From assembly GCA_965223415.1 (NCBI GenBank), contig OZ245002.1, positions 288,001 through 352,000 on the forward strand: 64,000 bases of DNA. Reading direction: 5' to 3'. The notes under the pieces were generated by a model. That model saw only the letters and a list, made by a program, of their open reading frames with translations. It was not told where the DNA came from and did not search any database. The stretch is from Myxococcota bacterium. Its GTDB lineage: Bacteria; Myxococcota_A; UBA9160; UBA6930. The position numbers and the translations under genes were made by a program. Every line of letters starts with the position of its first letter. Position 1 is the stretch's first letter. This document shows positions 1-64,000 of the stretch, in pieces.

Positions 1-719
1 ACATCGAGAGAGCGCCTCTCGCCGACGCGGTCGCGAAGCTCGATGCCGCGGGCCACGACGTGCGGGGCGTCCCGACCGACGTCAGCCGGCGGGACGACCT
101 CCAGGCCCTTGCCGATCGCACCCTCGACGCCTTCGGCCAGGTGAACGTGGTCCACAACAACGCGGGCGTCGTGCGGGCCGGTCGTATGGAAGAGCTCACC
201 CTAGCCGACTGGGAGTGGGTGCTCGGCGTCGACCTCTGGAGCGTGATCTACGGGGTGAAGACCTTCCTGCCGCTGATCCGCGAAGCGGGAGAGGGGCACA
301 TCGTCAACACCGCCTCGAGCGCCGGCCTCCAGGCCTCGCCCGAGATCGGGCCCTACAACGTGGCGAAGTTCGGGGTGGTGGCGCTCACGGAGACGCTGCA
401 GCTCGAGCTGGGCGCCGAGGGCAGCCCCATCGGCGCTTCGGTGCTGTGTCCCGGTGCGATCGCGACGCGGATCGGGGAGAGCGAGCGCAACCGGCCCGAT
501 GCCGCGGCGGAGACCGAGACGAACCAGCGCTTCCACGAGATGGCGGCGAAGGTCGTGGGGAGCGGACACAGCCCCGAGAGCGTGGCGGAGCTCGTGCTCT
601 CGGCGATCCGCGAGCAGGAGTTCTGGATCCTCACGCATCCGGACTGGATCGACGTCCTGCGCCGGCGCGTCGAAGGCATGGAGGACGGGCGTCGGCTCGT
701 CACGGGCTTCGGTGGCTGA
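1..719 (+). CDS. Short-chain dehydrogenase/reductase (5' truncated by window edge)
   Basis: NNAG motif, NTASSAG, catalytic YNVAK (YxxxK); frame open to window start. Confidence 0.9.
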   Translation, partial: IERAPLADAVAKLDAAGHDVRGVPTDVSRRDDLQALADRTLDAFGQVNVVHNNAGVVRAGRMEELTLADWEWVLGVDLWSVIYGVKTFLPLIREAGEGHIVNTASSAGLQASPEIGPYNVAKFGVVALTETLQLELGAEGSPIGASVLCPGAIATRIGESERNRPDAAAETETNQRFHEMAAKVVGSGHSPESVAELVLSAIREQEFWILTHPDWIDVLRRRVEGMEDGRRLVTGFGG

Positions 720-1479
720 GGCTTCCGCCCGGCCCGTGGCGATCGTGACGGGTGCGGCCGCCGGCCTCGGCCGCGCGTTCGCCGAGGGCCTGGGCGCAGT
801 GGGCTATGAGATCGTGGCCTGCGACGTCGAGGCTTCGGTCGAGTCGATCGACGGCCTCACGTTCCGTGCCGACGTGGCGGAGCCGGCCGACGTGCGCCGC
901 GTGGTCGACGGCGCCTTGGCCCAGCATGGGCGGATCGACGTCCTCGTGAACAACGCGGGCATCGCGCGGCCCACCCGCGCCGGCCACGATTGGGAGCGGG
1001 GCCTTCGCGATTACGAGGCGGTGATCGGGACGAACCTGAAGGGCGCCTTCCTCTTCGTGCGCGCCGTGGCACCGATCATGACCCGGCAGAGCGCGGGGCA
1101 CATCGTCAACGTCTCCACCGATCACGTCTACCCCGAGCCTGGCCACCGCGTCTGGGGACACGGGGGGATGGATCTCTACAACGCCTCGAAGTGGGCGCTG
1201 AACGGCCTGACCCTCGACTGGGCCGCGACCCTCGGCCGGCACGGCATCCGGGTGAACGGGCTCTGCATGGGCGCGACCGACACCCCGATGCTGCGGGCGT
1301 TCGCCGGCGAGGTGAGCGACGAGGTCGTCGCCACGTGGATGAAGCCCGGCGAGATCTGCGAGCTGCTGATCGCGCTGCTCGAGGAAGGCCCGGACGGCCG
1401 CACCGGCCACAACCTGGGCTGCTGGGTCGGCAGGCCTCTCGGCCTGGACGACAGCGTCGAGGCGGGACACCGTCGCTGA
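712..1479 (+). CDS. Short-chain dehydrogenase/reductase
   Basis: GTG at 712 overlapping upstream stop; TGAAAGLG, NNAG, YNASK. Confidence 0.9.
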   Translation: MAEASARPVAIVTGAAAGLGRAFAEGLGAVGYEIVACDVEASVESIDGLTFRADVAEPADVRRVVDGALAQHGRIDVLVNNAGIARPTRAGHDWERGLRDYEAVIGTNLKGAFLFVRAVAPIMTRQSAGHIVNVSTDHVYPEPGHRVWGHGGMDLYNASKWALNGLTLDWAATLGRHGIRVNGLCMGATDTPMLRAFAGEVSDEVVATWMKPGEICELLIALLEEGPDGRTGHNLGCWVGRPLGLDDSVEAGHRR

Positions 1480-1496
1480 CCCGCAGCGCGAGCCGG

Positions 1497-2669
1497 TCAG
1501 CCCTCCAGCCCACGCCCCATCAGATCCACGAAGTTGTCGAAGTAGAAGGCCTGCTTCTCGTCCTCCGACAGCTCCTGCATGCTCTCCTCGAAGCGCTTGA
1601 TCGGATTGCGCCCGCCTTCCACGTGCGGGTAGTCCGAGGAGAAGAGGCACACCTCCGGCCCGGCGTTGCGCACGGTCCAGCCCACGTCCTCGGCAGGGTA
1701 CGGCGTGGCGCGGACCTGGCGGCGGACGTACTCGCTGGGGCGCAAGAAGAGCTTCTGCAGCCGCTCCTCGCGCTTGCGGAAGGCCTCGAAGGCCGAATCC
1801 ATGAAGCGCATCCAGCTCGGCAGCCAGGACGCGCCCTGCTCGATCACGCCGAACTTGAGGCCGGGGTGGCGGTCGAGGACGCCGTCGAAGATCAGGGTGG
1901 CCAGGGTCTGCATCGGCTGGGTGGGGATGGCCATGTAGTCGACGGAGCGGAAGTTCTCGTCGCCGCCGTGGAAGTCCGGGATCGGGGGGCCGCCGTTCTC
2001 GAAGTAGTCCGGGTCGAGGAGCTGGCCATCGGCGGCCCGCAGGCCACCGCCCACGTGGAAGACGATCGGCAGGCCGGCTTCGGCGGCCTGGGCCCAGACG
2101 GGCTCGAGGCCGGTGTGGCTGGGCGCGTGGCCGCGGGGGCAGCCGGAGGGCACGAGCAGCGCGCGGCAGCCGCTCCCGATCACCTCCTTCGCCATGGCGG
2201 CGGAGCGGTCGAAATCACGCAGAGGGACGTAGCCGGTGGCGAGCAGGCGCGGGTCGGCCGAGCAGAAGTCGAGCATCGAGCGGTTGTGGGCGCGGGCGAA
2301 GCCGTAGGCGAAGTCGAGGTCGTCGCCGCGCTCGGCGTGGAGCAGACGGCCATTCACGAAGGTGTTGAAGACGAGCTGGGTCTCGAAGCCGAGCAGGTCG
2401 AGGGCCTGGGGGCGGTCGTCCTTCAGGAAGGAGCCAGTGGCGGCCCAGCTTTTGCGCAGGAGGAGCTGCTCCTCGTCGTCGGCGCGGTAGGCCGGGTCGC
2501 GGTGCTGGGCCTCGAAGCGCGCGATCCGGTCCTTCTCGCCCGGCGCCACGCCCGAGATGATCGGCGGCAGCTTGTCCCGGACGTCGGGATCCGCGAAGGC
2601 GTGGAACCAGTCCGGCGTCTCCATGAAGTGGGCGTCGGCGTCGTGGATCGGCCGGTGCGCGTAGGGCAT
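1497..2669 (-). CDS. Amidohydrolase family protein (amidohydro_2-like)
   Basis: N-terminal HDADAH, C-terminal FSSDYPHVEG; GGAGG RBS before ATG 2669. Confidence 0.88.
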   Translation of the reverse strand: MPYAHRPIHDADAHFMETPDWFHAFADPDVRDKLPPIISGVAPGEKDRIARFEAQHRDPAYRADDEEQLLLRKSWAATGSFLKDDRPQALDLLGFETQLVFNTFVNGRLLHAERGDDLDFAYGFARAHNRSMLDFCSADPRLLATGYVPLRDFDRSAAMAKEVIGSGCRALLVPSGCPRGHAPSHTGLEPVWAQAAEAGLPIVFHVGGGLRAADGQLLDPDYFENGGPPIPDFHGGDENFRSVDYMAIPTQPMQTLATLIFDGVLDRHPGLKFGVIEQGASWLPSWMRFMDSAFEAFRKREERLQKLFLRPSEYVRRQVRATPYPAEDVGWTVRNAGPEVCLFSSDYPHVEGGRNPIKRFEESMQELSEDEKQAFYFDNFVDLMGRGLEG

Positions 2670-2749
2670 CGTGAGACCTCCGCCCGCAGCGTACCGGATC
2701 GGCCGCGGTCCCCGCGTCCAGGAGCGTCTCGCGGGGCCCGGCGCGTTGC

Positions 2750-2766
2750 GTGACAAAGAATGTCAC
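2750..2766. promoter_or_regulatory. Inverted repeat GTGACA-N5-TGTCAC, putative regulator site in divergent intergenic region
   Basis: AT-rich dyad in the GC-rich spacer between the amidohydrolase and OPX genes. Confidence 0.35.
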
Positions 2767-2925
2767 CGGGTCGTGCACGAATGCGCAGCTTCCGGTGGAA
2801 GCCGTAGCGCCGCGGGCCGGAGCGGGCCCGGCGCACGAAGGGGGCGTCGGGCCCGGCGTCACCCATGGGCCCGGCAGGTCGACCCACCGGGACTACTCGT
2901 GACCCTCGAACCGAAGGGGGAGTCC

Positions 2926-3591
2926 GTGTCTTCGCGCCCCTCCAACCGCCTCCTGATCGCAACGGCGCTGATCGCCTCGGCGCTCGGGCTCGGCTGCGCC
3001 CATCCGAATGCGCAGACACCGGCGGCGGCCTCGGCGCGGCCGGCGCTCGCTCCGACCGCCGACCTCGCAGACCTCGCCGCCGAGCGCGAGCGCCCGCAGC
3101 CGAGCTACCGGATCCAGGTGGGGGATCGGCTGCGCGTCGCCTTCGCCTACGAGCCGCACCTCGACCAGGACGTGGCGGTGCGCCCCGACGGGCGGATCGC
3201 GCTGCCCCTGGCCGGCGAGCTGAGGGCCGCCGGGAGGACACCGGCGGAGCTGGGTGCAGTGCTCGCGACGCGGCTCGAAGGGGCGCTCCATCGCCCGGAG
3301 CCCACCGTGATCGTGCACGCGGCCCAGCCGTACCAGGTGTTCGTGGGCGGCGGCGTGCGGGCGCCGGGGGCGTTCGCGCTCTCGCCGCAGCTGACGGCGC
3401 TGCGCGCGATCACCGCCGCCGGCGGCGCGCGGGACCCGGCCGCCCTGCGTTCGGTGATGGTGGTGCGGCAGCGGCCGGACGGCGAGCGGATCCTCCTCCG
3501 CCTCGACCTCGATCTCGGCCAGGGCGAAGACCTGCCGCTGCGGGCCGGCGACCTCGTGCTCGTCTCCGAGCCGGGAAGAAGGACCCCGTGA
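2926..3591 (+). CDS. Short polysaccharide export (OPX/Wza-family) lipoprotein
   Basis: Lipobox LGLGC; Poly_export motif YRIQVGD..VRPDGRIALPLAG; one SLBB-like domain; purine-rich RBS before GTG. Confidence 0.85.
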   Translation: MSSRPSNRLLIATALIASALGLGCAHPNAQTPAAASARPALAPTADLADLAAERERPQPSYRIQVGDRLRVAFAYEPHLDQDVAVRPDGRIALPLAGELRAAGRTPAELGAVLATRLEGALHRPEPTVIVHAAQPYQVFVGGGVRAPGAFALSPQLTALRAITAAGGARDPAALRSVMVVRQRPDGERILLRLDLDLGQGEDLPLRAGDLVLVSEPGRRTP

Positions 3592-4943
3592 CGACGCGAC
3601 ACACCTCGACCCTGCGCGACTTCATGCGCGCCCTCTTCCGGCACTGGCGGACGATCCTGCTCACGACCGCAGCCACCGTCGCCGCGGCCGCGCTCTGGCT
3701 GGGGCTGCGGACGCCGCTCTACGAGAGCCGCGCCGAAGTGCTCGTGCACGCGTCGCCGGAGCTCGGGACCGGCTCGGAGAACGCGCACACCGAGCTGGAG
3801 CTCTTGAAGGCAACCCGACTCACGAGCGCGGACCTGGAGACGGACGATTTGCGGGCGCGCGTGCTCCGGGCCTTCGGAGCCGGCACGGAAGAGCAGGCCC
3901 TGGGCGCCCTGCACCGCGGCCTCCGGGTGGACGCGGCGGAGGGCTCGGGTGTGCTTCGCGCCGGCTTCCGGGCCAGCGATCCGCGGGTCGCGGCCGATCT
4001 CTCGAACCGGCTCGTCGAGCGCTACCTCGAGCGGCGCGCCGGCGTTCTCGATCCCTCGCGGACTCGCGCTTTCTACGACGAGCAGATCGCCCAGCAGGGC
4101 ACGCGCCTGCAGGCGCTGGAAAGCGAGCTGGACGCCCGTTGGACCGGCGACGACCTGGCCGATCTCGACGCGAAGAAGCAGCTGCTGCTCGCCGAGCTCT
4201 CGGCGCTGGACCTGCGGCGCCGGGAAGCCGAGGAGGAGCGGGAGCGGTTACTCGAGGCCCGTCGCGGCGTGGCCCGCCGGATCGAGCAGCGCGGCGGCTG
4301 GCTGGAGACGCCGGAGGCCGCCGCCGGCGCCGCGGCCCTGGCGACCCTCGACCGCCTCTACTTCGAGCTGGCCGCCGATCGCGCGCGCTTCGCCGAGGCG
4401 TATCTCGGCGATGCGAGGCCGCTGCGACGCTTCGATCGTCAGCTCGCGGAGCTGCGGGAGCAGAAGGGCCGCCAGCTCCTCGCCACCCTCGACGCCCGGG
4501 AGCGGGACGCGAAGCGACGCGGCCAGAGCCTCGCAGCCGAGCTCGCGAGGAAGCGCGTAGCCCTCGACGCCCTGAACGCCCGCGCCCTCGACCTGCTGCG
4601 GCTCGAGCGGGAGCACGCCTTCGCCGAGAGCACCTACCTCCTGTACCGGCGCAAGGCCGAGGGCCTGCGCCTCGAGGGCGAGCTGGTGGCGCGCGGGCTC
4701 GGCGGCGTCTCGCTGCTTCGCGCGGCGCAGCCGGCGACGGATCCGGTCTCGGTGGGCGCCGTTCCGGTGCTGCTGCTCGCGGCGCTGGTGGGCCTCGTCC
4801 TCGGCGGGCTCCAGGCGCTGGTGCGACAGGCCCTCGACCACACGTTCCAGGAGCCCGAGCGGGTGGCGAACGAGCTCGCCCTGCCGGTGCTCGCAGCGGT
4901 GCCCGACGCACGGGAAGAAGCCCGTGCGGTAGCGGCCGGCTAG
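3588..4943 (+). CDS. Polysaccharide co-polymerase / chain-length determinant (GumC/Wzz/Wzc N-terminal type)
   Basis: N-terminal TM plus PLYES motif, long coiled coil, second TM, LPVLAAVP tail; GTGA overlap with OPX. Confidence 0.82.
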   Translation: MTTRHTSTLRDFMRALFRHWRTILLTTAATVAAAALWLGLRTPLYESRAEVLVHASPELGTGSENAHTELELLKATRLTSADLETDDLRARVLRAFGAGTEEQALGALHRGLRVDAAEGSGVLRAGFRASDPRVAADLSNRLVERYLERRAGVLDPSRTRAFYDEQIAQQGTRLQALESELDARWTGDDLADLDAKKQLLLAELSALDLRRREAEEERERLLEARRGVARRIEQRGGWLETPEAAAGAAALATLDRLYFELAADRARFAEAYLGDARPLRRFDRQLAELREQKGRQLLATLDARERDAKRRGQSLAAELARKRVALDALNARALDLLRLEREHAFAESTYLLYRRKAEGLRLEGELVARGLGGVSLLRAAQPATDPVSVGAVPVLLLAALVGLVLGGLQALVRQALDHTFQEPERVANELALPVLAAVPDAREEARAVAAG

Positions 4944-4951
4944 GAAGAACC

Positions 4952-5578
4952 ATGGAAGCGCATCCCCTCCAGTCGTCCCTCTCCAGGCTCCGGGCCGGCC
5001 TCGCCCAGGCGATCCAGCGGGGCGAGCGCCACTTCGGCTTCTTCTCCACCCACGCCGGCGAGGGCACCAGCACCGTGGTGGTCCAGCTCGCCCGTCTGCT
5101 CGCCGCCCGCAGCCGCTTTCGCGTGCTGGTCGTGGATGCCAATCCCGAGCGGCCCGTGCTCCACGAGTGGCTGGCGGGCCAACGCAGCCGGGGCTTCTTC
5201 GATCTGCTCGCGGGGCGCGTCGACGCCATCGGCGCGGTCCAGGATCGCGGCGAGCTCGACCTGATCGCCTGCGGCGAGCTGGGCGACGAGCCCTCCCGCC
5301 TGCTGCGTCCCGAGCGCCTCCGTCGCATCCTGCCGATGCTCGGCACGCGCTTCGACTGCGTGCTCTACGACGCCGCACCGGTGATCGAGAACCCCGAGAT
5401 GGAGACGCTGCTCAGCGAGATGGACGCCTCGGTGATGGTGCTCGAGGCGGAGCGCACCCGGCGCGAGGTGGCCCAGGCGGCGCGACGGGCCGTGGAGGCG
5501 GCCGGAGCCAAGGCGATGGGAGTGGTGCTGAACCGGCGACGCTTCCACATCCCCGAGCCCATCTACCGGATGCTCTAG
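4952..5578 (+). CDS. Stand-alone BY-kinase-like (CpsD/CapB) protein, probable pseudokinase
   Basis: Walker A-like HAGEGTST (K replaced by T), A' VVDAN, Walker B LYDAAP, GVVLN. Confidence 0.8.
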   Translation: MEAHPLQSSLSRLRAGLAQAIQRGERHFGFFSTHAGEGTSTVVVQLARLLAARSRFRVLVVDANPERPVLHEWLAGQRSRGFFDLLAGRVDAIGAVQDRGELDLIACGELGDEPSRLLRPERLRRILPMLGTRFDCVLYDAAPVIENPEMETLLSEMDASVMVLEAERTRREVAQAARRAVEAAGAKAMGVVLNRRRFHIPEPIYRML

Positions 5579-5601
5579 ATCGGGCGTCGTCCGCCCAAGA
5601 A

Positions 5602-5633
5602 CGCAAGATGCAAGGAACGTCCCCGTTCTTGCG
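5602..5633. repeat. REP-like palindromic unit (single copy)
   Basis: CGCAAGA...TCTTGCG hairpin; 5605-5633 matches 22650-22678 at 28/29 nt; between convergent genes. Confidence 0.8.
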
Positions 5634-5638
5634 ATCTG

Positions 5639-6154
5639 TCAGTCGCGGGGGGCGAGCTCGAAGAGCCAGAGGTAGCCGGAGGTGACGGCTTCCGGGGGGA
5701 CCTCGCTGCCGTTCAGGTACTTCTGGCCGAGCTGGGCGAGCAGCGGCGGGATCATCGGGCCTTCCTGGATGCGGACGAGTTTGCGCGCGTAGAGGTCGTC
5801 GCCGATGCGGAGCAGGATGCGTGGGTCCTTCTCGGCTTCGAGGGGCCACTGCTTCCAGATGCGGCCCCACCAGGTCGTCATGTAGCCGCTCGGGATGTAG
5901 GCCTTGCCTTCGTGATCGAGGATCCAGGTCGTGCGCGAACGGGCCGGCGTCAGCAGCTGGAACTCCACCTCCTGGATGTCGCGCACGAAGGACCAGTCCG
6001 GCTCCGCGCCGGTGGCGAGCGTGCCGTGCTCGAAGGGGCCGCCGGCGAAGATGGCGAGGGGGCCGTCGGCGAAGCGGGCGCCGACGAGCAGCCCGGCCAG
6101 GGCCACGGCAGCGACGACCACCAGGCCGATCAGCAGGCGCAGCAGGGTTCCCAT
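5639..6154 (-). CDS. Membrane-anchored hypothetical protein, possible split-barrel (DUF2255/DDN-like) fold; paralog of 48956..49402
   Basis: N-terminal TM; GP..GG, PDWSF, DPRILLR, KY, LFELAPR motifs shared with the paralog; AGGAGG RBS. Confidence 0.7.
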   Translation of the reverse strand: MGTLLRLLIGLVVVAAVALAGLLVGARFADGPLAIFAGGPFEHGTLATGAEPDWSFVRDIQEVEFQLLTPARSRTTWILDHEGKAYIPSGYMTTWWGRIWKQWPLEAEKDPRILLRIGDDLYARKLVRIQEGPMIPPLLAQLGQKYLNGSEVPPEAVTSGYLWLFELAPRD

Positions 6155-6163
6155 GGCGTCCTC

Positions 6164-6916
6164 CTAGGTGCGGAGCGGCGCGAACACCGCTTCGATCTCG
6201 ACGAGCCGTCCGTCGACGACCCGGAAGCGCTCGGCGATGCGGACGAACATGTCCCGTTCGCCGGCCCGGGCGCGCAGGGTGTAGAAGACCGCCGCCGCGT
6301 CCCCGGCGGCGAACCAGCGCTCGCCTTCGATCCCCTGGACGGTCTGCATGACCTCGCTCTCGAGGGAGCCGCGGAGCCCGTCGGCGCCGTCGCCGGTGTT
6401 CTTGCCGTTCTCGATCCGCCACACGTCTGGGGCCAGCGGCACGGCCGAGGCATCGTGGCTGACGAGGGCGGCCAGATAGGCCCGGGCCGCCTCGACCACC
6501 TCCCGGGGTGCATCGGCGCCGGCGGGATGCCGCGCCGGACGCGCGGCCCGGGGCGGCTCCGCGGTCACGGCGTACACGACCTCGACCTCCTGGATCCGGC
6601 CGCTGCGCACGTGGAAGCGTTCGCCGATGGTCGCCGGAATCCAGGTGGCGGGGGGACCGGCCGGGTCACCGGTGCCCCGGGCCAGGTCCGCATCCAGGTC
6701 GTAGAAGACGATCGCCTGGTCGCCGTCGACCAGCCACCGGAAGCCGTCGGTCGCGGCCACGGGCTCGCGGCGGAGGATCGCCCGGAGCGCGTCGGCGCCC
6801 TCGACGCTGACCTTGCCCGCGTCGATGCGCCGGACGTCCGGTGCCAGCAGCACGCTCTCGGCGTCGTGGCTCAGCAGGGCGTCCAGATAGGTGGTGGCGA
6901 CGTCGCGGATGTCCAT
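6164..6916 (-). CDS. Tandem NTF2/SnoaL-like domain protein
   Basis: Internal duplication: YLDALLSHDAESVLLAPDVRR vs YLAALVSHDASAVPLAPDVWR, each ending ERF.V..G.I/L.E.E. Confidence 0.75.
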   Translation of the reverse strand: MDIRDVATTYLDALLSHDAESVLLAPDVRRIDAGKVSVEGADALRAILRREPVAATDGFRWLVDGDQAIVFYDLDADLARGTGDPAGPPATWIPATIGERFHVRSGRIQEVEVVYAVTAEPPRAARPARHPAGADAPREVVEAARAYLAALVSHDASAVPLAPDVWRIENGKNTGDGADGLRGSLESEVMQTVQGIEGERWFAAGDAAAVFYTLRARAGERDMFVRIAERFRVVDGRLVEIEAVFAPLRT

Positions 6917-6995
6917 GGTGGCCCGGCCCCAACCCTATCACGGGCGCTCCGGATCCCCTCAAGCCCCCGCCCTGCTCCGCCGAAACCCCCGACAG

Positions 6996-7316
6996 ATGGA
7001 CCGCCGACGCAGCCCGCGCTTCCGCACCCGCTTCGATGCCCTGGTGTCCACCGAGAGCGCCGAGGGCGCGGGCGTGCTGACGGAGATCTCCTACGCCGGG
7101 GCCCTGCTGGGCGAGGTGGACGTGGTGCCGCCCGCGGGAAGCAAGGTCACCCTCTACATCTTCGTCCAGCCCATCGCGCCGTTCACCCTGCAGGGAACCG
7201 TCGCGCGCACCACCGAGACCGGCTTCGCCGTCACCTACGAGCTCTTCGACGAGGAGATCCGCCGGCTGGTCGACGACGTGAGCGCGATCGTCTCGGGGCC
7301 CGGCTCCGGGACCTAG
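6996..7316 (+). CDS. Stand-alone PilZ domain protein
   Basis: RRRSPR (RxxxR) and EISYAG (variant of D/NxSxxG). Confidence 0.8.
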   Translation: MDRRRSPRFRTRFDALVSTESAEGAGVLTEISYAGALLGEVDVVPPAGSKVTLYIFVQPIAPFTLQGTVARTTETGFAVTYELFDEEIRRLVDDVSAIVSGPGSGT

Positions 7317-7341
7317 CGCTCGAGCGGAGTATCCTCTCCGC

Positions 7342-8331
7342 GTGTGGCGCTGGCTCGGAGGAGGACTGGTCGCGGCGGTCATCGGAATGCCGCTGCTGCT
7401 GGTCCTGAGCGCCCGGTGCTCCCTCGACGACGGGTTCCAGCACACGGCGCGGAGCCGAGCCCTCCCGCGCCTGTCGAGTCCGCCTCGGGACGGCCTCTTC
7501 CTCGTCCCCGCCCGGGGCATGGAGTTCCGGACGCGCCTGGCGGGCGCGGACAACGCCGGCCCGGCGCTCCTGCTCCTCCACGGGTTCCCGGAGACCTCCG
7601 CGATGTGGGAGCCGCTCCTCGAGGCCGGCGCGGCGGCGGGCCTGCGCGTCGCCGCCTTCGACCAGCGCGGCTACAGCCCCGGGGCGCGGCCCGAGGAGCA
7701 GGACGCCTACCGGGTGACGGAGCTGCGCCGGGACGCATTGGCGGTGGCCGACGCGCTGGGCTTCGAGCGCTTCCATCTCGTGGGCCACGACTGGGGATCG
7801 ATCGTCGCCTGGTCGATGGCGGGCGCCTACGCGGAGCGTCTCCGGAGCGTGACCTCGCTCTCGATTCCGCATCCGGCGGCGGGCCTCCGGCCCGGCCCGG
7901 ACGCATCGCCCCCGCTCTACGTCCGCGTGTTCCGCCAGCCCGGTGTCGCCGAGACCCTCCTCGCCGCCGGAGGCCACGCGTTGCTGCACCGGACCTACGG
8001 AGCCGTGACGCCCGCGGCCCAGGTCGACGGCTACGTCTCGGTCTTCTCCGAGCCCGGCGCGTTGGCGGCCGCCCTCGCCTGGTACCGCGCCCAGCCCGAG
8101 AGCTTCGCGGACCCGGAGACCTTCGAGGACACGGTGTCCCTCCCGGCCCTCTGGGTGTGGGGCAAGGACGACATGGAGATCTTCCACAGCGCCGGCATCC
8201 GCGCGCGGATGGAGGAGATCACGACCGGCCCCTACCGGGCCCTCGAGCTCGACGCGGGCCACTGGCTGATCCAGGAGGCCACCGGCCCGGTGATCGAGGC
8301 GATCCTGGCCCACGTGGCGGCCCATCCCTGA
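7342..8331 (+). CDS. Alpha/beta hydrolase (epoxide hydrolase-like) with N-terminal anchor
   Basis: HGFPET, DQRGYS, GHDWG nucleophile, AGHW. Confidence 0.88.
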
Positions 8332-8523
8332 TCGCTAGCCTCTCTGGGTGGGGGTGCGAGAGGCGCGACGGACGCTGCGGCGCGCGCGACGCGACCAGCT
8401 GATGGCGGTGGCGCGGATCGCCGGCGCCAGCGGCCGGGTGCGGATCGCCCGGGGGCGCCTTCACCTCCACCGGAGCCTCCGCCGCTGGCAGCGCCGCTGG
8501 TCCCGGCGGGTGCCGTTCTTTCG

Positions 8524-8705
8524 TTAGGCATCCGATCCGCGAGGGGACTCGCCGGTCTCGCCCCGGCGCGGGCTGAACCTCGCCATGGCGGCCAAGGCGA
8601 CCCCCGACAGAACGAACGGTGCGCCGACCAGGCCGAAGCCGAGGAAGCGGGCCACGCCGGAGGAGGACGGTCAGGACCACGAGAGCCAGCAGGAGGCCGG
8701 TCCCG
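8524..8705 (-). pseudogene. Possible frameshifted remnant of a membrane-protein C-terminus
   Basis: GLLLALVVLTVLL in one frame continues as GVARFLGFGLVGAPFVLSGVALAAM in another; no proper start. Confidence 0.2.
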
Positions 8706-9503
8706 TCAGGCGCCGGCACCCTCCGCCTGCGCCGTGTAGCGCGCCAGCAGCTCCGCCACCCCGGCTGGCAGCTCGATCCGGCCCGGGTCGTAACGAGGGC
8801 TCCAGGTGCGCAGGTAGTTCCGCCGCGCCGCCCGCGTCATCGGGGTGCGGGGCACGACGAGCTTCCGGCCCAGCGCCTGCGCCATGCACGACGCGAAGCG
8901 GTGGACGTAGCGCAGGTAGTGCCACTGGGCCCAGGTGCCGAAGACCACGCGATAGAGGTAGCTCCCCACCAGGTGCTCGAAGACGCCGAAGGCCACGGTG
9001 CGGTGCTCGATCTCCTCGGCCATGTGCCAGGACCACAGCTCTCCACCGGGCATCATGCCGCCGGAGAGGCTGCCGTGCTCCGCCATGGCCAGGGCGCCGG
9101 CGCAGGTCATGGCCTCGAAGCCCTCGGCGTAGGCGACGTTCCAGCGCAGGGGCTTCTCCTTCGTGAAGCGCTGGTAGTCGGCCTCGAGGGCGTTCTCGAT
9201 CGCGACGAGGCGTCCGGCCACGTCGGGAGCGAACCGGCCCCGCAGCTGCTCGTTGAAGATCGCGTGGTTGCGGTAGTGATGCCCCTCCTGCTGGGAGAAG
9301 CGCCGCGCGTCCTCCGCCAGCCCCGGATCGCGGATCTCCTTCAGGGCCACCTTCATGGTGCGGATCAGGTAGGGCTCCAGGTAGGGCATCGTCAGGGAGA
9401 GGCCCATGGCGCCCAGGACCACCGCGAGGTCCGCGTCCTCCATCTCGAAGTCGATGGGCGCGTCGAAGGGGAAGCGGATCTTGCGCACCGTGATGTCGGC
9501 CAT
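8706..9503 (-). CDS. Predicted metal-dependent hydrolase (ferritin-like, Metal_hydrol family)
   Basis: VRKIRF start, QEGHH, AEGFEAMT, WHMAEEIEHRTVAF. Confidence 0.85.
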   Translation of the reverse strand: MADITVRKIRFPFDAPIDFEMEDADLAVVLGAMGLSLTMPYLEPYLIRTMKVALKEIRDPGLAEDARRFSQQEGHHYRNHAIFNEQLRGRFAPDVAGRLVAIENALEADYQRFTKEKPLRWNVAYAEGFEAMTCAGALAMAEHGSLSGGMMPGGELWSWHMAEEIEHRTVAFGVFEHLVGSYLYRVVFGTWAQWHYLRYVHRFASCMAQALGRKLVVPRTPMTRAARRNYLRTWSPRYDPGRIELPAGVAELLARYTAQAEGAGA

Positions 9504-9569
9504 GTCCGGAAGGTAGCGTGGACAGATCCCGGTCCCCGCCCCACAATCCGGACCCACGAGGGGAGGCCC

Positions 9570-11174
9570 ATGGCCGACGAGACCGTCGACGTCCTGATCA
9601 TCGGTGCGGGAGCCGCGGGAGCCGCCGTGGCCTGGAGCCTGGCCGAGACGCGCATGCGCATCGTGTGCCTCGAGCAGGGCGACTGGATGAACCCGGCGGA
9701 CTATCCGACCACGCGCAACGGCTGGGAGATGGAGCGCTTCGGCGCCTTCGGCCTGTCGCCGAACACCCGGGGCCGGCGGGAGGACTACCCGGTCAACGAC
9801 GACGACTCCCCCATCAAGATCTCCAACTTCAACGCGGTCGGCGGCAGCACCATCCTCTACGCTGCCCACTTCCCGCGCCTGCACCCGTCGGACTTCCGGG
9901 TGCGCACCCTGGACGGCGTGGCCGATGACTGGCCGCTCGACTACGCCACCCTCGAGCCCTTCTACGACCTGAACGCCCGCATGATGGGTGTCGCCGGACT
10001 CACCGGCGACCCCGCCTACCCGCCCAAGGAGCCCACGCTTCCGCCGGTCCCCCTCGGCAAGCTCGGCGACACCCTGGGCCGGGGCTTCGAGAAGCTCGGC
10101 TGGCACTGGTGGCCCTCGGACAGTGCGGTCGCCACGGCCGAGCACGCGGGCCGGGCGCCCTGCGTGAACCTGGGCCCCTGCATCATGGGCTGCGCCCAGG
10201 GCGCGAAGGGCAGCACCGACGTCACCTACTGGCCGGTGGCAGTGCGCGAAGGGGTCGAGGTGCGCACCCGCTGCCGGGTGCGCGAGATCAGCGTGGACGA
10301 GAACGGCATGGCCCGGGGCGCGGTCTACGTCGACGCGGACGGCGTGGAGCACGAGCAGCGCGCCGAGATCGTGATCGTCGCCTGCAACGGCGTCGGCACG
10401 CCGCGGCTGCTGCTGAACTCGCGCTCGTCGCAGTTTCCGGACGGCCTCGCCAACCGCAGCGGCCTGGTCGGCAAGAACCTCATGTTTCACCCCTACGCCA
10501 TGGTGACGGGCATCTTCCCCGAGCACCTCGAGGGCTGGAAGGGCCCGACGGGCTGCAGCCTGATCAGCCAGGAGTTCTACGAGACCGATCCGGCCCGCGG
10601 CTTCGTGCGCGGCTACTCCTTCGAGATGCTGCGTGGCATGGGTCCGGTGTCGACGGCGCTCTTCGGCATGTCCGGCGGGCTCGTGCCCTGGGGCGCCGGC
10701 CACCACGAGGCCTTCGACCGGCTCTGGGACAAGACCGCCGGCATGGTCGTGATCTGCGAGGACCTGCCCGAGGAGCACAACACGGTGACCCTCGACCCGG
10801 AGCGCGTCGACAGCGACGGCATTCCGGCGCCGAAGATCACCTACCGGCTCAGCGAGAACAGCCAGCGCATGCTGGATCACGCCGTCGCCCGGGGCACCGA
10901 GGTCCTCGAGGCGGCGGGCGCCTTGGACACGATCTCGGAGGCGCCGCTTCCGCCGGCGGGCTGGCACCTGATGGGCACCGCGCGCATGGGCACCGACCCG
11001 GAGCGCTCGGTGGTGAACCCCTGGGGCCGCAGCCACGACGTGAAGAACCTGTTCATCGTGGACGGCTCGGTGTTCGTCACCTCCGGCGGCGTGAACCCGA
11101 CGAACACGATCCAGGCCCTGGCCCTGTACGTGGCCGACACGATCAAGAAGAACCTGACGAACCTCTTCGACTGA
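9570..11174 (+). CDS. GMC-family flavoprotein oxidoreductase
   Basis: IIGAGAAG FAD motif, VGGSTI, HLMGTARMG, NPTNTIQALA; GGAGG RBS. Confidence 0.92.
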   Translation: MADETVDVLIIGAGAAGAAVAWSLAETRMRIVCLEQGDWMNPADYPTTRNGWEMERFGAFGLSPNTRGRREDYPVNDDDSPIKISNFNAVGGSTILYAAHFPRLHPSDFRVRTLDGVADDWPLDYATLEPFYDLNARMMGVAGLTGDPAYPPKEPTLPPVPLGKLGDTLGRGFEKLGWHWWPSDSAVATAEHAGRAPCVNLGPCIMGCAQGAKGSTDVTYWPVAVREGVEVRTRCRVREISVDENGMARGAVYVDADGVEHEQRAEIVIVACNGVGTPRLLLNSRSSQFPDGLANRSGLVGKNLMFHPYAMVTGIFPEHLEGWKGPTGCSLISQEFYETDPARGFVRGYSFEMLRGMGPVSTALFGMSGGLVPWGAGHHEAFDRLWDKTAGMVVICEDLPEEHNTVTLDPERVDSDGIPAPKITYRLSENSQRMLDHAVARGTEVLEAAGALDTISEAPLPPAGWHLMGTARMGTDPERSVVNPWGRSHDVKNLFIVDGSVFVTSGGVNPTNTIQALALYVADTIKKNLTNLFD

Positions 11175-11189
11175 CGGGAGCGCCCCATC

Positions 11190-11621
11190 GTGAGCGACGA
11201 GACCCGCATCCTGGCCAGCGTGCTCGACGCGCTGATCCCCGCCTCGCACACGATGCCCTGCGCGAGCGCCCTGGGCCTCGAAGAGACGGTGCGCGAACGC
11301 CTGGGCGAGGAATGGGCGGCCCTCCTTCCCGGGCTCGAGGCCTGCGAGGTGGCGGCGCGGGCGCGGGGCGCCGAGGGCTTCGTCGCCCTCGCGCAGGAAG
11401 ACGCGGCCGCTGCCCTCGAAGAGGTCGCGGCGAACCATCCAGCGTTCCTCGGCGGCCTCGTCTTCCAGGCCTACACGACCTACTACGAGCATCCGCGGGT
11501 CGTGGAAGCCCTCGGCCTCGAAGCCCGGCCGCCCTGGCCGGGCGGCTACCCGCTCGAGACGGGCGATCTCGACCGGCTCGCCCGGGTGCGCGAAGGCCCC
11601 CGCCGCTATCGGGAGTGCTAG
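11190..11621 (+). CDS. Gluconate 2-dehydrogenase subunit 3-like small partner
   Basis: LDALIP start, YYEHPRVVEALG..P.P.GY; directly downstream of the GMC gene. Confidence 0.7.
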   Translation: MSDETRILASVLDALIPASHTMPCASALGLEETVRERLGEEWAALLPGLEACEVAARARGAEGFVALAQEDAAAALEEVAANHPAFLGGLVFQAYTTYYEHPRVVEALGLEARPPWPGGYPLETGDLDRLARVREGPRRYREC

Positions 11622-11627
11622 GCAGGA

Positions 11628-12722
11628 TCAGTCGTCCTGGTCGGCCAGGCGGACCGGGAGGCGCCGGGCGCCCCAGTCCCCGGGCTTCGTGTCGAACACA
11701 CCCGAACAGGGCGTGCCGCACCCAGCGCAGGCTCCGGCCTCGTCGAGCGCCCAGCCGGTGATCCTGTAGCCATCCCGGACGATCAGGCTCGCCCGGCAGG
11801 CGTGACAGCGTGTCCTGCCGCCGTCGGGATCGCGGACGTTGCCCGTGTAGACGTAGCGGAGACCGTGGGAGAGGCCGATGTCGCGGGCGCGCCGGAGCGT
11901 GGCCAGCGAAGTCGGGGCGACGTCGCGCATCCGGTAGTCGGGATGAAAGGCGGTCAAGTGCCACGGGACGTCCGGGCCGAGGTGCTCGGCGATCCACGCG
12001 GCCGCGTCGTCGATCTCCGCGTCGCCGTCGTTCTGGCCGGGGATCAGGAGGGTCGTGAGCTCGAGCCACACGTCCGTCTCCTGGCACAGGTAGACGAGCG
12101 TGTCGAGCACCGGCGCCAGGCTGGCCCCGCAGACCGTGCGGTAGAAGTCGTCCCGGAACGCCTTCAGGTCCACGTTGGCCGCGTCGACATGGGCGAAGAA
12201 GTCGGCCCGGGCCTCCGGATCGACCCAGCCGGCCGTCACGGCGACCGTGCGCACGCCCCGCTCGTGGCAGGCGATGGCCGTGTCGACGGCATACTCGAGG
12301 AAGATCACCGGATCGTTGTAGGTGAAGGCGACGCTGCGGGCGCCCGTCCGGACCGCCGCCTCGGCGATGCGCTCCGGCGGCGCCGCGTCGGCCAGGGTAT
12401 CGAGCTCGCGGCTCTTACTGATGTCCCAGTTCTGGCAGAAGCGGCAGGTGAGGTTGCAGCCGGCGGTACCGAAGGAGAGCACGGGCGTGCCGGGCAGGAA
12501 ATGGTTCAGCGGCTTCTTCTCGATCGGATCGACGCAGTAGCCGCTCGAGCGGCCCCAGGTCGTGAGCACCAGCTCGTCGCCCTCGCGGGCGCGCACGAAG
12601 CACAGGCCGCGCTGGCCCGGAGCGAGACGGCAGTGCCGCGGGCAGACGTCGCACTGGATCCGGCCGTCCACAAGGCCGTGCCAGTGTCGGGCCCGGACGG
12701 AGGTCGGAACTTCCGAGCTCAT
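11628..12722 (-). CDS. amrS: AmmeMemoRadiSAM system radical SAM enzyme
   Basis: CDVCPRHC N-terminal, DPIEKKPLNHF, CNLTCRFCQN (CxxxCxxC), YVYTGN. Confidence 0.93.
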   Translation of the reverse strand: MSSEVPTSVRARHWHGLVDGRIQCDVCPRHCRLAPGQRGLCFVRAREGDELVLTTWGRSSGYCVDPIEKKPLNHFLPGTPVLSFGTAGCNLTCRFCQNWDISKSRELDTLADAAPPERIAEAAVRTGARSVAFTYNDPVIFLEYAVDTAIACHERGVRTVAVTAGWVDPEARADFFAHVDAANVDLKAFRDDFYRTVCGASLAPVLDTLVYLCQETDVWLELTTLLIPGQNDGDAEIDDAAAWIAEHLGPDVPWHLTAFHPDYRMRDVAPTSLATLRRARDIGLSHGLRYVYTGNVRDPDGGRTRCHACRASLIVRDGYRITGWALDEAGACAGCGTPCSGVFDTKPGDWGARRLPVRLADQDD

Positions 12723-12728
12723 GCACTC

Positions 12729-12790
12729 AATCTGGGCTTCGCCGGGCGGGCGTCAAGGGCGCTTGACGGCAGCGCCCGCGGGGCGACCCT
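12729..12790. promoter_or_regulatory. Back-to-back sigma70-type promoters around the CGTCAAG-N4-CTTGACG dyad
   Basis: TTGACG on both strands, each followed by a 16-nt spacer, an xAxxxT box and a start codon 6-7 nt later. Confidence 0.55.
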
Positions 12791-12797
12791 GTCGGGA

Positions 12798-14171
12798 ATG
12801 GACGTTCGCGAGCCGGCCGTGGCCGGGACCTTCTACCCCGCTGCACAGAACGTCTTGGAAAGCCTGGTGCGCGAGCTGCTGGCCGCGGCTCCCCGGTACG
12901 GCGCCCCGCCGCCCAAGGCGCTGATCGCGCCCCACGCCGGATACGCTTACTCGGGGCCCGTGGCCGCCAGCGTCTACGCCACCCTCGAGTCCCCTAGCGA
13001 GCCGATTCGTCGGGTCGTCCTGCTGGGGCCGGCCCATCGCGTCCCGGTGCGCGGGCTGGCGGCGCCGTCGGTCGACGCCCTGCGCACGCCGCTCGGCCAG
13101 GTCCCCGTCGACCGGACCGCCCTCGCCCGGCTGGCCGACCTGCCCCAGGTGGTCGTCGACGATGCCGCCCACGCCCAGGAGCACAGCCTCGAGGTGCAGC
13201 TCCCCTTCCTGCAGTGCGTCCTCGGCAGCTTCTCCGTGGTTCCGCTGGTCGTCGGCCACGCGAGCGACGAGGAGGTAGCCCAGGTGATCGAGCGGCTGTG
13301 GGGCGGGCCCGAGACCCTGGTGGTGGTGAGCTCGGACCTCTCGCACTACCTGCCCTACGACCGGGCCCGGCGCATGGATGCGGCGACCTGCCGGGCCATC
13401 GAGTCCCTGCGCCCGGAGGCGCTCGACTCCGAGAGCACGTGCGGCCGGGTGCCGGTGCGGGGCCTGCTGCAGGCGGCGCGCCGGCACGGGCTCCTGCCGC
13501 GCACCCTCGACCTTCGCAGCTCTGGAGACACGGCCGGGGCCCGCGACGAGGTGGTCGGCTACGGAGCCTGGAGCTTCGGCCCTCCCGAGGCGCGAGAGCG
13601 GGCCTCGGAGCCCTCCCCGACCCCGGAAGAAGACGCGCTGCTGCTCGACCTGGCGCGGCGATCCGTGGCCCGGGCCGCGCGGGGAGAGGGTCCACCTCCG
13701 GTTCCGCTGGAGGAGCTCCCCCGCGCCCTCGCCCTGCCCGGCGCCTGCTTCGTCACCCTTCGCCGGCCCGACGGCCGCCTGCGCGGCTGCGTCGGCAACC
13801 TCGACCCGGAGCACCCGCTGGCCGTTTGCGTCGCCCGCAACGCGGAGCGGGCGGCCCTTCACGACCCCCGCTTCCCCGCCCTGCGCGAGGCGGAGCTTCC
13901 CGGGCTCGCCGTGCACCTCTCGGTGCTCGGCCCGCGCGAGCCGATCCCGGCCCGCTCCCTGGAGGAGCTGTGCGCCGCTCTGCAGCCCGCCGTCGACGGG
14001 CTCGTCCTCCAGGACGGCGGACGCCAGGCGACCTTTCTCCCGGACGTGTGGAGGGAGCTGCCGGAGCCTGCCCGCTTCGTCGGCGCCCTCTGGAAGAAGG
14101 CGGGCCTGCGGGAGGACCATTGGTCCCCGAACGTGCGGGCCTGGCGCTACGGAAGCCGATCGATCGATTGA
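12798..14171 (+). CDS. amrB: AmmeMemoRadiSAM protein B (Memo) fused to protein A (AMMECR1)
   Basis: REPAVAGTFYP, PHAGYAYSG, EHSLEVQLPF, SSDLSHY, VVGYGA; then CFVTL..LRGCVG, DPRF, ATFLPDVW, KAG. Confidence 0.92.
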   Translation: MDVREPAVAGTFYPAAQNVLESLVRELLAAAPRYGAPPPKALIAPHAGYAYSGPVAASVYATLESPSEPIRRVVLLGPAHRVPVRGLAAPSVDALRTPLGQVPVDRTALARLADLPQVVVDDAAHAQEHSLEVQLPFLQCVLGSFSVVPLVVGHASDEEVAQVIERLWGGPETLVVVSSDLSHYLPYDRARRMDAATCRAIESLRPEALDSESTCGRVPVRGLLQAARRHGLLPRTLDLRSSGDTAGARDEVVGYGAWSFGPPEARERASEPSPTPEEDALLLDLARRSVARAARGEGPPPVPLEELPRALALPGACFVTLRRPDGRLRGCVGNLDPEHPLAVCVARNAERAALHDPRFPALREAELPGLAVHLSVLGPREPIPARSLEELCAALQPAVDGLVLQDGGRQATFLPDVWRELPEPARFVGALWKKAGLREDHWSPNVRAWRYGSRSID

Positions 14172-14174
14172 GCG

Positions 14175-15980
14175 CTACTCGAGGTTTCCGACCTTCTGGG
14201 ATCCCGGCCCGGACCCGTCCACCACATAGGCCGGCGGCACGATGTTGCCCATCACGACCGAGTCCGGCCCTCCGCAGCGCACATCGCCGTCCGCCCGGTT
14301 GTTCGTGCAGATCGACGAGCTGCCATCGGCTCGCAGCGTGTTGTCGGCGTCGTTGTCGGTCAGCTGCACGAGGTGGTTTCCGTTCGCCGCGCTCAGACGG
14401 ATGCCCTCGCTGCTGCACTGGCGAACCCGGTTACCCTGAACCCGCACGCCGTCGGTGCCGATCGCCAGGATGCAGGAGCCGCCGGAACCCTCTATCCGGT
14501 TGTCGACGACCTGGCTGCCATCGGCCGCGGTCCCGTTGAGCTCGATGCCGGCGTTGCCGGCCCCCACCACGCGGTTGCCTTGAATCAGGCCCTGCCCGAG
14601 GATGCCGCGGCCGCCGGCGCCGCGAATCGTGTTCCCGCGAATCGTCACGTCTCCGTCGGTCAGCCCCGAGGCCTCGATGCCATTGGACGACTGAGCCACC
14701 ACGTCGATGACGTTATCCAGGATCGCCACGGGCCCCCGTCGGAAGAAATCCCGCTTGACGGAGATCACCGACTTGTTGAACCCCCCCATCTCGACGCAGC
14801 GATTGCCGACAATGGACAGACCCTCGGCGGACGGCGCCAGGATGCACTCCGAACGACCCCCGCGGATCAAGTTGCGAGCGATCATGGCGTCCTGACTTCC
14901 CCGCACCTCGATGCCCGCGAACGACCGCGTCGAGATCTGGTTGTCGGCGACGGTCAAGTCGTCCGAATAGGCGACGAACACGGGACCCCGCAGCCGATTG
15001 GCGAGCACCCTCACGCCCGTCTTGGACTCGAGACCATTGATCAAAATCGCGTACTTCGCCGAAACCAGTGGCGTCTCGATCCAGTTGTCCCGAATCAGCA
15101 GGTCGTCGGCTGCGCTCACCGTGGCCTGCACGTTGATGCCCCCGGCCCGCCAGCCCCGTGCCACCACGCGCTCGATCACCACATTCTGGATGGGAATCGT
15201 GTCGTGAAAGGACTCGAGCTGCACGCACCAGGAGTAGGGAGCGGTGGTCCCGCCCGACGAGTCCTCGCAGTGGATGTCGACGATGTGCACGTCCGTAGAC
15301 GCCTGAACGTTCACGCAGCTGCCGTGGTTGATGCCTCCCGATATGAAGCCCGCGCCACGGCAGGTAATGCGCTCGACCCCGATATCAGCCGACTCCTTGA
15401 TGTCGAGGGCCTCGTCTCCGATGCGCTCGAACACGAGGTCGAAGAAGCGGCAGTTCCTGCACTTCGCCACGATGCCGTGCGTCTCCTCGTTGCCGGCGTG
15501 GGCCGCCCCATCGGGGTCCAGTAGGCGCATCCCCGATACCCAGATGTTGGTCGGGTGGGCGAGGCTCGTGTTGCACTGGAAGAAGCCCGTGTCTGGACAG
15601 ATCGAGATCAGCGCAACGCCATTCGTGGTGGTAGCGTGCGGCTCGATCGTGACGCAGTTCGTGCTCGCTCCCTGGATCCAGATGTTGTCCTGTCCACTCT
15701 GGACCCGAAACGCACCCCGGTAGAAGCTCGGCGAGGCGGTGTAGGTGCCGCAGGGCAGATGGACGATGCCGCCGTCCGGCGTGGCCGAGGCCGCGGCCAG
15801 GGCCGCGTTGAAGGCGAGGTGATCCGAGTTGCCGTCGTCCGGGATGGCCCCGTAGTCGGTCACGTCGAAGACGGCGCCACCGGGGGCGGCGCCGGCCGGA
15901 CCGGCCGCATGGACCGCGAGCAGTGCGAGCAGCAGGCCTGCGAGCAGGGGGATGTGGGGTCGACGAACGGGCAGCCGCAT
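14175..15980 (-). CDS. Secreted right-handed beta-helix (pectate lyase 3/GH28-like fold) protein
   Basis: Signal peptide; FDVTDYGAIPDD..D..AFNAA..GGIVHLPCGTY; many N-x-I/GI repeats; GAGGAG RBS. Confidence 0.82.
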   Translation of the reverse strand: MRLPVRRPHIPLLAGLLLALLAVHAAGPAGAAPGGAVFDVTDYGAIPDDGNSDHLAFNAALAAASATPDGGIVHLPCGTYTASPSFYRGAFRVQSGQDNIWIQGASTNCVTIEPHATTTNGVALISICPDTGFFQCNTSLAHPTNIWVSGMRLLDPDGAAHAGNEETHGIVAKCRNCRFFDLVFERIGDEALDIKESADIGVERITCRGAGFISGGINHGSCVNVQASTDVHIVDIHCEDSSGGTTAPYSWCVQLESFHDTIPIQNVVIERVVARGWRAGGINVQATVSAADDLLIRDNWIETPLVSAKYAILINGLESKTGVRVLANRLRGPVFVAYSDDLTVADNQISTRSFAGIEVRGSQDAMIARNLIRGGRSECILAPSAEGLSIVGNRCVEMGGFNKSVISVKRDFFRRGPVAILDNVIDVVAQSSNGIEASGLTDGDVTIRGNTIRGAGGRGILGQGLIQGNRVVGAGNAGIELNGTAADGSQVVDNRIEGSGGSCILAIGTDGVRVQGNRVRQCSSEGIRLSAANGNHLVQLTDNDADNTLRADGSSSICTNNRADGDVRCGGPDSVVMGNIVPPAYVVDGSGPGSQKVGNLE

Positions 15981-16164
15981 GGACTCCTCCCGCCCCCCCA
16001 GGGAAGAGGGGATCATCCCACACCCTCCTGGGCTCTACAAGCCAGGTGCCGGGGACCTCCTCAATGCGCGGATCGGATGCAGGTCCACCGCGCACGTCGG
16101 GCCCCTCCGCCCATCGATCGCCACGGGGTACCCTCGCCGACCCACTTCCCGAGGAGGCCTCCCG

Positions 16165-16989
16165 ATGGCGCGACTGGACGGCAGACTGGCTCTCATCACC
16201 GGCGCAGCCCGCGGGCTCGGCCTCGCCATGGGTCGGCGCTTCCGCGAAGAGGGGGCAGAGGTGATCGTCAACGACCTGGATCCGGAGGCGGCAGAGAAGG
16301 CGGCCGCGGAGCTCGGCGGGAGCGCCCTCGCGGCCGACGTCTCGGATTCGGCGGCGGTGGCGACGATGTTCGGCGAGGTGGCGGATCGCCACGGACGCCT
16401 GGACGTGCTGGTGAACAACGCTGGGATCAGCGGCGTCGAGCACGACCCGGAACGCGCCGCCGACTTCCGCCAGTGCATGCTCGCCCAGGCCACCGAGGCG
16501 GCCAGCGGCGGACCGGTCACCACTCACATCGACTCGACCGTGGAGCTTCCCGACGACGAGTGGCATCGCATGCTGGCGGTCCACCTGGACGGGACGTTCT
16601 ACTGCAGCCGCGAAGCGCTGAAGATCATGAACCCGCAGCTCTCGGGCTGCATCCTGAACCTGGGTTCGGTCATGGGCACGGCCGGCGGCGCCGGGGCGGC
16701 CGCCTACTGTGCGGCCAAGGCGGGCATCCTGGGCTTCACCCGCTCTCTCGCCCGCGAGGTGGTGAGCCGCAACATCCGCGTCAACGCCATCGCGCCGGGC
16801 TGGATCGACACGGACATGACCTCCTTCCTCGGCGAGACGAAGCCGCTGATCGCCGCCCAGACGCCGATGGGTCGGCTCGGCGACGTGGACGATATCGCCT
16901 GGGCCGCGGTCTACCTGGCGAGCGACGAGGCCAAGTTCGTGACGGGACAGGTGCTCAGTCCGAACGGCGGTTGGCACATGAGCCAATAG
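16165..16989 (+). CDS. Short-chain dehydrogenase/reductase (FabG-like)
   Basis: TGAARGLG, NNAG, YCAAK, VNAIAPG; GAGGAGG RBS. Confidence 0.9.
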   Translation: MARLDGRLALITGAARGLGLAMGRRFREEGAEVIVNDLDPEAAEKAAAELGGSALAADVSDSAAVATMFGEVADRHGRLDVLVNNAGISGVEHDPERAADFRQCMLAQATEAASGGPVTTHIDSTVELPDDEWHRMLAVHLDGTFYCSREALKIMNPQLSGCILNLGSVMGTAGGAGAAAYCAAKAGILGFTRSLAREVVSRNIRVNAIAPGWIDTDMTSFLGETKPLIAAQTPMGRLGDVDDIAWAAVYLASDEAKFVTGQVLSPNGGWHMSQ

Positions 16990-16992
16990 GCG

Positions 16993-18825
16993 TCAGCCGC
17001 CCGGCTCCGTCAGGCGGCGGAGCCAGACCGGCACGGCGGCCAGGCCGGCGGCGAACAGACCGCCGATCCAGAGGAAGGCCGGCAGCCCGAGGGGCGGCGG
17101 GGCGCCGATCAGCCAGCTCGCGCTGGCGACGAGCAGCGCGAAGAGGGTGAGGGTGGCCGCGGCCGTCGCGACGAGGCCGTGGCGAAGCCGATGGCGCGCC
17201 TCGGCGGTGCCCCAGAAGCCGGGCGGCCGCACGCTGGCGTAGAACGCGTCGAGCCGCTCGGCGGGCTCCGGCGGCGTGAGGAGCGAGCCCAGCACCGAGG
17301 CCGTCGCGCCCACCCCCGCCATCACGAGCAGGCGCAGGGCCTCGTTGGGCAGGGTCGCCAGCAGGATCGGCGCGGCCAGGCCCGAGGCTGCGATGGCGGA
17401 GAGCTCTCCCCAGGCGTTCGAACGCCGCCACAGCCAACGCAGCCAGAGCGGCACGCCGAGGCCGGCCCCCAGCAGGAGCGTCGCGTGCCACGCGGCCTGG
17501 ATGGAGCCGAGCCGCACCATCACCACCAGGGAGATCGCCATCACCAGCGGCCCCGCCAGACGTGCGACGAGCACGAGCTCCCGCGGCGAAGGCTCGCGCC
17601 GGCGCAGGCCCCGGCACCAGGCGCGGCCGTAGAGATCGTTCGCGACGTAGGACGCGCCCCAGTTCAGGTGGGTATCGAGGGTCGAGGCCAGGGCGGCGAG
17701 CATCCCCGCGAGCATCAGGCCGCGCACGCCCGGGGGCAGCAGCTCGTCGATGCCGCGCACGAAGGTGAGCTCGCGAGCGGCCGCCGTGGGGGCCTCGCCG
17801 AGCGGGTAGATGACCAGGAGCGCGACCAGGATCGGCAGCCACAGGAGGGTGCGGCCGACGATCTGGGCGAAGGCGAAGATCACCGGCGCGGCCCGGGCCT
17901 CGGCGGGGGAGCGACAAGCCATGCAGCGCTGGGCCAGGTAGCCGGTGCCGTCGCTGTTCATCTGCACCAGCCACTGCAGGCCGAGGACGCCGAGCAGCAC
18001 GCCGCTCACCTCGGCGGCGCCCCAGGGATCGAGGGCGAGCAGCGCGTCGGCCCGCGCCGGCCCGACGGCATCGGCAAGGCGCGCCGCGAGCTCGCCGAGG
18101 CCGCCGGCGGCGTCCTGGGCCACCCAGGCGTAGGCGAAGGTCGCGGTGCCGAGGAGCGCCAGCTGGCCCAGGTCCGTGCGCACCACGCCGCGCAGGCCGC
18201 CGGTGGCGGAGTACAGCACGGTGAAGGCGTAGATGGCGACGACCGAGAGCAGGTTCGCGGCGCTGCGCACCCAGACGTCCGGCGCCGACGGATCGGCGGC
18301 CAGCGGGACGCCGATGGACCGGGTCAGTCCGACCAGGGCCGCGAAGAGGGGCTCGGGAAGCCAGAGGTCCCAGCGCAGGAAGGGCTCGGCCACGCGAACG
18401 GTGGCCACCAGGACCATCGCGAGCACCGCGCAGTTGAACAGCCCGCCGTAGTAGATCGCCTTCACGCCGCGCAGCCAGGCGGCGGCGCGGCCCGCGTAGC
18501 GCATCTCGCAGAGCTCGGCGTCGGTCACCACGGAGGCGCGCCACCAGCACGCACCGAGCAGGAAGCCCAGGGCGAGGAAGGCGATGCCGTAGGTCCAGAG
18601 CCTCCACAGGCCGAACACCCCGCCGGTCGCGACCAGGCCGGCGGCGAGGAGCGGTGTGTCCGCTGCGTACTGGGTCGCCGTCATCGAGAGGCCGGCCTCC
18701 CAGCGCGAGAGCCGACGCCCGGCGAGGAAGTACTCGCCGAGCCCGCGCCCGGCCTGCCGCCGGCTGCGCAGCCCGACGAACAGCGCATACACCAGGAAGG
18801 CCGCGATCCAGACGAGGTCCAGCAT
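16993..18825 (-). CDS. Sodium:solute symporter family transporter
   Basis: EYFLAGRRL, ATQYAADTPL, GGLRGVVRTD, GYLAQR, AALASTLDTHLNWG; many TM helices. Confidence 0.9.
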   Translation of the reverse strand: MLDLVWIAAFLVYALFVGLRSRRQAGRGLGEYFLAGRRLSRWEAGLSMTATQYAADTPLLAAGLVATGGVFGLWRLWTYGIAFLALGFLLGACWWRASVVTDAELCEMRYAGRAAAWLRGVKAIYYGGLFNCAVLAMVLVATVRVAEPFLRWDLWLPEPLFAALVGLTRSIGVPLAADPSAPDVWVRSAANLLSVVAIYAFTVLYSATGGLRGVVRTDLGQLALLGTATFAYAWVAQDAAGGLGELAARLADAVGPARADALLALDPWGAAEVSGVLLGVLGLQWLVQMNSDGTGYLAQRCMACRSPAEARAAPVIFAFAQIVGRTLLWLPILVALLVIYPLGEAPTAAARELTFVRGIDELLPPGVRGLMLAGMLAALASTLDTHLNWGASYVANDLYGRAWCRGLRRREPSPRELVLVARLAGPLVMAISLVVMVRLGSIQAAWHATLLLGAGLGVPLWLRWLWRRSNAWGELSAIAASGLAAPILLATLPNEALRLLVMAGVGATASVLGSLLTPPEPAERLDAFYASVRPPGFWGTAEARHRLRHGLVATAAATLTLFALLVASASWLIGAPPPLGLPAFLWIGGLFAAGLAAVPVWLRRLTEPGG

Positions 18826-18842
18826 GCCCTCCCACTCTAGCG

Positions 18843-18915
18843 GTGAGACAAAGGGACGTTCTTTTCTGTCTCACGGCAGCGCCGTGAGACAGAAAAGAAC
18901 GTCCCTTTGTCTCAC
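18843..18915. repeat. REPIN-like doublet: perfect 35-bp inverted repeat with 3-nt loop
   Basis: GTGAGACAAAGGGACGTTCTTTTCTGTCTCACGGC-AGC-reverse complement; each arm is itself a GTGAGACA...TGTCTCAC hairpin. Confidence 0.9.
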
Positions 18916-19719
18916 TCAGCGCAGCAGGGCGTCCTGGACGAAGGAGGCGACCAGTCGGCCGTCCCCGCGGAAGACGTTCGCGCGACCGTGGGCACGGCCG
19001 CGGCCGGCCCAGGTGCTCTCGTGGGCGATCAGGTGCCAAGCGTCGAGATCGATGGGATCGTGGAACGAGAGGGTATGGGCGACGACGCCGGTCTGCAGGC
19101 TGCGGTGGGCCTGGGCCTGGCCCACGCCGGCGTGGGGGCGCATGGCCGTCGCGATCAGATGGCCGTCGGTGGCATCCGCCAGCAGGGCCTGGTGCAGGCA
19201 CAGCTCCTTCGGCAGGCCGGGGCTGCGGAACCAGAGCGGGTACTCCGGCGGCCCGGTGAGCTCCGGATCGTCGACGTCCACGTCGCCCACCACCCGGAGC
19301 TCGCCGGGGGCGAGCAGGCTCTCAGGGCGCGGTGCCGAGGCTCCGGGGCCCGGCACCTCGGGCATTCGCGTCGCGTGGCGGATCCGATCCGGCTCCGGCG
19401 CGCTGGTGAGCACCGTCGCATGGGCGCAGCCGCGCTCGCCCTGGGCGACGCGGATCGTGAGGCTGCCGAAGCTGCGGCCCACGTGGAGCGGCTCCACCTG
19501 GAGCTCCAGCTCCCGCTCGGGGCTCGCCGCCCGGGCGAAGACGACATGAACGGTCTTCACCTCCTGCTCCGGAACGCTGCGCGCCGCCGCGACGACCACC
19601 TGGGCGAGGATCTGCCCCCCGAACACCATCGGGCCGCCGGTCTCGACGCTGCGCGCGCGGTAGCCGGCGGCGGTCTCCTCGAGATCGAGCACCTCGAGCA
19701 GGTCCTTCGCGCTCCCCAC
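18916..19719 (-). CDS. Acyl-CoA thioesterase II (TesB-like, double hotdog)
   Basis: VFGGQILAQ, HVGRSF, DGRLVASFVQDAL. Confidence 0.85.
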   Translation of the reverse strand: MGSAKDLLEVLDLEETAAGYRARSVETGGPMVFGGQILAQVVVAAARSVPEQEVKTVHVVFARAASPERELELQVEPLHVGRSFGSLTIRVAQGERGCAHATVLTSAPEPDRIRHATRMPEVPGPGASAPRPESLLAPGELRVVGDVDVDDPELTGPPEYPLWFRSPGLPKELCLHQALLADATDGHLIATAMRPHAGVGQAQAHRSLQTGVVAHTLSFHDPIDLDAWHLIAHESTWAGRGRAHGRANVFRGDGRLVASFVQDALLR

Positions 19720-20225
19720 TAGCGCTCCTTCCAGAACCGCTGCCAGCTCTCCCAGCGCTCCGGCAGCTCGCCCTTGCCCGTATGGTGCTCGGGCCAGTTG
19801 GCCGGCGGCAGCTCGAGGGGGTTCTCGCCCGGGTAGCTGCCCCAGAAGAGATGGTGCTTTCGCCGCACGAAGAGCCAGTGGCCGTCGCGCCGCGCGTAGG
19901 CGTCCTCGTAGCCGATGCGCTGCTCGAACATGCGCTTGCCGTCCTGGATCTCGGCGCGGCAGTGGACGAAGCCGGTCGCCCGGTCGTCGTCCTGGAGATC
20001 GATCACGTGCCCGCCCACCAACAAGAACGACATGCCGACCTGCCGCAGCTGGGCGTCGAAACTCTCGCGCAGCGCATCGCGGCCGAAGCGGTCGCGGCCG
20101 ACCTGTACGTCGTCGACGAAGAGGGCGACGAGCGCGTCGAGATCCCGGGCGTCGAGGGCGAGCGCATAGCGATGGGCGAGCTGGCGGATCTCCTCGTAGG
20201 CCAGGAGGCGCTGCACGTCGTCCAT
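19719..20225 (-). CDS. SnoaL/NTF2-like (SnoaL_4) protein
   Basis: EEIRQLAHRYALALDARD, YEDAYARRDGHWLF. Confidence 0.85.
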   Translation of the reverse strand: MDDVQRLLAYEEIRQLAHRYALALDARDLDALVALFVDDVQVGRDRFGRDALRESFDAQLRQVGMSFLLVGGHVIDLQDDDRATGFVHCRAEIQDGKRMFEQRIGYEDAYARRDGHWLFVRRKHHLFWGSYPGENPLELPPANWPEHHTGKGELPERWESWQRFWKER

Positions 20226-20250
20226 GGCGGCGGAAGCTAGCACGAGCGGG

Positions 20251-21405
20251 TCACTCGCCTGCGAAGAGCGCGTCGACCTGCTCCCACAACGGCTCGAGCT
20301 CGACGACCCGGCCCTCGTCGAGCGCGCGGTCGATGGCCAGGCACGAGACGGTGGACGCGAGGCCCTCGCGGAAGCCGGCGGCGGGCATCCCCTGGCCGAG
20401 CATGCAGGCGGCGAGCTCGTCGGCCAGGACGGCGTCGCCGCCGCCGTGGCGATCGGGCGAGGTGGCACCCAGCCGCTCGGTCTCCACGTCGAAGCCGATG
20501 CGCCGCAACTCGACGGTTCCTTCCACCAGATCGGCGCGGATCGCGCCTTCGGTTCCGCACAGCAGCATCCGGCGCTCCGGAATGCCGGCATTGCAGTTGG
20601 TGTGGAAAGTGCCGCGGGCGCCGCTCTCGAACTCGAAGATCACCACCTGGTTGTCGACGATGTCCTTCTCCGCGGTGAAGGGGTGCTCGCCCACCAGAGA
20701 GGGCCAGGTCCGATAGGCCTCGCGCCCGTGGCGATCGCGGCCGATCCGCTCCGCCAGCGATGCGTTCTCGGGCGTGAAGACGTCGAGGCCGCCGAAGGAC
20801 GCCACCCGCCGCGGCCGCGAGCCGGTCATCCAGTGGGCCAGGTCCACGTCGTGACAGCACTTCTCGAGCAGGTGGGTGCCCGCCTGGCTCCGCAGCCGGC
20901 GCCAGTCCCCCATGATGTAGCCGCCGTGGCTGAAGTCGAGAGTCTCGTTCTGCTCGAAGCTCACCAGGCGACCGATGGCGCCGCCGGCGACGCGCTCGCG
21001 AATGCCGCGGTAGTGCTCCGCGAAACGCAGGGTGAAGCCGGTGGCGAGGTGGCGATCGCTGGCGCGCCAGGCCCGGGCTAGCTCGAGCGCATCTTCGAGG
21101 GTCGTGGCCAGGGGCTTCTGGCAGAAGACGTGCTTGCCGGCGCGCAGGGCGTCCCGGGCCTGGGCGGCGTGGAAACGGTTCCAGGAGGCGATCATCACCC
21201 AGTCGACGGCGGGGTCCGCGAGCAGGGCCTCGTGACCGGGGTGGACCCGGGGCGCGCCCTCGAAGCTGGCGCGGGTCGCCTCGACCGAGCGCGGGTCGGG
21301 ATCGCAGAGGGCCACCACCGCCAGCCGCTCGTCCCGATCGCTGACCAGCTTCGCCAGCACGCGTCCCATCACGCCGCAGCCGATCAAGCCGATTCCCACC
21401 TTCAT
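20251..21405 (-). CDS. Gfo/Idh/MocA family oxidoreductase
   Basis: GLIGCGVMG, GKHVFCQKPL, EKCCHDVD, HGGGD. Confidence 0.9.
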   Translation of the reverse strand: MKVGIGLIGCGVMGRVLAKLVSDRDERLAVVALCDPDPRSVEATRASFEGAPRVHPGHEALLADPAVDWVMIASWNRFHAAQARDALRAGKHVFCQKPLATTLEDALELARAWRASDRHLATGFTLRFAEHYRGIRERVAGGAIGRLVSFEQNETLDFSHGGYIMGDWRRLRSQAGTHLLEKCCHDVDLAHWMTGSRPRRVASFGGLDVFTPENASLAERIGRDRHGREAYRTWPSLVGEHPFTAEKDIVDNQVVIFEFESGARGTFHTNCNAGIPERRMLLCGTEGAIRADLVEGTVELRRIGFDVETERLGATSPDRHGGGDAVLADELAACMLGQGMPAAGFREGLASTVSCLAIDRALDEGRVVELEPLWEQVDALFAGE

Positions 21406-21538
21406 GGACCTGCCTCCATGGCGAAGGGTTGCGCATTCCGTAGGATGAAGCGCGACGGGGGTCGGTCCCTCGCTCGTTCCAACCGTCTGTAGGGGCATTC
21501 CCTCGCGACCGCCGATTCCGACCGCGCTGGCACCGAGC

Positions 21539-22603
21539 GTGCCGGTCGCCTCGCTCTCTCCGACGCGGGTCACCCGCGAGTTCCTGGCGCGGCTCGATGA
21601 CGGCGCCCGGCTGGTGTGCTCCGGCAGCACGCGCAAGCGCCCGCGCCGGCTGCTCACCCTGGGCTACGTGCCGCGCTTCCGGATCGAGCTGTTCGGCACC
21701 CACTACTACCTGACGCGGGTCCGCCAGAACGAGGACATCCGCTTCTTCGTCGCGTACATGGTGGTGGCCGGCGCGCCGCGGCGGATCTACCCGCGGATCT
21801 TCTACAAGGACATCTCGCTGGTGTGGCGTTCCGCCTCGCACTACGTGCGGTCGGAGAACGAGAATTGGATCGGCAAGGGCGACGTGCACGTCGTCTCCCA
21901 GGACGGCGAAGAGCAGGTGGAATCCGCCGAAGAGACGACGGACCTTCCCCTCGAGATCCAGACGGCGCTCGAGGAGCTGAGCAGCGCGGCCCGCAGGATC
22001 CCCTACGACGACGACGCGGTGGCGCGCATCTTGCGCCGGGGTGGGGACGATCGCATCGAGCCCTTCGAGGACTTCCTGGCGCCGCGCCGGCGCGCCCAGG
22101 CCGATCCCCGCAATCGGGTGAACGGCGGACGGCCGATCGCCCGCTTCCGGCGCCGGAACGATCCGGGCTCCCTTCACTTCGTGGCCGGCTTCGAGCCGGA
22201 CTTCCGCGGTGGCATTCTCGAGCGCAGCCGGTCGAAGAGCAAGATGTACCACGGGCTGCTGCGGCGCTTGCGCATCGCCTCGCGAAACCGCCAGGTTCAG
22301 TACCTGTTCTTCGCCGGCCGCAAGCAGGTGTGGATCGGCGCCCTCCAGGCCACCACCACCGAGCTCTCGAGCTTCGGGCTGCGCACTGTGGACGTGGCGG
22401 CGCCAGAGGAGCTCCTGCTGCCGGGCTACGAGTACCACTTCCTCGACGAGAGCGAGGACCCGCCGGTCTTCGTCAGCCAGATCCCGAAGGGCTTCGCGGG
22501 CCCCAGCAGCCAGGTCGACCCGGTCCGCGCCGACGCCTCCCCCTGGCTCGACCGCGTCCCCGTCATCCGCGCCTTCCGCCGCGAAGTCCTCCACCGCCCC
22601 TAG
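21539..22603 (+). CDS. Hypothetical protein
   Basis: 354-aa ORF with host-like codon usage, aromatic-rich; no family recognised; start uncertain. Confidence 0.7.
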   Translation: MPVASLSPTRVTREFLARLDDGARLVCSGSTRKRPRRLLTLGYVPRFRIELFGTHYYLTRVRQNEDIRFFVAYMVVAGAPRRIYPRIFYKDISLVWRSASHYVRSENENWIGKGDVHVVSQDGEEQVESAEETTDLPLEIQTALEELSSAARRIPYDDDAVARILRRGGDDRIEPFEDFLAPRRRAQADPRNRVNGGRPIARFRRRNDPGSLHFVAGFEPDFRGGILERSRSKSKMYHGLLRRLRIASRNRQVQYLFFAGRKQVWIGALQATTTELSSFGLRTVDVAAPEELLLPGYEYHFLDESEDPPVFVSQIPKGFAGPSSQVDPVRADASPWLDRVPVIRAFRREVLHRP

Positions 22604-22606
22604 CAA

Positions 22607-22680
22607 AACGCAAGAGCGGGGACGTTCCTTGCATCTTTCACAATTGTGAAAGATGCAAGGAACGTCCCCGCTCTTGCGTT
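22607..22680. repeat. REPIN-like perfect 74-bp palindrome
   Basis: AACGCAAGAGCGGGGACGTTCCTTGCATCTTTCACAA followed directly by its exact reverse complement; between convergent genes. Confidence 0.92.
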
Positions 22681-23683
22681 AGGGCTGGAGGAGGACCTTG
22701 CCGGTATGGGCGCCGGAGAAGAGGGCGAGGAGCGCCGCTGGGAATCGGTCGAGGCCCTTCTCGACGTGCTCGTGGAGCGAGAGGTCGCCGGCGCGGAGCC
22801 AGGCGGCGAGCTGGGCTTCGGCTTCCGGGAAGCGCTCGGCGAAGTGAGTGACGGCGAAGCCCTCCATGCGGGCGTGGCGCTCGGCCAGACGCAGGTAGAG
22901 GCTCGGGCCGCGCACGGCGTCCATGTTCTGGTACTGGGAGATGGCGCCGCAGATCACGATGCGGCCGCGCTCGCGGATCTGGTCGAGGGCGACGTCGAGG
23001 ATCTCACCCCCCACGTTGTCGAAGAAGACGTCGATCCCGTCGGGCGCCAGCTCGCGCAGCCGGGCGTCCACGTCCTCGCCCTTGTAGTCGATGCCGGCGT
23101 CCAGGCCGAGCTCGCCCTCGAGAAAGCGCACCTTCTCGGGCCCACCGGCGACGCCGATCACTCGCGCCCCCTCGAGGCGCGCGATCTGGGCCGCCATGGA
23201 GCCCACCGCGCCGGCCGCCGCCGAGACCAGCACCGTGTCCCCGGATCGAGCGGCGCCAACCTCGCGAATGCCGAAGTAGGCGGTGACCCCCGTCGTGAGC
23301 CCCACCGCCCCGAGCCAGGCCGTGAGGGGGGCCTGCGAGAGGTCGAGCTTGCGGAGCAGGAAGGGCGGCACGACGGCGTGGCTCTGGGCCCCGAGCGGCC
23401 CACTCACCGGGTCGCCGGCCGCGAGGCCCTCCGCCCGGCTCTCCACCACGCGCCCCACGCCGATGGCTCCGACGGTGCCGCCGACCGGCACCGACGGGTG
23501 GTAGCTGTCCTCGTTCAGGGTCGTGCGGATGAAGGCGTCGATCGAGAGGGTGTCGACGGCCACCCGGACCTGCCCGTCGGGCAGCTCCGGCTGCGGCCCC
23601 TCCTCCAGGCGGAAGTCCTCGGGCGCCGGCATCCCGCCGGGCCGCCGCACCAGTGCGATGCGGCGGTGGGTCGCGTCGGCCAT
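22679..23683 (-). CDS. NADP-dependent oxidoreductase (MDR, prostaglandin reductase/CurA-like)
   Basis: VSAAAGAVGS, GIDVFFDNVGG, ICGAISQY, GKVLL. Confidence 0.9.
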   Translation of the reverse strand: MADATHRRIALVRRPGGMPAPEDFRLEEGPQPELPDGQVRVAVDTLSIDAFIRTTLNEDSYHPSVPVGGTVGAIGVGRVVESRAEGLAAGDPVSGPLGAQSHAVVPPFLLRKLDLSQAPLTAWLGAVGLTTGVTAYFGIREVGAARSGDTVLVSAAAGAVGSMAAQIARLEGARVIGVAGGPEKVRFLEGELGLDAGIDYKGEDVDARLRELAPDGIDVFFDNVGGEILDVALDQIRERGRIVICGAISQYQNMDAVRGPSLYLRLAERHARMEGFAVTHFAERFPEAEAQLAAWLRAGDLSLHEHVEKGLDRFPAALLALFSGAHTGKVLLQP

Positions 23684-23685
23684 CC

Positions 23686-24444
23686 CTACTGACCGCCGGA
23701 GACGTTGATCGTCTGGCCGGTCACCCAGCTTCCGGCCCGGGAGGTCAGGTAGAGCACCGCGGCTCCGAGATCCTCGGGCGTGCCGAGACGTCCGGCAGGC
23801 AGCCGCAGCGCGTGCTCGAGCTTCGGGATGTCCTTCTCCTCGAGCCGCAGCGCCTGCATCATGATCTCCGTCGGCACCGCGCCGGGCATGATCCCGTTGA
23901 CGCGGATCCGCGGGCCGAGCTCCTGGGCGAAGGTGCGGGTGAGCATGTTCACGCCGGCCTTGGCCGCCGAGTAGTGGCCGCTGCCGGGCACGACCATCTC
24001 CGCGGCGCGGGAGGAGATGTTGACGACGCGCCCGCCGTCCTCCATGTGGGCGGCGGCCACCCGCGTCCCCACCCACACGCCGGTGAGGTTGAGGAGCATC
24101 GTCGCATCCCACTCCTCCCTCGGGATGTCGACCAGCGGCGCCTGGATCGGCGAGCCGCCCGCGTTGTTGACCCAGATGTCCAGCCGCCCGAAGGCCTCGA
24201 TGGCGCCCTTGGCCAGGGCCTCCACCGCCGCGTCGTCAGTGACGTCGGTGGTGAGCGCCAGGGCCTGGCCGCCGTCGTCGCGGATCGAGGCGGCGACGCG
24301 CTCGATCTCCGTGGTTCGCCGGGCGGCACACACCACCGCCGCGCCGGCCCCTGCCAGCACCCGGGCAATGCCCTCGCCGATGCCGCGCCCAGCACCGGTC
24401 ACCACGGCCACTTCTCCGGAGAGGTCGAATAGGGAATCGCTCAT
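23686..24444 (-). CDS. Short-chain dehydrogenase/reductase
   Basis: TGAGRGIG, NNAGG, YSAAK. Confidence 0.9.
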   Translation of the reverse strand: MSDSLFDLSGEVAVVTGAGRGIGEGIARVLAGAGAAVVCAARRTTEIERVAASIRDDGGQALALTTDVTDDAAVEALAKGAIEAFGRLDIWVNNAGGSPIQAPLVDIPREEWDATMLLNLTGVWVGTRVAAAHMEDGGRVVNISSRAAEMVVPGSGHYSAAKAGVNMLTRTFAQELGPRIRVNGIMPGAVPTEIMMQALRLEEKDIPKLEHALRLPAGRLGTPEDLGAAVLYLTSRAGSWVTGQTINVSGGQ

Positions 24445-24455
24445 GGCGGGGGAGG

Positions 24456-25475
24456 CTACCACTCTTCCCGCACGACGTAGAACAGGCAGTCGCTGGCCGC
24501 GATCGCGGGGTCGGTGGTGATCATGATCGGGACGATCGGCCGCCGCGTGCGCAGCACGCCGTCCTCGATCCGGAAGTAGAAGGAAGCGCGGTCGCGGCCG
24601 TCTTCGTCGATCAGCTCGAGGGGCCATCCCTCGCCGCGCGCGTACCCGAGGACGGTTCCCGGCGGGATGCGCTCGAAGTTGTGGCGATCCAGGTCCGCCA
24701 GGATCGCCAGGTCCGCCCCGCAGTCGCCGTCCTCTTCCTCCACCACGGCCAATCGGACGCCTTCCCTCGCCCGGACCCGCATCGGCGTCGTGAGCACCTG
24801 GACCTCGGGACGCCGCCCGGGCTCCACCACGTGATCGCTCTCCAGGAAGCGCCGCAGCCCCGCCAGCGCCACGGCGTCGGCGGCCGGATCGCCGCTGCGA
24901 CCGACCTCGATCGTCGCAGCCGGGAAGTCCCGCAGCGCCTCCATCAACGCGCCCAGGGTGAGGTGGCTCCACACGAAGCGGCTCCCGAACGGCTCGACGA
25001 GCTGGAGGGCCTCGGGCGTCGGCTCGACGCCCACCCCATAGGGCGGGTTGTGGCCCGTGTTGTTGTGCAGGTCGATGAGCGCCTCCGGCGGCCGCTCGCG
25101 GATCGCGTCCAGGATGGCGCGGGCCAGGCGGCCGTCGGCGTCGTCCCAGGGCCCGAGGAAGCAGCGGTTGAGATCGCGGCGGCCCGGCAGGGCCCGGTGG
25201 GCGAAGCCCGGCCCGGCCAGGGCCGCCTCCACGTTCGCGACGACGAGGAGCGTGTCCACCGCAGGCTCGCGCCCCTCCCGCAGCCAGCGGTGGACGGCGC
25301 GCACCCCGGACGGCTCGTTGCCGTGCAGGAGGGTCGTCACGACACGGGTGAAGCGGCGGTCGCGCCCGGGCAGGGAGATCGCGACCGGCCCGCCGAGCTC
25401 GCCGAGGAAGGCGAAGATGTCCGGAGGGAGCTCCGCGCCGGTCGGGCTCTCCCAGCGACGCAGCACCGCACTCAC
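24456..25475 (-). CDS. Succinylglutamate desuccinylase/aspartoacylase (M14-like zinc deacylase)
   Basis: LHGNEPSG, RDLNRCF, IDLHNNTG, TIEVG; GTGA overlap with the upstream ligase. Confidence 0.85.
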   Translation of the reverse strand: MSAVLRRWESPTGAELPPDIFAFLGELGGPVAISLPGRDRRFTRVVTTLLHGNEPSGVRAVHRWLREGREPAVDTLLVVANVEAALAGPGFAHRALPGRRDLNRCFLGPWDDADGRLARAILDAIRERPPEALIDLHNNTGHNPPYGVGVEPTPEALQLVEPFGSRFVWSHLTLGALMEALRDFPAATIEVGRSGDPAADAVALAGLRRFLESDHVVEPGRRPEVQVLTTPMRVRAREGVRLAVVEEEDGDCGADLAILADLDRHNFERIPPGTVLGYARGEGWPLELIDEDGRDRASFYFRIEDGVLRTRRPIVPIMITTDPAIAASDCLFYVVREEW

Positions 25476-26956
25476 GGCCGGGGCTCCGGCCAGCTCGCCA
25501 CGGGCTCGCCCTCCGCCGAGTGCTCCCGGTAGGCCCGGAACACCTCGGTCAGCGCCTCGCCCCGGGGCCGCGAGACGCCGGCGGCGACCAGCGCCTTGCG
25601 CTGCCACACGGCGCCGGTCTGGCCGCCGCGCACGCGACGCTCGAAGACCTCGAGCCACGGTGCCGAATCGCTCCGCTCCACGCCGGCCGCGTCGAGACCC
25701 TCCTGGGCCCGCGGCAGGAGCGCCTCGAGCACGGCGGGAGCCCGGGCCTCGCGCTGCGGCGCACCGGGCTCGGCCAGCCCGACCAGCAGGGCGGCCAGCC
25801 CGTCCCGCGCCGCACGATAGAAGTCCCGGTGGACCTCGTCGAAGGAGAGCCTCCCGGTCGGGCTCCCCATCTCCGGCGCCAACGAGAGCGCGAGACCGAT
25901 GTAGAAGGCGGTGTTCGCGATCATGTCCGCCAACGTCGGGCCGGCTGGTAGCGCCCGCATCTCGATCCGCAGGTGGCCTCCCTCGGCGGGATCGAAGATC
26001 GCCCGGTTCCAGCGCCAGACGGTGCCCTGGTGCAGCCGCAGCTCGCGAAGCGCGGGCACCCGGCCGGCCGCCAGCGCTGCCTCCGGATCCTCCCCGTCCA
26101 TCACCGGCAGCAGCACCGCGTGGTGGTGCACGTTCTCGCGGAAGAGCTCGAGGGCGCCTTGGATCCAGCCGCTGCCGAAGGAGACCCGGGCGGGCTCGCC
26201 GGCCCGGCCGCGCTCGGGGCGGTGGTCCACCGCCTGCTTGAAGAGCGCCACCCGCGTCTCGTCCCACAGCCGCTTGCCGAGAAAGGTGGGCGAGTTCCCC
26301 GAGGCGGCGAGAACGGCCGGTGTCGCCAGCTGCACGGCGTTGTAGACGGCGGCGAAGTCCTCCGGGGCCACCCGCAGATGGAGCTGGAGCGAGGTGGCGG
26401 CGCCCTCGTAGGTCACGTCCCGACAGCGCACCCGCAGCTCGTCCTCACCCTGGATCTGCAGCAGGAACGGCTCCTGGCGCAGCTGCCGCAGGCTGGCCGA
26501 GAGCGCCCGGTAGCGCGACGCATCGGTCATCGCGTGGCTCTCCAGGTCCCTCTCCGTCAGGGTGGGGAGGATGCCGATCATGGCCACCTGCGCGCCGTGC
26601 AGGCCCGCGGCGCGGCGCATCTCGGCGAGAGCGTCCCGCATCTCGCCGGCAAGGAACGCGAAGGGCCGGCCGGCCAGCGGCCCCGGCCGCAGGTTCGACT
26701 CGAGATTGAAGCGATCGAGCTCGACGGTGAGCCTCGGGTCGACGCTCTCGGCGAGCACGTCCTCGTTCACGTGTAGCGGAGAGCCGGCGTCGTCGACCAG
26801 CGAGACCTCCAGCTCGGCCCCCAGGGAGCGCGCACCGTGGCCGAAGCCCGGACGCGCGAGCAGCCGCTCCAGCACCGAGAGGGAGACGCCGAGTCGCGAG
26901 GCGAAGACACGGTAGGTCTCCGCGTCGAAGGTCTCTCGATCGATCTCCAGCCCCAT
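25472..26956 (-). CDS. Glutamate-cysteine ligase family 2 (carboxylate-amine ligase)
   Basis: GAELE, ELDRFNLE, SLQLHL, NSP, HQGTVWRWNR, RIEMR. Confidence 0.85.
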   Translation of the reverse strand: MGLEIDRETFDAETYRVFASRLGVSLSVLERLLARPGFGHGARSLGAELEVSLVDDAGSPLHVNEDVLAESVDPRLTVELDRFNLESNLRPGPLAGRPFAFLAGEMRDALAEMRRAAGLHGAQVAMIGILPTLTERDLESHAMTDASRYRALSASLRQLRQEPFLLQIQGEDELRVRCRDVTYEGAATSLQLHLRVAPEDFAAVYNAVQLATPAVLAASGNSPTFLGKRLWDETRVALFKQAVDHRPERGRAGEPARVSFGSGWIQGALELFRENVHHHAVLLPVMDGEDPEAALAAGRVPALRELRLHQGTVWRWNRAIFDPAEGGHLRIEMRALPAGPTLADMIANTAFYIGLALSLAPEMGSPTGRLSFDEVHRDFYRAARDGLAALLVGLAEPGAPQREARAPAVLEALLPRAQEGLDAAGVERSDSAPWLEVFERRVRGGQTGAVWQRKALVAAGVSRPRGEALTEVFRAYREHSAEGEPVASWPEPRP

Positions 26957-26981
26957 GGCCGCGGGAGGGTAGCCGCCGGCT

Positions 26982-27371
26982 TCAGGGCGTCGCGCCGTCC
27001 AGCGCACCCCGGATCCTGCGCGCCCACAGCACGAAGGACGGCACGGCGATGCACGCGACGGCGGCGGTGGAGAGGATGGGCTCGGGCGTCCCGCGAAGGC
27101 TGTGGACCAGGTAGATCAGGGCGATCGTCACGACCGACGGAACCACCACGGCGGTCGCCAGCACCGGCCCGCGCGCCCCGGGCCGCGCCGCCAGGCGGGC
27201 GCACACCTGCATGATCAGCCCGCCGAAGAAGAACGTGTAGATCGCCTGCTTCCCCGCCGAGGTGGCCGCCGCCACGGCCCCGTGCGAGCCGTTGATCAGC
27301 GCGACGAGGCTGCCCATGACGAGGGCCCCGCCGGCGCCGGCGCGGGGGTCGAACCAGCTCGGTGTCTTCAC
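26982..27371 (-). CDS. Small integral membrane protein (about 4 TM)
   Basis: Hydrophobic 129-aa ORF, KQAIYTFFFGG motif. Confidence 0.65.
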   Translation of the reverse strand: MKTPSWFDPRAGAGGALVMGSLVALINGSHGAVAAATSAGKQAIYTFFFGGLIMQVCARLAARPGARGPVLATAVVVPSVVTIALIYLVHSLRGTPEPILSTAAVACIAVPSFVLWARRIRGALDGATP

Positions 27372-27428
27372 GGGCGCTCCATCGGGAGCACACTCTGCGC
27401 GATCCCGAGGGCTCGCGCACGACGGGGA

Positions 27429-28349
27429 TCAGGCCCGCCGCTTGCGGGAGGCCAACGCCGCAATGGCCAGCAGGAGCAGGCCCCGGGGCTCCGGCACGGC
27501 CAAGGTCCAGCCCACGTCGGCCAGCCCGGCCAGGTCGAGCTCGGTCAGGGGCTTGCGGACGCCCCGGAAGAGGGTCGGGTCCATGGCGGCCTCGCTGAGC
27601 CGTGTGCCGACCCAGCTCGCCGTGCCTTCGGCCCAATGGGCGCCGCCCGGGGCCAGGCACGGACTCCCGCCCAAGGCCGACGCCGCGACGCCGCCGAAGG
27701 CGAGGCCGCTCGCGCAGGCGGCCGAGGGCACGACCTGCCGCTTCCAGGAGTCGGACACGCCCAGGCCCAGCACGTGGCCGAGCTCGTGGAGGGCGACCGA
27801 GAGGAAGTCGTAGCTGCCGGCGGTAGGCGAACCCGCTCCCAGGTACCAGGACGTCGCCAGGTCGAAGGCGATGGAGCCGCCCCAGGGCCCGAAGTCCCGG
27901 GCGAAGGGCCCCTGGGTCGTGCCCTGCCCTCGGGTCGCGACCTGGCTCACGAAGCGGCCCGTGCCGAAGGCCGAGAAGCCTCCGAAGCCACCGAAGCCGA
28001 GGTGCCCGCCCAGGTTCCGAGCGCCGACGAAGACGATCAGCGAATCGGCGGGAACGACAGGATCGACCCAGCGGGTCAGACCGCCGGTCGCCGGGTTCAC
28101 GAAGCTGGCCGTCCAGGTGTTGGGGCCGCCCGGCGCGATGGCGTCGAGATCATCCGTGAGGAGCCCCGAGAAGAAGCGCGCCGCGTCGTCGAGCCGGGCG
28201 CGGGCGGCGCTGCCCGTCGCAGTCGCGGGATCGAACAGGCCGCTCGTGTCGTACGAGTAGTCGAAGAGGATCGCGACCGCCGACGCCGGAGACGCGGCGA
28301 AGAGCAGGAGCATCGCCACCGCGATCGCCCCTCCACGCATCCTGCCCAT
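27429..28349 (-). CDS. PEP-CTERM-sorted zinc metalloprotease-like (matrixin) protein
   Basis: Signal peptide; HELGHVLG (HExxH); C-terminal VPEP + TM + RKRR. Confidence 0.85.
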   Translation of the reverse strand: MGRMRGGAIAVAMLLLFAASPASAVAILFDYSYDTSGLFDPATATGSAARARLDDAARFFSGLLTDDLDAIAPGGPNTWTASFVNPATGGLTRWVDPVVPADSLIVFVGARNLGGHLGFGGFGGFSAFGTGRFVSQVATRGQGTTQGPFARDFGPWGGSIAFDLATSWYLGAGSPTAGSYDFLSVALHELGHVLGLGVSDSWKRQVVPSAACASGLAFGGVAASALGGSPCLAPGGAHWAEGTASWVGTRLSEAAMDPTLFRGVRKPLTELDLAGLADVGWTLAVPEPRGLLLLAIAALASRKRRA

Positions 28350-28502
28350 CGCTCGCCCCCTCCGCCTCCCGTTCGTGACGTGCGCATCGACGGCCCGAAC
28401 CGGTGCCGAACGTGAGCCCGTGCACACCCCGCCGCGGATGCAAGCGCCGCTGCCCCGGGCCTGCGCGAGACCTGCGCGCCGGCTGCCTGGAAGCTGCCGG
28501 AC

Positions 28503-28558
28503 GGTGCGCTACCAGCCGTCGACGTGGAGGGGTGCGCTACCAGCCGTCGACGTGGAGG
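28503..28558. repeat. Perfect 28-bp direct tandem duplication of the nitroreductase 3' end
   Basis: GGTGCGCTACCAGCCGTCGACGTGGAGG at 28503-28530 and 28531-28558. Confidence 0.95.
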
Positions 28559-29208
28559 GAGCTGGCCAGGTCCCGGCCGGCGGCGGGCCGAAAGTCGGTG
28601 CCGACGGTGTAGGCCACGGGAGAGAGGGCGGTCTGCATCACCTCGCCGTAGGGCACGCCGAGCAGCTCCGCGATCTCCTGCTCGTGGAGCAGGTGCAGGG
28701 TGGTCCACGACGTGCCGAGGCCGCGGGCCCGCGCCGCGAGCATGAAGCTCCAGAAGGCGGGCAGGACCGAGCCGTACTGACTGGCGCGGGCCAGGTCTCC
28801 CATCGGCCCCTCGATCGGCGGGAGCCGGCCCGCGATGCAGGGAATGACGAGCCAGGGTGCCCGGTGCAGGTTCTCGGCCAGGGCCTCGGCGGAGCCGACC
28901 ACCCGCTCCATCACGGCGACGTCGTCGCCCTCGGCCTGCTTGGCGAGGGCGTGTGCCGAGACGGGCATGTCGCGATAGCCGTCGAAGGCGCTCCGGTACA
29001 GCTCGGCGATGCGCTCGCGCTTGGACGGATCGCCGATCAGGAGGAAGTGCCAGCCCCGGGCGTTGGAGCCGCTCGGCGCCTGGAGGGCGATGCGGATGCA
29101 CTCCTCGACGACCTCCTGGGGCACGGGGCGATCGAAGTCCAGCCGGCGGCGCACCGCACGGGTGGTGGTGAGGAGCTCGTCGGGGGAGAGATCGAGGGTG
29201 GCGGGCAT
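28537..29208 (-). CDS. Nitroreductase family protein
   Basis: LLTTTRAVRRRLD, QAPSGSN, ARARGLGTSWTT. Confidence 0.9.
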   Translation of the reverse strand: MPATLDLSPDELLTTTRAVRRRLDFDRPVPQEVVEECIRIALQAPSGSNARGWHFLLIGDPSKRERIAELYRSAFDGYRDMPVSAHALAKQAEGDDVAVMERVVGSAEALAENLHRAPWLVIPCIAGRLPPIEGPMGDLARASQYGSVLPAFWSFMLAARARGLGTSWTTLHLLHEQEIAELLGVPYGEVMQTALSPVAYTVGTDFRPAAGRDLASSLHVDGW

Positions 29209-29283
29209 GGCGGCAGTCTAGAGCATGCCCCTCCGGGATCGGCCAGCGATGAATGCCGGGCACCCGCGCGCCGTCGCAGCAGG

Positions 29284-30846
29284 GTGCCTCCGGTCCGCGT
29301 CCTCCGCCTGGGCAACGCACTCCGCGCAGCGAGCCAGTGCGCCTTGCTCTGCGCGCTCGCCATGCCGGGCATCGCGGCTCCCATCCTCGGAGACGAGGCC
29401 GGCTCGGCCTACCGGAACGACCGCGAGCAGGCCTACCGGTGGTCCCTCGAACGCGAGCAGGCCGATCGCGCGTCCTCCGGGGAGCGCGCGCGCCGCGCCC
29501 AGAAGCTGTGGGATTCGCCGCCCCCGCCGCCGACACCCCTCGCCCTCCCCCAGAAGCCGGCGCCTCCGGTCGAGGCTCCGCGGGAGCCGGGGCCGCCCGA
29601 GGAGGCGGGCGCGATCGACGTCGCCGCCCTGGCGCCGGAGCCCAGCGAAATCGCCCCGCCCTGGTCCGAGGCCCTGGCGGTCCGCGCGAGCGCCCTGCGA
29701 ACCCTCCTGCTGCAGCCTGCCGGTCCGGCCCGCGAGCCCCTCGCACTCTGGAGCCGTCGCGCGTGGGAGCAGGCCGCGACGTGGAGCCGACCGACGACGC
29801 CGCCCCTCGCCGGCCCCGAGCACGCGGCCCAGACCGCCCCGGCGGTGGCCCTGGCGCCGGAGCCGGAGAGACGAGCGCTCGGCGAAGCGCCAGCCGGGCC
29901 TTCCACCCCGGTCGCGCAGGGGCCGGAGCCGAAGCCGGCGGAGGAGGGCGTCGCGAAGACAGAGCCGAAGCCGACGAAGAAGCGCGTCGCCAGGGCCAGG
30001 CCGAAGCCTCCGAAGGGGCGCGTCGCCGAGGCCAAGCCGAAGCCTCCGAAGAAGCGCGTCGCCGAGGCCAAGCCGGAGCCTCCGAAGGCGCGCGTCGCCA
30101 AGGCCAAGCCGAAACCTCCGAAGAAGCGCGTCGCCAGGGCCAAGCCGAAACCTCCGAAGAAGCGCGTCGCCAAGGCTGAGCCGGAGCCTCCGAAGAAGCG
30201 CGTCGCCAGGGCCAAGCCGGAGCCTCCGAAGGGGCGCGTCGCCAGGGCCAAGCCGAAGCCTTCGAAGAAGCGCGTCGCCAGGGCCAAGCCGGAGCCTTCG
30301 AAGGGGCGCGTCGCCAGGGCCAAGCCGGAGCCTCCGAAGGGGCGCGTCGCCAAGGCCGAGCCGAAGCCTTCGAAGGGGCGCGTCGCCAGGGCCAAGCCGG
30401 AGCCTCCGAAGGGGCGCGTCGCCAAGGCCGAGCCGAAGCCTCCGAAGAAGCGCGTCGCAGCGCCGAGATCGAGGCCGCCGGCAAGGCGCGTCGCGGCGGC
30501 TCGTCCTGCGTCGTCGAGCGTGGCGCGGTTCGAAGGAGCCGGCCTCGAGCCGTGGCGAGCCCGCTCACGGCGGCTGGCTCGGGCCGAGATCGAGCGGGTG
30601 CGGGCTCGCGCGCGCGCCTTCGAGTCCTCCGATTCCCGCGGACGCCGGGGGCGGGCATCGCGGCTGGCCGTGTCCGCCCTGGAGTCGGCCACGGGGGCGC
30701 CCGCTCCGCGCGGCACCCGCGTCCAGGCTCGGGAAGATTCCTGGGCCGGGCCGGGTGCCGGCCCGGAGGGGGAGATCCACGTCTACCGGAGCTGCGACGA
30801 GTGGGGCTGCGAGGTGGACGAGGTCGTGCGCGTCGTCTTCGACTGA
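29284..30846 (+). CDS. Probable secreted Lys/Pro/Arg-rich tandem-repeat protein
   Basis: Signal-like LLCALAMPGIAA; 12-aa repeats KPKPPKKRVARA; GC3-rich codons; start uncertain. Confidence 0.6.
   Translation: MPPVRVLRLGNALRAASQCALLCALAMPGIAAPILGDEAGSAYRNDREQAYRWSLEREQADRASSGERARRAQKLWDSPPPPPTPLALPQKPAPPVEAPREPGPPEEAGAIDVAALAPEPSEIAPPWSEALAVRASALRTLLLQPAGPAREPLALWSRRAWEQAATWSRPTTPPLAGPEHAAQTAPAVALAPEPERRALGEAPAGPSTPVAQGPEPKPAEEGVAKTEPKPTKKRVARARPKPPKGRVAEAKPKPPKKRVAEAKPEPPKARVAKAKPKPPKKRVARAKPKPPKKRVAKAEPEPPKKRVARAKPEPPKGRVARAKPKPSKKRVARAKPEPSKGRVARAKPEPPKGRVAKAEPKPSKGRVARAKPEPPKGRVAKAEPKPPKKRVAAPRSRPPARRVAAARPASSSVARFEGAGLEPWRARSRRLARAEIERVRARARAFESSDSRGRRGRASRLAVSALESATGAPAPRGTRVQAREDSWAGPGAGPEGEIHVYRSCDEWGCEVDEVVRVVFD
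29926..30501 (+). repeat. 36-bp coding tandem repeat (14 well-conserved plus 2 degenerate units)
   Basis: Unit approx. AAGCCGAAGCCTCCGAAGAAGCGCGTCGCCAGGGCC, contiguous with no spacers. Confidence 0.95.
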
Positions 30847-32990
30847 AGCGGATGCGGGTCGGTCTCCGGCGGGAACGGCGTCGGCGCCCGCGCCTCGAGA
30901 GCCGGCGCGAGGAAGCGCGCCACGATCGGGAGCGCGCCGCGGGAGCCCGGAAGGCCGGTGCCCCGCCCGTCGTCGAAGCCGACCCAGACCCCGACGACCA
31001 GGGAAGGCGTGTAGGCGACGATCCAGGCGTCGCGAAAGCCGTTGGTCGTGCCGGTCTTCGCGGCCACGGGCGCCGAGACGCCCAGGGCGCCCAGCCGGCG
31101 CGCAGTGCCGCGCAGGGCGGCGCCGCGCAGCGCGCGGGTCAAGTCCCGGCAGGCGGAGGCCGTAGCGACCCGGGGCGCCTGGCGCGGCTCCACGCGCACG
31201 ACCTCACCGACCCGATCCAGTACGAGGGGGACGCGTCGCAGTTCGGCGAGTCGGCCGTCGGCGGCGAGCGCTCCGTAGGCGCGGGTGACCTCGAGGAGAC
31301 TCAGCTCGGAGGCCCCCAGCGCCAGACTCGGCACCGGGTCCAGCGGGCTCTCGATGCCGAGACGTCGCGCCGTCGCGATCACCGGCCCGAGGCCGATACC
31401 CTGGGCGAGCCGGGCCATGGGGACGTTGAGGGAGCGCTCGAGGGCCTGGGCCAGGCTCACGGGCCCGCGAAAGCGGCCGTCGTAGTTCACGGGAATCCAC
31501 GGTCCCTCGGGCCGCGCGACCCGGAAGGGCGCATCGCGCAGGCGCGTCTCGAGGGTGACGGCGCTTCCCGGCTCCGAGAGCGCGGCGAGCGCCACGACCG
31601 GCTTGAACACGCTGCCGGGCTGGCGGCGTGCGCGCCACGCCCGGTCGAAGGGGAAGCGACGAGAGTCGCGGCCGCCGACCCAGGCGAGCACGTCGCCCCG
31701 GACCGGATCCAGGGCGACGAGTGCGGCCTGGAGCGGCGGCCCCGCGCCGACGAGGTCCGGGTGCTCCGCCTCGAGAGCGGTCAGGCCGTCGCGCACGGCC
31801 CGCTCCGCCTGACGCTGTAGCGACCAGTCGAGGCTCGTCACGACCGAGAGCCCTGCCCGGCGCAGCGCCCCGGCGCCGAAGCGCCACTCGAGCTCCGGGC
31901 GAATCCACGCGGCGAAGTAGCCGACCCCGTCGTGCCGGGCCGGCGCCACCGCCGTGAGCGGCGCCGCGCGGGCACGGCGGACCTCCTCTGGCGTGAGCAT
32001 GCCGAGCGCCCCCATCCGTGCGAGGACGAGGTCCCGGCGCCCCTGTGCCCGCTCCGGATGCCGGGCGGGCGCATAACGACTCGGGCCGCGGATGAGCGCG
32101 GCCAGCAGGGCCGACTCGGCCACGTCGAGGTCCCCCGCCGGCTTGCGGAAGTGGTGGCGCGCGCCAGCGCCGACGCCGTGCACGGCCACACCGCCGCGCT
32201 GCCCCAGGTACACCTCGTTCAGGTAGGTCTCGAGGATCCGGGCCTTCGCGTGGCGGCGCTCGAGGCGCAGGGCCATGGCCGCCTCCCGGAGCTTGCGTGA
32301 GAACCGTCGCTCGCGGCTCAGGAAGCGGTTCTTCACCAGCTGCTGGGTGACGGTGCTGCCGCCCTCGACGATCCGGCCGGCACGCAGGTTCGCGACGAGC
32401 GCGCCGCCGATGCGCACCGGGTCGAGGCCCCGGTGGCGGAAGAAGCGGTGATCCTCGATGGCGAGGACCGCGTCCACCAGGTGGGGCGGCAGGTCATGGA
32501 GCCGGAGGGGCTCGCGATCGACGCGGGGCGCGCCCGCGAGCTGACCCAGCAGGGCCGGCTCGAGCCGCAGGGTGTCGAGGCGGCCGTCGCGGGTTTCCAT
32601 CTCGGCGATGCGGCCGTCCGGGCTCAGCCGCAGCTCGACCGGCACGGCGCGGCCCCGTTGGCCGGGAACCAGGCGGCCCGGAAACGGGCGCCAGCCGATC
32701 GCCCAGCGGCCCTCCCGCCGGGCAAAGGTGCCCGGGGCGACGGCCCGGGCGACTGCGCCCGGGACGGCTCCCGCCCCGACCGGCGCCGGCACCTCCCGGT
32801 AGCCGGCAGCGCGCAGGTAGCCCGCCAGGTCGAGGACGTCCGGCCCGTCACCGAGGCGGAGCACCAGGGGCCGGCTCAGCAGCCGGGCGGGAACCTCGAG
32901 ACGCGAGGCGTCGAGGTGCGCACCGCGGGCCAGGCCGGCACCGGTCCACAGGCCGGCGGCGCCGCCGAAGAGCAAGCCGAGGCTCAGCAT
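30783..32990 (-). CDS. Class A penicillin-binding protein (PBP1b-like)
   Basis: EDHRFFRH, GGSTVTQQ, RKLRE, YLNEVY; SVFK (SxxK), SLN (SxN), KTG; UB2H-like region. Confidence 0.9.
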   Translation of the reverse strand: MLSLGLLFGGAAGLWTGAGLARGAHLDASRLEVPARLLSRPLVLRLGDGPDVLDLAGYLRAAGYREVPAPVGAGAVPGAVARAVAPGTFARREGRWAIGWRPFPGRLVPGQRGRAVPVELRLSPDGRIAEMETRDGRLDTLRLEPALLGQLAGAPRVDREPLRLHDLPPHLVDAVLAIEDHRFFRHRGLDPVRIGGALVANLRAGRIVEGGSTVTQQLVKNRFLSRERRFSRKLREAAMALRLERRHAKARILETYLNEVYLGQRGGVAVHGVGAGARHHFRKPAGDLDVAESALLAALIRGPSRYAPARHPERAQGRRDLVLARMGALGMLTPEEVRRARAAPLTAVAPARHDGVGYFAAWIRPELEWRFGAGALRRAGLSVVTSLDWSLQRQAERAVRDGLTALEAEHPDLVGAGPPLQAALVALDPVRGDVLAWVGGRDSRRFPFDRAWRARRQPGSVFKPVVALAALSEPGSAVTLETRLRDAPFRVARPEGPWIPVNYDGRFRGPVSLAQALERSLNVPMARLAQGIGLGPVIATARRLGIESPLDPVPSLALGASELSLLEVTRAYGALAADGRLAELRRVPLVLDRVGEVVRVEPRQAPRVATASACRDLTRALRGAALRGTARRLGALGVSAPVAAKTGTTNGFRDAWIVAYTPSLVVGVWVGFDDGRGTGLPGSRGALPIVARFLAPALEARAPTPFPPETDPHPLQSKTTRTTSSTSQPHSSQLR

Positions 32991-33176
32991 CAGGATCCGC
33001 GGGATCGTGGGATCCTCCCGGCCCTGAGACGCGGCTTCCGCCGCCTGGATTCACCCCTCTCGTGGCTCGGCCCGCGGCCCCGGCGCCCTGGGGCGGGCGC
33101 CCCGAAGCGCCGAAACCCTCAATGATCACGGGAGGTTTCCTTCCCGTCGGAATGCTGATAGGGTGGGCCGTCCGGT

Positions 33177-35444
33177 ATGGCTCATCCCCCCCAACGTCGG
33201 TTCGGTGTCTTCGCCCTGGGTCTGCTCGCATTGGCGGTGGGTGCCGCCAACTGCAGCCCGGTGCTGCCTGCCCTCGTCGCCAGCTTCCCGGCCGGCGGCG
33301 CAACCGTGGCCCGCACCGCCTGGCCGGTGCTCGACTTCGCTGGGACGGTCGACGGGAGCTCGCTCTCGCGGATCCGGCTGTCCTGCCAGGGCAGCACGGT
33401 CCCGGCCACCCGCGCGAAGCTCGATGCCGATACCGTCGTGGTTCAGCCCTCGGCCGTGATGCCGGCCGGAGCGGCCTGCCAGCTCGTGCTCGGCACCGGC
33501 GGCGGTGCCACCACCGTCGACTTCTTCACCGCCTCGGCGGGCCCGGCCTTCTCGGCGGTCCACGACCGGCGCGACCCGGACAAGCCCCTCCCCTTCCCGG
33601 ACGACTTCATGACCGTGTCCGATCCCTCCACGGCCACAGGGCTGCGGCCGGATCTCCTGCTGCCGAACCCGGGCGGCACCGCCGCGGGGCTGCTCACCAG
33701 CCTGGGCGGGGTCGCCGAGACCGAGAGCGACGGCTGGAGCCCCATTGGCCATCTGGCCGTGCAGCTCTCGGGCGCGCCGGACCCGGCCAGCCTCCCGACG
33801 GATCGGGACGCCTCGATGGACCCGCTGGGTACGGTGGCCCTGCTCGACCTCACGCCCGGAAGCCCGAGCTTCGGCGCCCGCATTCCCTTCCAGCTGATCC
33901 CGCGCTCCGACACGTTGCCGGGTGAGCCCCTCGTCCACGCCCTCGTCCTCTCGCCGGGCATCGCCCTCGATCCCCTCGGCGTCTACGGGCTCGTGGTGAC
34001 GGACCGGGTCCTCGACGGCGCTGGGGAGCCCCTGGCCCGCTCGTCCTTCGGCGCTGCCGTCGCCGGGCCGTTCGTCCCCGGGGAGGACCCGGAGATCACG
34101 GAGGCGCGCACCCTCGCCGAAGACGTGCTGGGCGTCGCCGAGACCCTCTCCCCGGTTCCGATCCTTCGCGACGACGTGGTGCTCGCCATCCGCCTGACCA
34201 TCCGCAGCACCGATGCCTTCGTCGACGACCCGCTGGCGATGCGCCAGGAGGTGCTCGCCACGGCGCCGAACGTCGTCGTCACCAGCGTGCAGACCAGCGG
34301 CGACCCGAACGTCGCGGCCTTCGTGTTCGGAACCTTCGACGCGCCGAGCTGGCTCGACCCGCTCTACCTCCAGCGCGACGCCCAGGGCGTGCCCATGGCC
34401 TCGGGAACCCAGAGCATCCCCTTCATCCTGGCCCTGCCGACGAGCGCGGCCACCAGCGGCCTCGCCCCGGTCGTGATGTACCAGCACGGCAACCCGGGCG
34501 ACGCCGAGTCCGAGGTTCCCGGCGCCGCCGCCAGCTTCCTCGCCGCCGACGGCTTCGCGGTCGCGGGCTTCACGGATCCCATCAACCGGAGCTTCCCGAC
34601 GATCGACCAGCAGCAGACGGTGATCTTCGCCAACACCGTGCTGAACGGGAAGGCGCCGGAGTTCTACCTCGCGACCTACGCGGAGCAGATGGCCTTCGTC
34701 ACTGCCCTGCAGGCGATGGCGACCCTCGACGTGCTGCCCGTGGGAGCGCCGGACGGAACCCCCGACCTCGACCCGAGCACCCTCGTGTACGAGGGCATCA
34801 GCTACGGCTCCACCCACGCCCAGGCCTTCCTGGCCTACGAGCCCGACATCGCCGCCGCGGCGCTGGTGGCGGGCGCCGTCCGCCTGGGCGAGCTGCTCGA
34901 GCACCAGGATCGCACGACGCCGACCGGCGGGCCGCCGTTCCTGACCGTCTCGCTCCCGAGCCTGCTCACCGGTGTGCGCGCGCCGGACATGTGGATGGCC
35001 CTGCAGCTCTTCGCCGTCTCCTACGACCCCCAGGATCCCCACAACCACGCCCGCTTCCTCTACCAGTCGCCGGTCTCGGTGGGCGGCACCACCCAGAAGG
35101 CCTCCCTGCTGGTGGTCGAGGGGATCGAGGACAGCTTCACCGCGAACAACTCCACCCGCTCCCTGGCCCGGCAGCTCGGCGGCATCCCCCAGCTGGCGAC
35201 GGCGGTGGTGCGGGTGGCGGACCTGCCCGAGCAGGCCGGGCCGATCCAGGCGAACGTGGATGCGACCACGACGGCGGCCATGGTCCAGTACGCGCCGGAC
35301 GGCCTGGGCACACCACCGCCGTCACCGGGCTGTGTCGGCCAGACCGAGGGCCACTTCTGCGCCCAGAGTGCCCAGGAGGCCCGCGATCAGCGGGCGGCCT
35401 TCTATCAGAGCGCGCTGGTGGGCGTTCCGGTGATCGACGACTAG
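33177..35444 (+). CDS. Secreted/lipoprotein lipase-like alpha/beta hydrolase with Ig-like N-terminus
   Basis: Signal ending AANC; PFPDD and DGWS motifs typical of extracellular lipase N-domains; YQHG, GISYG nucleophile, C-terminal GH. Confidence 0.7.
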   Translation: MAHPPQRRFGVFALGLLALAVGAANCSPVLPALVASFPAGGATVARTAWPVLDFAGTVDGSSLSRIRLSCQGSTVPATRAKLDADTVVVQPSAVMPAGAACQLVLGTGGGATTVDFFTASAGPAFSAVHDRRDPDKPLPFPDDFMTVSDPSTATGLRPDLLLPNPGGTAAGLLTSLGGVAETESDGWSPIGHLAVQLSGAPDPASLPTDRDASMDPLGTVALLDLTPGSPSFGARIPFQLIPRSDTLPGEPLVHALVLSPGIALDPLGVYGLVVTDRVLDGAGEPLARSSFGAAVAGPFVPGEDPEITEARTLAEDVLGVAETLSPVPILRDDVVLAIRLTIRSTDAFVDDPLAMRQEVLATAPNVVVTSVQTSGDPNVAAFVFGTFDAPSWLDPLYLQRDAQGVPMASGTQSIPFILALPTSAATSGLAPVVMYQHGNPGDAESEVPGAAASFLAADGFAVAGFTDPINRSFPTIDQQQTVIFANTVLNGKAPEFYLATYAEQMAFVTALQAMATLDVLPVGAPDGTPDLDPSTLVYEGISYGSTHAQAFLAYEPDIAAAALVAGAVRLGELLEHQDRTTPTGGPPFLTVSLPSLLTGVRAPDMWMALQLFAVSYDPQDPHNHARFLYQSPVSVGGTTQKASLLVVEGIEDSFTANNSTRSLARQLGGIPQLATAVVRVADLPEQAGPIQANVDATTTAAMVQYAPDGLGTPPPSPGCVGQTEGHFCAQSAQEARDQRAAFYQSALVGVPVIDD

Positions 35445-35521
35445 AGCCGGTCTCAGAAATGTGAAACGCGTACCGGCCTTCCTCGGAGAGACGGGCGCGC
35501 TGGATATCTCTGGGACGAGCG

Positions 35522-36397
35522 CTAGGCGTCGTCCTCGCGTTCGTGTTCGGATTCGTCGGCGCCGCCGGCCTCCTCGGCGTCGTCGGCGTCGTGAGCCTCC
35601 AGGAAGGCCTCGAGGGACGCGAGCAGGTTCTGGGTGTCGTCCTGGAACGACGAGAACAGCTCGTGCAGCCGCTGGGCGAAGACCAGGAAGGGCGCCGAGA
35701 CGTCCGCATCGGCGGCGTCCGCGGAGACGGCTTGCGCGGGCTCCGCCCCCGCCGCGTCCTGCGTGGGCTCCGCGGCGGGCGCGGCCGCGGCCGCCTCCGG
35801 CAAGGGCTCCGTCGGCGCGGCAGCGGGCCTCGCGACCGGCGCGGTGGCCCCGGTCGACCCGCTCGGTGCCCCGCCGGTTCTCGCGCCCAGGAAGGCCAGC
35901 CGCGCGGAGATCATGTCCGCCAGGCCGCGACCCAGGTGATCGGCGAGCCGGTGGAGCACGTCGGGCGCGGCAGCGACCAGCTCCCCCACGTCGGCCTCTC
36001 CGTTGCGGGCTGCCGCGTGGAGCTCCCCGCGGAAGGCCCGCAGCTCCTGACGCTCGGCGCGATGCAGGTCCGCCAGGCCGGATTGGAGCCGACCGCGGAT
36101 GCTGAGCTGGAGCCCGCGTGCGCCGATCCGGTGGGCGTGGCCTCGGCCGTGTCCGCGGCGCAGCTCGACCCGGCCGGCGGCCTCGCGGGAACGCAGCTCT
36201 TCGCCTGCGGGCCGCTCGGCGGCGAGCTCCGCGCGACGCTGGGGCCGGCGCGCTGCGCGGACCGCGTCCTCCGACGGTCGCTCCGTCTGCAGGCCGCGAC
36301 GGATTCCGTCGCGGACGCGCTCCTGGATGCCTCGGACGTTGCGCGTCGGGGTCGACGCAGGGGCATGGCCGTGGTGGCCGTGGGCTTCGATTCGCAT
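35522..36397 (-). CDS. Hypothetical low-complexity protein
   Basis: GGAGG RBS; basic/His-rich N-terminus, Ala/Pro linker, acidic tail. Confidence 0.55.
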   Translation of the reverse strand: MRIEAHGHHGHAPASTPTRNVRGIQERVRDGIRRGLQTERPSEDAVRAARRPQRRAELAAERPAGEELRSREAAGRVELRRGHGRGHAHRIGARGLQLSIRGRLQSGLADLHRAERQELRAFRGELHAAARNGEADVGELVAAAPDVLHRLADHLGRGLADMISARLAFLGARTGGAPSGSTGATAPVARPAAAPTEPLPEAAAAAPAAEPTQDAAGAEPAQAVSADAADADVSAPFLVFAQRLHELFSSFQDDTQNLLASLEAFLEAHDADDAEEAGGADESEHEREDDA

Positions 36398-36499
36398 GGG
36401 GGGTGCCTCCGAGCCTTCCTCTCGGCCGACCGGCGCCGGTCCCTCACCGGCGAACCCCGGAGCCCGTGGCTGGATCGAATGCCCCGAGGGCCGGATCCC

Positions 36500-36658
36500 T
36501 CAGCCGCGGGCCTCCTCCGCCTCGGGCGGCGGTGCCCCTTCGGGCGGTGACGGCGTCGAGCCGGGCGCAGCAGGACGGCCCTCGAACTCCTCCACGGTCA
36601 TGAAGTAGACGCCGGCGCTGTCCTCGTCGCGGATGCGCTCCTTGGCCGGACGCCCCAT
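36500..36658 (-). CDS. Small hypothetical protein (52 aa)
   Basis: ATG 6 nt after the DUF2959 stop; MGRPAKERIRDEDSAGVYFMTVEEFEG...; absent from the ORF track. Confidence 0.4.
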   Translation of the reverse strand: MGRPAKERIRDEDSAGVYFMTVEEFEGRPAAPGSTPSPPEGAPPPEAEEARG

Positions 36659-36664
36659 CGGGCG

Positions 36665-37309
36665 CTACTGGGAGAGCCCTTCGAGGAACGCGTCGGCCTC
36701 GCGGATGGCGGCGTTCATCTCCGCCACGAGCACACGGACGTCGCTCTCGATCTGCGCGGCATCGCCCTCCAGGGAGGCAATCGCCGAGGCGTTCAGGTTG
36801 TGCTTCAGGAAGAGGACGTGGTCGCGGAACGCGGTGAGCACGGGCTCCATGCGGCCTTCCGCCTTTCGCATGGCGGCGATCAGACGCGCGTAGCGGCGCT
36901 GCGTCTGCTTCAGCTGATCGCCGCTGCGCCGGCGCAGGTCGGCCCGGGAGATCTCCGCCAGCTCCCCCTCCCACTCCTCGAAGAGATCCTCGGCGACGGT
37001 TTCGATCGAGGCGATGCGCTCGCCGACGGCCACCGCCTTGGCCTCGCTCGCCTCGAAGGCGGCGCTGAGCTCGTGGTAGCGATCCTCGAGCTCACCGCCC
37101 TCGAAGCCCGTCAGGGCCTGGAAGCGTTCGAGTGCGTCCTGGAACTGGGCCTGGGCCTCCTGCTGCTCCTCCCGCCCGTCCTCGACCCGGGATGCGAGGA
37201 TGTGTCGCTTCTCGCGCCCGAACCCCTCCATGACGTCGTAGTAGACGCTGCGGCAGGCGGGCAGCAGAGCAACGAGGACGAGGCCGAGGATCATCGAGCG
37301 AGTCGCCAT
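36665..37309 (-). CDS. DUF2959 family lipoprotein
   Basis: Lipobox LPAC; YY..ME.FG.EKR.IL..RV; LFLKHNLNA.AIASL. Confidence 0.85.
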   Translation of the reverse strand: MATRSMILGLVLVALLPACRSVYYDVMEGFGREKRHILASRVEDGREEQQEAQAQFQDALERFQALTGFEGGELEDRYHELSAAFEASEAKAVAVGERIASIETVAEDLFEEWEGELAEISRADLRRRSGDQLKQTQRRYARLIAAMRKAEGRMEPVLTAFRDHVLFLKHNLNASAIASLEGDAAQIESDVRVLVAEMNAAIREADAFLEGLSQ

Positions 37310-37337
37310 GGCCCCCGCAGCCTAGCGGGCCGCGGCT

Positions 37338-38843
37338 CTAGGTGGGCTCGAACCGCAGACGATCCCCGTCGGGGTGGACCCGGCCCCGGCTTCCCACCTT
37401 CTCCCGGCTCACGAAGAGATCGAGGACGCCCGGATCCGCGGGCAGCTGCGCCAGGAAGCGCTCGCCGGCGTCGCTGGTTCCGACGACCACGCCCCGGGCG
37501 AGAGCGCCCTCGCGATCGTAGAGCACCGTGTAGGCGTCGACGTTGGCGGCGCCCGAGGCGTCGTCTCGCACGTCCAGGGGCTTCGGTCCCACCTGGACCG
37601 GGGCCTCGACCGGCGCACCGACCGGCTGGGTGGGCGGGCGCGTGGACCATACGCAGCCGGCGTGCTTGGTGAGGTACCAGCCGTTGCCGGTGGTCAAGCC
37701 GAGGCTTCCGTCGCCGTCACGCAAGCGGGCGGCCATCGCGGCGACGCCGTGCATCGCGTAGTTGCTGCCCGGTCCGCCGTGGTAGGGGAGCCCGCCGGTC
37801 ACGGTGAGGCCCCGCGCGTCGTCCTCGGCCACGCCGTAGGCTTCACAGGCCATCTCCACGGCCACCGGGAAGCAGCTGTAGAAGTCGATCGCGTCCAGGG
37901 CGCCGGGCTCGACCCGGGCCCGGGCCAGCACGCGCCGGGCACACTCCTCGAGGGCCGGAGAGCGCCCGAGGGCCGCACGCTGGCTCACGTACCACGCGCG
38001 TTCCTCGGTGTGCGCACCGCCCCTCCAATAGAGCAAGCGGTCCTCGGGGATGCCCCGCGCCCGCGCCGCGGCGGCCGAGCACAGGATCACCGCGGCACCC
38101 TGATCCGTGTCGAGTACCGCGTTCAGGTACTTCGGGTAGGGGTGCGCGATCATGCGGTTGGCGGGCGTCACGGTCACCAGCTCTTCCGCCGAGCGCTCGA
38201 CGGGGAACCAGGCGTAGGGGTTGCCGGCGGCGACGCGGGTGAAGGGTGCCATCAGCTCGCCCAGGGCGCGCAGGTGCGTCTGGGGGCTGCGGCCCCGGCG
38301 CGCGCGGGTCGCGGTCTCGAGGAGCGGATAGAAGGAGATCGGCTGATCGAGGCCGTACCGGGCCTCCCGCTCGTCGTGGCCCATGCGAAAGGTGCCGATG
38401 CGGTCGGGCTCGTCGCCGCTGCCGCTCCGGGCGAGCCAGGGCAGGCCGCGACCCTCGCGCTCGGCGAGGCGCAGGGTCCGCATCGGGTTCAGTCCGGCGA
38501 GCAGGGCGACCTGGCTGCGGCCGGCGGCGATCCGCTCGGCCGCGGCGTTCACCAGCAGGATCGCCGCTTCGCCGCCGTTGGCGGTCTCGAGAAAGCTGCG
38601 GGCCCTCGCGCCCAGCCGTTCGGCCAGAGCGCGAGGGCCGTTCCGCGGTCGCCATCCCGCGACGGGCACGAGCCCCACCGTGTCCACGGCATCGAGGAGC
38701 TTGTCATCGGCCCGGGCATCCCTGGCGGCCCCACGGGCCACGCCCTCGAGCACCGAGAGGGGCTCGAGGACATCGTCCAGGGACGCATTGCGCTGGATCC
38801 ACTGAGCCGCGCCGACCAGGACCGGCAAGCGCTCGTCGTTCAC
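37338..38843 (-). CDS. Thiolase-like acetyl-CoA acetyltransferase with C-terminal extension
   Basis: PVLVGAAQ, DQGAAVIL, DFYSCFPVAV, TVTGGLPYHGGPG, TKH; GGAGG RBS before GTG. Confidence 0.85.
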   Translation of the reverse strand: MNDERLPVLVGAAQWIQRNASLDDVLEPLSVLEGVARGAARDARADDKLLDAVDTVGLVPVAGWRPRNGPRALAERLGARARSFLETANGGEAAILLVNAAAERIAAGRSQVALLAGLNPMRTLRLAEREGRGLPWLARSGSGDEPDRIGTFRMGHDEREARYGLDQPISFYPLLETATRARRGRSPQTHLRALGELMAPFTRVAAGNPYAWFPVERSAEELVTVTPANRMIAHPYPKYLNAVLDTDQGAAVILCSAAAARARGIPEDRLLYWRGGAHTEERAWYVSQRAALGRSPALEECARRVLARARVEPGALDAIDFYSCFPVAVEMACEAYGVAEDDARGLTVTGGLPYHGGPGSNYAMHGVAAMAARLRDGDGSLGLTTGNGWYLTKHAGCVWSTRPPTQPVGAPVEAPVQVGPKPLDVRDDASGAANVDAYTVLYDREGALARGVVVGTSDAGERFLAQLPADPGVLDLFVSREKVGSRGRVHPDGDRLRFEPT

Positions 38844-39079
38844 GGGTGGCCTCCGCTCGAGGGGAGGCCGCGGGGCCCCCCTCCCCGCCTCCGGAGAGAG
38901 CAAGCGCCATGCCGCGGGGGCGCAGCGCTGGCGCCGGGAGGCCCGGCGAGACGAAGCACGGGGCCCAACCCGCCCCCCGGCCTGCGGCACCTCGCCCCAG
39001 CCAGGCGGCGGAGAGCGAGCCTCGATCCGCCCTGCGTGGTACGGAACATGCGAAACGGCACACCGGGAGGATGACACGC

Positions 39080-40297
39080 ATGGATGGTCTTCGTCTGATC
39101 GACCCCGCGGCCTACGCGAGCTCCGGCTATCCCCACGAGGAATGGGCAGCACTTCGTCGGAAGCCCCTCCAGTTCTTCGATCCGCCGGGCTGGCAGAGCT
39201 TCTGGGCGGTGACCCGCCACGCGGACATCGTGGAGGTCTCGAAGCAGCCGGACCGCTTCCTGAACGCGCCCGGCATGACCCTGGTCCGCGACGACATCGA
39301 CCGGGGAAGCTTCATGGAGATGCGGACCATCATCAACATGGATCCGCCTGACCATCGCAAGTTCCGCAAGGTGGCGAGCCCGTGGTTCACGCCTCGGGCC
39401 CTCGAGCGGCTCGACGGGCTGGTCGAGAAGACCGCTCGAGAGATCGTGGACGGCCTCGGCGCCGAGGGCGAGTGCGACTTCATCACCGAGGTGGCCTCGA
39501 TCCACCCGCTCAAGATCATCGCGCGCATTCTGGGCGTGCCGGAGGAGGACGAGCCCTTCATCCTGCGCGTCACGAACGAGCTGTTCGGCGCCGAGGATCC
39601 GGAGTTCCGTCGCGGCGAAGACCGGGAGGCGAACATCCGCGAGCTCGGCGCCGAGTTCTTCGAGTACTTCACCAAGGTGCTCGAGGCGCGGCGCAAGGAG
39701 CCCTCGGACGACCTGGTGAGCATCATCGCCAACGCCCAGGTGGACGGCGCGCCCATGGGGGTGGTCGAGACCATGGGCTACTGCCTGATCACCTTCACCG
39801 CCGGACACGAGACCACCCGAGGCGCCATCGGAGGCGGAATGCGGGCGCTGATCGAGCGCCCGGAGCAGCGCGCGCACTGGGCGAGGGAGCCCGAGCTGAC
39901 GCCGCTCGCGATCGACGAGATCATCCGCTTCGTCACGCCGGTCAACACCATGGTGCGTACGGCGACCGAGGACTACGAGCTCGGCGGGGCGACGGTCTCG
40001 GCGGGTGACCGGCTGGTCCTCTTCTACGCCTCGGCCAATCGGGACGATGCGGTGTTCGACGCGCCGGACGAGCTCCGGCTCGACCGGCATCCGAACCCGC
40101 ACCTGGCCTTCGGGATCGGCGAGCACTTCTGCCTCGGCGCCCACCTGGCCCGCAAGACCAGCGGCTCGCTCTTCCGGGAGCTGGTGCCGCGGCTCCGGGA
40201 GATCGAGCCCCTGGCCGAGCCCCAGCGGACCGCCTCGAACCTGGTGCCGGGCATCAAGCACCTGCCCATCCGCTACGCCATCGCGCCGGGAGCCTGA
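39080..40297 (+). CDS. Cytochrome P450
   Basis: MDPPDH, AGHETT, EIIR (ExxR), FGIGEHFCLGA heme motif. Confidence 0.95.
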   Translation: MDGLRLIDPAAYASSGYPHEEWAALRRKPLQFFDPPGWQSFWAVTRHADIVEVSKQPDRFLNAPGMTLVRDDIDRGSFMEMRTIINMDPPDHRKFRKVASPWFTPRALERLDGLVEKTAREIVDGLGAEGECDFITEVASIHPLKIIARILGVPEEDEPFILRVTNELFGAEDPEFRRGEDREANIRELGAEFFEYFTKVLEARRKEPSDDLVSIIANAQVDGAPMGVVETMGYCLITFTAGHETTRGAIGGGMRALIERPEQRAHWAREPELTPLAIDEIIRFVTPVNTMVRTATEDYELGGATVSAGDRLVLFYASANRDDAVFDAPDELRLDRHPNPHLAFGIGEHFCLGAHLARKTSGSLFRELVPRLREIEPLAEPQRTASNLVPGIKHLPIRYAIAPGA

Positions 40298-40331
40298 CCT
40301 TCCGCAACCTCCTTCCTCCGGGCGGGTTGGA

Positions 40332-40363
40332 GATGCAGGCTGGGAACCATCCCGGCCTGCATC
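40332..40363. terminator. 14-bp stem hairpin downstream of the P450
   Basis: GATGCAGGCTGGGA-ACCA-TCCCGGCCTGCATC (one G-U pair); no U-tract. Confidence 0.4.
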
Positions 40364-40381
40364 CCGATGGAAGGAGACGTC

Positions 40382-40864
40382 ATGCGCACGCTGCGCCCTG
40401 CCCTGGTTTCCCTGTTCCTGGTCCTCGTGGCCGCGCCCGGCCTCGCCCAGTCGACGACGGAGGTCGAGATCGATCGATCGCCGGACGAGCTGGCCCGCGT
40501 GCTCGTCGACCCGGTCGATCCGAACGATCCGGACGCGGTGGACAGCGCCCTGGTCTTCACCAGCCAGGGGGGGCCCGCCGCGGTCCGCTGCACGGCCCGA
40601 GACGGCCACGGCGATGCGATCGGCAGCCCCGTGATCGTGGCCGTCCCCGCCGGCGGCCTGCGCTGGATCCGCGCGTCGGATCTCTCGAACGGCGCCGACT
40701 TCATCGGCGGCGCCCACTGCACGAGCCTGGGCCCGGTCATCGGCTCGGGCTTCGTCGTGGGCCCGCGGGGCGCGACCGACCTGCGCGTGCGCGAGCATCG
40801 CAAGAGCGGCCGGGGCAAGCGCTACGTCGACCACCTGCGCTTCCCGGTCGTCGCCAGCGACTGA
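40382..40864 (+). CDS. Secreted hypothetical protein
   Basis: AAGGAG RBS; signal peptide ending GLA-Q; two Cys. Confidence 0.7.
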   Translation: MRTLRPALVSLFLVLVAAPGLAQSTTEVEIDRSPDELARVLVDPVDPNDPDAVDSALVFTSQGGPAAVRCTARDGHGDAIGSPVIVAVPAGGLRWIRASDLSNGADFIGGAHCTSLGPVIGSGFVVGPRGATDLRVREHRKSGRGKRYVDHLRFPVVASD

Positions 40865-41033
40865 AGCCCTTCGAGGCGCGGATCGGCGCCCCACCCGCCG
40901 ACCCGCGCCTCTCGGGCGATGCCACTTCCCCCCAAAATGCCCCTGACTCACGTTCAGGGAAATCTGCCTACCCTCCCTTGAGCGCCTCCTCGAACATGGC
41001 GACCATCACGGCTCGCCACGAGGAGACGCAATC

Positions 41034-41480
41034 ATGGGTTTGTTCGATTTCGTGAAGGAAGCCGGCGAGGGGCTGATGGATCAGCTCGGCAAGGGCTTCA
41101 AGGACGATTCGGCGGCGGTCCAGAAGAAGGTCGAGGATCTCGATCTCGGCCTCGAAGGGCTCCGGATCGAGGTGGACGGCGAGAAGGCCGTCGTGAAGGG
41201 GAAGGCCGCCGACCAGGGGGCCAAGGAGAAGGCGGTCATCGCCGTGGGCAACACGCCCGGTATCGCCCAGGTGGACGACCAGGTGGAGGTCGACGCTCCG
41301 GCGGCGGAATCCCAGTACTACAAGGTCGTGAGCGGTGACTCGCTCTCGAAGATCGCCAAGGAGTTCTACGGGGACGCCATGAAGTACCCGGTGATCTTCG
41401 AGGCCAACCAACCCATGCTGAAGGACCCGGACAAGATCTACCCGGGCCAGGTCCTGCGCATTCCGCCGCTCGAGGGCTAG
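41034..41480 (+). CDS. kbp: BON-LysM protein (Kbp/YgaU family)
   Basis: MGLFDFVKEAGE, VGNTPGIAQVDDQ, YKVVSGDSLSKIAK, IFEANQPMLKDPDKIYPGQVLRIP. Confidence 0.92.
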   Translation: MGLFDFVKEAGEGLMDQLGKGFKDDSAAVQKKVEDLDLGLEGLRIEVDGEKAVVKGKAADQGAKEKAVIAVGNTPGIAQVDDQVEVDAPAAESQYYKVVSGDSLSKIAKEFYGDAMKYPVIFEANQPMLKDPDKIYPGQVLRIPPLEG

Positions 41481-41492
41481 AGGAGACCCCCC

Positions 41493-41933
41493 ATGAAGCT
41501 CTGGACGCTCTGCATCCTGGTGTTCGCGCTCGCCATGCCCCTCGGTTGCGGCCGCGACGAAGCGAAGAACATGGCCGACGAGGCCGCGGCTACGGCGGGC
41601 GACGCCATGGACGCGGCCCAGGACGCCGCCGCCGGCGCGGCCGAAGCCGCCGGCGACGCGGCGGCCGCCGCGGGCGAGGCCGCCGGCAACGCCGCAGCCG
41701 CCGCGGGCGAGGCCGCGGACACGATGGCCCAGGAGGCCCAGGACGCGGTGGCCGGCGCCGCCGAGGCGGTCGGCGAAGCGGCGGGCGATGACGCGGTCGC
41801 CGCCTGCCGGGCGCTCGCGGACGCGGGCAACTGGGGCGAGGCCCTCGAGGTGTGCCAGAAGGCCCACGAGCTCCTGCCGGACGATCTCGCCATCGAGCAC
41901 GCACTGCAGCAGGCCCAGGCCGCCGCCGAATAG
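41493..41933 (+). CDS. Ala/Asp/Glu-rich lipoprotein
   Basis: Lipobox PLGC; AAGDA/AAGEA repeats; short helical C-terminus with two Cys. Confidence 0.75.
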   Translation: MKLWTLCILVFALAMPLGCGRDEAKNMADEAAATAGDAMDAAQDAAAGAAEAAGDAAAAAGEAAGNAAAAAGEAADTMAQEAQDAVAGAAEAVGEAAGDDAVAACRALADAGNWGEALEVCQKAHELLPDDLAIEHALQQAQAAAE

Positions 41934-41985
41934 CACCGCTTGATCTCCGCCGGCCGGCTCGCGAGACTCGGCCGGCGGAGCACCG

Positions 41986-42567
<582 letters not shown>

Positions 42568-43571
42568 GCTCCCAGGTCGCACCCGTGAGCCCCAGGGCCT
42601 CCCGCGCCCGGTCGAGAGCGACCGGGCCGGAGCGGTCGGTGCCCGGGTGGGTCTCGAGACCAGCGCAGGGGTCGACCTCCCCGGCTTCGTCTTCGTCGCC
42701 CGCCGGCGGCACGAGGCCGGCCCCGAGCTCGGCGGCCAGGTGGTCGGCGATGCACACGACGCCGGCGAGGGGATGGGGGTAGCCCTCGATCTCGACGCGA
42801 TGATGGGCGCCGAGCACCCAGGGGAGCTCGGCCGGCAGGTCCCACAGCTTCGCCATCAGGGCGCCGGCCTCGCCGTGGGCCCCGTGGATCGCCGGCCAGA
42901 GCACCGAGAGATCCGGCGGCTTCTTGCGGCGCGGCGCCTCGCCCAGGGCGAGCAGGATGCCGGCGATGCCGACGTCGTGGAGCAGGCCGCAGAGGAAGGC
43001 GAACTCGGCCTCCACCGCGCTGCTGTACTTGCAGACCACCCGGCACAAGTGGGCGGTCGCCTGGCTGTGCTGCTTGAGCCGCGCCATGGGCGCTTCATAG
43101 GCGTCGCAGCGGAAGACGCGCAGGTTCATGGCCACCTGGAGCACGACGTCTCGCACGGTGAGGAGGCCGAGACGCATGAGCGCCCCCGAGAGGCTCTCGA
43201 TCTTCGCCGCGCCCGCGTAGGCCGGCGAGCTCGCCACCCGCAGAACCCGGGCGGCCAGCATCTCGTCGTTCTCGAGCAGCTCGACGACCTTGTCGATCTC
43301 CACGTCCGGGCTCTGGGAGAGGGAGAGCACCTGCTGGGCGGTCGACGGCAGCTCCGGCGGGCTGAAATCCGGTGCGCGGAAGGTAGCGAGCATCCGCTCC
43401 CGCAAGGCCTCCTCGTCCAGGAGGACGTCGTCGTCCACGTCGATGGACGCCTCGCCCCGCCCGTAGCCTTCCTCGTGCTTCGACTTGCCGCGCCGCTTCA
43501 TCGCGCCTCCCGTCGCAGCTCCATCGGCCGACGGGCGACGCTTCCACTGGGGCGAAAGCCCGAGTGTCGGC

Positions 43572-44186
43572 TCAGCCGCCCGCCTTCCGGGCCCGCTCCA
43601 TCGAGGGCCGGGCCTGACAGGCGGTGAACCAGCGCGCGACGTTGGCGTAGGGCGACAGGTCGTAGCCCACCATGCCCGAGAGCATGACGGCGCCCGCCAC
43701 GTTCAGGTCGGCGATGGTGAAGGCGCCGCCCAGCACGTGCTCGCGGCCCTCGAGGTGGGCATCCAGCACCTTGAGCGGCCGGGGCAGGGTCTTCTCCGCG
43801 GTCGCCACCCGCTCCGCCTGCCGCTGCTCCTCGGGCAGCATGAGTTTGTGGACGAGGATGTCCATGAAGGAGGGCTCGAGCTCGGTGAGCCCCCAGATCG
43901 ACCACTGCCAGGTGCGGGCCTCGTCGGCCGGATCCGTCGGGTAGAGGTCTCCGCCGTAGGTCTTCGCCAGGTAGAGGTTGATCGCCATCGACTCGAAGAG
44001 CGTGACGTCGCCGTCTACCAGCGCCGGGACGCGTCCGTTGGGGTTGATCGCCAGGTACTCGGGCTTCTTCGAGTCGCCGGCGAAGCTGGTGGGCACCAGC
44101 TCGTAGTCGATGCCGACCTCCTCGATGGCCCAGATCGAACGCAGGGCGCGGGAATTGACGACGCCGTAGAGGCGGGGCTTGCTCAT
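43572..44186 (-). CDS. Glutathione S-transferase family protein
   Basis: [26 protein letters not shown]. Confidence 0.92.
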
Positions 44187-44211
44187 GCAGGGACTCCTTC
44201 GGGCGCTAGAG

Positions 44212-44973
44212 CTAGAGCGAGACCAGGCCGCCGTCGATCGCGATCTCGGCGCCGTTCAGCAGGCGGGACTCGTCGGAAGCGAGGAAGAGCACGAGGTTCG
44301 CGACGTCCTCGGGCTGGCCGATCGCGCCTTCCATCGACATCTTCCCGAGCACGCCGAGGGTGGCGGGACCAGCGCCTTCCGCGAATCCGGCGAGCCCCTG
44401 GGTCATCGGCGTGTCGATGCCGCCGGGGTGGATCGAGTTGCAGCGCACGGGCAGCTCGAGCTGCATGCAGTGGGCGGCGACGGTCTTGGTCAGCAGGCGC
44501 ACACCACCCTTGCTGGCGCTGTAGGCCGCGAAGGGCGGCGTGCCGACGAGCCCCGCCGCCGACGAGAGGTTGACGATCGAGCCGCCCCGCTCGCGCATCA
44601 CGCGCAGCCCGTGCTTGCAGCCGAGGAAGACGCCGTCCAGGTTGACGGCCATGACCCGGCGCCACTCCTCGAGGGTGGTGTCCTCGACCGAGCGGACCAC
44701 GACGATGCCCGCGTTGTTCACCAGCACGTCGAGCCGGCCGAACCCGCCCAGGGTGTCGTCGACGACGCGTTCCCAGTCCGCCTCGTCCCGGACGTCGTGG
44801 CGCTGGAAGCGGGCCCGCTCGCCGAGCTCCTTGGCGGCGGCCTCGCCCGCCGCGGCGTCCAGGTCCGTGCACACGACCCGCGCGCCCTCTTGCGCCAGGC
44901 GGGCCGCCGTGGCCTTGCCCAGGCCGGAGGCGGCGCCGGTGACGAGAGCGACCTTGTCGGCGAGGCGTCCCAT
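44212..44973 (-). CDS. SDR (3-alpha/20-beta-hydroxysteroid dehydrogenase-like)
   Basis: TGAASGLG, NNAG, YSASKG, RCNSIHPG. Confidence 0.9.
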   Translation of the reverse strand: MGRLADKVALVTGAASGLGKATAARLAQEGARVVCTDLDAAAGEAAAKELGERARFQRHDVRDEADWERVVDDTLGGFGRLDVLVNNAGIVVVRSVEDTTLEEWRRVMAVNLDGVFLGCKHGLRVMRERGGSIVNLSSAAGLVGTPPFAAYSASKGGVRLLTKTVAAHCMQLELPVRCNSIHPGGIDTPMTQGLAGFAEGAGPATLGVLGKMSMEGAIGQPEDVANLVLFLASDESRLLNGAEIAIDGGLVSL

Positions 44974-44996
44974 GGCGGGCAGCATACCGCGGAGGA

Positions 44997-45671
44997 TCAG
45001 GAGCGGGTGGCGAGGTAGATCACGTGGCGTCGGCCACCCCGCCCCGGGCGCTCGTGACGCGGTGCGAAGCCGGCATCGCGGAGGCGCCGCTCGAAGGCCG
45101 GATCGGGATCTTCGGCCCAGATCGCCAGGAGGCCGCCCTCGGACAGGGCCGCCCGGGTCGTCGCCAGGGCGGCCTCACCGAAGTGGGGATCGCGCCGGGA
45201 GCGGCCGCCCGGAGCCGGCCCTTCGTAGAGATCGAGGACGACCGCGTCGAAAGGCGGAATGCGCCCTTCGGCGGCGTCGCGAATCGCCGCGGCGACGTCG
45301 CCGATCCGCACGGACACGCGCGGATCGTCCATCGCCTCGCCGTTCAGCTGGGCCAGGGGCCCGCGGCACCAGGCGACCATCGCCTCGTGGAGCTCCGCCA
45401 CGACGACCCGCGCGTCGTCGGCAAGCGCGTCGAGGATGGCGCGCAGGGTGCAGGCCATGCCGAGGCCACCGATCAGGACGCCCGGCCGGCGGCGCCCGGC
45501 GATGGCCGACGCCGCCCGCTCGCCGAGCGCCAGCTCCGAGCGGTTCGCTCGCGAGTTCATCAGCACCCGGCCGTCGACGGTGATCAGGAAGTCGTCGGGG
45601 CCGCGGCGGCGGAGCTCGAGCACACCGTCGGCGGTGGTCGCCTGCTGGAGGGTCTCCCAGGCGCGGCTCAC
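44997..45671 (-). CDS. Spermidine synthase-like SAM-dependent methyltransferase
   Basis: LMNSR..SE..L, VLIGGLGM, FDAVVLD. Confidence 0.82.
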   Translation of the reverse strand: MSRAWETLQQATTADGVLELRRRGPDDFLITVDGRVLMNSRANRSELALGERAASAIAGRRRPGVLIGGLGMACTLRAILDALADDARVVVAELHEAMVAWCRGPLAQLNGEAMDDPRVSVRIGDVAAAIRDAAEGRIPPFDAVVLDLYEGPAPGGRSRRDPHFGEAALATTRAALSEGGLLAIWAEDPDPAFERRLRDAGFAPRHERPGRGGRRHVIYLATRS

Positions 45672-45686
45672 GAAGGCGGACCGGGC

Positions 45687-46613
45687 TCAGCCGAGCCGCC
45701 CCTCGAGGAACCGGATCATGCGGTCGATGGCCGGCCGGGCCAGGGGCAGGAACTCCATCTGGGCGTAGCCGTGGGGCATGCCCTCGTCCTCGAAGTACTC
45801 GTGGTCGACGCCGGCGGCCTGGAGCTCCGCCCGGAGAGCGCGGGCCTGGGCCACGAGCGGGTCGGCCGTTCCGCACACCACGTGGGTGGGCGGGAGCTTG
45901 GCGGCCGCGTGGATCGGACTCACCCGGGGATCGCGAAGCAGGGCTTCGCCGCGCTCCTTGCCGAGATAGGAGCCCACCATCATCTCGATGAGCTGCTCGC
46001 CGAAGCCGTCGGGCAGGGTCGCAGCCATGGCCGCCATTTCCGGCGGAGGCTCCGCGTTCATCGTCGCGAAGTCGAAGACGCCGTAGATCAGCAGCGCCGC
46101 ACCGAGCTTCGGACCCGCGGGATCGTCGGCCAGGGTCGCCGCCACGGCGGCCGAGAGGTTGCCGCCCGCCGAGTCGCCGCCGACGGCCAGGCGCGAGGAA
46201 TCCCCGCCGTAGCTCTCCGCCTCCTTCGCCGCCCAGCGAACGGCTTCGAGGCAGTCCTCGAAAGGCGTCGGGAAGGGATGCTCCGGCGCCATGCGGTAGT
46301 CGACATTGACGACGAGGTGGCCGGCCTCGGCGAAGCGATGGGCCAGCTTCTTGTGGGTCGAGGGGCTGCCGCAGACCCAACCGCCCCCGTGCAGGTAGAC
46401 GAGGACCGGGTGCGGTCCCTCGCCCTTCGGCACGATGACGTCGGCGGAGAAGGCGCCGATCGGCACGGCGGCGTGGAAGGCGCCAACCTCGGGGAGATCG
46501 GCGTTCATGAAGCCGGCGAAGCCGTCGAGCAGGCGGCGCATGTCCTCCACCGTCTCCGGCGGCTTCGCCTGGAAGAGCTGGGTGAGGACGTCGGCGGGAA
46601 TCGGGTCGGACAT
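45687..46613 (-). CDS. HSL-family esterase/lipase
   Basis: HGGGW, DYRMAPEHPFP, GDSAGG, HGY. Confidence 0.92.
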   Translation of the reverse strand: MSDPIPADVLTQLFQAKPPETVEDMRRLLDGFAGFMNADLPEVGAFHAAVPIGAFSADVIVPKGEGPHPVLVYLHGGGWVCGSPSTHKKLAHRFAEAGHLVVNVDYRMAPEHPFPTPFEDCLEAVRWAAKEAESYGGDSSRLAVGGDSAGGNLSAAVAATLADDPAGPKLGAALLIYGVFDFATMNAEPPPEMAAMAATLPDGFGEQLIEMMVGSYLGKERGEALLRDPRVSPIHAAAKLPPTHVVCGTADPLVAQARALRAELQAAGVDHEYFEDEGMPHGYAQMEFLPLARPAIDRMIRFLEGRLG

Positions 46614-46686
46614 GCGGGCCTCCGTTCGGTGGAGGCGAGAGGGTAGCGTCGCTTGCGAGCGAGGTGGCGTTCGTTATCAGCACTCC

Positions 46687-47544
46687 ATGGACGAGACTCT
46701 CGCCGACCTGCTGACCCTGCTCGATCTCGAGCGCATCGAGCTGAACCTGTTCCGGGGCCTCTCGCCCCAGACCGGCTGGCAGCGGGTCTTCGGAGGGCAG
46801 GTGCTGGGCCAGGCCCTGGTGGCGGCACTGCGCACCGTCGAGGATCGCAGCGTCCACAGCTTCCACGGCTACTTCCTGCGGCCGGGCGACCCGAAGGTGC
46901 CGATCCTCTACGACGTGGACCGCATCCGGGACGGGAACAGCTTCACCACGCGGCGCGTGGTGGCGGTGCAGCACAGCCGAGCCATCTTCAACATGGCGGC
47001 TTCTTTCCAGGTGACCGAGGGAGGCTTCGACCACCAGGACGCGATGCCCGACGTGCCCGGTCCGGAAGGGCTCGCCAGCGAGGGCGAGCTGCGCGAGCGC
47101 ATCGCCCACCGGATCCCCGCCAGCTGGCGGGACACCTTCACCCGCCCGAAGCCCATCGAGGTGCGACCCGTCGACCCGGTCGACGAGTTCGAGCCCGAGA
47201 AGGCGCCGGCGCACCAGAGCATCTGGTTCCGCACCGTCGCTCCGATGCCCGAGGATCCGGCGCTCCACCAGTGCGTGCTGGCCTACGCCTCGGACATGAA
47301 CCTGCTCGACACCTGCCTGCGCCCCCATGCGGTGCCGTGGACCAACCCGAAGTTCCAGTCCGCCAGCCTCGACCACGCCATGTGGTTCCACCGCTCCTTC
47401 CGCACCGACGACTGGCTCCTCTACCGGACCGACAGCCCCAGCGCCTCCGGCGCCCGCGGCTTCAACCGCGGCAACATCTTCACCCGCGACGGCCGCCTCG
47501 TCGCCTCCTGCACCCAGGAAGGCCTGATCCGAATGCGCGATTGA
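46687..47544 (+). CDS. tesB: Acyl-CoA thioesterase II
   Basis: VFGGQVLGQA, HSFHGYFLRPGD, LAYASD, ASLDHAMWFH, QEGLIR. Confidence 0.93.
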   Translation: MDETLADLLTLLDLERIELNLFRGLSPQTGWQRVFGGQVLGQALVAALRTVEDRSVHSFHGYFLRPGDPKVPILYDVDRIRDGNSFTTRRVVAVQHSRAIFNMAASFQVTEGGFDHQDAMPDVPGPEGLASEGELRERIAHRIPASWRDTFTRPKPIEVRPVDPVDEFEPEKAPAHQSIWFRTVAPMPEDPALHQCVLAYASDMNLLDTCLRPHAVPWTNPKFQSASLDHAMWFHRSFRTDDWLLYRTDSPSASGARGFNRGNIFTRDGRLVASCTQEGLIRMRD

Positions 47545-47585
47545 GAAGCGGGGCCAGGGTCGAGATCAACGCTGGCCCCGTTTCT
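47544..47585. repeat. REP-like hairpin / bidirectional terminator overlapping the aminotransferase stop
   Basis: AGAAGCGGGGCCAG...CTGGCCCCGTTTCT between convergent genes. Confidence 0.6.
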
Positions 47586-48897
47586 TCACATCCTCGATGG
47601 CTTGCTCGAGGACGGTGGCCATCTCGTCGACGTGGGCTCCGGTGAGAGTGAAGGGCGGGCCGAAGCAGGCGACGTCGCGGGCCGGGTCGCTGCCGCCCGG
47701 GTAGAAGAAGACGCCGCGGGCGAGGCCGGCGGCCACCACCTTGCCGATGAAGCGGTTCTCCGCGGGGAAGGGCTCGAGGCTCTCGCGGTCCTTCACCAGC
47801 TCGACGGCGCGCATCAGGCCGAGGCCGCGGGTGTGGGCGACGTGGGGATGGCCCTCGAGGTGGGCCAGGCGCTTGCCGAGCTCCTCGCCGAGGCTGGCGG
47901 CGCGCTCGACCAGCCGCTCCCGGTCGAGGATCTCGAGCACCTTCTCCGCCACCGCGCAGGCCATGGGATGGGCGCTGTAGGTGAAGAACGTGAGCTCGTC
48001 ACCGGCCTCGGCGATGGGCGCCACGACCGCCTCCTTCGCGAAGACGGCACCGATCGGGGCATAGCCGCCGGCGAGCCCCTTCCCTCCGACGAGCACGTCG
48101 GGCACCACGTCCCAGTGGTCGACGGCGAAGCGCCGGCCCGTGCGACCGAAGCCGCACATCACCTCGTCGGCGATCAGCAGGATGCCGTAGTGATCGCAGA
48201 TCTCCCGCAGCCGCGGCCAGTAGTCCGCCGGCGGCACGACCGCACCCAGGGTGGAGCCGCCGACCGGCTCGGCGATGAAGGCCGCCACCGTCTCCGGCCC
48301 TTCCCTCTCGATCACCTCCGCCAAGCCGTCGGCACCGTGCTGGGGGCCGACCACGTCGTCGCAAAGCCCGGGCCTGCGAAGCGGATACCACGCCGGGATC
48401 TTCGGATGGTCCACGAACAAGGGGGCGAAGCCCTCGCGCCGCTTCTCGTGCCCGCCGACGCCGAGGGTCGCGAGGGTGGTGCCATGATAAGCGCGGTGTC
48501 GCCCGATCACCTTCCAGCGCTCCGGCTGCCCCGCGGACACGAAGTGCTGCCGCGCCAGACGCAGCGCCGAGTCCACCGCTTCGCTACCGCCGCTCGTGAA
48601 GACGCAGCGGGTGATGCCCGGCGGCAGCCAGTCCCGCTTCAGGCGCTCCACCAGGGCGACCCGCTCCTCGGTGGCGAAGGGCGGCACCACGTAGGTGGTG
48701 CGGGCCACGGTCTCGGCCGCCGCCTCGGCGATCTCCCGGCGGCCGTGCCCCACGTTGGCGATGATCGCGCCGCCTCCTGCGTCGAGGACCCGCCGGCCGC
48801 CGGCCATCACCCAGTGCACGCCCTCGGTGCGCTCGATCACGGCCGCGCCACGGCCGGCTCCCAGGAACGGATAGTGGGCGACGCGCTCTGCATCCAT
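47566..48897 (-). CDS. Class III PLP-dependent aminotransferase
   Basis: SGGSEA, YHGTT, FIAEPV, LIADEVMCGFGRTG, GKGLAGGY. Confidence 0.92.
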   Translation of the reverse strand: MDAERVAHYPFLGAGRGAAVIERTEGVHWVMAGGRRVLDAGGGAIIANVGHGRREIAEAAAETVARTTYVVPPFATEERVALVERLKRDWLPPGITRCVFTSGGSEAVDSALRLARQHFVSAGQPERWKVIGRHRAYHGTTLATLGVGGHEKRREGFAPLFVDHPKIPAWYPLRRPGLCDDVVGPQHGADGLAEVIEREGPETVAAFIAEPVGGSTLGAVVPPADYWPRLREICDHYGILLIADEVMCGFGRTGRRFAVDHWDVVPDVLVGGKGLAGGYAPIGAVFAKEAVVAPIAEAGDELTFFTYSAHPMACAVAEKVLEILDRERLVERAASLGEELGKRLAHLEGHPHVAHTRGLGLMRAVELVKDRESLEPFPAENRFIGKVVAAGLARGVFFYPGGSDPARDVACFGPPFTLTGAHVDEMATVLEQAIEDVKKRGQR

Positions 48898-48955
48898 CCC
48901 CCAAGGATGGACCGGAACGCGCAGGACCGCGAGCCGCAGGCGCTAGGCTCGCCCC

Positions 48956-49402
48956 ATGCGCACCCCCCGTCTCCCGACCGCGGTTCCCCTGTTGCTCGTG
49001 CTGGGCTGCGGCCCGATCGGCCCGCTCCCCGGCGGTGCGCTCTCCGGGACCCCGACACCCGCGCCGCCGGACTGGCACTTCACCGACGCCGTCGAGACGG
49101 TGCAGATCGAGACCCGCCCGGGCGACCCCTACTCGGTGAACGTCTGGGGGATCGCCCACGAGAGGGCCTTCTTCGTTGCGGCGGGGGGCGGTGCCGAATC
49201 GACCTGGGTGACCCACCTGGAGGCCGATCCCCGCCTGCGGCTCCGGGTCGAGGGCCGGCTGTTCGAGCTGCACGCGGTGCGCGTGGACGAGGCCGCGACC
49301 CGTGCCGCCGTGCTCCAGGCGCTGACCGACAAGTACGACTTCCAGCCGGACCCGGCCGACGCAGCGAGCGCCCTGCTCTACCGGCTCGATCCGCGGCCGT
49401 GA
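48956..49402 (+). CDS. Hypothetical lipoprotein, paralog of 5639..6154
   Basis: Lipobox VLGC; GP..PGG, PDWHF, DPRLRLR, KY, LYRLDPR. Confidence 0.7.
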   Translation: MRTPRLPTAVPLLLVLGCGPIGPLPGGALSGTPTPAPPDWHFTDAVETVQIETRPGDPYSVNVWGIAHERAFFVAAGGGAESTWVTHLEADPRLRLRVEGRLFELHAVRVDEAATRAAVLQALTDKYDFQPDPADAASALLYRLDPRP

Positions 49403-49441
49403 GCCGCGCGGCGCCCGGCCCGGCCGGGCGCCGCCGATCCC

Positions 49442-52400
49442 TCACGCGCCGCCGGCGCGGCTGCGCTCCTCCTCGGGCATCGGCACCACGACCGGCGCGA
49501 GCCGCCGCCCTTCGTCGTCGGCGGCTCGTCCCGGGAGGCCGCCGGCGACCCCGCCGCCCCGCAGCCCCGCCAGGTCCTGCAGGATGAGGTAGCTGCAAGG
49601 CAGCACGAAGAGCGAAATGGCCGTCGCGAAGATCACGCCGAATCCGAGGGACGCCGCCATCGGGATGAGGAACTGGGCTCCCATGCTCCGCTCGAGCAGG
49701 AGCGGCGAGAGGCCCGCGAAGGTCGTGACCGAGGTCAGCACGATCGGCCGGAAGCGGGCGACCCCGGCGGCGCGCACCGCCTCCTCCAGCTCCATTCCCG
49801 CGGCGCGCCGGCCGTTGATGTAGTGAACGAGCACCAGGCTCGAATTCACCACGACGCCGGACAGGGCGACGACGCCGAACACGGACATCATGCTGAACTG
49901 CAGGCCCAGCAGCAGATGGCCCGCGATCGCGCCGACCAGGCCGAAGGGGATCACGGACATGATGATGAGCGGCTGGGCGTAGGAGCGAAGCGGCACCGCG
50001 AGCAGTGCGTAGATCAGGATCAGCGCGAACCCGAAGTTCTTGAGGAGCGCGATCAGCGTCTTCTGCTGCTCGCGCTGCTCGCCCTCGAACGAATAGGAGA
50101 GGCCCGGGTTCGCCGCGACGAGCTGGGGCAGGAACTCGTCCTGGAGGCCGCGGCGGATCTGGTTGGCGTTGGCCTTCTTCGCGTCCACCTCGGCCACCAC
50201 GTCGATCACCCGCTGGCGGTCGGCCCGCTTGATGGTCGCGTAGCCGCGGCCGCGGTCCGCCTCGGCGACCGCGTAGAAGGGCACCTCGCCTCCCTCTGGC
50301 GTGCGAATGCGGAGCTCGTCCAGGTCGCCCAGCGAACGGCGCTCGTCCCGCGGGTAGCGGACCATCACCTTCACGTCGTCGCGACCGCGCTGGATGCGCT
50401 GGGCCTCCTCGCCGTAGAAGGCCTGACGAACCTGGCGCGCCAGGTCCCGCAGCGAGAGCCCGAGTGCTTCAGCGGAGGGAAGGATCTTGAGCTTCAGCTC
50501 TTCCTTGCCGTCGCGCCAGGAGTCGCTGATGTCGTAGACGCCCGACGTTCCGGCGAGGCGCGCCTTCACCGCGTCTCCCGCCCGGCGCAGCTGCTCCACG
50601 TCCGCCGACTTCAGCTCGACGAAGATGGGCGCCCCCGCGTTCAGGTAGTCGGCGCTGAAGGAGAGCTCCTCGGCGCCGGGGATCGGCGCGGTCGCCTCCC
50701 GCCAGCGGTCGCGCACCCACTTGGCGGAGAAGCCGACGGGTCGGTCGTCGCCCCCGACCAGCTCGACCACGACGCCGCCCAGGTGGGTGCCCCCCGGACC
50801 GCCCGGACGTGGCGGCCCGCCGCCGGTCACCGGGTGCTCGCCGATCGCCGCCAGGCGGTGCTTGATCAGGGAACGGCCGTCGGGGGTGCGGAACTCGCCG
50901 TCGAGCTGCTCCTGCATGCGCAGCGCACTGTCCTCGAGCTGCTGGACGGCCCGGCGGGTGACATCGGCCGGCGTGCCCAGCGGAAGGGTCACGCTGGCGC
51001 TCACGTAGTCGCTCTCGATCGCGGGGAAGAAGGCGAAGGAGAGCCAGCCGCTCGCCATGGCACCGAAGGTGAGCATCAGCAGTGCGACGGCGGCGGACAC
51101 GGCGGCGTAGCGCCACTCGAGCGCCTTCGCGAGCGCCGGGCGGTAGCCCCGGTTCGCCAGCCGGGTGAGGCTTCCGGCGAGGAAGCCCTGGAGCCGCTTC
51201 CAGCGGGCCTGGATCGAGCCCTGCGGCGGCGCCTGCTTCTCCTTGATCGCCGCGTGGTGGCCCAGGTGCGCGGGAAGGATCAGCTGGGACTCGATCAGCG
51301 AGAACACGAGGCACAGGCCGACCACCTTGGCGATGGCGCCGAAGAAGTCCCGCATGAAGCCCGGCGAGAGCGCCATCGGCACGAACGCACAGATCGTGGT
51401 CAGCACGCCGAAGATCACCGGCACCGAGACCTCCTGGGTTCCGCTGATCGCGGCGCGCAACGGCGCCTCGGCGCGCTCCTGGTGGGTGTGGACGTTCTCG
51501 CCGACGACGATCGCGTCGTCGACCAGCAGGCCGAGCACGAGGATGAAGGCGAAGAGCGTGAGCACGTCGATCGAGAGGCTGGCCGTCGGGAAGAGCGCGA
51601 GGGCGCCCAGGAACGAGATGGGGATGCCGAGCGCGACCCAGAGGGCCAGGCGCAGGCGCAGGAAGAGGGCCAGCACGGTGAACACGAGGAAGAAGCCGGT
51701 GAGGCCGTTGTTCACCAGGATGCCGAGCCGGTCCCGCAGGTAGTTCGCCTGGTTCTGCCAGACGGTGAGGCGGAGGCCCTCGGGAAGCCGGGCCTCGGAC
51801 GCGGCCACGTAGCCGAGAACGGTGCTCGCCAGCTCGAGCACGCGCTGGTCGCCGACCCGGTAGACCCGGATCATCACCGAAGGCTCGCCGTTGAAGCGCG
51901 CGCTGCGCTCGTCCTCGACGAAGCCGTCCACCACCTGCGCCACCTCGCCGAGCAGGAGGCGGGTCCCGTCCGGGCGGGTCAGCAGGACGAGGCGCTGGAA
52001 ATCCTCGCCCCGGTAGGCCTGGCCCTTGGCGCGCAGCAGGATCTCGCCGCTACCGGTGCGGATCGAGCCTCCGGGCAGGTCGAGGGAGGAGCGCCGCACT
52101 GCCGCCACCACCTGGTCGAAGGTCAGCCCGTGGCGGCGCAGGGCGTGCTCGGGAACCTCGATCGAGAGCTCGTAGTCCCGCGCGCCCGAGAGCTCCACCT
52201 GGGTCACGCCGGGGAGCGCCGCGATCTCGTCGCGAATGTGCTCGCCCCACACGCGGAGGGCGCGCTCGCTGGCTTCGCCGGAAACGACGAGCTGCATCAC
52301 GTTGCGCCGCATGGAGAAGTGGTTGATGACCGGCTTCTCCGTCTCGGCGGGGAAGGTGCTGATGCCGTCGACCGCGTTCTTGATCTCGGCCAGGGCCCGG

Positions 52401-52708
52401 TCGACCGGATAGCCGTCGAGCAGCTCGGCGGTCACCCCGCAGGCACCCTCGGCCGCGCTCGAGGTGATGCGCTCCACGCCCTCGATGCCGTGGATCTCCT
52501 CCTCGATGCGGATGCAGACGCCCTCTTCCACTTCCTCCGGCGCCGCCCCCAGGTAGGGCACGGCCACCTGGATGATCTCGATGTTGATGTCCGGGAAGGT
52601 CTTCTGCTGGATCACGGGGATGGCGGCCAGGCCGCCGGCCACGCACAGGACCATCACGAGGTTGGCGGCGACCGCGTTCTCCGCGAACCATGCGATGATG
52701 CGGCTCAC
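49442..52708 (-). CDS. RND efflux transporter permease (AcrB/AcrD/AcrF family)
   Basis: 1088 aa; GA.PEEVE, LGLLVDDAIVVGEN, RFRPIVLTS. Confidence 0.93.
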   Translation of the reverse strand: MSRIIAWFAENAVAANLVMVLCVAGGLAAIPVIQQKTFPDINIEIIQVAVPYLGAAPEEVEEGVCIRIEEEIHGIEGVERITSSAAEGACGVTAELLDGYPVDRALAEIKNAVDGISTFPAETEKPVINHFSMRRNVMQLVVSGEASERALRVWGEHIRDEIAALPGVTQVELSGARDYELSIEVPEHALRRHGLTFDQVVAAVRRSSLDLPGGSIRTGSGEILLRAKGQAYRGEDFQRLVLLTRPDGTRLLLGEVAQVVDGFVEDERSARFNGEPSVMIRVYRVGDQRVLELASTVLGYVAASEARLPEGLRLTVWQNQANYLRDRLGILVNNGLTGFFLVFTVLALFLRLRLALWVALGIPISFLGALALFPTASLSIDVLTLFAFILVLGLLVDDAIVVGENVHTHQERAEAPLRAAISGTQEVSVPVIFGVLTTICAFVPMALSPGFMRDFFGAIAKVVGLCLVFSLIESQLILPAHLGHHAAIKEKQAPPQGSIQARWKRLQGFLAGSLTRLANRGYRPALAKALEWRYAAVSAAVALLMLTFGAMASGWLSFAFFPAIESDYVSASVTLPLGTPADVTRRAVQQLEDSALRMQEQLDGEFRTPDGRSLIKHRLAAIGEHPVTGGGPPRPGGPGGTHLGGVVVELVGGDDRPVGFSAKWVRDRWREATAPIPGAEELSFSADYLNAGAPIFVELKSADVEQLRRAGDAVKARLAGTSGVYDISDSWRDGKEELKLKILPSAEALGLSLRDLARQVRQAFYGEEAQRIQRGRDDVKVMVRYPRDERRSLGDLDELRIRTPEGGEVPFYAVAEADRGRGYATIKRADRQRVIDVVAEVDAKKANANQIRRGLQDEFLPQLVAANPGLSYSFEGEQREQQKTLIALLKNFGFALILIYALLAVPLRSYAQPLIIMSVIPFGLVGAIAGHLLLGLQFSMMSVFGVVALSGVVVNSSLVLVHYINGRRAAGMELEEAVRAAGVARFRPIVLTSVTTFAGLSPLLLERSMGAQFLIPMAASLGFGVIFATAISLFVLPCSYLILQDLAGLRGGGVAGGLPGRAADDEGRRLAPVVVPMPEEERSRAGGA

Positions 52709-52742
52709 GGTCGGCCCCCAGCGCCGGCGCGCAGACCGCGGT

Positions 52743-53960
52743 TCACAGCCCGGCCCTCTCGGTGCCGGCGCCGGCCGGATCGCGGGCGACGCGCACCTTC
52801 ATGCCGTCGATGGCGCCGGGCAGCGGCGTCACACAGACGGTCTCGCCGGCCTCGAGGCCGGCGCCGATCACGACCTGGTCGCGCTCGAGCCGGAGCACGT
52901 CGACCGGGCGAACCTGGAGCGTGCCCTCGCCGTCGAGCACGAGCACGGCGCGATCCTCGTGGAGGGCGCCACGGGGCAGGACGAAGGCGTCGGGCACCTC
53001 GCGCCCGGCGATCTCTGCCCGGACGAAGAGGCCCACGGCCAGGGGCGGCCGCTCGGCCCGGGCGCCGGCCGCGTAGGGATCCTCCACCCGCGCCACGAGG
53101 GTGACCATGCGGCTCTTCGGATCGATCTCCCCCTCGGTGCGCACGATGCGCCCCCGCCACTCGTGGGCCCGCCCGGCGAACTCGGCCGAGAGCTTCACCG
53201 CCGGCCCCTCCTCGCCCGGTGCGCCGCCCGGCTCGCCGTTGGGCCGCGGCCGATACGTGAGGGGCAGGTCGAGGTAGCGCAGCTCGCGGTCGGGCACGGG
53301 CAGCCGGACCTCGGCCCAGTCCACCGCGTAGAGCTTGGCGATCGGCGTCCCCCGGCTCACGAACTGACCGACGTCGACCGCCTCGCTGCGCACGCGGCCG
53401 GCGTAGGACGCGTGGATCTCGGTGCGCGCCAGGTCCCGCTCCGCATTCTCGAGACGCACCCGCGCCTCGCGGAGGGTGGCCTCGGCGACCCGGTAGGCGT
53501 TCTCGGCGTCATCGATTCGCGCCTCGCTGGTGACGCCCTGCTCCTGGAGCCGACGTTGCCGGTCGCGTTCCTTGTGCGCGCGGGCCTCCTCGCTGCGAGC
53601 CCGAGCACGGGCGGCGCGAGCGCTCTCGACGGCCGCCCGGAAGTCCGCCGGGTCGAGCCGGACCAGCACCTCTCCCTGTTCGAAGAACCCCCCGGAGACG
53701 AGCGAGGGCGAGACCCACACCACCTCGCCCGCGACCTGCGGAATCAGATCGCTCTCGGTGCGAGGCACGACGGTGCCCTGGGCGCGCACGACGAAGCCGA
53801 AGGGCTCGGGCTTCGCGGTGACGACGTGGACGAGGGGCGCCAGCACCTCGGGCACCTGGGGCTCCGGGTCGTCCCGGGTGGCCAGCTGCAGGACGACCCC
53901 GAGCGCACCGAGGCCGAGGATGCCGACGGGGAGGAGCTTCTTCTTCGTGGCGGTGTTCAT
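52743..53960 (-). CDS. RND periplasmic adaptor (membrane fusion protein)
   Basis: N-terminal TM, QVAGEV, coiled-coil hairpin, L.RTEI.A.YAGRV, GLEAGE. Confidence 0.9.
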   Translation of the reverse strand: MNTATKKKLLPVGILGLGALGVVLQLATRDDPEPQVPEVLAPLVHVVTAKPEPFGFVVRAQGTVVPRTESDLIPQVAGEVVWVSPSLVSGGFFEQGEVLVRLDPADFRAAVESARAARARARSEEARAHKERDRQRRLQEQGVTSEARIDDAENAYRVAEATLREARVRLENAERDLARTEIHASYAGRVRSEAVDVGQFVSRGTPIAKLYAVDWAEVRLPVPDRELRYLDLPLTYRPRPNGEPGGAPGEEGPAVKLSAEFAGRAHEWRGRIVRTEGEIDPKSRMVTLVARVEDPYAAGARAERPPLAVGLFVRAEIAGREVPDAFVLPRGALHEDRAVLVLDGEGTLQVRPVDVLRLERDQVVIGAGLEAGETVCVTPLPGAIDGMKVRVARDPAGAGTERAGL

Positions 53961-54643
53961 GACGAGCCCTCGCGCGCCGCGGCCGCAACGCCGCCGGCGG
54001 CGTAGCGGACGATCGTCGCCTGCAGGGCCTCGGCATCCGACGTCGAGAGCGGACCCACCTGCCCGTTCAGGGTGTGCACCAGCACGCCGACGCAGAGCTG
54101 GAGCAGCATGCGCGCCCGCTCGGGCTCGACCTCGGGCAGCGCCCGGACCAGGGCCGCGCAGAAGCGCTCGTTCACGGGACCGAAGAGCTCGCCCCGCAAC
54201 GCGGCGACGATCTCCGGCGGATCGATCCAGAGCCGCGTGACCACGTGTCGCAGCCAATCCCGATCGCGGTCCGAGACCTGGGCCGCCCGCTCGAAGGCGG
54301 GGCGGACGAAGGCGTCGAGCACCTGCTCGGCGGTCGGCGAGCCGGGCCGCGCATCGAGGGCATCGAGGAGCTCGAGCCTGCGGCGGTTGATGGGCTCGAC
54401 CCTCCGGCGCAGGGTGGCGCCGAGCAGCTCCAGCTTCGAGCCGAAGTGGTAGTTGGCGGCGGAGACGGCGGCGCCGGCGGCCTGGGTCACCGCCCGCATC
54501 GAGGTGCCCTCGAAGCCCCGCTCGGCGAACAGGCGCTCGGCGGCGTCCAGGAGCCGCTCCTTGGTGTCCGCGGCCCCGGCGGGCGGCCAATCGGAGCCCC
54601 GCTCGGAGGCGGAAGGGGCATTCGGGGCGGCGGATTCGCGCAC
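53957..54643 (-). CDS. TetR-family regulator (PsrA-like)
   Basis: TKERLLDAAERLFAERGF..TSMRAVT..AG...ANYHFGSK; ATGA overlap with the adaptor gene; start uncertain. Confidence 0.88.
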   Translation of the reverse strand: MRESAAPNAPSASERGSDWPPAGAADTKERLLDAAERLFAERGFEGTSMRAVTQAAGAAVSAANYHFGSKLELLGATLRRRVEPINRRRLELLDALDARPGSPTAEQVLDAFVRPAFERAAQVSDRDRDWLRHVVTRLWIDPPEIVAALRGELFGPVNERFCAALVRALPEVEPERARMLLQLCVGVLVHTLNGQVGPLSTSDAEALQATIVRYAAGGVAAAAREGSS

Positions 54644-54684
54644 GTCTGACCTCGGTGGGAGAAGCGTTCGGACGTGGGCGCGCT

Positions 54685-54711
54685 CGAACAGTCGTTCCAA
54701 ACATACGTTCG
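54685..54711. promoter_or_regulatory. Tandem PsrA-box-like operators
   Basis: CGAAC-AGTC-GTTCC and CAAAC-ATAC-GTTCG just upstream of the TetR gene. Confidence 0.55.
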
Positions 54712-54788
54712 AAACCCGATGGCGTCAACGGCGCCCATCCGAGGCCAAGAGTGCCCATCCGAGTCGGACGCGACCGGCTCCTCCCGAC

Positions 54789-55139
54789 TCAGCCGTGGAC
54801 CCAGACCGAGACCACGGCCAGGCCCCCGACGAGGCAGCCGAAGAATGCGAGCGCTCCCCCGCCCGCCCCCACGAGGCAGGGCGGCAGCACCCACTCCAGG
54901 TCGCCGGCGGGCAGCAGGCGGTGGTGGGCGAAGGGCTGGACCCACCAGCGCCGGGGCAGCCGTCCGGCCCGGAGCAGACAGGTCCGCAGCCGGACGTGGT
55001 AGACGAACGCGGCCGGCACCCCGATCGCCAGCCCCAGGACCGCGCAGAGCCCGGCCACCTGGATCAGCACGGTCCAGGGCACCCAGGCGAACGCCGCCAG
55101 AGCCCCGAGCAGGAGTGCGACGACGACGACCTCGAGCAC
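54789..55139 (-). CDS. Small membrane protein
   Basis: Three hydrophobic segments, YH..LR, WW.P. Confidence 0.6.
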   Translation of the reverse strand: MLEVVVVALLLGALAAFAWVPWTVLIQVAGLCAVLGLAIGVPAAFVYHVRLRTCLLRAGRLPRRWWVQPFAHHRLLPAGDLEWVLPPCLVGAGGGALAFFGCLVGGLAVVSVWVHG

Positions 55140-55252
55140 ACCCTCTGGATCGGCGGCGCTACGCGGGGACTGAAGCCGGGGCCCTGCGGAGCGCCGGGGC
55201 CACCAGCGGGGACGCTTCTGTCATACTGCCTCCGCGCCAGGAGCCTCACTGC

Positions 55253-56218
55253 ATGTCCGCCCCTCCGGAATCCCGCGGCTCCTTCGCCGGCGCCTGGCTG
55301 CGTCGCCTGGGCCCGTGGGTGCTGGCCGCGGCCATCCTCTACTGGATCTTCTCGCTGGTGCCGGTGGACAAGGCCTGGACCGCCGCTGCCGGCGCCGATC
55401 TGCGGCTCTTCGTGCCCGCCACCCTGGCGGCGGTGACCTACTGGTTCCTGCTCGAGTCCCGGGCCTTCGCGTACCTGTTCAGCCGCTTCAATGCTCCCTT
55501 GCCCTGGGGAGAGGCGCGGTCCCTGCGCGGCATGACCTATCTGCTCACGCCGATCAACTGGAACCTGGGCAATGCTGCGATGATCGTGCACCTTCGCGTC
55601 ACCAAGGGCGTGAGCGCCCTGGCGGCGACCAGCTCCCTGTTCTTCTACGCGAGCCTCGACACCGTGGTTCTGGCCAGCCTGGTGTTTGCCGGAGCCGTTG
55701 CCCTGCCCGCGACGCCGACCACGGAATCGATGATGCGGATCGCCGGCACCGTCGTCGCCACCCAGGTCCTCTTCCTGGCCGTCCTGGTCTCCGGGCGGCC
55801 CGCCTGGCGACCGCTCGCGTGGCTGCGGGAGCGGCGCATCTTCGCGAGCTTCACACGGGCACGGCCGCGGGACCTCGGCGTGCTGGCCTCGATCCGCAGT
55901 GCCTACTTCGCGGGCTTCATCGTCTTCTTCTGGCTCGGCGCCCGCGCCTTCCAGATCGACCTGCCCTTCGCCTTCGCTGCCGCCGTGACGCCCCTCGTGA
56001 TGGTGGCGGGCGCACTGCCGATCACGCCGGCGGGCCTGGGCACCCAGCAGGCGGCCATGCTCTTCTTCTTCGAAGCCTACGGGGACCAAGGCGCCGTGCT
56101 CGCCTTCGGCCTGGCCTTTCCCGCGGCGCTGATCCTCGCGCGCCTGCCCATCGGCTTCCTGTACGCGCGGGAGCTCGCGTCCTTCCGCCGGTTGATCGCA
56201 GGCAATGACGCGTCGTAG
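55253..56218 (+). CDS. Lysylphosphatidylglycerol synthase TM-region (flippase-like) membrane protein
   Basis: Multi-TM; LPITPAGLGTQQ motif. Confidence 0.8.
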   Translation: MSAPPESRGSFAGAWLRRLGPWVLAAAILYWIFSLVPVDKAWTAAAGADLRLFVPATLAAVTYWFLLESRAFAYLFSRFNAPLPWGEARSLRGMTYLLTPINWNLGNAAMIVHLRVTKGVSALAATSSLFFYASLDTVVLASLVFAGAVALPATPTTESMMRIAGTVVATQVLFLAVLVSGRPAWRPLAWLRERRIFASFTRARPRDLGVLASIRSAYFAGFIVFFWLGARAFQIDLPFAFAAAVTPLVMVAGALPITPAGLGTQQAAMLFFFEAYGDQGAVLAFGLAFPAALILARLPIGFLYARELASFRRLIAGNDAS

Positions 56219-56252
56219 CCGGGAAGAGAGGTCGCCCTCCGCCCAACGCCCC

Positions 56253-57773
56253 CTAGCCCATGCTTCGAATCGGCTGGAACCCAACCAGGGCGTCGCGATC
56301 TCCGCCGCTGCCGAGCCCGTGGCCCGGCAACACCTGATCGAATCGGCCCAGGTCGTCGTGGAGCGCCATGTAGTTCAGCACCACCGCCTCGGCCAGCAGG
56401 TCGACGTTGCTCGCGACGCGGGTCGCGCTCGTCTCGACCGAGCCGTTCGGGCGGTAGTAGCCGATCTGCTGGCGAGTCGGATCGGTGATCTGCGGGCGCC
56501 CGTTCGGGTCGTACACGAGCATGAACGTGGAGGCGGTCGACGAGTTGTCACCCCGCCAGCCGAACTTGCCGCGGCCGTCGCCGGAGTTGTCGATCTCGCC
56601 GTCGCCGTCCACGCTCCCGTCGCTGAACACGTAGAGCACCAGCGGCTGGGCGCGTCGGGCCGCGTACTCGAGCATCGCGCCCATCTGGACGCCGGCCTCG
56701 AAGTCGCGCACCTCGCCGGTGGCCCGGGTGCCGTCGTGGTAGTCGTAGCCTCCCGACTCGATCGTGGCGCAGCCGGCGAAGCCGTTCACCGTCAGCTTCA
56801 TGGCCGCAGCGGCCTTCCGGTTCTTCGAGGAGTTCAGCTCGTTATCGGTGAAGATGCTGTTGCCGGCACCCACGATGTCCACGTCCTGGGTCGGATCGAG
56901 GAGGTTCGGGTCTCCGTAGCGGCTCACCAGATCGGCGCTCTGGGTGTAGGCGCAGGAGATCAGGTCCTTCACCACCTGGTCCTCGGTCATCGTCTGCACG
57001 CGAAGGTTCGAGAGGCTCTCGATCGTGCCCATCACCGAAGCCGCGGCCTCCTCGTCGAGCAGGTCGACGAGCTTACCGGTGTCGACCAGGCCGCGGGCGT
57101 CGTCCTCGTCGGAGACCTTCGTCGGCCGCTTCGCCGGGTCGTACATCGACATCGGAGACTGGGAGCGGCCCCCGGAGTCGGAGCTCCGGGAGCCGATGAG
57201 GGTAACGAGGTCGCCGTCGGCTCCGGCCTTGTTGATGCCGAACATTGGATTGTGGGGATTGTTCCCCGTGTCGTTGTCCGAGCGCGCTGCGAAGACGACG
57301 CCGTTGACGTTGGCCCGGGTGGCCGCGGAGGTCTTCGACTGGATGCCGCGCAGGAACGGACTGTCCACGTGGAACAGCAGGCCGAGCTCGTTGTTCACCT
57401 GGGCCGGATCCGTCGGAAACATGCTCGAGGGAAGCCCCTGCTTCTCGTAGCCCTCCGGATCGAGGGGATCGAGCTGGCCGCCGGGCCCGCCAACGATCAC
57501 GTTCGAGCCGCTGGTGTTGGCGCCACCGCCCAGGTCCATGGTGATGAACGGGATCAGCCCGGCGCCGCCGGCGGCGATTCCGCACTCCGCCGCCGCCTGG
57601 GCAGCGGCCGGGCCGCTGCCCAGCAGGCCCAGCAGGCTCGGCGCCGCCGCGAAGGCGGCCCCGGCGATCAGACCCTGGCCGAGGAAGTCCCGGCGGGTCA
57701 CCAGCTTGTGGTCCGGCGGCCGCTGCAGCTCTCGGGCGCTCGTCTCGCCCCGGCGTGCCGTGGATTCGCTCAT
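56253..57773 (-). CDS. Tat-exported protein of unknown function (DUF1501/DUF1552-like)
   Basis: VTRRDFLGQG twin-arginine signal + hydrophobic core + AAA; DLGGGAN, GGYDYH, FSDGS motifs. Confidence 0.75.
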   Translation of the reverse strand: MSESTARRGETSARELQRPPDHKLVTRRDFLGQGLIAGAAFAAAPSLLGLLGSGPAAAQAAAECGIAAGGAGLIPFITMDLGGGANTSGSNVIVGGPGGQLDPLDPEGYEKQGLPSSMFPTDPAQVNNELGLLFHVDSPFLRGIQSKTSAATRANVNGVVFAARSDNDTGNNPHNPMFGINKAGADGDLVTLIGSRSSDSGGRSQSPMSMYDPAKRPTKVSDEDDARGLVDTGKLVDLLDEEAAASVMGTIESLSNLRVQTMTEDQVVKDLISCAYTQSADLVSRYGDPNLLDPTQDVDIVGAGNSIFTDNELNSSKNRKAAAAMKLTVNGFAGCATIESGGYDYHDGTRATGEVRDFEAGVQMGAMLEYAARRAQPLVLYVFSDGSVDGDGEIDNSGDGRGKFGWRGDNSSTASTFMLVYDPNGRPQITDPTRQQIGYYRPNGSVETSATRVASNVDLLAEAVVLNYMALHDDLGRFDQVLPGHGLGSGGDRDALVGFQPIRSMG

Positions 57774-57819
57774 GTTCCCATCTCCCGTCCCCTCGAGGTT
57801 TCGCTTCGGTTCTCCGTGC

Positions 57820-60800
57820 CTAGTGGAAGAGCACCGGTCCGCTGCTGATCACCGCCGTACAGGCCGCCTTGACCACGCTCTGGGTGTGCTCCCGGTCGCA
57901 GGCAGCCGGGCTCGTGCACTCCGTCGTCAGGTCGTCGATGAGCTGCACCAGGTGGGGTCGCGTCTGTGCGGTGTCCGGCTGGTCGGCCAGCCCGGTGCCG
58001 TAGAAGCGCTCCACCAGCCGATCCGCGATCAGCTGCTTGGCGCTCGGGTCCTGGAAGGCCGTGAACGTGTCGGCGCCGAACCTGAACCCGGTGCCGAACA
58101 GGTTCTCCCGGAGCGTCCTGCTCTCGACCATCCGGTCGCAGTATTCGATGCCCAGCTTGAAGGCACCGACCTGGTGCGCCGACACGAAGCCGCGGAGATC
58201 GTTGCTCCCCGGCAGCTGCTGGGTGAGGCCCTCGAAGGTGCGCTCCACGCTGCCGGTGTCCTTCGGAACGCCCGTCAGCACCGACATGGTGTCGTTGATC
58301 TGGTCGAAGTTCCGCAGGCCCGTCTCCGGACTCACCTCGGTCGTGAAGCCGCCGGGCACCACCGGTGCGTCGTTGTCGATCACGACGTCGGTGTTGTCCC
58401 CGAGGACCTCGAAGGCGATCGAGAAGACGTCGTTCGCCGGACCCTGATCCTTCGCGATCACCGAACCCAGGCTCGAGAGCGCCTGCGGCGACTGGCTCGC
58501 GACCGTGTCGATGGAGCGGAACGCCTGTCCCGCCACCGGCACCTGGCCGTTCACCATGATGCGGAGGTTCCGGATCGCGATCCCCGCACCCGTCGGGCCC
58601 ACGTAGGTGGGATGGCTGAACAGGTAGCTGAAGGGATCGTAGTCGCTGACCGTCATCTCGATCACACTGCCGGCCTGGCCCGTCCACTGGGAGACGTCGA
58701 AGCGCAGCAGGAACCGCTCCTCGAAGCCTGCCAGGGCGTGGCTCAGGATCTCCGCCGGCGTGAGGGCCCGCTCGTGGATGGCGGCGAAGTACACCTTGCC
58801 CTTCCACAGGCGGTTGTTCGTGAGCTCGTTGCCGATCGCGAACCGGTAGCTCGGGTTCCAGTTGTCGAGCGTGCCGCCGCCGTTGCGGTCGACATCGTCG
58901 GTCCACACGCCGTTCACGTAGACCCGGCGACCGTTGGTCTGGTCGAAGGTCATCACGACGTGCTGGAGCTCGGTCGCGAGATCCCGATCGTCGTCGTCCG
59001 TGTAGAGCGTCGGCGTACCATTACTGCTGATGCCCGATGCCCGGCTGCGGTTGCGCGCCGCGTACTGGTAGTTCTGCTGCCCGAGCATGAAGTTCCGGTT
59101 GTAGGGATCCACCGAGTAGGTGAGGATCCGCGCCGGACCTCGCTGGTCGATCTTCTCGGGGAAGACCCACGCTTCGATCGAGTACTCCTGGGTCCCGGTC
59201 GTCGGGTCTGCCAGCTCGTCGTAGAGCTTGCGGCTCAGCATCTGGCTGGCAACCGCCCGCCCGCTCTTGATCTCGATGCCGCCACCACCGAGCCAGTCGA
59301 CACCAGCCAGGCTGAGGTCGAGGGCGGGCATCACGCCACTGGTGTCGCGGGCGATGTTGCCGGTGCCTTCCTTGAACTCCCAGCGCGCGATCACCGCGTC
59401 GTCGTAGCGGAGGTTGCCGCCCCCCTCGACGCCGTCGGCCATCGTCTGCTGGCCGCTGGTGACGCTCTGCTGTCCGCCGCCGTTGCCGGTGTTGCCCACC
59501 AGCACGGCCCACATGGCGATGGCCGCCCGCATGGTCTCGGCGTCGTCGGCACAGTCACCCCAGCAGAAGTGGCCGTCTGCCAGGCGCTGGACCAGCCGCG
59601 AGGCATAGGGCTGGGTGAGGTTCACCTTCTGGGTGAGGTAGGTCGCGCGATAGGCGCTGGTCGGGTCCGGATGGGCGATGTCCGGCCGCCCGATCCCCGT
59701 GCTGCCGTCGTGGCAGCTCGCGCAGTACTGCGTGTTGAGGGGGTGCACGGTCTGGCTGAAGGCGTCGATCATGGCCTGCTCGACCGGATCCACACCACCC
59801 CCGGAGCCGCCGCCGGTGTTCCCACCACCCGTGTTGCCGCCGCCGGCGTTCCCACCGCCCGTGTTGCCGCTGCCGGAGCCGCTGCCGGAACCGGAGCCGC
59901 CTCCGGTTCCGCCGTTGCCGCCCACGGCTCCGCCGTTGCCACCGCTGGCCGTCGGGCCCGGGGGCGGGAAGCTCACCGGGTCCGGGCAGAGCTGTCGCAT
60001 GCCGCGCTTGCCCTTGCGCTTCCTCTGCACCGGGATCGGGTCCGAGAACTGGTTGGCCGCCGCGAGGCGCACGAAGCAGGGAACCGCCGCCGGCCGGATG
60101 TCGGTCCAGCTGAAGCGGCCCGAGGCGTCGGCGGTCACGGTCTGCAGCAGGGCGTCCGTTTCGGCGTCGCGGATCTCGACGTCCTGATTGGCGAGCGCAT
60201 GGTCGCCGACGACCATCAGGTCGTGGCGCTTTCGCTTCATCCGCTTGAGCACCGCCGAGCCCTGCAGGAGGGTCGGACTGCCGTTGCCGCACTGGAGCAC
60301 CGAATTGGTCACCGGGGTGCGCAGGCCGAGGTTGGCTCCGCTCCGCACCTGCACCTCACAGGGTGCCTGGATCGGCAGGAGGCACTCGCGAATGACCCGG
60401 CGCCGCTTCTTCCCGCGGCGTCGCTTGATCGTGCGGCACTGGCCGGTCGTGAAGGTGCCGTCTGCGGCCGCGATGACGGTGCCGACCACGAGCCCCGTGT
60501 CGGCGTCGATGATCTCGACGGTCGAGCCCGCCGAGGCACCGGCTCCGGTCACGACGAGTTGGCCCTTCCAGGTGTCCCACCAGGTCGCGTCGGAGATCCC
60601 GAAGCCGCTGGCAACTCCCTGGATCGCGATCTTCACGGTCTCCTGGTCCGACATCGCCGGGATGCCGTCGTCGGTGACGGTGAAGGTGACGACCACGCTG
60701 CCCGTGTTCGTGGCACCCGGCGTCCAGCTGAACATCGAGGTGCCGTCACCGTTGTCGGTGAAGCTCGCGCCCGCCGGAACGCCGGAGGCCGTGAAGCCGA

Positions 60801-62934
60801 GGCCGTTGCCGTCCACGTCCGTGGCCAATACCGAGAAGCTCAGGGTCTGACCGGGCAAGACCGTGCGGTCGCCGACCATCACGATCGTGGGCGCGTTGTT
60901 CACCAGACCGACGGCGACGGTCACCGTCTCCGAGGCGGTCTGGACGGGGCTGCCGGCATCGGTGGCCGTGATGGTCATCGTGTGACTTCCGACGTCCGCC
61001 GCACCCGGGGTCCAGCTGAAGTTGCCCGTGCCGTCCCCATTGTCCACGAAGCTCGAGCCAGCCGGGGCGCCGCTCACCGCGCAGGAGACGGCGTCGCCGT
61101 CGGGATCGGTGGCGCTCACCTGGAAGGCGACCAGCTGGTTCGTGTTGGCCGCGTGATTGCCGATCGGAGCCACCGTCGGCGGGCGGTTCACGTCGCCCAC
61201 CGTGATCGTCAGGGTCTCCTGATCCTGGGCGACGGGAGCGCCGTCGTCGGTGGCCGAGATCGTGATGGCGTAGTTCCCGGCCTCGCCGAAGCCCGGGGTC
61301 CAGGCCAGGGTGCCGGTGCCGTCGCCGTTGTCCTGGAGCGCGGCGCCCAGCGGGGCGTTGGCGAGCTGGAGGACGAGCCCGTTTCCGTCCGGATCGGTGG
61401 CGCTCACCGCGAACTGCAGGAGCTCGCCCTCGTTCACCGAACGGTCTCCGATGGCCGCGAGCACCGGCGGACGGTTGACGTCGCCCACGGTGATCGTGAT
61501 GGATTCGGTGGCGTTCAGGACCGGCGTTCCGCCGTCCATCGCGGTGAAGCTCACCACGTGGTTGCCGCTCTGGGCGAAACCCGGCGTCCAGGCGAAGCTT
61601 CCGGTGCCGTTGCCCGCGTCCGTGAAGGTCGCGCCCTGGGGCAGCCCGGAGGCCTGGAGCGTCAGCGCGTCGCCGTCCGGATCGCTCGCCATCACGGTGA
61701 GCTGGAGGGCGACGCCCTCGTTCACCGTCTGGTTGCCGATCGGCGTGAGGAGCGGCGCCCGATTCACGTCGCCCACCGAGATCGTGATGGTCTCGGAAGC
61801 GGTGGCCGGCGGTGCGCCGTCGTCGGTGGCGCTGAAGGTCACGTCGAAGTTGCCCGTCTGGCCGAAGCCCGGCGTCCAGCTGAAGCTGGCGGTGCCGTCG
61901 CCGTTGTCGGCGAAGGCGGCGCCGGAAGCCAGATTCGCAGCAGCGAGGCTCAGGCCGTCGCCGTCCGGATCGCTCGCCGAGATGGTCAGGGCCAGCGTGT
62001 CGCCTTCGTTCACGCCCTGGTTGCCGATGGGCACGAGCGCCGGCGGGCGGTTCACGTCGCCCACGGTGATCGTGATCGACTCCGCGTCCGAAAGCGGGGG
62101 AGTGCCGTTGTCCGCGGCAGTGAAGTTGACGGAGAAGCTGCCGGCCTGGTCGAAGGCGGGCGTCCACGAGAAGGCCGCAGTGCCGTTGCCGGCATCGTTG
62201 AAGCTGGCGCCCGTCGGGAGGTTGCCGGCGGTCAGCGTGAGCGGGTCACCGTCCGGGTCGCTGGCAGAGAGGGTGAGGGAGAGCGTGCCGCCCTCGTTCA
62301 CGCTCTGGTTGCCGATCGGAGCCAGGACCGGTGCCTGGTTCGCGTTGAAGATCGTGATCGACACGGTCTCCATGGCGGTGCCGGAGCCATCGCTCACACT
62401 GAAGGTGACGCTGTAGATGTTCGCTTGTCCCACGGCGGGGGTCCAGGCGAAGGAGCCCGTGCCGTCGCCGTTGTCGGTGAAGCTCGCGCCGCTCGGAAGC
62501 GGCGTGGCGGTGAGACTGAGGGTGTCGCCGGCATCCGGATCCGTCGCCGTGACCGTGAAGGCCAGGGCCTGGCCCTCGGTGCCCATCTTGGCGCCGATGG
62601 CGGCCAGCACCGGCGGCTGGTTGGCGGCGGGACAGAAGAAGCCGTAGTTGCCCGCATCCCAGGCTGCGGATTCGGCGGCTCGCGCGTTGCCGGAGTTCGG
62701 CAGCACGGCGGGGAAGCTGCTGTCGTGGCACAGGGTGCACTCGACGAAGAACACGGCGGGGTCGATGAGGTCCGCGTACGGGGTGCCGCGGCCCTGACCG
62801 GAGCAGAAGGCGTCCACGGTGGGGCCGAAATCGGAGGAAGCCTGCGCGCCGTCGGCAGTGCCGAAGGACAAGGCCAGGGCCAGGCCCAGCAGGGCCGTGC
62901 CGATGCGGCGGCGGAGGAAGGGGAAGCGCGTCAT
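57820..62934 (-). CDS. Large secreted protein: CxxCH, 7 Ig/cadherin-like repeats, CxxCH cytochrome domain, LamG, C-terminal domain
   Basis: Signal peptide; CTLCH 62725-62739; CASCH 59710-59724; LamG motifs YSIEAW, HVVMTF, VYVNG, IGNE, HERALT; GAGGT RBS. Confidence 0.85.
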   Translation of the reverse strand: MTRFPFLRRRIGTALLGLALALSFGTADGAQASSDFGPTVDAFCSGQGRGTPYADLIDPAVFFVECTLCHDSSFPAVLPNSGNARAAESAAWDAGNYGFFCPAANQPPVLAAIGAKMGTEGQALAFTVTATDPDAGDTLSLTATPLPSGASFTDNGDGTGSFAWTPAVGQANIYSVTFSVSDGSGTAMETVSITIFNANQAPVLAPIGNQSVNEGGTLSLTLSASDPDGDPLTLTAGNLPTGASFNDAGNGTAAFSWTPAFDQAGSFSVNFTAADNGTPPLSDAESITITVGDVNRPPALVPIGNQGVNEGDTLALTISASDPDGDGLSLAAANLASGAAFADNGDGTASFSWTPGFGQTGNFDVTFSATDDGAPPATASETITISVGDVNRAPLLTPIGNQTVNEGVALQLTVMASDPDGDALTLQASGLPQGATFTDAGNGTGSFAWTPGFAQSGNHVVSFTAMDGGTPVLNATESITITVGDVNRPPVLAAIGDRSVNEGELLQFAVSATDPDGNGLVLQLANAPLGAALQDNGDGTGTLAWTPGFGEAGNYAITISATDDGAPVAQDQETLTITVGDVNRPPTVAPIGNHAANTNQLVAFQVSATDPDGDAVSCAVSGAPAGSSFVDNGDGTGNFSWTPGAADVGSHTMTITATDAGSPVQTASETVTVAVGLVNNAPTIVMVGDRTVLPGQTLSFSVLATDVDGNGLGFTASGVPAGASFTDNGDGTSMFSWTPGATNTGSVVVTFTVTDDGIPAMSDQETVKIAIQGVASGFGISDATWWDTWKGQLVVTGAGASAGSTVEIIDADTGLVVGTVIAAADGTFTTGQCRTIKRRRGKKRRRVIRECLLPIQAPCEVQVRSGANLGLRTPVTNSVLQCGNGSPTLLQGSAVLKRMKRKRHDLMVVGDHALANQDVEIRDAETDALLQTVTADASGRFSWTDIRPAAVPCFVRLAAANQFSDPIPVQRKRKGKRGMRQLCPDPVSFPPPGPTASGGNGGAVGGNGGTGGGSGSGSGSGSGNTGGGNAGGGNTGGGNTGGGSGGGVDPVEQAMIDAFSQTVHPLNTQYCASCHDGSTGIGRPDIAHPDPTSAYRATYLTQKVNLTQPYASRLVQRLADGHFCWGDCADDAETMRAAIAMWAVLVGNTGNGGGQQSVTSGQQTMADGVEGGGNLRYDDAVIARWEFKEGTGNIARDTSGVMPALDLSLAGVDWLGGGGIEIKSGRAVASQMLSRKLYDELADPTTGTQEYSIEAWVFPEKIDQRGPARILTYSVDPYNRNFMLGQQNYQYAARNRSRASGISSNGTPTLYTDDDDRDLATELQHVVMTFDQTNGRRVYVNGVWTDDVDRNGGGTLDNWNPSYRFAIGNELTNNRLWKGKVYFAAIHERALTPAEILSHALAGFEERFLLRFDVSQWTGQAGSVIEMTVSDYDPFSYLFSHPTYVGPTGAGIAIRNLRIMVNGQVPVAGQAFRSIDTVASQSPQALSSLGSVIAKDQGPANDVFSIAFEVLGDNTDVVIDNDAPVVPGGFTTEVSPETGLRNFDQINDTMSVLTGVPKDTGSVERTFEGLTQQLPGSNDLRGFVSAHQVGAFKLGIEYCDRMVESRTLRENLFGTGFRFGADTFTAFQDPSAKQLIADRLVERFYGTGLADQPDTAQTRPHLVQLIDDLTTECTSPAACDREHTQSVVKAACTAVISSGPVLFH
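60613..62622 (-). repeat. Seven ~96-aa Ig-like (He_PIG/cadherin-like) repeats
   Basis: Each unit: N..P....IG....EG..L......DPDG..L......P.GA.F.DNGDGT..F.WTP......TD.G......E...I.V. Confidence 0.9.
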
Positions 62935-62995
62935 GTGGGACCTCGTGTGGTCGAGGGTTCGCGTCGGAGGCTTGCAGCGGGCTCGGCTGGGTCGA

Positions 62996-64000
62996 TCAAT
63001 CACCCATGCACCAGGTGGCGACCTCGGCGAAAACGCGCCTCATGCTGCGACCGCCCGTCTCGAAGACGTCGGCGATGCGCTCCACCTCGTCCCGATCCTC
63101 TTGCGAGCTCACGGGACGGAGGCAGAGTTGGCTGAAGACCTTCTCCACCTGGCAGACGGCGAACTGCCGACTGCCGGCCAGCTCCTGGCCGAGACTCTTG
63201 GGTCCCCTCCCCTCTCCCGTACCGGCTCCCCATCCGACCGCGGCGTTCGGTCCGTGACGCCAGTAGTTCGTCCAGCTGTCGTCCGGCGTGACGTAGCCGA
63301 ACGGGAAGCTGCTGGCGTTGACGAAGTACTTGGCCTGCACCTCGCCCGGCGTGTAGACGACCCGCCCCGCGTCGGCGTCCCACTCGAAGTAGGCGAATGC
63401 CTGGGCGAGCGGATCCATGCCGGTGTGACAGCCGGAGCAGTTGTTCAGGAAGACAGAGCTGTCGCCGCCGGGCGAGCGCGAGATGTCCTGGCGGATGCGG
63501 TCCGTCGGACGGGTCGTGTCCTTCAGGCCCTCGAGATCCGTGCACAGGAAGTTCATCGCAGCGAAGCGGAGCATTCGTCGGTTGGTGCCGGCCCGGAAGA
63601 AGGCCTCGCCGGCGGCGCGGGTGGTCATCACGCCGGCGGTCGCCGAGCTCGGCAGCTGGGAGCCGGGAAGGCCTGACTGGGACACCGCCATCAGCACGCC
63701 GGGATTCGACAGGTCGGCGCCGGAACCCTCGAGGGCTTCGTAGTGGCGGTTGTCGTCGTGGGCGTAGGGAACCTCGACGACGCCAGGGGACCCGATGTAG
63801 ACCATGTCCGCGGAGAGCACCCGGTCGAAGGGCACCTCGTCCCGGATCATCCCGATCGCCGTGGCGGAGTAGTCGTTGAGCGGCGCGAAGACCGTCTGCG
63901 CCTCGTTCGTCCAGGGCGTGACGAAGTTCTTCAGCGTCGAGGAGTAGAAGAGCGGATTCTCCATCGCGCGATAGGCGGCCTGTGCGGGCTGGCCCGCCTG
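62996..64000 (-). CDS. Mono-heme CxxCH protein (DUF1585/1588-like), 5' end outside window
   Basis: CSGCH 63425-63439; AGVMTTRA, GTNRR, MDPL; frame open to the window edge. Confidence 0.75.
   Translation of the reverse strand, partial: QAGQPAQAAYRAMENPLFYSSTLKNFVTPWTNEAQTVFAPLNDYSATAIGMIRDEVPFDRVLSADMVYIGSPGVVEVPYAHDDNRHYEALEGSGADLSNPGVLMAVSQSGLPGSQLPSSATAGVMTTRAAGEAFFRAGTNRRMLRFAAMNFLCTDLEGLKDTTRPTDRIRQDISRSPGGDSSVFLNNCSGCHTGMDPLAQAFAYFEWDADAGRVVYTPGEVQAKYFVNASSFPFGYVTPDDSWTNYWRHGPNAAVGWGAGTGEGRGPKSLGQELAGSRQFAVCQVEKVFSQLCLRPVSSQEDRDEVERIADVFETGGRSMRRVFAEVATWCMGD

What the first reader, a model, noticed from the sequence alone, without database searches (positions are those of the whole stretch)
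56253..64000. Uncharacterised exported heme / Ig-stalk / LamG / Tat three-gene system
Seen: three co-directional genes with 61-nt and 46-nt gaps. They encode a CSGCH protein, a 1,704-aa Sec-signal protein with two CxxCH motifs and a LamG domain, and a 506-aa twin-arginine protein. Known: CxxCH is the c-type heme attachment motif, and Tat exports folded, often cofactor-loaded proteins. Cytochrome-domain plus Tat DUF1501/DUF1552 pairs recur in Planctomycetota and Myxococcota without an established function. From memory, and unverified here, similar Tat proteins are often mis-annotated as GspF, and similar trios lie near TlpA/DUF4266/DUF3570/ApbE genes. Inference: an envelope or surface redox complex coupling a glycan- or Ca-binding LamG module to hemes and a Tat-delivered metallo-enzyme. 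This is the best candidate for an undescribed system in the window.
Basis: partly seen in the sequence, partly recalled or inferred. Interest (0 to 1): 0.8.

Follow-up and report, generated by a model that had tools for sequence, protein, structure and literature searches.

The report
Haem, lectin and Tat-enzyme envelope operon
Three neighbouring genes for two haem-type exported proteins and a twin-arginine-exported phosphatase-fold enzyme are a widespread, unstudied envelope module, and this genome carries a rare version with a long Ig stalk and an 11-haem cytochrome where relatives have a flavin module.

Summary
On the minus strand lie a 400-aa CSGCH protein (cut by the window end), a 1,704-aa protein (two CxxCH, seven Ig repeats, LamG) and a 506-aa TRRDFL protein, with gaps of 61 and 46 nt. 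The trio is not chance: the same order was found in all 71 other loci with enough flank, out of 589 species-level hits. CxxCH is kept in every full-length homologue.

The first protein is a remote homologue of the PSD4-PSCyt3-PSD2 part of planctomycete-type DUF1592 proteins (hhalign 92.9%). The Tat protein has an alkaline-phosphatase-superfamily fold and is collinear with DUF1501, but matches no Pfam or NCBIfam model.

Eleven of 13 sampled genomes of the same class, and most gammaproteobacterial loci, have a TlpA/DUF4266/DUF3570/ApbE flavin module next to the trio. This genome lacks that module. It has an 11-haem cytochrome and an Ig-stalk fusion instead, a state shared with one distant lineage.

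Best reading: a periplasmic or surface haem-coupled metalloenzyme module, a new three-gene variant of the PSCyt + DUF1501/DUF1552 pairs. Substrate and chemistry are unknown. This scan had already noted the trio eight times on other DNA. I found no description in print.

The parts
56253..57773 (-). Gene for the 506-aa twin-arginine-exported protein (P0001). It has an alkaline-phosphatase-superfamily fold and belongs to an unnamed family remotely collinear with DUF1501.
   Evidence: Translation. No Pfam or NCBIfam match even at E<=10. At least 6,931 homologues. AF2 model pLDDT 67, pTM 0.73. All 50 top VIA rows are alkaline-phosphatase superfamily, Z 8.3-10.9. hhalign against DUF1501-type proteins gives E 6.8e-4.
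57681..57698 (-). Codons of the twin-arginine motif TRRDFL (residues 26-31).
   Evidence: An RR-x-hydrophobic-hydrophobic motif is present in 79 of 79 full-length homologues in the fetched loci.
57820..62934 (-). Gene for the 1,704-aa exported protein (P0006): an N-terminal haem/Ig-stalk module fused to the conserved cytochrome-LamG-helical core.
62623..62841 (-). Small N-terminal domain with CTLCH (residues 66-70, codons 62725-62739). It belongs to the fused module.
   Evidence: Two stand-alone paralogues elsewhere in the genome keep EC(K/T)(L/M)CHN. This domain is absent from 79 of the 80 fetched loci.
60565..62622 (-). Seven tandem Ig-like repeats (Big_9 / He_PIG / tandem-95), forming the 'stalk'.
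   Evidence: Pfam Big_9 E 1.4e-53 with 7 stretches; NCBIfam tand_rpt_95 scores 164 bits against a cut-off of 90.
60010..60564 (-). Two small beta-rich segments separated by K/R-rich runs (KRRR, KKRRR, KRKR, RKRK). A Gly-rich linker follows at 59836-60009.
   Evidence: Read from the sequence. A paralogous segment lies at G000:C1:4175522-4176118.
59485..59835 (-). Helical cytochrome-c-like domain of the conserved core, with CASCH (residues 1071-1075, codons 59710-59724) and a downstream H-x-C-W motif.
   Evidence: CxxCH...HxC is present in 70 of 70 homologues of at least 640 aa and invariant in alignment A3. Cytochrome_CBB3 is hit by 19 of 26 members. The AF2 model is helical over model residues 33-130.
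58720..59412 (-). LamG / concanavalin-like lectin domain.
   Evidence: Laminin_G_3 E 1.2e-15, 58.4 bits against a cut-off of 27.6; matched by 24 of 26 family members. Best structural match is the arabinan-binding domain 4 of AbnA: Z 20.2, rmsd 2.7, 190 residues aligned.
58390..58719 (-). Second beta-sandwich domain of the core.
   Evidence: AF2 model, strands at model residues 392-493. No family assigned.
57823..58347 (-). C-terminal helical domain of the core, containing the conserved motif LRxFxxINxTMSxLTGV...QQLP.
   Evidence: Alignment A3. AF2 model is helical over model residues 525-689. Likeness to PSD3 and PSCyt2 regions is only weak, hhalign P 0.007-0.05.
62996..64000 (-). The 3' 1,005 nt of the gene for the 400-aa CSGCH protein (P0004, called 'P4' here). 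The gene starts at 64198, beyond the window. CSGCH codons are at 63425-63439.
   Evidence: hhalign against DUF1592-type proteins gives probability 92.9%, E 3.7e-7. PSD2 is hit by 24 of 30 members and PSCyt3 by 9 of 30. CxxCH is present in 68 of 68 homologues.

Best explanation
The finding is the core of a four-gene minus-strand operon. In order it encodes an 11-haem c7-type cytochrome (just outside the window), a one-haem protein (P4), a haem-LamG protein and a Tat-exported enzyme.

The last three genes are a strictly conserved, unnamed trio. It is a three-gene branch of the 'planctomycete-type cytochrome (PSCyt/PSD) + Tat-exported DUF1501/DUF1552' gene pairs. P4 corresponds to the PSD4-PSCyt3-PSD2 part of DUF1592-type proteins. 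The Tat protein is a divergent alkaline-phosphatase-fold protein collinear with DUF1501.

Proposed working (inferred, not shown):
- The Tat protein is folded, and probably metal-loaded, in the cytoplasm and then exported.
- In the periplasm it acts with the two Sec-exported proteins, which receive c-type haem.
- The LamG lectin domain holds a carbohydrate-like substrate.
- The haems carry electrons between the catalytic site or substrate and an envelope electron conduit.

In most lineages that conduit is the neighbouring TlpA / DUF4266 / flavinylated DUF3570 / ApbE module. In this genus that module is gone. An 11-haem cytochrome, together with a divergent TPR + probable outer-membrane-barrel protein, sits in its place, and the LamG protein has been fused to a roughly 1,000-residue haem/Ig/polybasic stalk. 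This suggests the catalytic end is held away from the cell or on a polyanionic surface.

Shown here: gene anatomy, conservation, motif conservation, folds, remote homologies, and the module swap. Inferred: haem loading, complex formation, redox role, substrate.
For: Conservation
- Among the 80 loci kept plus this one, the Tat gene is in 81 of 81, the LamG protein in 80 of 81 and P4 in 72 of 81. The nine loci without P4 all end less than 1.8 kb upstream of the Tat gene, so the order P4 -> LamG protein -> Tat holds in 71 of 71 other loci with room.
- The trio is single-copy in this genome.

Motifs
- CxxCH is present in 68 of 68 P4 homologues and 70 of 70 LamG-protein homologues; 57 of the latter have two CxxCH and 13 have one.
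- An RR motif is present in 79 of 79 Tat homologues.

Kinship
- P4 profile against 12 PSD3-bearing DUF1592-type proteins: probability 92.9%, E 3.7e-7, 286 columns, P4 residues 38-395 aligned to 223-545 of 560.
- PSD2 is hit by 24 of 30 P4-family members and PSCyt3 by 9 of 30.
- The P4 profile also hits the CxxCH proteins encoded beside DUF1501-type genes.
- Tat protein: all 50 top VIA rows are alkaline-phosphatase superfamily, Z 8.3-10.9. The nearest named ESM-Atlas cluster is DUF1501. hhalign gives E 6.8e-4 and aligns GGYDYH with GGWD(T/L)H, and a permissive alignment is collinear from end to end.
- LamG domain: Z 20.2 to a carbohydrate-binding module.

Redox wiring
- Of 50 loci with full flanks, TlpA is present in 46, DUF3570 in 42 and a two-CxxCH HZS-alpha/PD40 protein in 39.
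- In 13 other genomes of the same class, TlpA is beside the trio in 12 and DUF3570 + ApbE in 11; none has the multihaem cytochrome.
- The DUF3570 copies carry two [ST]GA[ST] motifs in 7 of 8 correctly called ORFs, and DUF4266 ends in CGCN. These match the flavinylation sites and CXC motif described by Meheust et al. 2021 (PMC8238504, passages read).
- This genome has no DUF3570 or DUF4266. It has the 11-CxxCH cytochrome upstream instead.
- The same derived layout, including a 44%-identical homologue of the divergent 955-aa TPR protein, recurs in locus L004, whose Tat protein is only 64% identical.
Against: - No experiment or expression data bear on this; no RNA run is listed.
- Known members of the alkaline-phosphatase fold are hydrolases, transferases or mutases, not redox enzymes, so a need for electrons is not explained.
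- The Tat protein matches neither DUF1501 nor DUF1552 in Pfam, even at E<=10. The profile link to DUF1501 is weak (probability 27%).
- Foldseek against the PDB gave no match at E<=0.001 for the Tat model, and that model is only of moderate confidence (pLDDT 67).
- Three full-flank loci (L007, L023, L030) have neither the flavin module nor a cytochrome beside the trio, so the trio does not always sit next to a conduit.
- The 229-nt gap between the cytochrome gene and P4 leaves co-transcription open, and the promoter/terminator scans found nothing either way.
- The module swap is seen in two lineages only and could reflect a single transfer.
- The C-terminal helical domain of the LamG protein has no significant relative.
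Confidence: 0.55

Rival explanations
1. A non-redox nutrient-acquisition hydrolase. The Tat protein would be a sulfatase- or phosphatase-like hydrolase that removes ester groups from a glycan held by the LamG module. P4 and the LamG protein would be accessory binding or sensing subunits whose haem, if present, is structural or regulatory. The neighbouring flavin or haem genes would serve another purpose.
For: All structural matches of the Tat model are hydrolases or transferases of phosphate or sulfate esters. The LamG domain is closest to carbohydrate-binding modules of glycosidases and sialidases. He et al. 2017 (PMC5615132, passages read) note PSCyt genes beside sulfatase genes and carrying CBMs such as Laminin_G_3. 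Three loci have the trio without any redox neighbour.
Against: Three haem-attachment motifs are invariant across all homologues. The redox module is adjacent in 46 of 50 full-flank loci and 12 of 13 class genomes. Where it is missing it is replaced by a multihaem cytochrome. No C/S-x-P-x-R sulfatase motif is visible after the first strand (read; the motif itself is recalled, not tested).
Confidence: 0.2
2. An envelope-polymer modifying transferase. The Tat protein would work like the phosphoethanolamine, glycerophosphate or similar transferases of the same fold (EptA/MCR-1, LtaS, BcsG) and decorate an exopolysaccharide or outer-membrane glycan bound by LamG. The haem proteins would be scaffolds.
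For: MCR-1, EptA, EptC, LtaS/LtaP and BcsG catalytic domains score as high as the sulfatases (Z 8.9-10.4). The Ig stalk and polybasic runs suit binding to a surface polymer.
Against: Those transferases are membrane-anchored by N-terminal transmembrane domains and use lipid donors (recalled). The Tat protein is a soluble exported protein with only a signal peptide (read by eye). This reading gives no role to the conserved haems or the redox neighbours.
Confidence: 0.08
3. A Sox-like carrier pathway. A small substrate would be bound covalently to the C-terminal Cys arm of DUF4266, much as on SoxY; the haem proteins would make the bond oxidatively and the Tat hydrolase would release the product. 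The thioredoxin-like TlpA would reset the carrier.
For: DUF4266 ends in GGGCGCN on a Gly-rich arm. A thioredoxin-like protein and haem proteins are adjacent in most loci. Several hosts are sulfur oxidisers by the names of their records (Thiodiazotropha, Sedimenticola, Thiohalomonadales, Chromatiales). The likeness to SoxY, SoxAX, SoxB and SoxW is recalled, not tested.
Against: This genome and locus L004 keep the trio but have no DUF4266 or TlpA beside it, and this genome has no DUF4266 at all. Many hosts are ordinary marine heterotrophs. No sequence relation to Sox proteins was seen in any scan.
Confidence: 0.07

Closest known systems
PSD3-PSD5-PSD4-PSCyt3-PSD2 proteins (DUF1587/1595/1592/1588/1585) paired with Tat-exported DUF1552 (HXXSHH), of Planctomycetota, Verrucomicrobiota and Myxococcota. 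Function unknown (He et al. 2017, PMC5615132).
   Same: A CxxCH protein is encoded next to a Tat-signal protein. P4 aligns with the C-terminal 60% of such proteins (hhalign 92.9%, E 3.7e-7) and ends in a PSD2-like segment. Carbohydrate-binding modules such as Laminin_G_3 occur in PSCyt proteins.
   Different: There are three genes, not two. P4 lacks the PSD3/PSD5 N-terminal part. The LamG/haem protein is a separate polypeptide whose C-terminal domain is only weakly PSD3-like (P about 0.02). The partner does not match HXXSHH. No member reaches Pfam's gathering scores for PSCyt3, and this genome's own P4 scores 19.6 bits against 25.8 for PSD2.
DUF1501 (PF07394) Tat-signal proteins paired with PSCyt1-PSCyt2-(LamG)-PSD1 proteins, or with DUF1800 or short CxxCH proteins.
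   Same: A Tat signal and a length of roughly 420-520 aa. The alignment is collinear: the Gly-rich loop after the first strand, GGYDYH against GGWD(T/L)H, and SDG against EFGR. DUF1501 is the nearest named ESM-Atlas cluster. In sampled genomes of this phylum, DUF1501-type genes sit beside genes for proteins with a P4-like CxxCH segment.
   Different: P0001 gives no Pfam match to DUF1501 at E<=10. The profile-profile probability is only 27%. The D-H-H-type motif of the DUF1501-type sequences aligns with K-F-G-W in this family. The family is far more conserved than that distance suggests: 58-88% identity across the 25 sequences of alignment A1.
ApbE-associated thioredoxin-like / DUF4266 / DUF3570 flavinylation clusters (Meheust et al. 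2021, eLife, PMC8238504).
   Same: This is the regular neighbour of the trio in relatives, with two [ST]GA[ST] sites and the CXC tail as described. [quoted passage not shown]
   Different: It is a neighbour, not the trio itself, and it is absent from this genome. In the passages read, the paper does not mention the trio. Its supplementary cluster tables were not opened and may list these genes without names.
GspF (type II secretion platform protein), the name some databases give the Tat protein.
   Same: Nothing beyond the database label.
   Different: No match to any Pfam model, T2SSF included, at E<=10. The protein is Tat-exported, soluble and of alkaline-phosphatase fold. The name is a mis-annotation.

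Membership tests
Alkaline-phosphatase superfamily (fold level) | Core alpha/beta fold shared by alkaline phosphatases, sulfatases, NPPs, iPGM and phosphoethanolamine transferases | tested here: met
   All 50 listed VIA rows are members: Z 8.3-10.9, 182-253 residues aligned, spanning model residues about 65-504. The weaker Foldseek rows are mostly of the same superfamily, but none reaches E<=0.001. Model pLDDT 67, pTM 0.73.
Alkaline-phosphatase superfamily (fold level) | Metal-binding Asp after strand 1, plus Asp/His pairs and a nucleophile | tested here: inconclusive
   Invariant D80, S90, N91, H135, D137, H174, D344, H346, D385 and H472 in alignment A1 are candidates. No residue-level structural superposition was available.
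DUF1501 (PF07394) | Match to the Pfam model above 27 bits | tested here: not met
   0 families for P0001 at E<=10. No PF07394 match anywhere in this genome.
DUF1501 (PF07394) | Remote homology by profile comparison | tested here: inconclusive
   hhalign of A1 against 10 DUF1501-type ORFs: probability 26.8%, E 6.8e-4, 141 columns; collinear when run permissively. ESM-Atlas score 0.92 to a cluster in which 45% of members carry DUF1501.
DUF1501 / DUF1552 partners | Twin-arginine signal peptide | tested here: met
   TRRDFL in P0001; an RR motif in 79 of 79 homologues.
DUF1552 (HXXSHH, PF07586) | Match to the Pfam model | tested here: not met
   No match for P0001 and none in this genome (the named control genomes did not ring either).
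DUF1592-type PSCyt3/PSD proteins | PSCyt3 (DUF1588) CxxCH module followed by PSD2 (DUF1585) | tested here: inconclusive
   Pfam: this genome's P4 gives PSD2 E 7.7e-4 (19.6 bits, below the 25.8 cut-off) and PSCyt3 E 0.21. Family-wide, PSD2 is hit by 24 of 30 (best 1.4e-6) and PSCyt3 by 9 of 30 (best 0.011). Profile-profile comparison is significant: 92.9%, E 3.7e-7.
DUF1592-type PSCyt3/PSD proteins | PSD3 (DUF1587) and PSD5 (DUF1595) N-terminal domains on the same polypeptide | tested here: not met
   The P4 alignment starts at position 223 of the 560-aa reference. PSD5 is hit by 1 of 30 at E 0.093 and PSD3 by none. No PSD3 match in this genome. The LamG protein's C-terminal motif is only weakly PSD3-like, P 0.02-0.05.
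c-type cytochromes | Conserved CxxCH haem-attachment motif on a Sec-exported protein | tested here: met
   68 of 68 P4 homologues and 70 of 70 LamG-protein homologues. Invariant C254/C257/H258 in A2 and C56/C59/H60 in A3.
c-type cytochromes | Covalently bound haem | not testable with these tools
   Needs haem staining or mass spectrometry of the expressed proteins.
Laminin_G_3 / concanavalin-like lectin domains | Match to PF13385 and a ConA-like beta-sandwich | tested here: met
   58.4 bits against a cut-off of 27.6; 24 of 26 members; Z 20.2 to AbnA domain 4 and Z 16.8-17.3 to CBM40 domains.
Multihaem cytochrome c7/c3 type (the upstream gene) | Repeated CxxCH with Cytochrome_C7 matches | tested here: met
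   11 CxxCH in 290 aa; Cytochrome_C7 61.3 bits against a cut-off of 24.8, with 5 stretches.
Thioredoxin-like/DUF4266/DUF3570/ApbE flavinylation system | DUF3570 and DUF4266 genes present beside the trio | tested here: not met
   This genome: no PF12094 match (the controls did not ring) and no tblastn hit with same-class DUF3570 or DUF4266 queries at E<=1e-3. It is met in relatives: 11 of 13 class loci and 42 of 50 full-flank loci.
GspF (T2SS platform) | T2SSF domain | tested here: not met
   No Pfam family at all at E<=10.

The most novel reading that the evidence does not exclude
The trio is a new class of extracytoplasmic redox enzyme. An alkaline-phosphatase-fold metalloprotein, fed by c-haems on two partner proteins, would perform oxidative or reductive chemistry on a lectin-bound, possibly polymeric or insoluble, substrate. 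Its electron supply would be modular: a flavinylated outer-membrane barrel in most bacteria, and a multihaem cytochrome with its own barrel in this genus. Here the catalytic end has also been mounted on a roughly 1,000-residue Ig/polybasic stalk, which would make it a terminal enzyme of extracellular electron transfer.
Probability: 0.2. Interest if true: 0.85.

Novelty: new variant of a known kind. Interest (0 to 1): 0.58.

Why it matters
The PSCyt + DUF1501/DUF1552 gene pairs number dozens per genome in planctomycetes and verrucomicrobia, and no function has been assigned to them since they were first described (He et al. [quoted passage not shown]

The trio studied here is a single-copy, highly conserved relative. 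It is present in at least 589 species, including culturable Marinobacter, Alteromonas and Paraglaciecola, so it offers a tractable entry point to that whole group.

This genome adds a natural experiment. The flavin/thiol module that accompanies the trio in its closest relatives has been exchanged for an 11-haem cytochrome. That is hard to explain unless the trio needs an electron conduit. It yields a direct, testable prediction about an enzyme fold not known for redox chemistry.

Tried and rejected
- Complex prediction on P4 + Tat protein (collected): no verdict, score 0.00. This says nothing about binding.
- The look-up of sequencing runs: no RNA holder listed.
- Promoter/terminator scans: nothing found on either strand, which is uninformative at 70% GC.
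- 10-mer search for a shared regulatory motif upstream of P4 in 60 loci: no word in more than 8 loci. Dropped.
- Foldseek against the PDB for the Tat model: no match at E<=0.001.
- Foldseek and VIA on the 689-residue core model: the rows are filled by the LamG domain. The matches include the lectin-like sub-domains of clostridial neurotoxin binding regions, which is a generic ConA-like fold likeness and not a toxin relation. The cytochrome, second beta and helical domains are therefore effectively untested for fold.
- ESM Atlas on residues 1406-1704: no usable hit.
- PDB sequence searches with A1, A2 and A3: nothing for the Tat protein or P4; only marginal sialidase-CBM hits for LamG.
- hhalign of the LamG-protein C-terminal domain against PSD3, and against two PSCyt2/PSD1 proteins: P 0.007-0.05, not significant. 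The first attempt at this used a target alignment polluted with unrelated ORFs and is void.
- hhalign of the C-terminal half of the divergent 955-aa TPR protein against DUF3570: P 0.22, no likeness.
- Glt/Tol-like motor neighbours reported by earlier scan notes: no motor-type family appeared among the 62 neighbouring proteins scanned here.
- Chance ORFs in a GC-rich genome: rejected on third-position GC and on conservation.
- 'GspF' identity: rejected.

Full report
OBSERVATION

The window is G000:C1:288001-352000, part of a single 5.83-Mb contig of about 70% GC. On the minus strand lie three co-directional genes.
- 62996-64198 encodes a 400-aa protein, called P4 here. Only its 3' 1,005 nt lie in the window; the rest was read from the genome.
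- 57820-62934 encodes 1,704 aa from the ATG.
- 56253-57773 encodes 506 aa.

Third-position GC of 0.92 and a clean frame switch near 64200 mark these as the coding frames among the many spurious ORFs of a GC-rich genome. P4 has one CSGCH. The large protein has CTLCH at residues 66-70 and CASCH at 1071-1075. The third protein has TRRDFL at residues 26-31.

A 290-aa cytochrome with 11 CxxCH motifs (Cytochrome_C7, 61 bits) sits 229 nt upstream on the same strand, at window-equivalent 64428-65300. The next gene downstream is convergent and carries an LPG_synthase_TM domain. The unit is therefore probably four genes.

WHAT THE PROTEINS ARE

The Tat protein matches no Pfam or NCBIfam model, even at E<=10. 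Yet it belongs to a very large and highly conserved family.
- 6,931 of the 8,000 scored candidates have E<=1e-3. The 120 listed are 59-88% identical, and none carries a Pfam domain. A few are labelled 'general secretion pathway protein GspF'.
- An AlphaFold model built on 25 sequences has pLDDT 67 and pTM 0.73. Foldseek finds no PDB match at E<=0.001.
- The Foldseek-independent VIA search returns 50 rows that are all alkaline-phosphatase superfamily: sulfatases, alkaline phosphatases, NPPs, iPGM, MCR-1/EptA, LtaS and BcsG. Scores are Z 8.3-10.9 with 182-253 residues aligned.
- The nearest named ESM-Atlas cluster is DUF1501.
- A profile comparison with ten DUF1501-type ORFs from the same phylum gives E 6.8e-4 at 27% probability. 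It aligns GGYDYH with GGWD(T/L)H, and run permissively it is collinear from the Tat signal to the C-terminus.

I read the Tat protein as an alkaline-phosphatase-fold protein that is a remote cousin of DUF1501. It is not a member by Pfam's definition. The GspF label is a mis-annotation.

P4 shows only sub-threshold Pfam matches: PSD2 at E 7.7e-4 and PSCyt3 at E 0.21. Across 30 family members, 24 hit PSD2 and 9 hit PSCyt3. The P4 profile aligns with twelve PSD3-bearing DUF1592-type proteins at 92.9% probability and E 3.7e-7. The alignment covers P4 residues 38-395 against positions 223-545 of 560. P4 is thus homologous to the PSD4-PSCyt3-PSD2 part of those proteins and lacks their N-terminal PSD3/PSD5 part. 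The same CxxCH segment is found in the proteins encoded next to DUF1501-type genes of this phylum. A profile search of 1.84 billion representatives finds 1,640 relatives at E<=1e-3 and 792 at E<=1e-30, so this is a distinct family of moderate size.

The large protein is a fusion.

Residues 1 to about 1010 hold a signal peptide, a small CTLCH domain, seven tandem-95/Big_9 Ig repeats and two small beta segments separated by K/R-rich runs. The same genome encodes two stand-alone paralogues of this module, which keep the CxxCH and end in polybasic tails.

Residues from about 1020 to 1704 are the conserved core. An AlphaFold model of this core (pLDDT 79.7) shows four parts: a helical cytochrome-like domain with CASCH, a LamG sandwich, a second beta-sandwich and a helical C-terminal domain. 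The LamG domain is closest to carbohydrate-binding modules, at Z 20.2 to the arabinan-binding domain of AbnA and Z about 17 to CBM40. The C-terminal domain carries a conserved motif that aligns with the PSD3 signature only at P 0.02-0.05, which is inconclusive.

In most other lineages the homologue is an 650-860-aa lipoprotein with two CxxCH domains and no stalk.

IS THE TRIO A SYSTEM?

The best 80 loci were kept. Counting this locus as well, the Tat gene is in 81 of 81, the LamG protein in 80 of 81 and P4 in 72 of 81. The nine loci without P4 end less than 1.8 kb upstream of the Tat gene. The order P4 -> LamG protein -> Tat therefore holds in 71 of 71 other loci with room.

CxxCH is present in 68 of 68 P4 homologues and 70 of 70 LamG-protein homologues. 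The RR motif is present in 79 of 79 Tat homologues.

Hosts, by record title, are mostly Gammaproteobacteria (Alteromonas, Marinobacter, Paraglaciecola, Steroidobacteraceae, Thiodiazotropha and others), plus Myxococcota/'Deltaproteobacteria' MAGs. In a sample of 201 genomes of this genome's phylum, 15 have the Tat family. All 15 are in this genome's class: 14 of 37 other class genomes and 0 of 163 from other classes. Each has one copy.

THE NEIGHBOURHOOD AND THE SWAP

In gammaproteobacterial loci a divergent operon lies upstream of P4. It encodes a 940-aa HZS-alpha/PD40 protein with two CxxCH motifs, two outer-membrane-barrel proteins, a TlpA-like thioredoxin, DUF4266 and DUF3570. ApbE often lies downstream. 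Among the 50 loci with full flanks, TlpA is present in 46, DUF3570 in 42, the HZS-like gene in 39 and ApbE in 23.

This is the flavinylation cluster of Meheust et al. 2021 (PMC8238504, passages read). They showed that DUF3570 is flavinylated by ApbE at two [S/T]GA[S/T] sites and that DUF4266 has a CXC tail, and they left the function unknown. Both features are present here.

I then fetched the Tat-family loci of 13 other genomes of this genome's class.
- Twelve of 13 have TlpA beside the trio.
- Eleven of 13 have DUF3570 and ApbE, including three genomes of the same family.
- None has the multihaem cytochrome.
- Only the same-genus genome, whose contig ends inside the repeats, has the Ig stalk.

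This genome has no DUF3570 or DUF4266 at all. The genus is therefore in a derived state: the flavin/thiol module has been lost, and the 11-haem cytochrome and the stalk fusion have been gained.

The same derived layout occurs in locus L004, where the Tat protein is only 64% identical. L004 also has a 44%-identical homologue of the divergent 955-aa TPR protein. The C-terminal half of that protein ends like an outer-membrane barrel, an observation made by eye.

Three other full-flank loci have the trio alone.

MECHANISM

Shown: three exported proteins that are always encoded together; three invariant haem-attachment motifs; a Tat-exported alkaline-phosphatase-fold protein; a lectin-type domain; and a neighbouring electron-transfer module that here has been exchanged for a multihaem cytochrome.

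Inferred: the Tat protein is loaded with metal in the cytoplasm. It acts in the periplasm with the two haem proteins on a LamG-bound substrate. Electrons pass between the haems and the flavin or multihaem conduit.

The exchange of one kind of electron carrier for another is the best argument that the trio's chemistry involves electrons. Against this, the fold is known only for hydrolases, transferases and mutases, three loci lack any adjacent conduit, and there are no experimental or expression data. A complex prediction gave no verdict, and no RNA runs are listed.

Rival readings are given separately: a plain glycan ester hydrolase, an envelope-polymer transferase and a Sox-like carrier pathway.

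COMPARISON WITH WHAT IS KNOWN, AND NOVELTY

The closest known kinds are the PSCyt/PSD + DUF1552 and PSCyt/PSD + DUF1501 gene pairs. He et al. 2017 (PMC5615132, passages read) describe their domain groups, their carbohydrate-binding modules (including Laminin_G_3) and their two neighbouring unknown gene families, and state that nothing is known of their function.

The trio differs in four ways:
- It has three genes.
- Its haem part is split over two proteins.
- Its Tat partner is outside both Pfam families.
- It is linked to the DUF3570 module.

Full-text searches found no paper describing it. The searches were DUF3570/DUF4266, DUF1501/1552/1588/1592/1585, DUF1553/DUF1549/PSCyt and DUF3570 + LamG + twin-arginine + cytochrome. 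The original description of the PSCyt/PSD domains in Rhodopirellula is recalled, not seen. Haft's preprint (10.1101/2023.06.07.544157, section 14 read) only mentions the DUF4266/DUF3570/TlpA neighbourhood in another context.

Earlier notes of this scan record the same trio eight times on other genomes, with the same general reading. I had reached my reading before seeing them, and I re-derived each point here. What is new in this window is the stalk fusion and the flavin-to-multihaem swap.

VERDICT

The finding is real and non-random, and it is still uncharacterised in print. It is a new three-gene variant of a known but enigmatic kind, present here in an unusual derived form. Interest is moderate to high (0.58). 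Confidence in the anatomy and kinship is high. Confidence in the redox mechanism is modest.

Noticed in passing
G000:C1:1955045-1957150 (-) and G000:C1:4175489-4178725 (-), outside the window: Two stand-alone paralogues of the N-terminal module of the large protein: signal peptide, small EC(K/T)(L/M)CHN domain, tandem-95 Ig repeats, small beta domains and a strongly K/R-rich tail. This is a small family of haem-tagged, polybasic Ig-repeat proteins of unknown role.
   Followed up: partly
window-equivalent 65228-68095 (+) = L001:3228-6095: A divergently transcribed 955-aa protein with a TPR region and a C-terminal half that ends like an outer-membrane barrel (...GVRYDY). A 44%-identical homologue sits in the same position in locus L004, so it probably belongs to the cytochrome-type variant of the system. 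It has no detectable likeness to DUF3570 (hhalign P 0.22).
   Followed up: partly
window-equivalent 69414-73126 = L001:7414-11126: A 687-aa protein with Sel1 and many ankyrin repeats lies next to a second multihaem cytochrome (545 aa; Cytochrome_C7, c3 and CIII matches). That cytochrome is 28% identical to the 11-haem one.
   Followed up: no
L029:7932-9926 and L033:7939-9870 (Chromatiales and gammaproteobacterial MAGs): In these two loci the middle protein lacks the LamG domain. It carries a different segment with another CxxCH (TRCQGCHG) in its place, while keeping the first cytochrome domain and the C-terminal helical domain.
   Followed up: no
L026:6416-7681: In this locus the P4 homologue aligns only at its ends and reads as unrelated sequence in the middle of alignment A2. 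This suggests frameshifts or a decaying gene.
   Followed up: no
G108:C54:81383-82882, G193:C3:2525817-2527316, G088:C550:7103-8596: The six-frame matches of the Tat family in three class genomes each include one in-frame stop (TGA or TAG). I did not check whether it lies upstream of the true start or inside the gene.
   Followed up: no
window 59836-60009 and 60010-60564 (-): Four K/R runs (KRRR, KKRRR, KRKR, RKRK) and a long Gly/Ser/Asn-rich linker separate the stalk from the catalytic core. This is unusual for an exported bacterial protein and suggests binding to a polyanion.
   Followed up: no
window 8619-11621 (+): An 851-aa GMC-type oxidoreductase is followed by a gluconate 2-dehydrogenase subunit-3-like protein. 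Together they form a second, unrelated exported or membrane dehydrogenase pair in the window.
   Followed up: no
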